The notes below the pieces were generated by a model. The model made no database searches. It was given only the letters and a program-made list of their open reading frames with translations, and was not told where the DNA came from. A program made the translations under genes and the position numbers. From Bilabrum cf. latius (lineage: Eukaryota): DNA of 64,000 nucleotides. This document shows positions 1 through 64,000 of the stretch, one piece after another (position 1 is the stretch's first letter; each line of letters starts with the position of its first letter). Where the stretch lies: positions 930,001-994,000 of the forward strand of contig OZ237746.1 of NCBI GenBank assembly GCA_965178125.1. The letters are read 5' to 3'.

Positions 1-1
1 T

Positions 2-535
2 AGTGATATTCGTGTTCTCCTCCAAACTCCACCAAATATTAAGGGGTTTCTTCCTACGTCGGTAAACATCGTTCCATATACAGAATTAGGATAGTACAAT
101 AGTATTGATGGATTATTTAGTCGTTGTAATTGTTGTATCATTCTATACCAAGAAGAAATAAACTCTGGTCATTGGGTTTGCTTATTTAAGCGTAATAAAA
201 CAATATACTTCTTTGACAGTTACGGAATTCGTCCTGATAGGCAATAGAGTACGATGAGTGACGCCGTCCGGAAACGTTTTTATGAAGACCCTGAACTAAT
301 ACATTTAATGTATCATTCTCCGTATAAGATTGACTATAACCCATATTAGTTTTAGGCGGATGGAATGGATATAGCAACCTGCGGGAGACATTGTATAGTT
401 CGTCTTTGGAATAGGGGAAAAAACGCTGATTAGTATAAAAAGTGGGTGGATAAGGTTTGTAAGAAACATACATTAAATCCTGATGAATTAGTGTATTTAT
501 TGACGTATCATCTTAATGATATTAAGTCCCCATAA
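2..535 (+). CDS. Virophage/Polinton-type maturation cysteine protease (adenain/Ulp1-like, clan CE), 5'-truncated by the window; open only if TAG is read as sense (Gln)
   Basis: Manual translation of frame 2: SDIRVLL...IVPYTELG*YNSIDGLF...CIILYQEEINSGHWVCLFKRNKTIYFFDSYGIRPD...IDYNPY*F*ADGMDIATCGRHCIVRL...NPDELVYLLT...KSP-TAA. Catalytic H (GHW), D (FDSYG) and C (TCGRHC) are present. In-frame TAG at 92, 245, 347, 353 and 431; no frameshift. Confidence 0.88.
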
Positions 536-683
536 AATGCTGATGCTTCTTGCTGTTAATATGGTGTGATTTATTGTATACTTTATATTTCCCACCACAA
601 GGGCAAAGAATTGTTTGCTTTAAAGTATCTTTATTTTTCTTGTAATATTCTTGATTATATTCCTGTGTATTTCTCACGGGCAT
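522..683 (-). CDS. Small basic protein with a C2H2-like Zn finger (CPCGG...H..SKKH), typical of small ORFs in giant viruses, virophages and Polintons
   Basis: MPVRNTQEYNQEYYKKNKDTLKQTILCPCGGKYKVYNKSHHINSKKHQHFMGT-TAA. ATG at 683 (the ORF track extends to 707). It fills the gap between protease and integrase, and its stop overlaps the protease 3' end. Confidence 0.7.
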   Translation of the reverse strand: MPVRNTQEYNQEYYKKNKDTLKQTILCPCGGKYKVYNKSHHINSKKHQHFMGT

Positions 684-715
684 ATCTCTGTTATATACTA
701 AGAACAAAGTACTTA

Positions 716-1639
716 ATGGAAAAGTATTTTGACGAAGTTCATACTCCTAGAAACCCTGAGCGGTCATATAGAAAAGTTTAGGCCTATGGAAATGCGGATA
801 TTTACTCTGCAGATTTAATTGACCTCTCAAGATTTGCTGAGTATAATGATAATTATAAATGGATACTCTCATTAATTGATATTATTTCAAGAAAAGGGAT
901 TGCTATACCACTCAAGAATAAACTAGCGACTACTGTGTTAAAAGGCTACAAATAGATTGTGGAAGGCTTGGGAAAACAACCTAATAAACTGTGGACTGAC
1001 TAGGGAAAAGAGTTCTATAATAAAACGTTTAAGAAATATCTTTCCAAACACAATACTCACCTGTACTCAACTTTTTCCGGAAAAAAGGCGGTTGTTGTGG
1101 AACGCTTCAATAGAACTATTTTAACCAAATTATTTAAGTCGATGGCTAAGAATAAGACACGACGATGGATTGATTTATTAACTGATGTTATTGTTTCCTA
1201 TAATAATACTGAACATAGCACCATTAAGATGACACCTAACGAATTGTGGGAAAAGGAAAAAGATTTCCAACCAAGTATTAAACGTCACTAGAAAAGCCCT
1301 ATTAAATTCAAGAAGGGCGATATCGTACGAGTAATGTACCCTAAGAAAACATTTGATAAAGGGTATTTACCTAATTGGAGTTGGGACGTCTTCAAAATTA
1401 ATAAGGTATTCTTGACAAATCCAACAACCTATACTTTGACGAATGGGGAAAAGAAGAAATTAGAGGGGAAATACTATGATTGGCAATTAAAGAAAACCGT
1501 GTAGCCTTTTGGGGTCTATAACATCGAAAGAGTTGTAGATACTGAAATGAAAGATGGAATTGAGTATAGTTTTGTGAAATGGGTGGGGTATGATGCTTCG
1601 CATAACAGTTGGATACCGACCAATCAACTAATAGATTGA
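716..1639 (+). CDS. Retroviral-like (rve, DDE) integrase with C-terminal chromodomain, Polinton/Mavirus type, 307 aa if TAG=Gln
   Basis: Manual translation from ATG 716 to TGA 1637-1639: ...YSADLIDL...ILSLIDIISRKG..IPLKNK...PNKLWTD*GKEFYNK...KAVVVERFNRTI...YNNTEHSTIKMTP...FKKGDIVRV...FDKGYLPNWS...YNIERVVD...SFVKWVGYDASHNSWIP. The D-D-E triad is intact. In-frame TAG at 779, 953, 1001, 1289 and 1502; no frameshifts and no internal TAA or TGA. Confidence 0.92.
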
Positions 1640-1707
1640 TTTTTATGGTGTCATCATGGGAATTACAACATTAAATTTTAATTGGAAAATTTTATTTATT
1701 CTTTCTA
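1640..1707. repeat. First, interrupted copy of the AT-rich ~166-bp subterminal repeat
   Basis: TTTTTATGGTGTCATCATGGGAATTACAACATTAAATTTTAATTGGAAAATTTTATTTATTCTTTC matches ~8450-8514 and ~8616-8680. In those copies it continues ...AGTCTC, which here resumes at 8185. Confidence 0.85.
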
Positions 1708-1904
1708 ATAATGCTAACGCCGAATGGGGTTCGGGGTTGATGTGGCGATGCGTTCGAGACTCGAACACAGGCTCCGGTCTACCAACGCGAGGTTGCAACC
1801 GCCAGTGCGACCAGCAGCTTGCGAGGCATTCCCTCGTCTCCTTCCTTAGGGAAGGGGGCGGGGCAGCGCGGCAGTGGCCGTTCCGGCTCATGCCGTTGTT
1901 TTGT
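1708..1904 (+). repeat. Split direct repeat A1
   Basis: ATAATGCTAACGCC...CCGTTGTTTTGT, identical by eye to 7823-8019. Confidence 0.95.
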
Positions 1905-2433
1905 TTAGTATTTATGTTCGGTTTGGTGCTCACACGGGTAGTGCTTAACGCCGTGTCAACTATCGCGCGTGTCCATGTGGGTCCGTTCGGCCTACATCGT
2001 GCATCCATCCTCGGCCTACTTGGCGCTCCAGTGGATCCGAACCAATATTTACTTCGATGTGATCCATCTTTCTCGGCACATCGATGGGACTTCGGTCCGT
2101 TGGGCTCGGCTGCTGCTTGCGCCACGGTCTCCCGGGTGTGTGCTCGCCGATGGCATTTTCGCGCGATCTCTGCGTCCCTCCCTTTCGTACTTGTTCCTAC
2201 GCACGGCCATGCATGTAGAAACATATTCAAATGGTTCGATCTTACGGTTTTCCGACGACCCAGCCTTTCCGTTGGCGAGGCGCGCTCCGCTTTTCCGGTC
2301 GCACCTCGAAAGCAACCACTTTCGGCCAGATCAGCCATCGTACCAGGATACAGCACGATTTGCACCTATCGAGTGACTGATCATTTGAATTGTGCAGGGT
2401 GGGCACGTAGTCAGCTTGGACTCCATCGTCCTC

Positions 2434-5400
2434 TGGCTGCCGACGACAGCAGGCTCGGTGAGCCTTCGTCATCGTCCAGACAACCCTGCAGCTCGCACCA
2501 GGCGTGCGTGCAGGAGGTCGAAGCGAGCAGCGCGGTGTGGCGCAGCTCGTAGACGGAGGCCGGCCTGGAGCCTGGTCGGTTGACGCAGCATCAGTGGTGG
2601 GCTGGTGCTGTGTCTTGCGCGGGTGCCGGAGCTTGGCCACGGTGGCCTGCTGCTCCCTGCGCCCCACGCGCAGTTCCTCCCGCTCCGGCGGATGAGTCAG
2701 CAGTGGCACGTTGCCACCGGCTGACGACGACAGCAGGCTCGGTGAGCCTTCGTCATCGTCCAGAAAACCCTGCAGCTCGCACCAGGCGTGCGTGCAGGAG
2801 GTCGAAGCGAGCAGCGCGGTGTGGCGCAGCTCGTAGACGGAGGCCGGCCTGGAGCCTGGTCGGTTGACGCAGCATCAGTGGTGGGCTGGTGCTGTGTCTT
2901 TGCGCGGGTGCCGGAGCTTGGCCACGATGGCCTGCTGCTCCCTGCGCCCCACGCGCAGTTCCTCCCGCTCCGGCGGATGAGTCAGCAGTGGCACGTTGCC
3001 ACCGGCTGACGACGACAGCAGGCTCGGTGAGCCTTCGTCATCGTCCAGAAAACCCTGCAGCTCGCACCAGGCGTGCGTGCAGGAGGTCGAAGCGAGCAGC
3101 GCGGTGTGGCGCAGCTCGTAGACGGAGGCCGGCCTGGAGCCTGGTCGGTTGCCGCAGCATCAGTGGTGGGCTGGTGCTGTGTCTTGCGCGGGTGCCGGAG
3201 CCTGGCCACGATGGCCTGCTGCTCCCTGCGCCCACGCGCAGTTCCTCCCGCTCCGGCGGATGAGTCAGCAGTGGCACGTTGCCACCGGCTGACGACGACA
3301 GCAGGCTCGGTGAGCCTTCGTCATCGTCCAGAAAACCCTGCAGCTCGCACCAGGCGTGCGTGCAGGAGGTCGAAGCGAGCAGCGCGGTGTGGCGCAGCTC
3401 GTAGACGGAGGCCGGCCTGGAGCCTGGTCGGTTGACGCAGCATCAGTGGTGGGCTGGTGCTGTGTCTTGCGCGGGTGCCGGAGCTTGGCCACGATGGCCT
3501 GCTGCTCCCTGTGCCCCACGCGCAGTTCCTCCCGCTCCGGCGGATGAGTCAGCAGTGGCGCGTTGCCACCGGCTGACGACGACAGCAGGCTCGGTGAGCC
3601 TTCGTCATCGTCCAGAAAACCCTGCAGCTCGCACCAGGCGTGCGTGCAGGAGGTCGAAGCGAGCAGCGCGGTGTGGCGCAGCTCGTAGACGGAGGCCGGC
3701 CTGGAGCCTGGTCGGTTGCCGCAGCATCAGTGGTGGGCTGGTGCTGTGTCTTGCGCGGGTGCCGGAGCTGGGCCACGATGGCCTGCTGCTCCCTGCGCCC
3801 CACGCGCAGTTCCTCCCGCTCCGGCGGATGAGTCAGCAGTGGCACGTTGCCACCGGCTGACGACGACAGCAGGCTCGATGAGCCTTCGTCATCGTCCAGA
3901 AAACCCTGCAGCTCGCACCAGGCGTGCGTGCAGGAGGTCGAAGCGAGCAGCGCGGTGTGGCGCAGCTCGTAGACGGAGGCCGGCCTGGAGCCTGGTCGGT
4001 TGACGCAGCATCAGTGGTGGGCTGGTGCTGTGCCTTGCGCGGGTGCCGGAGCCTCGCCACGATGGCCTGCTGCTCCCTGCGCCCCACGCGCAGTTCCTCC
4101 CGCTCCGGCGGATGAGTCAGCAGTGGCACGTTGCCACCGGCTGACGACGACAGCAGGCTCGATGAGCCTTCGTCATCGTCCAGAAAACCCTGCAGCTCGC
4201 ACCAGGCGTGCGTGCAGGAGGTCGAAGCGAGCAGCGCGGTGTGGCGCAGCTCGTAGACGGAGGCCGGCCTGGAGCCTGGTCGGTTGACGCAGCATCAGTG
4301 GTGGGCTGGTGTTGTGTCTTGCGTGGGTGCCGGAGCCTGGCCACGGTGGCCTGCTGCTCCCTGCGCCCCACGCGCAGTTCCTCCCGCTCCGGCGGATGAG
4401 TCAGCAGTGGCACGTTGCCACCGGCTGACGACGACAGCAGGCTCGGTGAGCCTTCGTCATCGTCCAGAAAACCCTGCAGCTCGCACCAGGCGTGCGTGCA
4501 GGAGGTCGAAGCGAGCAGCGCGGTGTGGCGCAGCTCGTAGACGGAGGCCGGCCTGGAGCCTGGTCGGTTGACGCAGCATCAGTGGTGGGCTGGTGCTGTG
4601 TCTTTGCGCGGGTGCCGGAGCTTGGCCACGATGGCCTGCTGCTCCCTGCGCCCCACGCGCAGTTCCTCCCGCTCCGGCGGATGAGTCAGCAGTGGCACGT
4701 TGCCACCGGCTGACGACGACAGCAGGCTCGGTGAGCCTTCGTCATCGTCCAGAAAACCCTGCAGCTCGCACCAGGCGTGCGTGCAGGAGGTCGAAGCGAG
4801 CAGCGCGGTGTGGCGCAGCTCGTAGACGGAGGCCGGCCTGGAGCCTGGTCGGTTGACGCAGCATCAGTGGTGGGCTGGTGCTGTGTCTTGCGCGGGTGCC
4901 GGAGCCTGGCCACGATGGCCTGCTGCTCCCTGCGCCCCACGCGCAGTTCCTCCCGCTCCGGCGGATGAGTCAGCAGTGGCACGTTGCCACCGGCTGACGA
5001 CGACAGCAGGCTCGGTGAGCCTTCGTCATCGTCCAGAAAACCCTGCAGCTCGCACCAGGCGTGCGTGCAGGAGGTTGAAGCGAGCAGCGCGGTGTGGCGC
5101 AGCTCGTAGACGGAGGCCGGCCTGGAGCCTGGTCGGTTGCCGCAGCATCAGTGGTGGGCTGGTGCTGCGTCTTTGCGCGGGTGCCGGAGCTTGGCCACGA
5201 TGGCCTGCTGCTCCCTGCGCCCCACGCGCAGTTCCTCCCGCTCCGGCGGATGAGTCAGCAGTGGCACGTTGCCACCGACTGACGACGACAGCAGGCTCGG
5301 TGAGCCTTCGTCATCGTCCAGAAAACCCTGCAGCTCGCACCAGGCGTGCGTGCAGGAGGTCGAAGCGAGCAGCGCGGTGTGGCGCAGCTCGTAGACGGAG

Positions 5401-7261
5401 GCCGGCCTGGAGCCTGGTCGGTTGACGCAGCATCAGTGGTGGGCTGGTGCTGTGTCTTGCGCGGGTGCCGGAGCCTGGCCACGGTGGCCTGCTGCTCCCT
5501 GCGCCCCACGCGCAGTTCTCCCGCTCCGGCGGATGAGTCAGCAGTGGCACGTTGCCACCGGCTGACGACGACAGCAGGCTCGGTGAGCCTTCGTCATCGT
5601 CCAGAAAACCCTGCAGCTCGCACCAGGCGTGCGTGCAGGAGGTCGAAGCGAGCAGCGCGGTGTGGCGCAGCTCGTAGACGGAGGCCGGCCTGGAGCCTGG
5701 TCGGTTGACGCAGCATCAGTGGTGGGCTGGTGCTGTGTCTTTGCGCGGGTGCCGGAGCTTGGCCACGATGGCCTGCTGCTGCCTGCGCCCCACGCGCAGT
5801 TCTCCCGCTCCGGCGAATGAGTCAGCAGTGGCACGTTGCCACCGACTGACGACGACAGCAGGCTCGGTGAGCCTTCGTCATCGTCCAGAAAACCCTGCAG
5901 CTCGCACCAGGCGTGCGTGCAGGAGGTCGAAGCGAGCAGCGCGGTGTGGCGCAGCTCGTAGACGGAGGCCGGCCTGGAGCCTGGTCGGTTGCCGCAGCAT
6001 CAGTGGTGGGCTGGTGCTGTGTCTTGCGCGGGTGCCGGAGCCTGGCCACGATGGCCTGCTGCTCCCTGCGCCCCACGCGCAGTTCTCCCGCTCCGGCGGA
6101 TGAGTCAGCAGGGGCACGTTGCCACCGACTGACGACGACAGCAGGCTCGGTGAGCCTTCGTCATCGTCCAGAAAACCCTGCAGCTCGCACCAGGCGTGCG
6201 TGCAGGAGGTCGAAGCGAGCAGCGCGGTGTGGCGCAGCTCGTAGACGGAGGCCGGCCTGGAGCCTGGTCGGTTGACGCAGCATCAGTGGTGGGCTGGTGC
6301 TGTGTCTTTGCGCGGGTGCCGGAGCTTGGCCACGATGGCCTGCTGCTCCCTGCGCCCCACGCGCAGTTCCTCCCGCTCCGGCGGATGAGTCAGCAGTGGC
6401 ACGTTGCCACCGGCTGACGACGACAGCAGGCTCGGTGAGCCTTCGTCATCGTCCAGAAAACCCTGCAGCTCGCACCAGGCGTGCGTGCAGGAGGTTGAAG
6501 CGAGCAGCGCGGTGTGGCGCAGCTCGTAGACGGAGGCCGGCCTGGAGCCTGGTCGGTTGACGCAGCATCAGTGGTGGGCTGGTGCTGTGTCTTTGCGCGG
6601 GTGCCGGAGCTTGGCCACGATGGCCTGCTGCTCCCTGCGCCCCACGCGCAGTTCCTCCCGCTCCGGCGGATGAGTCAGCAGTGGCACGTTGCCACCGGCT
6701 GACGACGACAGCAGGCTCGGTGAGCCTTCGTCATCGTCCAGAAAACCCTGCAGCTCGCACCAGGCGTGCGTGCAGGAGGTCGAAGCGAGCAGCGCGGTGT
6801 GGCGCAGCTCGTAGACGGAGGCCGGCCTGGAGCCTGGTCGGTTGCCGCAGCATCAGTGGTGGGCTGGTGCTGTGTCTTGCGCGGGTGCCGGAGCTTGGCC
6901 ACGGTGGCCTGCTGCTCCCTGCGCCCCACGCGCAGTTCCTCCCGCTCCGGCGGATGAGTCAGCAGTGGCACGTTGCCACCGGCTGACGACGACAGCAGGC
7001 TCGGTGAGCCTTCGTCATCGTCCAGAAAACCCTGCAGCTCGCACCAGGCGTGCATGCAGGAGGTCGAAGCGAGCAGCGCGGTGTGGCGCAGCTCGTAGAC
7101 GGAGGCCGGCCTGGAGCCTGGTCGGTTGACGCAGCATCAGTGGTGGGCTGGTGCTGTGTCTTTGCGCGGGTGCCGGAGCCTGGCCACGATGGCCTGCTGC
7201 TCCCTGCGCCCACGCGCAGTTCTCCCGCTCCGGCGGATGAGTCAGCAGTGGCACGTTGCCA
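2434..7261 (+). repeat. GC-rich tandem array, 17 copies of a 283-285 bp unit
   Basis: The same motif recurs at 2504, 2788, 3073, 3356, 3640, 3924, 4208, 4492, 4777, 5061, 5346, 5629, 5913, 6196, 6481, 6766 and 7050. Copies differ by a few substitutions and 1-nt indels. Confidence 0.97.
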
Positions 7262-7677
7262 TTGACTGACGCCCCCTCGTCAGGCTTGCTCCCTACATCC
7301 AGTAGTTTGGAGCACCCTGATTTCCCGCTTTGCGGATGAGTCACTGCGGGTATATTCTCCGGCAGCTGACGATCTCTTGGGCCACATGGTTCCTCGCCCA
7401 GGAACAGGCATGTAGACACAGTGGTAGCCACTCCACTGGCCTACTTGCAGGTTCCCAATCGACTGGTTCTTCCACGGATGTCGCCGTACGTACCTCCTTT
7501 GGCACAACCCGACTGCATAGTCGATGAGTTGTGTCAACGGACTCAACGCCGGCGCGGTTTCGTCCCTGACCTACGGTCGTCGACTCGACTACCGCTATCA
7601 TCGACTGTTTCCACACGTCCTACAGATGGTCCCGACAACCAGTCAACTTCAATGATCAAGGCATGGCGATGTAAGAC

Positions 7678-8184
7678 TTGGCTGATAGTGGAGCGGACGC
7701 GCAACCGACGGTTCTGGTGCTTTCCAACCGACGTCGGCGCGCGGTCTGCTCAGATTGGCCATGCTTTGCCCATGTCTTGATTGAACTGGAGACGAAGTGT
7801 GTCGAGTAAGCATCGTTGCATCATAATGCTAACGCCGAATGGGGTTCGGGGTTGATGTGGCGATGCGTTCGAGACTCGAACACAGGCTCCGGTCTACCAA
7901 CGCGAGGTTGCAACCGCCAGTGCGACCAGCAGCTTGCGAGGCATTCCCTCGTCTCCTTCCTTAGGGAAGGGGGCGGGGCAGCGCGGCAGTGGCCGTTCCG
8001 GCTCATGCCGTTGTTTTGTCCCACCCTCCTCTCCCTGGTTTGGCTGATAGTGGAGCGGACGCGCAACCGACGGTTCTGGTGCTTTCCAACCGACGTCGGC
8101 GCGCGGTCTGCTCAGATTGGCCATGCTTTGCCCATGTCTTGATTGAACTGGAGACGAAGTGTGTCGAGTAAGCATCGTTGCATC
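7678..8184 (+). repeat. Split direct repeats B1 (7678-7822), A2 (7823-8019) and B2 (8040-8184)
   Basis: TTGGCTGATAGTGG...CATCGTTGCATC occurs twice, 362 bp apart, flanking the second copy of A. Confidence 0.95.
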
Positions 8185-8720
8185 AGTCTCTTATAATTGA
8201 CCTGTCAAATCTCTCAATTTTTGGGGGACTTTTCCAAAGGAACTTAAAATACAATTACTAATTGATTTTTCATTTCCTTTTTTAATTTTTATGGTATCAT
8301 CATTGGAATTACAACATTTAATTTTAATTGGGAACTTAATTTTAATATTTCTTTGTATCCTATATTGTCCAAAATTTTCAATCAATTTTTGTGTTTTTAA
8401 TTGGGGAGTTAGAAAACAATTATAATTTGTTTTTTTATTTTCCTTTTAATTTTTATGGTGTTATCATAGGAGTTACAACATATATTTTAATTGGAAAATT
8501 TTATTTATTCTTTCATAGTCTCTTATAATTGACCTGTCAAATCTCTCAATTTTTGGGGGACTTTTCCAAAGGGACTTAAAATACAATTACTAATTAATTT
8601 TTATTTTCCTTTTAATTTTTATGGTATCATCATAGGAATTACAACATATATTTTTAATAGGAAAATTTATTTATTCTTTCATAGTCTCCTTTATTCGACC
8701 GACCAAATCTCTCAATTTTA
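8185..8720. repeat. AT-rich degenerate tandem repeat (~166 bp, about 3 copies), probably part of the viral element's terminal repeat region
   Basis: AGTCTCTTATAATTGACCTGTCAAATCTCTCAATTTT at 8185 and 8517, a variant at 8682, and a more degenerate intervening copy. Confidence 0.85.
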
Positions 8721-9302
8721 ATCTTTGAAAAAGATATCAAAAGAGCGGAGGGCAAAGCCCGAGCATCTTGGGGACTTTTCCAATCCACCGAGAAAACGAA
8801 TACACACCCTTGTTAATCCTTAAAAATTGATTGGAAAATATCAGGAAGGCCTTGTAAGCCCTACTAAGGATTTCCAGCGGATTTGCCCTTATCTGGGAAA
8901 AGTAGGGGAAATCGTTGGAAAAGTTTGGAAAACCCCCTGTTTATCCAACTAAGGGTTTTGCGATACAACGCCGATGACCATGGATTTTGAGGAATTTTTG
9001 GAGTGGATTTGAGCCGTTCAGCCCTACCCCTTTTTCGGGTTCGTGGGAAATCGTCCAGTAAAACCCTTTAAAAGCGTGAACCTGCTACCTCAAAACTCAT
9101 ATGCTGGGAGAAAGTGTGAAAAAGTTAGATATATTCATGAAAATGACATTCTATGAAAAATTGAACGGAGAAGTCCAGTATTTGTAGGGGGCATCGGGAA
9201 TTCTTGGGAATTCTTAAAAATTGATTTGAAAATTTTAGATATATTCACGGAAAACCAAAACCTAAAGAAATATTGAAGAAATGTCCAGTATTAGCTGGGG
9301 GA

Positions 9303-9362
9303 AAAGTGATATTGTGTAGCTCAATCTTTGATTGAGGTACACAATTCACTTTATATACTACT
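9303..9362. other. Subterminal hairpin and putative right terminus (...ATACTACT) of the Polinton/virophage-like element
   Basis: AAAGTGA-T-ATTGTGTA-G-CTCAATC-ttt-GATTGAG-G-TACACAAT-TCACTTT inverted repeat at 9303-9352, then ATATACTACT, then GC-rich sequence. Confidence 0.7.
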
Positions 9363-9558
9363 GGGGTATTCTGCGACGCAAGGGCTGTAGAGGCTCCCTG
9401 CCAGGTGCAGGCAGGGCAACAACTGAGCGATCCTCACCCGCTTCTGCGTTGTACACGTTTCAGGCCTTTGGTCGGGGTACACAGCCACCGTGCGGTGGCC
9501 GTCACATTGTTTGCTGAAGCTGCTGCCTTGGCCTGCAGCCGCAATAGCCACACGCTAG

Positions 9559-64000: not shown

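What the first reader, a model, noticed from the sequence alone, without database searches (positions are those of the whole stretch)
1..9362. Integrated Polinton/virophage-like element next to the rDNA array
Seen: a compact protease, antisense Zn-finger and chromodomain-integrase cassette (overlapping stops, 32-bp intergenic gap) in AT-rich DNA, followed by non-coding repeats and a defined end about 1.3 kb from the first rDNA-spacer homology, on the same contig. Established: rve integrase plus maturation protease is the Polinton/Mavirus gene set, and endogenous Mavirus-like virophages in the bicosoecid Cafeteria can reactivate and protect against giant viruses. Inference: a possibly still functional endogenous virophage or Polinton-like virus in a different lineage, invisible to standard-code annotation. 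A chromodomain integrase could bias insertion toward heterochromatin at rDNA borders.
Basis: partly seen in the sequence, partly recalled or inferred. Interest (0 to 1): 0.75.

Follow-up and report, generated by a model that had tools for sequence, protein, structure and literature searches.

The report
TAG-recoded endogenous virophage end beside rDNA
The window holds the right-hand end of a virophage-like provirus in a GC-rich protist chromosome next to the rRNA genes, and its genes are only readable if the stop codon TAG means glutamine, which has not turned up for virophages in the papers searched.

Summary
The cassette is real: a 5'-cut cysteine protease (2-535, +), a 53-aa zinc-finger ORF (683-522, -) and a 307-aa rve + chromodomain integrase (716-1639, +) lie in 34% GC DNA. 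Protease and integrase each carry five in-frame TAGs and no internal TAA or TGA.

TAG falls on the protease's invariant catalytic Gln (31 of 31 homologues), so TAG = Gln.

The protease is virophage-type: best fold match Sputnik V9, and 63 of 80 related viral contigs carry a Sputnik-type capsid gene. The integrase is mavirus/Polinton-type.

It has Ngaro-like split direct repeats around a 17-copy 284-bp satellite and cuts the element's terminal repeats, which resume at 8186 and end near 9362. This copies the known Cafeteria pattern of Ngaro retrotransposons inside endogenous virophages.

Capsid, ATPase and polymerase genes and the left terminus lie beyond the window edge and could not be checked, so "Polinton/virophage-like provirus" is only partly supported. 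"Functional" and "rDNA-targeted" remain untested.

The new feature is the TAG recoding (0 of 95 viral relatives). One flanking host gene seems to end at TAG, hinting that the code may be the element's own.

The parts
2..535 (+). Virophage-type cysteine protease gene. The window edge removes about 6-7 N-terminal codons. It has five in-frame TAG codons (residues 31, 82, 116, 118, 144) and a TAA stop.
   Evidence: Translation. 325 homologues. H57, Q118 and C127 are invariant, and Q118 is a TAG codon. The model has pLDDT 87.6. Best viral fold match is Sputnik V9 (E 5.1e-16, TM 0.83); best PDB match is adenovirus protease 1nln (E 6.6e-5).
522..683 (-). Small zinc-finger ORF (53 aa, Cys-x-Cys ... 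His-x4-His pattern), antisense between protease and integrase. It has no in-frame TAG and a TAA stop.
   Evidence: Translation. Weak Pfam zf-DBF hit (E 0.012). tblastn finds 40-44% identical ORFs in virophage contigs L059, L068 and L089 (E 8e-8 to 8e-7).
716..1639 (+). Integrase with an rve (DDE) core, an SH3-like middle part and a C-terminal chromodomain (307 aa). It has five in-frame TAG codons (residues 22, 80, 96, 192, 263) and a TGA stop.
   Evidence: Translation. Pfam rve and Chromo. D33, D95 and E129 are invariant among 28 sequences. The profile matches PFV and other retroviral integrases and HP1 chromodomains in the PDB. Best viral fold matches are the MELD virus integrase (E 2.1e-21) and the mavirus rve integrase (E 6.0e-19).
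1636..1707 (.). Start of the element's non-coding terminal repeat region (first copy of a 71-nt segment). It is cut off by the insertion.
   Evidence: Family D9 and blastn match it to 8282-8352, 8446-8516 and 8612-8682 (85%, 91% and 89%).
1708..8185 (+). GC-rich (66%) inserted element with Ngaro/DIRS-like split direct repeats and no ORF with a known domain. Layout: X1 1708-1904, unique 1905-2434, a 284-bp x 17 tandem array 2435-7261, unique 7262-7677, Y1 7678-7823, X2 7823-8019, 20-nt spacer, Y2 8040-8185.
   Evidence: Tandem array. X1 = X2 (197 nt) and Y1 = Y2 (146 nt), both 100% identical. No Pfam domain in 8 ORFs of the insert. X and the array occur at high depth in runs of organisms C and D, which lack the AT-rich element, and X has several other left-hand contexts. 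The AT-rich sequence on both sides rejoins into one repeat unit.
8186..8719 (.). 166-bp AT-rich tandem repeats (3.2 copies, 20-27% GC). This is the continuation of the element's terminal non-coding region.
   Evidence: No ORF of 45 aa or more under TAG=Q.
8720..9362 (.). Outer terminal non-coding region (29-48% GC). It ends in a 50-nt imperfect palindrome (9303-9352), just before GC rises to about 0.6.
   Evidence: GC profile. DNA fold of 9280-9400 gives -26.1 kcal/mol, z -6.6, with 0 of 200 shuffles as good. No RNA family at E <= 0.1.
9559..10167 (-). Flanking host-like gene or pseudogene. Its reading frame ends at TAG (9559-9561), at the same residue where its only strong homologue ends.
   Evidence: phmmer against 1.84 billion representatives gave 2 hits. 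The best is P0378 (E 5.3e-33, 53% identity), matching query 32-172 to protein 129-269 of 269. tblastn shows both end in the same four residues, and there is an internal TGA in a poorly aligned stretch.
10704..11998 (-). First (partial) rDNA spacer copy with a 5S gene (11437-11555). It marks the edge of the 9545-bp rDNA repeat array.
   Evidence: 96.9% identical to the spacer of five full units; Rfam rRNA hits.

Best explanation
Positions 1-1707 plus 8186-9362 are the right-hand end of an endogenous virophage of the mavirus/EMALE kind, a small dsDNA virus that parasitises giant viruses and can integrate into its protist host. It sits in a GC-rich eukaryotic chromosome, 1.34 kb from the edge of the rDNA array.

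Shown:
- It encodes a virophage-type capsid-maturation cysteine protease, a small zinc-finger protein also found in virophage contigs, and a mavirus/Polinton-type DDE integrase with a chromodomain.
- These are followed by about 1.24 kb of non-coding terminal repeats.
- The genes use TAG as a glutamine codon and stop at TAA or TGA.
- The catalytic residues are intact.
- A diverged second copy differs mostly by synonymous changes.

Inferred:
- The integrase inserted a linear viral genome here. Its chromodomain may have steered it to the chromatin at the rDNA border.
- The morphogenesis and replication genes lie upstream of the window.
- The 1.24-kb terminal region is one arm of a terminal inverted repeat.

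After integration, a non-autonomous Ngaro/DIRS-like element (1708-8185) entered the first terminal repeat unit, 66 nt past the integrase stop. It shows split direct repeats X1-[satellite]-Y1X2Y2 and no target-site duplication. This matches what Ngaro retrotransposons do to Cafeteria's endogenous virophages.
For: Gene identities:
- Protease: 325 homologues, with invariant His, Gln and Cys. The AlphaFold model (pLDDT 87.6) best matches Sputnik virophage V9 (E 5.1e-16, TM 0.83) and adenain in the PDB.
- In IMG/VR at least 591 stretches encode relatives; the best 80 were kept. Of these 80 loci, 63 carry a Sputnik-type major capsid gene and 67 a penton gene.
- Pfam PF21915, PF22031 and PF21507 were found in 3 of the 4 loci scanned.
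- Integrase: rve + Chromo, 311 homologues, DDE triad invariant, and PFV-integrase and HP1 matches in the PDB. The top two viral fold matches are the MELD virus and mavirus integrases.
- Its 15 IMG/VR relatives sit in Polinton-like contigs. The 4 scanned (L004, L005, L009, L010) carry double-jelly-roll capsid, A32 ATPase, pPolB and Peptidase_C5 genes.
- The zinc-finger ORF has homologues in 3 virophage contigs.

Genetic code:
- 10 of 10 internal stops are TAG, against 28 TAA or TGA expected in the two long frames.
- CAG is absent from both long genes.
- Gln is enriched 7.8-fold at the ten TAG columns; the next residue is at 1.6-fold.
- TAG encodes the invariant Gln118 of the protease (31 of 31 homologues).
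- It also occupies the position after the second catalytic Asp of the integrase, where 14 of 27 homologues have Gln.
- A second copy is held in run X5 and matches P0124. It differs in 13 codons, 9 of them synonymous, and keeps the TAGs.

Insertion:
- The AT-rich sequence left of 1708 and right of 8185 rejoins into one 166-bp unit.
- The X and Y pairs are each 100% identical.
- Runs of organisms C and D hold the GC-rich element but none of the AT-rich element.
- Published analogue: a 70% GC host, 30-50% GC EMALEs, rve-INT with a CHROMO domain, and about 6-kb GC-rich Ngaros with A1-[ORFs]-B1A2B2 in one of four EMALEs, 4 of 20 of them in TIRs (PMC8547959; passages and section 11 read).
Against: - No capsid, ATPase, polymerase or helicase gene and no left terminus can be seen. 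The element runs off the window at base 1 and no genome is held.
- The gene order here (protease, antisense zinc finger, integrase, end) is not the protease-penton-capsid order of the relatives. In 66 of 80 of them an ORF of 200 aa or more starts within 150 nt after the protease.
- None of the 80 protease-bearing viral loci has this integrase, and none of the 15 integrase loci has this protease.
- In runs X2 and X5 the protease segment has 10-25 times the contig depth of the integrase segment. Other copies diverge right after the protease, at 511 and 522. This copy may therefore be a rearranged or deleted derivative.
- No inverted repeat was found within 1-12000.
- Junction 1707/1708 is crossed by a contig of run X2 by only 29 nt, below the tool's 31-nt rule, and by none in X5. 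X2 may be the sample the window was assembled from.
- A capsid-profile search of the protein collection showed no record from the sibling contig among the 120 listed of 1037 hits.
Confidence: 0.7

Rival explanations
1. A dead, rearranged fragment rather than a provirus end. A deletion or recombination joined a virophage protease gene to a zinc-finger + integrase + terminus module. No capsid or replication genes lie upstream, so the copy cannot form virions or move by itself.
For: - The gene order differs from 66 of 80 viral relatives.
- The protease segment has 10-25 times the depth of the integrase segment.
- Other copies diverge at 511 and 522, directly after the protease.
- The sibling protease P0124 ends differently.
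- Truncated EMALEs with regenerated TIRs are reported in Cafeteria (PMC8547959, passage).
- A 6.5-kb insertion sits in the terminal repeats.
Against: - All three ORFs are intact and keep their catalytic residues.
- 9 of 13 codon changes against the second copy are synonymous.
- In mid-GC EMALEs the integrase does lie near the 3' end (PMC8547959, passage).
- The Ngaro-like insertion spares all genes.
Confidence: 0.3
2. A Polinton/Maverick or Polinton-like virus rather than a virophage. The unseen capsid would then be of the Polinton double-jelly-roll type, and replication would not depend on a giant virus.
For: - The integrase's 15 IMG/VR relatives are in Polinton-like contigs. The 4 scanned have PF21738 capsid, pPolB and A32 ATPase genes.
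- Animal Maverick-like integrases are among the hits.
- P0012 is a protease-integrase fusion call, which shows protease-integrase adjacency in such elements.
Against: - The protease is 34-45% identical to proteases of contigs with Sputnik-type capsids, but only 19% identical to the Polinton-type protease part of P0012.
- Its best fold match is Sputnik V9.
- The zinc-finger ORF hits virophage contigs.
- Mavirus itself combines a virophage morphogenesis module with this integrase type.
Confidence: 0.12
3. Assembly chimera or contaminant. The AT-rich, TAG-recoded DNA would belong to another organism or a free virus in the culture, for example one with a TAG=Gln code, and was wrongly joined to GC-rich host DNA.
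For: - The composition (34% against 55-68% GC) and the code differ sharply from the flanks.
- The window is a scaffold with a 200-N gap and a duplicated 1.5-kb SSU piece in rDNA unit 3.
- The 1707/1708 junction is not bridged by 31 nt or more in any contig laid.
- A 97% identical protease comes from an ENA assembly contig.
Against: - The GC-rich block is bounded exactly by its own split direct repeats, and the AT-rich sequence resumes in register after it. That is the signature of an insertion, not of a misjoin.
- The X2 contig 1569-1737 runs 29 nt into X1 without a mismatch.
- Organisms A and B both hold 523-1598 without a difference.
- The same AT-in-GC, Ngaro-in-virophage layout was verified with long reads in Cafeteria (PMC8547959).
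Confidence: 0.05

Closest known systems
Endogenous mavirus-like elements (EMALEs) of Cafeteria burkhardae and the virophage mavirus (PMC8547959; PMC10945749)
   Same: A low-GC (about 30-38%) provirus in a roughly 70% GC protist genome. It has a virophage-type cysteine protease, an rve integrase with a chromodomain placed next to a long non-coding terminus, multiple diverged copies per genome, and an interruption by a roughly 6-kb GC-rich split-direct-repeat element.
   Different: The genes here need TAG = Gln. A term search of both papers found no mention of recoding. The protease is followed by a zinc-finger gene and the integrase, not by the penton and capsid genes. Capsid, ATPase and replication genes are unseen. 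The locus is next to rDNA, which those papers do not mention (term searches). The inserted element has no ORFs. Protein identity to any viral contig found is at most 45%.
Ngaro (DIRS-order) tyrosine-recombinase retrotransposons, especially those that insert into EMALEs
   Same: The split direct repeats are in the order A1-[internal]-B1A2B2. It is GC-rich, about 6.5 kb long and multi-copy, sits inside the virophage's non-coding terminal region, and has no clear target-site duplication.
   Different: No reverse transcriptase, RNase H or tyrosine recombinase ORF was found. The interior is a 17-copy 284-bp satellite. It can be at most a non-autonomous derivative, and membership is not shown.
Polintons/Mavericks and Polinton-like viruses
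   Same: The integrase belongs to their rve + chromodomain family (34-38% identity to integrases in contigs with a PF21738 capsid, A32 ATPase and pPolB). A CE-clan protease lies adjacent to the integrase.
   Different: The protease is of the virophage type, not the Polinton type (19% identity to the latter). No pPolB or capsid gene is visible.
TAG-to-glutamine recoded bacteriophages ('code 15': crAss-like and Lak phages; listings and abstracts seen)
   Same: A virus-type element in which TAG is a frequent Gln codon while TAA and TGA still terminate. The surrounding host DNA possibly keeps TAG as a stop.
   Different: Those are bacteriophages that carry their own suppressor tRNAs. Here the element is a eukaryotic provirus, no tRNA gene was found in the window, and the host's code is not established.
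Iotanema spirale nuclear code (UAG = Gln, UAA and UGA stops; PMC5304391, abstract read)
   Same: The same codon table: only UAG is reassigned, and to glutamine.
   Different: That is a cellular code of an anaerobic fornicate. Nothing links this GC-rich genome to it. Here the code is shown only for the mobile element.

Membership tests
Virophages (Sputnik/mavirus-type; Lavidaviridae in the wide sense) | Virophage-type cysteine (maturation) protease | tested here: met
   Best viral fold match is Sputnik V9 (TM 0.83, E 5.1e-16). It is 34-45% identical to proteases in 80 viral loci, 63 of which carry a Sputnik-type MCP. His, Gln and Cys are invariant.
Virophages (Sputnik/mavirus-type; Lavidaviridae in the wide sense) | Virophage major capsid protein and penton protein | not testable with these tools
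   They would lie upstream of base 1, and no genome is held. No capsid-like ORF is present in 1-1707 or 8186-9362. A profile search for the sibling contig's capsid was inconclusive.
Virophages (Sputnik/mavirus-type; Lavidaviridae in the wide sense) | FtsK/A32-type packaging ATPase | not testable with these tools
   It is outside the window.
Virophages (Sputnik/mavirus-type; Lavidaviridae in the wide sense) | Replication depends on a giant virus | not testable with these tools
   This needs infection experiments.
Mavirus-like endogenous elements (EMALE-like) | rve integrase with C-terminal chromodomain near one genome end | tested here: met
   The mavirus integrase is the second-best viral fold match (E 6.0e-19). 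The gene ends 66 nt before the terminal repeats are interrupted.
Mavirus-like endogenous elements (EMALE-like) | Terminal inverted repeats flanked by host DNA | tested here: inconclusive
   One end only is visible: about 1.24 kb of non-coding terminal region with 166-bp repeats and a terminal palindrome, abutting 55-60% GC DNA. No partner arm lies in 1-12000.
Mavirus-like endogenous elements (EMALE-like) | Low-GC island in a high-GC host genome, several copies per genome | tested here: met
   GC is 0.32-0.34 against 0.55-0.66 in the flanks. There is a variant protease copy, and depth is 10-25 times higher over the protease.
Polinton/Maverick | Protein-primed family B DNA polymerase and a Polinton-type double-jelly-roll capsid | not testable with these tools
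   They are outside the window. They are present in the integrase's viral relatives L004, L005 and L009.
Polinton/Maverick | Polinton-type adenain-like protease | tested here: not met
   The protease is only 19% identical to the Polinton-type protease part of P0012. Pfam Peptidase_C5 is not hit. The nearest relatives are all in virophage contigs.
Ngaro / DIRS retrotransposons (for 1708-8185) | Split direct repeats A1-[internal]-B1A2B2 | tested here: met
   X1 1708-1904, Y1 7678-7823, X2 7823-8019 and Y2 8040-8185, with each pair 100% identical.
Ngaro / DIRS retrotransposons (for 1708-8185) | Reverse transcriptase / RNase H and tyrosine recombinase ORFs | tested here: not met
   No Pfam family at E <= 0.1 in 8 ORFs of the insert. 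4.8 kb of the interior is a 284-bp tandem array.
TAG = Gln genetic code (table 15-like) | In-frame TAG at conserved Gln positions, with TAA and TGA kept as stops | tested here: met
   The three ORFs end at TAA, TAA and TGA, at lengths that match their homologues.
TAG = Gln genetic code (table 15-like) | A tRNA with CUA anticodon (host, element or helper virus) | tested here: not met
   ARAGORN found no tRNA gene in the 64-kb window, and Rfam found none. The rest of the element and the genome could not be searched.
TAG = Gln genetic code (table 15-like) | The host's own genes use the same code | tested here: inconclusive
   The only host-like gene in reach (9562-10167, minus strand) ends at TAG, exactly where its one strong homologue P0378 ends. 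This hints that TAG is a stop in the host. It is a single and possibly decayed gene, and the homologue's own stop codon is unknown.

The most novel reading that the evidence does not exclude
The provirus is written in a genetic code that its host does not use. Host genes would terminate at TAG (as the flanking gene appears to), while the virophage-like element uses TAG as its main G-ending glutamine codon. Its proteins could then be made only when a UAG-decoding tRNA, and perhaps an altered release factor, is present. These could be supplied by the unseen part of the element or by an infecting giant virus. That would be a translational lock keeping the provirus silent until its helper virus arrives, the eukaryotic counterpart of TAG-recoded bacteriophages.
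Probability: 0.28. Interest if true: 0.92.

Novelty: new variant of a known kind. Interest (0 to 1): 0.68.

Why it matters
Endogenous virophages are candidate heritable defences of protists against giant viruses. So far they are well described mainly in Cafeteria.

This locus shows the same three-layer arrangement: a GC-rich host, an AT-rich virophage, and a GC-rich split-repeat element inside the virophage. It adds a new feature, systematic use of TAG as glutamine under purifying selection.

There are two possibilities, and both matter.
- The host may have one of the rarest nuclear codes, with only UAG reassigned and UAA kept as a stop.
- Or a eukaryotic virus may carry a code different from its host's. 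That would open the question of who supplies the decoding machinery, and whether recoding gates provirus expression.

Practically, standard-code pipelines will break such genes into short fragments, so surveys of virophages and Polinton-like viruses would miss them.

Tried and rejected
- **Whole-genome access:** none is held, so the upstream part of the element and the host code could not be examined.
- **Earlier findings:** three look-ups returned nothing.
- **Close relatives in IMG/VR with single proteins:** none found.
- **JGI metagenome scan with the integrase pair alignment:** the only locus, L096, is a bacterial PAS/GGDEF false positive. The contig of the 55% identical integrase P0004 was not recovered.
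- **INPHARED phage collection by tblastn, both proteins:** no match.
- **Capsid-profile search to find the sibling contig's MCP:** 1037 hits, 120 listed, none recognisable as from that contig. This is inconclusive.
- **Protease profile against PDB sequences:** nothing significant (best E 0.25). The fold search was needed instead.
- **Pfam on the protease and its 31 homologues:** no protease family hit.
- **tRNA and suppressor search in the window:** none found.
- **Rfam on 8100-10750:** only chance-level hits.
- **Bacterial promoter/terminator scan of 1-1750:** at shuffle level and irrelevant for a eukaryotic virus.
- **RNA evidence:** no RNA holder was listed. Runs X6 and X7, guessed to be RNA, hold only the GC-rich repeat.
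- **Read laying on 1-10500:** Only 1-5600 could be laid, so junction 8185/8186 and the end near 9362 were not checked in reads.
- **N-termini of penton genes:** compared with the 30-nt loose end behind the protease in other copies. They are too variable to tell.
- **Decay as the source of the TAGs (C-to-T or RIP-like mutation of CAG):** considered and rejected. There is no TAA or TGA in frame, CAA codons are kept, TAG sits at an invariant catalytic Gln, and change against the second copy is mostly synonymous.
- **Two separate AT-rich insertions flanking host DNA:** considered and rejected, because the two sides rejoin into one repeat unit.

Full report
**What is in the sequence**

The first 9.4 kb of the window is a mosaic:
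- 1-1707 has 34% GC.
- 1708-8185 has 66% GC.
- 8186-9362 has 32% GC.
- 9363-10703 has 55% GC.

From 10704 onward the sequence is 96.9% identical to the intergenic spacer of the rDNA units that fill the rest of the window. Rfam finds five full 18S-5.8S-28S units with linked 5S genes on the minus strand, with a period of 9545 bp.

With the standard code the AT-rich part has no long ORF. With TAG read as sense it has three:
- A 177-codon frame, 2-535 (+), open at the window edge.
- A 53-codon frame, 683-522 (-).
- A 307-codon frame, 716-1639 (+).

**Is TAG really a sense codon, and which one?**

- The two long frames contain five TAGs each and no TAA or TGA. Base composition predicts 10.3 and 17.9 TAA or TGA.
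- TAG occurs at about the rate of an ordinary triplet. The chance that ten of ten internal stops are TAG is about 1.6e-6.
- CAG is absent from both genes (CAA 3 and 4, TAG 5 and 5).
- Across the ten TAG columns of alignments with 27 and 30 homologues, Gln is enriched 7.8-fold. The next residue, His, is at 1.6-fold.
- One TAG encodes residue 118 of the protease. This is Gln in 31 of 31 homologues and lies nine residues before the invariant catalytic Cys.
- Another follows the second catalytic Asp of the integrase, where 14 of 27 homologues have Gln.
- One column (protease 82) is Leu in 24 of 31 homologues. It lies in a gapped stretch of the alignment.
- The ORFs end at TAA, TAA and TGA, at lengths that match their homologues.

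There is also a second, diverged copy. It is seen as protein P0124 (97% identical, from a 12.8-kb ENA contig, already translated with Gln at these sites). It is also seen as a contig in run X5. It differs in 13 codons over bases 1-506, of which 9 are synonymous.

Decay of an old element does not explain this pattern. TAG = Gln does.

**What the genes are**

*Protease.* It has no Pfam hit, but 325 homologues were found. His57, Gln118 and Cys127 are invariant and Asp79 nearly so.
- An AlphaFold model built on 32 sequences (pLDDT 87.6) best matches Sputnik virophage V9 among viral models (E 5.1e-16, TM 0.83, 33% identity).
- Among solved structures it best matches the adenovirus protease (1nln, E 6.6e-5), followed by other CE-clan enzymes.
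- IMG/VR holds at least 591 stretches that encode relatives, and the best 80 loci were kept.
- By tblastn with the L019 proteins, 63 of these 80 carry a Sputnik-type major capsid gene and 67 a penton gene.
- I gave Pfam 57 of the 88 ORFs computed for six loci: all of L019, L038 and L059, 12 of 14 of L079, and none of L044 and L089. It returned PF21915 + PF22031 and PF21507 in L019, L059 and L079, but not in L038.
- In 66 of 80 loci an ORF of 200 aa or more starts within 150 nt after the protease stop.

*Integrase.* It has rve and Chromo domains, 311 homologues and an invariant DDE triad.
- Its profile matches foamy-virus and other retroviral integrase cores and HP1-type chromodomains in the PDB.
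- Its model (pLDDT 84.9) best matches the integrases of a MELD virus (E 2.1e-21) and of mavirus (E 6.0e-19).
- Its 15 relatives in IMG/VR (28-40% identity) are Polinton-like. I gave Pfam 60 of 93 ORFs: all of L009, L004 and L005, 20 of 22 of L010, and none of L013 and L002.
- The results were a PF21738 capsid in L009 and L004, the A32 ATPase in all four (weak in L010), pPolB in L004 and L005, and weak Peptidase_C5 in L010 and L004.

*Co-occurrence.* None of the 80 protease loci has this integrase, and none of the 15 integrase loci has this protease.

*Zinc-finger ORF.* It has 40-44% identical counterparts in three virophage contigs.

*Code in the relatives.* None of the 95 viral loci shows an in-frame TAG within alignments to protease, penton, capsid or integrase.

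**The GC-rich block is an insertion into the element**

- The AT-rich sequence stops 66 nt after the integrase stop, inside a segment that recurs in each 166-bp unit of the repeats at 8186-8719.
- It resumes at 8186 exactly where that unit would continue. Intact units read ...CTTTC-ATA-GTCTC...; here it is ...CTTTC-TA-[insert]-GTCTC....
- The insert is bounded by its own repeats. X1 (1708-1904) is identical to X2 (7823-8019), and Y1 (7678-7823) to Y2 (8040-8185).
- This is the A1-[internal]-B1A2B2 order that defines Ngaro elements (PMC8547959, section 11).
- The interior is 17 copies of a 284-bp unit. No ORF matches a Pfam family, so it is at best a non-autonomous derivative.

Contigs of four public runs were laid on 1-5600:
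- Organisms A and B hold 523-1598 without a difference.
- Organisms C and D hold only the GC-rich X, the adjacent unique part and the array, at high depth.
- X has several different left-hand neighbours: the Y end, and at least one other AT-rich context.

The GC-rich element is therefore a multi-copy resident of these genomes, and the AT-rich element is an addition found in only some of them.

**The terminus and the flank**

- 8186-9362 has no ORF of 45 aa or more under TAG=Gln, no tRNA gene and no RNA-family match.
- It ends in a 50-nt palindrome (z -6.6).
- I read it, together with 1640-1707, as one arm of a terminal inverted repeat of about 1.24 kb. This is within the 0.2-2.3 kb range reported for EMALEs (PMC8547959, passage). 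The other arm is out of reach, and no inverted repeat exists in 1-12000.

About 200 bp beyond the end lies a minus-strand reading frame (9562-10167).
- Its only strong relative among 1.84 billion representatives is P0378 (E 5.3e-33), from an unnamed Logan contig.
- The two proteins end at the same residue, and in the window the next codon is TAG.
- This is the only hint about the host's own code, and it points to TAG being a stop.
- The hint is weak. It is one gene, with an internal TGA in a badly aligned part, and the homologue's stop codon is unknown.

**Comparison with what is known**

The closest described system is Cafeteria burkhardae (PMC8547959: passages and section 11 read; PMC10945749: passages only). 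It has:
- a host genome with 70% GC;
- 138 endogenous mavirus-like elements with 30-53% GC;
- an rve integrase with a CHROMO domain;
- TIRs of 0.2-2.3 kb;
- GC-rich Ngaro insertions of about 6 kb in one of four elements, 4 of 20 of them in TIRs.

The window reproduces that architecture. Term searches of those two papers found no mention of TAG, amber, genetic code or rDNA.

The library searches that paired virophage or Polinton-like terms with recoding terms listed no paper on a recoded virophage. In the listings no paper held the word virophage at all. The nearest item is a remark that an ochre-suppressor tRNA in one virophage clade may reflect stop-codon reassignment in its hosts (PMC6905037, passage).

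A nuclear code with only UAG reassigned to Gln is reported for Iotanema spirale (PMC5304391, abstract). TAG = Gln in viruses of standard-code hosts is known for bacteriophages (abstracts listed).

**Verdict**

Its capsid, packaging and replication genes, its left terminus, its activity and any rDNA targeting remain unseen. The atypical gene order, and the much higher depth of the protease compared with the integrase segment, leave a real chance that this copy is a rearranged remnant.

The part that deserves follow-up is the code. Either the host belongs to the very few eukaryotes that reassigned only UAG, or the element uses a code that its host does not.

Noticed in passing
window 40836-41035 and 39369-42770: There is a 200-N scaffold gap inside rDNA unit 3, with 1.5 kb of the 18S gene duplicated on either side. 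38000-40835 is identical to unit 2, and 41036 onward repeats 29781 onward. This makes unit 3 1.7 kb longer. The extra partial SSU hits in Rfam (including 'microsporidia' model hits) are an assembly artefact, not a second rRNA type.
   Followed up: yes
window 9303-9352: A 50-nt imperfect palindrome lies at the very end of the AT-rich element (DNA fold z -6.6, 0 of 200 shuffles as stable). Its role is unknown; it could be a terminal structure, an integrase binding site or a terminator.
   Followed up: partly
window 9559-10167 (minus strand): A lineage-restricted gene or pseudogene lies between the element and the rDNA. It has only two hits in 1.84 billion protein representatives. The frame ends at TAG at the same residue as its homologue P0378, and it has an internal TGA at 10078-10080.
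   Followed up: partly
window 2435-7261: A 284-bp satellite (17 copies, 98% matches, 68% GC) is embedded between the split direct repeats. It is present at very high contig depth in runs of organisms C and D, which lack the AT-rich element, so it is an abundant repeat family of these genomes.
   Followed up: partly
window 10704-11998: The rDNA array begins with a partial, 3% diverged spacer copy that has its own 5S gene (11437-11555), ahead of the first full unit. This gives six 5S genes for five full units.
   Followed up: no
window 303-522: In other genomic copies the protease gene is followed by a different sequence that starts with an ATG overlapping the stop. These copies have about 10-25 times the depth of the integrase segment. 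The usual virophage order (protease, then penton) may hold in those copies.
   Followed up: partly
P0012 (ENA, 224-kb contig, 215 member sequences): This is a 476-aa gene call that fuses a Polinton-type protease to a chromodomain integrase. It points to a widespread element in some eukaryote where the two genes abut or are fused.
   Followed up: no

What the first reader, a model, noticed from the sequence alone, without database searches (positions are those of the whole stretch)
2..1639. Endogenous virus genes written in a UAG=Gln code with UAA still a stop
Seen: the protease (2-535) and integrase (716-1639) are colinear with their families, keep all catalytic residues and have no frameshifts. 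They contain 10 in-frame TAG codons (92, 245, 347, 353, 431; 779, 953, 1001, 1289, 1502) and no internal TAA or TGA. The three genes end in TAA, TAA and TGA. TAG at 353 falls where clan-CE proteases have the oxyanion-hole Gln (YNPY*F*ADGMDIATCGRHC), and TAG at 1001 gives WTD[Q]GKEF. Other Gln codons in these two genes are CAA (7 by my count) with no CAG, while the small antisense ORF does use CAG. Established: random decay yields mixed stop types and indels; most nuclear stop reassignments change UAA and UAG together, and uncoupled UAG-only codes are rare. Inference: this element, and likely its stramenopile-like host whose ribosomes translate it, reads UAG as Gln only. If the host code is standard, the element came from a recoded host or depends on a suppressor tRNA, which would be equally notable.
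Basis: partly seen in the sequence, partly recalled or inferred. Interest (0 to 1): 0.92.

Follow-up and report, generated by a model that had tools for sequence, protein, structure and literature searches.

The report
Virophage genes using TAG for glutamine
An integrated virophage-like element in a GC-rich eukaryotic genome writes glutamine with the stop codon TAG while keeping TAA and TGA as stops, so either its host cell or a virus-borne tRNA must read the genetic code in a rare way.

Summary
Window 1-1708 is the AT-rich (35% GC) end of a virophage-type element. It holds a Sputnik-V9-like cysteine protease, a small zinc-finger ORF and an rve/chromo integrase. The two larger genes hold 10 in-frame TAG, 0 TAA and 0 TGA in 484 codons. 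Out of frame the counts are 17, 50 and 34.

- **Conserved sites:** One TAG sits on the oxyanion-hole Gln, which is Q in 119 of 119 homologues. Another sits on a column that is Q in 69 of 120.
- **Independent contigs:** Contigs from three runs in two studies reproduce the five integrase TAGs exactly.
- **Sister copy:** A diverged sister protease copy keeps all five TAGs. It differs at 13 other codons, 9 of them synonymous, which points to purifying selection.
- **Database protein:** A public protein identical to that sister copy carries Q at all five sites.

Decay, RIP-like mutation and assembly error are therefore unlikely, and TAG is a Gln sense codon in this lineage.

What decodes it is untested. 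No host gene, whole genome, tRNA gene or RNA data was available. The host-code claim is therefore open, at roughly even odds against a virophage- or giant-virus-borne tRNA-Gln(CUA). None of 80 environmental relatives is recoded.

The parts
2..535 (+). Virophage maturation cysteine protease (clan CE fold, Sputnik V9-like). The N-terminus is cut by the window start. Five in-frame TAG at 92, 245, 347, 353 and 431. Stop TAA 533-535.
   Evidence: translation. (325 homologues at E<=0.001). (TAG 353 on a column that is Q in 119/119; H57, D72, C127 conserved). (model pLDDT 89.3; BFVD best hit Sputnik V9, E 1.7e-17, TM 0.89/0.91, 35% id). (PDB: OtDUB, adenain 1nln/1avp, Ulp1). The model was built on the sister protein P0121, which is 97% identical.
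525..683 (-). Small 53-aa zinc-finger-like ORF, convergent with the protease and overlapping its 3' end. No TAG. Gln = 2 CAG + 2 CAA. Stop TAA (522-524).
   Evidence: Weak Pfam zf-DBF match, E 0.012, below cut-off. tblastn homologues at 42-44% id in 4 of 82 related loci (L067, L069, L072, L079).
716..1639 (+). rve-family integrase with a C-terminal chromo-like domain. Five in-frame TAG at 779, 953, 1001, 1289 and 1502. Stop TGA 1637-1639.
   Evidence: rve 36.5 bits vs cut-off 32.6; Chromo 24.3 vs 25.1. (311 homologues; nearest 55% id). (TAG 1001 on a column that is Q in 69/120). (D33, D95, E129 invariant and kept). (493-1598 reproduced with 0 differences in contigs of 3 runs).
1640..1708 (+). 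Start of the element's non-coding terminal repeat region, broken off by the retroelement insertion.
   Evidence: The same sequence recurs at 8285-8516, and depth in public runs rises about 40-fold here.
1709..8185 (+). GC-rich Ngaro-like insertion that interrupts the element. It is not part of the element itself. Layout: A1 1708-1904, an internal part with 17 copies of a 284-bp tandem repeat (2435-7261), B1 7678-7823, A2 7823-8019, B2 8040-8185. No RT or recombinase ORF was seen.
   Evidence: A1=A2 197 nt at 100%; B1=B2 146 nt at 100%. (tandem array). (no long non-repeat ORFs). Layout as described for Ngaro in PMC8547959 (passages).
8186..9360 (+). Continuation of the element's AT-rich non-coding terminal region. 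It holds 3.2 copies of a 166-bp repeat (8185-8719) and all seven AAAATTGA motifs of the window (8214-9224). The right end is approximate, placed where GC rises.
   Evidence: (7 matches, all here; 1.62 expected in the whole window; 0 of 100 shuffles reach 7). (no ORF over 44 aa).

Best explanation
Window 1-1708 plus 8186-~9360 is the right end of an integrated virophage-type element. Its genes are written in a code where UAG is a glutamine sense codon and UAA/UGA are the stops.

Shown:
- The TAG codons are real DNA.
- They lie in otherwise intact, conserved frames. Two fall on conserved Gln columns, including the catalytic oxyanion-hole Gln.
- They have been kept while the gene evolved under purifying selection.

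Inferred:
- During expression, UAG is paired by a tRNA-Gln with anticodon CUA. That is the only anticodon that reads UAG but not UAA (as argued in PMC5304391).
- AT mutation pressure then let TAG replace CAG. The split expected from base composition is CAA 6.3, TAG 7.1, CAG 3.6. Observed is 7, 10, 0.

Open: which genome supplies that tRNA. My odds are:
- about 0.4 that the GC-rich host cell itself has a UAG=Gln nuclear code, as Iotanema does;
- about 0.35 that the virophage or its helper giant virus carries the tRNA in a standard-code host;
- about 0.1 that the copies are relics of life in another, recoded host.

The confidence given below is for the core claim that TAG is a translated Gln codon of a functional lineage.
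For: 1. In frame there are 10 TAG, 0 TAA and 0 TGA in 484 codons, against 17, 50 and 34 out of frame. TAG is as frequent in frame as out of frame, while TAA and TGA are fully excluded.
2. TAG 353 aligns with Q in 119/119 protease homologues, and also in 80/80 IMG/VR relatives by tblastn. TAG 1001 aligns with Q in 69/120 integrase homologues. TAG 431 has Q as the plurality residue (32/119). Over 9 usable columns Gln has the best log-odds (1.35, next K at -2.2).
3. A sister copy in runs X4 and X3 covers 1-506 with 16 base differences, none at the five TAGs. Of 13 changed codons, 9 are synonymous and 4 non-synonymous, over 99 synonymous and 405 non-synonymous sites (P about 1.4e-4 under neutrality).
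4. Public protein P0121 (178 aa, from one 12,842-bp ENA contig) equals the sister copy's translation at the four amino-acid changes that the contig covers and at its TGA-terminated end. It has Q at all five TAG sites. Its gene caller therefore read TAG as a residue on that contig. This last point is inference, because the contig DNA was not seen.
5. Contigs of 3 runs from 2 studies reproduce 493-1598 without a difference.
6. No stop-readthrough context is shared by the ten sites. The next base is T 3 times, A 3, G 3 and C once.
7. None of 4 gene ends seen uses TAG as a stop (TAA, TAA, TGA, and TGA in the sister).
Against: - No tRNA of any kind is in the window (ARAGORN 0 genes; no tRNA family among the Rfam matches), so the decoder is unseen.
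- There is no RNA or peptide evidence. No RNA holder was listed.
- Seven of the ten TAGs lie on variable columns. Codon 82 of the protease aligns mostly with Leu (83/119) and codon 22 of the integrase mostly with Ile (47/120). The residue assignment therefore rests mainly on two or three columns.
- Alignment with Q is also what CAG>TAG nonsense mutations would give. Only the sister-copy comparison, over one gene of 506 nt, separates the two readings.
- No diverged sister copy of the integrase was found, so its TAGs lack that test.
- The nearest relatives all use the standard code. None of 80 has an in-frame stop in the protease, and none of the 82 related loci gains much ORF cover with TAG read as sense.
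Confidence: 0.83

Rival explanations
1. Virus-borne recoding in a standard-code host. The virophage, in the part left of the window, or its helper giant virus carries a tRNA-Gln(CUA). TAG-bearing genes are then translated only during helper infection. This would be a eukaryotic counterpart of code-15 phages. It shares the core claim and differs only in who decodes.
For: - Virophage relatives do carry tRNA-Gln genes. 2 of 82 loci scanned (L042, L046) have tRNA-Gln(TTG).
- PMC6905037 (passage) reports virophage tRNAs that are mostly Gln (6 TTG, 1 CTG) and one ochre suppressor.
- Gln codon use differs between genes. The small zinc-finger ORF has 2 CAG of 4 and no TAG, while protease plus integrase have 0 CAG of 17 and 10 TAG. 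This recalls the TAG-free early genes of recoded phages (abstract of 10.1101/2021.08.26.457843).
- The terminal region holds 7 copies of AAAATTGA, the early promoter core of mimivirus-type giant viruses (passages). This fits expression under a helper virus.
- The layout of an AT-rich virophage with a ~6.5 kb GC-rich Ngaro-like insertion matches the one described for Cafeteria burkhardae, whose virophages are annotated with the standard code (PMC8547959).
Against: - No such tRNA was seen. Only about 2.9 kb of the element lies in the window.
- Eukaryotes have a single eRF1 that reads all three stops. Five TAGs per gene would therefore need very efficient suppression (established knowledge; inference).
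- No eukaryotic virus with a code differing from its host's turned up in the papers searched.
- The codon-use contrast rests on 4 codons.
Confidence: 0.35
2. Relic of another host. The lineage evolved in, and is translated only in, a different protist that reads UAG as Gln. The copies here entered as virions and cannot be expressed in this genome.
For: - The purifying selection seen could have acted before integration.
- EVEs written in a host's variant code are known for Streblomastix strix (PMC10120064, passage).
Against: - The family is multi-copy here. The sister protease contig has 21 times (X4) and 11 times (X3) the depth of the unique integrase contig. The terminal repeat has about 40 times that depth.
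- Two diverged protease types co-reside in the same runs.
- A host retroelement with 100% identical repeats sits inside the copy, which shows residence but not age.
Confidence: 0.08
3. Decay. The genes are dead, and the TAGs are CAG>TAG (CpA>TpA, methylation- or RIP-like) nonsense mutations.
For: - Every TAG is one transition away from CAG.
- CAG is the most depleted trinucleotide in 1-1720 (4 seen, 10.5 expected).
- Alignment of TAG with Q is expected under this reading too.
Against: - No CAA>TAA, CGA>TGA or TGG>TAG/TGA events: 7 CAA, 3 CGA and 12 TGG remain in frame.
- No frameshifts.
- CTG, the complement of CAG, is not depleted (16 in the two genes).
- 4 CAG remain out of frame.
- The sister copy keeps all five TAGs with a 9:4 synonymous excess.
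- A duplicated rDNA piece in the same window is 100% identical over 1475 nt, so there is no sign of repeat-induced mutation.
- Decay would need 10 of 17 original Gln codons to have been CAG in a gene set where G-ending twofold codons are 22-43%.
Confidence: 0.05
4. Artefact or RNA-level rescue. Either this is a systematic base-calling or assembly error at a modified motif, or the TAGs are bypassed by programmed readthrough or U-to-C editing.
For: Premature stops in endogenous virophages and PLVs have repeatedly turned out to be assembly errors (PMC8547959 and PMC10120064, passages).
Against: - Contigs built independently from 3 runs of 2 studies agree base for base over 493-1598, and the sister contig agrees at the protease TAGs. 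The library types of these runs are not on record.
- Errors would not be confined to one stop codon and to Gln columns.
- No common readthrough context was found.
- Editing could not be tested because no RNA run was listed.
Confidence: 0.03

Closest known systems
Code-15 (TAG=Gln) bacteriophages, such as crAss-like phages (PMC9523058 and 10.1101/2021.08.26.457843; abstracts seen)
   Same: A virus genome in which only TAG is read as Gln while TAA and TGA stay stops. TAG is dense in some genes and absent from others.
   Different: Those phages infect bacteria, where RF1 and RF2 split stop recognition, and they typically carry a suppressor tRNA. Here the element is a virophage of a eukaryote with a single eRF1, and no suppressor tRNA has been seen.
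Nuclear code of Iotanema spirale: UAG=Gln, UAA and UGA stops (PMC5304391; passages)
   Same: The same codon meanings, and the same logic that only a CUA anticodon can separate UAG from UAA.
   Different: That is a cellular code inferred from host transcripts. Here only a mobile element is seen, and the host's own code is unknown.
Endogenous PLV-type elements of Streblomastix strix written in the host's variant code (PMC10120064; passage)
   Same: Integrated capsid-encoding elements whose in-frame stop codons are sense codons, not decay.
   Different: There both TAA and TAG mean Gln, and the host code is known to match. Here only TAG is a sense codon and the host code is unknown.
Cafeteria burkhardae endogenous virophages (EMALEs) with Ngaro insertions (PMC8547959; passages)
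   Same: - An AT-rich virophage in a GC-rich nuclear genome.
- An rve integrase with a chromo domain near one end.
- A GC-rich insertion of about 6 kb with A1-[..]-B1A2B2 repeats in non-coding virophage DNA.
   Different: - No TAG recoding is mentioned there (terms searched; supplements not seen).
- The protease here is Sputnik-V9-like.
- The insertion here lacks RT and recombinase ORFs and holds a 284-bp tandem array.
- The host was not identified.
Sputnik virophage V9 cysteine protease
   Same: Best structural match (E 1.7e-17, TM 0.89/0.91, 35% identity), with the same His/Asp/Gln/Cys columns.
   Different: Only 35% identical. The Gln here is written TAG.
tRNA genes carried by metagenomic virophages (PMC6905037; passage)
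   Same: Virophages of this broad protease family carry tRNA-Gln genes (L042 and L046). One reported virophage carries an ochre suppressor.
   Different: Those are TTG or CTG anticodons (and TTA), not CUA. Their carriers use the standard code in the protease.

Membership tests
Virophage/adenain-type cysteine protease (clan CE) | Clan CE fold | tested here: met
   AlphaFold model of sister protein P0121 (97% id to the window copy), pLDDT 89.3. BFVD top hit is Sputnik V9, E 1.7e-17, TM 0.9. PDB hits with E<=0.001 are CE proteases (OtDUB, adenain, Ulp1, SdeA DUB, XopD, ChlaDUB2; 12 chains).
Virophage/adenain-type cysteine protease (clan CE) | Catalytic His, acidic residue, oxyanion Gln and Cys present | tested here: met
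   H57 119/119, D72 111/119, Q118 119/119 (written TAG here) and C127 119/119. The assignment of these columns to catalytic roles is by analogy with adenain (recalled) and was not measured in the model.
Virophage/adenain-type cysteine protease (clan CE) | Sequence-profile match to a curated family | tested here: not met
   Pfam gave no family at E<=0.01. The PDB sequence profile search gave 0 hits at E<=1. PHROGs gave 0. Membership rests on fold and on 325 uncurated homologues.
rve (retroviral-type DDE) integrase with chromodomain | rve core domain above Pfam cut-off | tested here: met
   PF00665, 36.5 bits vs cut-off 32.6, E 6.2e-9.
rve (retroviral-type DDE) integrase with chromodomain | Three invariant acidic residues | tested here: met
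   D33 117/120, D95 120/120 and E129 120/120, all kept.
rve (retroviral-type DDE) integrase with chromodomain | Chromo domain | tested here: inconclusive
   PF00385, 24.3 bits vs cut-off 25.1. Many homologues carry a precomputed PF00385 hit.
UAG=Gln-only genetic code (NCBI table 15 type) | In-frame TAG in conserved, otherwise intact genes, with TAA and TGA excluded | tested here: met
   10 TAG, 0 TAA and 0 TGA in 484 codons.
UAG=Gln-only genetic code (NCBI table 15 type) | TAG aligns with Gln in homologues | tested here: met
   Q is the best of 20 residues over 9 columns. The signal is decisive at 2 columns (119/119 and 69/120) and weak or contrary at 7 variable columns.
UAG=Gln-only genetic code (NCBI table 15 type) | TAG kept under purifying selection between diverged copies | tested here: met
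   Five of five protease TAGs are kept, with 9 synonymous vs 4 non-synonymous codon changes. Tested for one gene only.
UAG=Gln-only genetic code (NCBI table 15 type) | TAG not used as terminator | tested here: met
   0 of 4 gene ends seen. The sample is very small.
UAG=Gln-only genetic code (NCBI table 15 type) | Cognate tRNA with anticodon CUA | tested here: not met
   0 tRNA genes in the 64-kb window and no tRNA family among the Rfam matches. The rest of the element, the host genome and any helper virus were not available.
UAG=Gln-only genetic code (NCBI table 15 type) | Altered eRF1, or peptides with Q at UAG | not testable with these tools
   No host genes, RNA or proteome were at hand.
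Virophage (capsid-encoding element with MCP, penton, ATPase and PRO) | Morphogenesis module besides PRO | not testable with these tools
   The window starts inside the protease gene and the upstream part is outside it. The 80 protease relatives are IMG/VR viral contigs of 4-27 kb.
Ngaro (DIRS-order tyrosine-recombinase retrotransposon) | Split direct repeats A1-[internal]-B1A2B2 | tested here: met
   A1 1708-1904 = A2 7823-8019 (100%). B1 7678-7823 = B2 8040-8185 (100%).
Ngaro (DIRS-order tyrosine-recombinase retrotransposon) | RT and tyrosine recombinase ORFs | tested here: not met
   The internal part is a 17-copy 284-bp tandem array with no long non-repeat ORFs. I therefore call it Ngaro-like and non-autonomous, not a full member. 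The ORFs were not scanned against Pfam.

The most novel reading that the evidence does not exclude
The host uses the standard code, and the virophage or its helper giant virus brings its own tRNA-Gln(CUA). TAG codons in genes such as the integrase and the protease then act as a translational lock. Integrated copies stay silent until a giant virus infects the cell and the suppressor appears. This would be the first eukaryotic virus system with a code of its own, a counterpart of code-15 phages. It would also extend the known virophage habit of carrying tRNA-Gln genes.
Probability: 0.33. Interest if true: 0.93.

Novelty: new variant of a known kind. Interest (0 to 1): 0.78.

Why it matters
UAG-only reassignment is very rare in eukaryotes, and I found no report of it in a virophage or polinton-like virus. 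The full-text searches were made, plus term searches inside PMC8547959, PMC10945749 and 10.64898/2026.07.28.741278. Supplements were not seen.

Either outcome is informative:
- **If the host decodes UAG:** this window flags a new lineage with a UAG=Gln/UAA=stop nuclear code. It would come with a ready-made, TAG-dense marker set, because AT-rich virophage genes use TAG for 10 of 17 Gln codons.
- **If the host is standard:** a eukaryotic virus system carries its own code. That bears on how virophage genes are kept silent in the genome and switched on by a giant virus.

There is also a practical point. Such elements are miscalled as pseudogenes by standard-code annotation. Under the standard code, ORFs of 450 nt or more cover 0% of 1-1706. 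With TAG read as sense they cover 94%.

Tried and rejected
- **Whole genome:** none is held for this window, so no host genes, tRNAs or eRF1 could be examined.
- **Phage collection:** tblastn with the integrase found no match.
- **IMG/VR scans:** the integrase and its nearest relative P0001 found no relative.
- **JGI metagenome scan:** the integrase found only two distant loci (39% and 30% id).
- **RNA evidence:** no RNA holder was listed for the stretch.
- **Depth hole:** part of 1-448 had no cover in run X1. I draw nothing from that hole.
- **Recoded relatives:**
  - None of the 82 related loci (80 IMG/VR protease relatives and 2 metagenome integrase loci) gains more than 0.18 ORF cover with TAG as sense.
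  - 0 of 80 IMG/VR protease relatives have an in-frame stop in the protease.
  - Three AT-rich loci (L057, L062, L082) gain 0.21-0.25 cover with TAA as sense. Their protease genes have no in-frame stop, and the gained ORFs hold many TAAs, so I treat this as noise.
- **RIP-like mutation:** the low-GC patch inside the rDNA array is a 200-N gap plus an exact SSU duplicate, not a mutated copy.
- **Rfam artefact:** the 'microsporidia' SSU hits at 40046-40833 are an artefact of that duplicate.
- **Protease family by sequence:** Pfam, PHROGs and the PDB sequence search found nothing. Only the fold search placed it.
- **ORFs in 8185-9345:** none over 44 aa.
- **Empty insertion site:** contigs that run on past 1708 with the element's own sequence (table 7) may be junctions between the 166-bp repeat units. 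I do not count them as proof of an empty site.
- **Host identity:** I read the 18S but had no reference set to place it. I did not try to work out which sample or study the window came from.
- **Supplementary files:** The EMALE gene tables and codon-usage supplement of PMC8547959, and the tRNA supplement of PMC6905037, could bear on whether TAG-interrupted virophages were seen before.
Full report
**What is there**

The first 1.7 kb of the window is AT-rich (33-35% GC). It is followed by 57-69% GC sequence.

Read with TAG as a residue, it gives three genes:
- A 177-residue open frame from the window edge (2-535).
- A 53-aa ORF on the other strand (525-683).
- A 307-aa ORF (716-1639).

The 307-aa protein is an rve integrase (Pfam 36.5 bits against a cut-off of 32.6). 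It has a chromo-like C-terminus that scores just under cut-off. It has 311 database homologues, the nearest at 55% identity over its full length. It keeps the three invariant acidic residues D33, D95 and E129.

The 177-residue protein has no curated family by sequence, but it has 325 homologues. A model built on its 97%-identical sister protein has pLDDT 89.3. That model matches Sputnik virophage V9 best (E 1.7e-17, TM 0.9, 35% identity). Among solved structures it matches clan CE proteases: OtDUB, adenain and Ulp1.

Its 80 best IMG/VR relatives are viral contigs of 4-27 kb. The small ORF has homologues in 4 of the 82 related loci. The integrase has none among the 80 IMG/VR protease loci. Its only matches are the two metagenome loci that were found with it. 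The element is therefore virophage-type, with an integration gene of separate origin.

**The element's end and the insertion**

At 1708/1709 the element's non-coding terminal sequence is broken by a 6.5-kb GC-rich insertion:
- It has split direct repeats: A1 1708-1904 = A2 7823-8019, and B1 7678-7823 = B2 8040-8185. Both pairs are 100% identical.
- Its interior is 17 copies of a 284-bp tandem repeat.
- This is the A1-[..]-B1A2B2 layout of Ngaro retrotransposons. PMC8547959 reports these as ~6 kb GC-rich insertions in non-coding DNA of Cafeteria virophages (passages).
- No RT or recombinase ORF is present, so I call it Ngaro-like.

The element resumes at 8186 and runs to about 9360:
- It holds 166-bp repeats and no ORF over 44 aa.
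- It holds all seven AAAATTGA octamers of the 64-kb window (1.62 expected; 0 of 100 shuffles reach 7). Four of them lie in repeat units, so they are not independent.
- AAAATTGA is the early promoter core of mimivirus and of mesomimiviruses, and it is used by their virophages (passages).

Beyond the element lies an rDNA array with linked 5S genes.

**The observation**

- In frame there are 10 TAG, 0 TAA and 0 TGA in 484 codons. Out of frame there are 17, 50 and 34.
- If the frames were unconstrained, about 42 in-frame TAA+TGA and 8.5 TAG would be expected.
- TAG is therefore not selected against at all, while the other two stops are fully excluded.
- The chance that ten random in-frame stops are all TAG is about 2e-8.

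**Is it decay, mutation bias or error?**

Error is unlikely. Contigs assembled from three public runs in two studies match 493-1598 with no difference. The library types of these runs are not on record.

Decay predicts mixed stops and indels, and there are none. A CpA>TpA or RIP-like process predicts several things that are not seen:
- CAA>TAA and TGG>TAG/TGA changes. Instead 7 CAA and 12 TGG remain in frame.
- Depletion of CTG. It occurs 16 times in the two genes.
- Mutated repeats elsewhere. A 1475-nt rDNA duplicate in the window is identical to its source.

- A second copy type, at 21-fold (X4) and 11-fold (X3) the depth of the unique integrase contig, covers 1-506 with 16 differences. None is at the five TAGs.
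- The differences fall in 13 codons, 9 synonymous and 4 not, over 99 synonymous and 405 non-synonymous sites. P is about 1.4e-4 under neutrality.
- The frame has therefore been under purifying selection while carrying its TAGs.

It has Q at all five TAG positions. I infer that its gene caller chose a TAG-reading code for the whole contig. The contig DNA itself was not available to me.

**Which residue?**

- TAG 353 lies on a column that is Q in 119 of 119 homologues, and also in 80 of 80 IMG/VR relatives. By its place before the catalytic Cys it is the oxyanion-hole Gln of clan CE. That role is recalled, not measured here.
- TAG 1001 is Q in 69 of 120 homologues.
- TAG 431 has Q as the plurality residue (32 of 119).
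- The other seven sites are variable, and two align mostly with Leu or Ile.
- Over nine usable columns Gln scores best (1.35; Lys -2.2; all others lower).
- The Gln codon split (CAA 7, TAG 10, CAG 0) is close to what base composition predicts if the three are synonymous (6.3, 7.1, 3.6).

**How it most likely works**

Shown: TAG is a maintained sense codon, and TAA and TGA are the stops.

Inferred: a tRNA-Gln with anticodon CUA reads it. That is the only anticodon that separates UAG from UAA, as argued in PMC5304391. The ten sites share no readthrough context.

Who supplies the tRNA is open:
- **For the host.** This is the simplest account of dense TAG use at essential sites, given a single eRF1. 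It also has a precedent in Iotanema (UAG=Gln, UAA stop).
- **For a virus-borne tRNA.**
  - 2 of 82 related loci carry tRNA-Gln(TTG), and PMC6905037 reports the same bias plus an ochre suppressor in virophages.
  - The small ORF uses CAG and no TAG, while the two larger genes do the opposite.
  - Promoter-like motifs of mimivirus type suggest expression under a helper virus.
  - The whole layout recalls Cafeteria, whose virophages are annotated in the standard code.
- **Tested against both.** No tRNA is in the window. No genome, host gene or RNA data could be reached.
- **My odds.** Host code 0.4, virus-borne 0.35, relic from another host 0.08, decay 0.05, artefact or RNA-level rescue 0.03.

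**Comparison and novelty**

The codon meanings equal NCBI table 15, the code of code-15 phages and of Iotanema. Endogenous elements written in a host's variant code are known from Streblomastix, where both TAA and TAG mean Gln (PMC10120064).

I found no paper that reports a virophage or polinton-like virus with TAG-only recoding. This rests on the full-text searches and the term searches. Supplements were not seen. None of 80 environmental relatives is recoded. I rate it a new variant of a known kind. Its interest lies in the unresolved decoder.

Noticed in passing
window 1709-8185: Ngaro-like split-direct-repeat retroelement inserted in the virophage's terminal non-coding DNA. The A and B repeats are 100% identical, which suggests a recent insertion. 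The interior is replaced by 17 copies of a 284-bp GC-rich tandem repeat, with no RT or recombinase ORF. The A repeat has roughly 40-60 times the depth of unique sequence in public runs.
   Followed up: partly
window 8214-9224: All seven AAAATTGA octamers of the window cluster in the element's 1.15-kb terminal region, four on the minus strand and three on the plus strand. AAAATTGA is the early promoter core of mimivirus-type giant viruses. None lies upstream of a sizeable ORF.
   Followed up: partly
L042 5701-5772 and L046 6118-6189: Two IMG/VR virophage relatives of the protease carry a tRNA-Gln(TTG) gene. The other 80 loci scanned carry no tRNA. This agrees with the Gln bias of virophage tRNAs reported in PMC6905037.
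   Followed up: partly
window 11437-64000: rDNA array on the minus strand with a 9545-bp period (18S 1700 nt, 5.8S, 28S 3157 nt, linked 5S). There is a further 5S at 11437-11555. Two 200-N scaffold gaps (12001-12200, 40836-41035) are each followed by a partial SSU. The partial copy at 39361-40835 is an exact duplicate of SSU positions 226-1700.
   Followed up: partly
window 525-683 (-): A 53-aa zinc-finger-like ORF (C-x-C ... H-x5-H; weak zf-DBF match) lies between the protease and the integrase. It has homologues in 4 of 82 related virophage loci. It uses CAG and no TAG, unlike its neighbours.
   Followed up: partly
L057, L062, L082: Three AT-rich (32-34% GC) virophage contigs gain 0.21-0.25 ORF cover if TAA is read as sense. 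Their protease genes have no in-frame stop, so this is probably noise from AT-rich sequence.
   Followed up: partly
window 493-1598 vs 1-506 in runs X3, X4: The protease is shared at 97% identity by a much more abundant element type that diverges completely just after position 511. This points to modular recombination between virophage types in this genome.
   Followed up: no

What the first reader, a model, noticed from the sequence alone, without database searches (positions are those of the whole stretch)
1708..8184. Gene-less Ngaro/PAT-like split-direct-repeat element nested inside the virus
Seen: A1(197 bp)...B1(145 bp)-A2-20 bp-B2, with repeat pairs identical by eye, implying recent insertion. 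The B1/A2 junction GCATC-A-TAATG reproduces the joined element ends. The left junction is TTCTA-A-TAATG and the right is GCATC-A-GTCTC, i.e. a single shared A and no TSD. Established: this layout and TSD-less integration of a circular intermediate define Ngaro/PAT tyrosine-recombinase retrotransposons, and GC-rich Ngaro elements are known to nest in endogenous virophages of Cafeteria. Inference: a non-autonomous derivative mobilised in trans, hitch-hiking in the non-coding terminal repeats so that the viral genes stay intact (it lies 68 bp after the integrase stop). This gives a three-tier host, virus, retroelement system.
Basis: partly seen in the sequence, partly recalled or inferred. Interest (0 to 1): 0.8.

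Follow-up and report, generated by a model that had tools for sequence, protein, structure and literature searches.

The report
Gene-less Ngaro-type retroelement targeting virophages
A 6.5-kb jumping element with no genes of its own has copied itself several times, almost always into virus DNA stored in a protist's chromosomes, probably with enzymes borrowed from a related complete retrotransposon; it extends a known kind of nesting and gives clues to how such elements replicate.

Summary
The structure is real. The true ends are 1709-8185 (TAATG...GCATCA): the 'shared A' belongs to the element, and insertion neither duplicates nor deletes target bases (6 of 6 two-ended sites with an empty allele). 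Five complete copies (two identical 6,477-bp, three 4,488-bp) sit at unrelated sites, so the gene-less unit itself moves. Of 16 young copies or fragments, 15 lie in AT-rich, mostly viral DNA, against 2 of 60 random windows. No autonomous element with these ends is in the assembly. A sister RT-RNase H + YR family has related ends, the same junction core and hairpins, and the same targets; it is the likely but unproven helper. 'Hitch-hiking while sparing viral genes' is not supported: 5 of 10 scorable sites are in ORFs, no site is shared between virus copies, and this virophage's capsid gene is broken by another insert. Nesting (Cafeteria) and gene-less DIRS-order elements (TOC1) are known. New leads: targeting without a cis ORF1, and deletions that start at the 3' edge of repeat A.

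The parts
1709..8185 (+). Whole non-autonomous split-direct-repeat element, 6,477 bp, ends TAATG...GCATCA
1709..1904 (+). Repeat A1 (196 nt); ends in a T-rich run
1905..2434 (+). 5' interior, non-coding as far as tested: no Pfam hit, no protein homologue, no codon-position bias against an 82%-identical relic
2435..7261 (+). Tandem array, 17 x 283-285 bp, found only in this element family; the unit folds strongly (z -5.1)
7262..7677 (+). 3' interior; its last ~20 nt are conserved with the autonomous sister families and pair with B
7678..7823 (+). Repeat B1 (146 nt)
7654..7782 (+). Predicted long hairpin, end of interior plus B (z -5.9); also predicted in the sister families
7810..7866 (+). B1|A2 junction (7823|7824), the exact head-to-tail join of the element's ends, closed by a stem (7810-7823 with 7853-7866) around a conserved 29-nt loop
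7824..8019 (+). Repeat A2, identical to A1
8020..8039 (+). 20-nt pyrimidine-rich spacer; its first 10 nt are shared by three families; predicted to pair with a G-rich part of A2
8040..8185 (+). Repeat B2, identical to B1
716..1639 (+). Virophage rve integrase with chromodomain, read with TAG=Gln (5 TAG codons)
2..535 (+). Virophage putative cysteine protease ORF (label by gene order and recalled motifs; no Pfam hit)
1569..9362 (.). Right terminal inverted repeat of the endogenous virophage (~1.3 kb without the element), interrupted 140 bp from its inner edge; a 6-bp target duplication follows at 9363-9368

Best explanation
A non-autonomous retroelement of the split-direct-repeat (Ngaro-type) tyrosine-recombinase class. 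Shown: it has no gene, it has been copied whole to new sites, it inserts by clean end-joining without target duplication or homology, and it lands almost only in AT-rich endogenous virus DNA, in TIRs, intergenic DNA and ORFs alike. Inferred: its RNA is picked up in trans through conserved terminal sequence and hairpins by the Gag/RT-RNase H/YR proteins of a related autonomous family, most likely the active sister family in this genome. It is reverse-transcribed, joined end to end as at B1|A2, and integrated by YR at CATCA|T. The virus preference comes with the helper machinery (trans-acting Gag, or YR preferring AT-rich DNA). The element is a parasite of integrated viruses rather than a benign passenger.
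For: The C12 and C30 copies are identical over 6,477 nt, including the order of array variants. The C4, C25 and C2 copies are a 10-unit derivative (1 difference C4 vs C25; 0 over 4,446 nt C2 vs C4). 0 bp gained or lost at 6 of 6 two-ended sites with an empty allele. No Pfam hit at E<0.1 in 9 of 9 frames tested; phmmer over 1.84 billion proteins gave 1 hit, a 95%-identical self-like ORF; tblastn with the sister family's proteins gave only low-complexity matches. Flank GC <=42% at 15 of 16 young sites vs 2 of 60 random 600-bp windows, Fisher p=7e-13. The sister family has the same layout (A176, B130), an intact 1,928-aa ORF in 6 fetched copies with RT (VDD) and RNase H motifs, and a YR with R-K-HxxR-W-Y; it gives 16 near-full RT-RH and 19 full YR matches at 94-99% identity. 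It ends in CATCA at 20 of 20 right ends and has AT-rich flanks at 19 of 22 left and 18 of 20 right junctions. Shared stems show 16 of 79 pairs with two-sided change across 3 families. One old relic joins this element's A to the sister's A-spacer-B.
Against: No autonomous element has these ends: the B-specific 23-mer with up to 2 mismatches gives 14 hits, all in known gene-less copies. Ends of element and sister are only moderately alike (A 120 and B 91 matches, vs 111 and 81 for a more distant family and 91-101 and 66-75 for shuffles), less than is usual for helper pairs (recalled). No RNA, cDNA or circle was observed. The covariation rests on 3 sequences and on a structure derived from them. 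Viral identity of the flanks is shown by protein or TIR matches for 12 of 16 sites and only inferred for 3. Seven older relics (69-97% identity) lie in GC-rich host DNA.
Confidence: 0.75

Rival explanations
1. Same kind of element, but the helper is a closer autonomous parent that is lost, unassembled or on another haplotype, not the sister family seen here.
For: No RT/YR element with these A/B ends in the assembly; modest end identity to the sister; old diverged relics show the lineage has its own history.
Against: Copies differ by 0-1 nt, so a helper acted recently. The sister is abundant and intact and shares junction core, stems and target type.
Confidence: 0.3
2. The apparent virus targeting is survival bias: insertions fall anywhere and are purged from gene-dense host DNA but tolerated in silent viral DNA.
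For: Viral islands are probably silent (inference). PMC8547959 raises purifying selection for the intergenic bias within virophages.
Against: Another autonomous SDR family of this genome has GC-rich flanks at 6 of 6 flanks measured (4 loci; two further loci have AT-rich DNA on one side). Old relics of this family persist in host DNA. So host DNA tolerates such insertions.
Confidence: 0.15
3. One reading: the element picks terminal repeats to spare viral genes and spreads with the virus.
For: This copy and 2 others lie in the TIR of the same virophage family; 5 of 10 scorable sites are non-coding. A non-coding bias is reported in Cafeteria (PMC8547959).
Against: 5 of 10 sites are in ORFs, one splitting the protease gene. 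No TIR excess (p=0.40). No filled site recurs in a second virus copy among the fetched loci, and the partner TIR is empty. This virus carries two more inserts, one in its capsid gene. Reactivated Cafeteria virophages lacked full Ngaros (PMC10945749).
Confidence: 0.1
4. A DNA-only element moved by YR excision and reintegration (Crypton-like), with no RNA step.
For: Clean ends fit any YR reaction; no RNA evidence was obtained.
Against: The ends are homologous to those of RT-encoding families. Split repeats are a retro-type feature (PMC9210276). Deletions pile up at the A edge, as expected from reverse transcription.
Confidence: 0.07

Closest known systems
Ngaro retrotransposons nested in endogenous mavirus-like virophages of Cafeteria burkhardae (PMC8547959; section 11 read whole, other passages seen)
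   Same: A1-[interior]-B1A2B2 layout; GC-rich ~6 kb inserts in AT-rich virophages; family-specific virus preference; solo AB repeats; sites in intergenic DNA, genes and TIRs (9/7/4 there, 2/5/3 here).
   Different: There the elements encode RT and YR, and variants lacking ORF1 sit in host DNA, which led to the proposal that ORF1 sets the target. Here an element with no ORF at all has moved repeatedly and keeps the virus preference. The host reads TAG as Gln.
TOC1 of Chlamydomonas reinhardtii (called a non-autonomous DIRS retrotransposon in PMC9940879, passages seen; >5.6 kb in PMC3623635, passages seen)
   Same: Gene-less, several-kb, mobile member of the YR-retrotransposon order. Split terminal repeats, an internal tandem array, no target duplication and TOC3 as its partner are recalled, not seen in a call.
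   Different: TOC1's relatives are PAT-like with a methyltransferase (recalled; MT in Chlamydomonas DIRS-derived INT1 seen in PMC9940879). The candidate helper here shows no MT. TOC1 is not known to me to target viruses.
SIRE of Trypanosoma cruzi (VIPER A2-B2 fragment; PMC6681497, passages seen)
   Same: Non-coding derivative of a split-direct-repeat YR retrotransposon.
   Different: SIRE is only the A2-B2 part, matching the solo A-spacer-B copies here; its independent mobility is left open in that paper.
DIRS-1 of Dictyostelium (PMC7192593, passages seen)
   Same: An internal copy of the joined ends; YR integration; mostly linear single-stranded cDNA reported.
   Different: Inverted termini with an ICR, and a trinucleotide shared with the target. 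Here the repeats are direct and no target homology is needed at 6 of 6 sites.

Membership tests
Ngaro (DIRS order) | Split direct repeats A1...B1A2B2, pairs identical | tested here: met
   definition in PMC9210276
Ngaro (DIRS order) | B1/A2 junction equals the joined element ends; no target-site duplication | tested here: met
   0 bp change at 6 of 6 two-ended sites with an empty allele
Ngaro (DIRS order), autonomous | Encodes Gag-like, RT/RNase H and YR | tested here: not met
   No such ORF in the element; it can only be a non-autonomous member. RT/RH motifs and YR are present in the sister family (YR Pfam E 3e-4 is below the curated cut-off; Gag not identified).
Ngaro versus PAT-like | No methyltransferase domain after RT/RH in the autonomous relative | tested here: met
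   Pfam scan of the sister's 1,928-aa ORF shows no MT at E<=0.1; a negative from one library
Ngaro versus PAT-like/VIPER | RT groups with Ngaro in a phylogeny | not tested
   No named reference RTs were obtained; homologue searches returned 2 and 3 unnamed proteins
DIRS order | Replicates via RNA and a circular or end-joined cDNA | not testable with these tools
   Only assembled contigs were available, and none of the runs is on record as RNA
Non-autonomous element with a helper (TOC1-like) | The gene-less unit itself is found at several independent sites | tested here: met
   5 complete copies, two size classes, different flanks
Non-autonomous element with a helper (TOC1-like) | An autonomous partner with matching ends | tested here: inconclusive
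   Related but not matching ends in the sister family; no exact partner
Endogenous virophage (host of the insertion) | Virophage major and minor capsid, ATPase, pPolB, integrase, TIRs, TSD | tested here: met
   PF21915/PF22031, PF21507, PF03175, PF00665+PF00385, weak ATPase hits; TIRs and 6-bp duplication

The most novel reading that the evidence does not exclude
A fully gene-less satellite of a virus-targeting Ngaro, showing that targeting to endogenous viruses is supplied in trans. Its decay products and those of its relatives also reveal the replication route of split-direct-repeat elements: the 3' edge of repeat A is a molecular end, either the start of first-strand cDNA or the 3' end of a short A RNA onto which RT jumps, and a conserved B-end/A-start stem brings the two ends together for strand transfer and YR cleavage.
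Probability: 0.35. Interest if true: 0.75.

Novelty: new variant of a known kind. Interest (0 to 1): 0.55.

Why it matters
It shows Ngaro-type parasitism of endogenous virophages in a second host with a different genetic code, and adds a gene-less tier that depends on another element. It bears on the open question of what directs these elements into viral DNA: the Cafeteria proposal ties this to ORF1 in the same element, while this element targets viruses with no ORF. The replication of split-repeat elements has little experimental support. The pile-up of deletion breakpoints at the A edge and the conserved terminal stems give concrete predictions for cDNA ends and define a minimal cis-acting unit to test.

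Tried and rejected
Shared-A crossover: rejected. Hidden gene or coding remnant in the interior: none found; array units of 283-285 nt cannot hold one frame. Ribozyme or known RNA family: Rfam best E 0.9 and 1.4. Autonomous element with identical ends: none. Permuted integration through B1|A2: the junction 16-mer occurs 6 times, in the five full copies and at C31, so none seen. Junction pattern in viral contigs: 0 hits. YR relatives in metagenome contigs: 1 short locus of 157 candidate stretches, without ends. Expression: no RNA holder listed; contigs cannot show circles or RNA ends. The B-end/A-start stem is not general: a third autonomous family lacks it (z about 0). The first C2-vs-C4 comparison was off by one base and was redone. 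Earlier findings of the scan: none. Host lineage and RT phylogeny were not determined. Supplements of PMC8547959 were not read and may list gene-less Ngaro derivatives.
Full report
Observation. The repeats are exact: 1708-1904 = 7823-8019 and 7678-7823 = 8040-8185, with a 20-nt spacer. Between them lie 530 nt of unique DNA, a 17 x 284-bp array at 2435-7261 and 416 nt of unique DNA. The window is C12:930,001-994,000 of a 48.6-Mb, 111-contig eukaryotic assembly. TAG is read as Gln, as the 5 TAG codons inside the rve-chromodomain integrase show.

True ends. The search with the 5' part gave 31 matches, among them 16 sites with an A identical to this one. The base before TAATG is A at 4 of 15 readable sites, while the base after GCATC is A at 9 of 9 right ends listed. 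Ten copies keep both ends. For 6 of them an empty allele was found among the fetched loci, and all 6 show no base gained or lost when the element is taken as TAATG...GCATCA. For this copy the empty allele is the virus's own left TIR, 100% identical on both sides. So the element is 1709-8185, the shared A is a coincidence, and no target homology is needed. B1|A2 is the exact join of the two ends.

It is gene-less and moves as such. Nine frames gave no Pfam hit under E 0.1. The longest 5' frame found 1 protein among 1.84 billion, a 95%-identical self-like ORF. Against an 82%-identical relic, substitutions fall 20/29/29 over codon positions, with many 1-nt gaps; the relic may itself be decayed. 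The C12 and C30 copies are identical over 6,477 nt, including the order of array variants. The C4, C25 and C2 copies carry 10 units with a hybrid unit at the join, and differ by 1 nt (C4 vs C25) and 0 nt over 4,446 (C2 vs C4; the left end of the C2 copy could not be read). These are copies of a gene-less unit, not separate decay products. Contigs from 4 of 4 runs laid (of 21 listed; 4 studies, perhaps the same strain) carry the interior-B and B-A adjacencies, though only 24-30 nt into A. Spacer-B and A-interior joins are listed for 2 of 4.

The virus. The element sits in the right TIR (1569-9362) of a virophage at C12:907,311-939,362 with virophage major and minor capsid proteins, pPolB, GIY-YIG, ATPase and integrase, and a 6-bp target duplication. 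The virus is not intact: a 3.9-kb tandem GC-rich insert interrupts the capsid gene, and an RT-encoding element sits in the left TIR.

Targets. All measured flanks are <=42% GC at 15 of 16 young sites (three of them measured on one side only), against 2 of 60 random 600-bp windows drawn from 28 contigs (33 of 48.6 Mb); p=7e-13, or 2e-11 if the C2 copy is counted as a miss. Viral proteins or TIR DNA confirm 12 of 16 sites; 3 rest on GC content and on matching flanks in other AT-rich islands; 1 (C31) is in GC-rich DNA. Of 10 scorable sites, 5 fall in ORFs (one splits the protease gene), 3 in TIRs and 2 between genes; 5 AT-rich sites could not be scored. 3 of 15 in TIRs is no excess over ~15% (p=0.40). 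No filled site recurs in a second virus copy among the fetched loci. Seven older relics (69-97% identity) lie in GC-rich DNA. So virus targeting is strong, but sparing of genes and hitch-hiking are not supported.

Helper. No RT/YR element carries these ends. A 21-mer from A gave 107 matches, most from a sister family. In the 20 stretches fetched for it, this family has the same layout, a 1,928-aa ORF open in 6 copies with RT and RNase H motifs, and an overlapping 445-aa YR with the catalytic residues. Genome-wide it gives 16 near-full RT-RH and 19 full YR matches at 94-99% identity. It ends in CATCA, starts TGAT, and has AT-rich flanks at 19 of 22 left and 18 of 20 right junctions. A third autonomous family has GC-rich flanks at 6 of 6 measured (4 loci; two other loci are AT-rich on one side), so the preference is family-specific, as in Cafeteria. 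Against the sister as helper: the end similarity is modest. No methyltransferase was detected, which favours Ngaro over PAT-like; no tree was built.

Cis signals. The 3' 546 nt fold far better than shuffles (z -7.1). Two stems recur in this element and two sister families: a B hairpin that includes the last ~20 nt of the interior (z -3.9 to -5.9), and a stem pairing the end of B with the start of A around the junction (z -3.0 to -4.8). 16 of 79 pairs change on both sides, against 0 of 500 shuffles reaching that number and 0-5 for slid controls. This rests on 3 sequences and a structure derived from them. The third family lacks the junction stem. No Rfam family matches.

A clue to replication. 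In the sister family, all 10 internal deletions resolved begin at positions 173-176 of the 176-nt A and resume at scattered points (413 to 6,275). In the third family 3 of 5 begin at the A edge, 1 begins 17 nt beyond it and 1 inside A. In this family 1 of 3 begins at the edge and 1 is 14 nt beyond it (only the first 900 nt of each copy were examined, and the loci were picked partly for short A1-A2 spacing). Six young copies keep a precise left end and lack the right end; 3 of the 6 stop at the A edge, and the 4 with an empty allele show 11, 7 and 5 target bases lost or a 2-base irregularity. A1-A2 recombination explains solo A-spacer-B copies but not these. My inference: the A edge is a molecular end in reverse transcription. 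Either first-strand cDNA starts there, jumps from the A start to the B end and is closed early, or RT jumps onto a short A RNA ending at the T-run. YR then cuts at B|A. Microhomology at the T-rich edge is a rival and is present at one of the A-only sites.

Known and new. Nesting of Ngaro in virophages, solo AB repeats, and insertions in TIRs and genes are described for Cafeteria (PMC8547959; section 11 whole and passages). Reactivated virophages lacked full Ngaros (PMC10945749, passages). Nested retroelements occur in cryptophyte PLVs (PMC12220804, passages), and Halocafeteria lacks Ngaro (10.64898/2026.07.28.741278, passages). A gene-less DIRS-order element, TOC1, is long known (PMC9940879, PMC3623635, 10.1101/2022.08.29.505686, 10.1101/2022.05.23.493040; passages); its split repeats and internal array are recalled. 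Definitions come from PMC9210276, PMC6681497 and PMC7192593 (passages); PMC12477816 (passages) added nothing. Eight library searches showed no report of a wholly gene-less, virus-targeting Ngaro-type family, of these stems, or of the A-edge rule. The library lacks most subscription papers, including the original Ngaro and TOC1 descriptions, and supplements were not read.

Verdict. A real, recently mobile, non-autonomous Ngaro-type element parasitising endogenous viruses: a new variant of a known kind. Interest 0.55, carried by the targeting without a cis ORF and the testable replication clue.

Noticed in passing
L051:9800 to L032:3730 (C12 ~919.8-923.7 kb): Three tandem ~1.31-kb GC-rich units interrupt the virophage capsid gene. 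The same unit forms tandem runs elsewhere (7 on C14, 2 on C35; 22 matches). Element type not identified.
   Followed up: partly
L068:7987 to L051:1684 (C12 ~908.0-911.7 kb): An RT-encoding, LINE-like element with a ~10-bp target duplication sits in the left TIR of the same virophage, so one virus carries three unrelated inserts.
   Followed up: partly
L087:935-9400 (C27): A second gene-less split-repeat derivative, of another family, filled with an 87-88-bp tandem array and keeping a YR C-terminal remnant. Array filling has happened more than once.
   Followed up: partly
L024:4885-5252 (C31): The only young copy in GC-rich DNA is a solo A-spacer-B inserted at a target reading GCATCA|T, the element's own junction core. 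It may be a homology-guided event.
   Followed up: partly
L029:4689-5165 (C18): Chimeric relic: this element's A (97%), a 21-nt filler, then part of the sister family's A, spacer and B with a precise right end.
   Followed up: partly
L026:9412-10000 (C38): A minimal sister-family derivative, A1-B1-A2-B2 with only ~13 nt of interior, those that pair with B.
   Followed up: partly
window 11437-64000: rDNA array with a 9,545-bp unit that includes 5S as well as 18S, 5.8S and 28S; one unit is 1,710 bp longer. The virophage is integrated just beside it.
   Followed up: no
genome-wide: At least five further RT + YR retroelement families in this genome, some mostly in host DNA, some beside viral islands.
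   Followed up: partly
window 560-1639 and viral ORFs in L032, L051: The integrated viruses and the retroelements use TAG as Gln throughout (26 TAG in pPolB), so they are adapted to the host's code.
   Followed up: no
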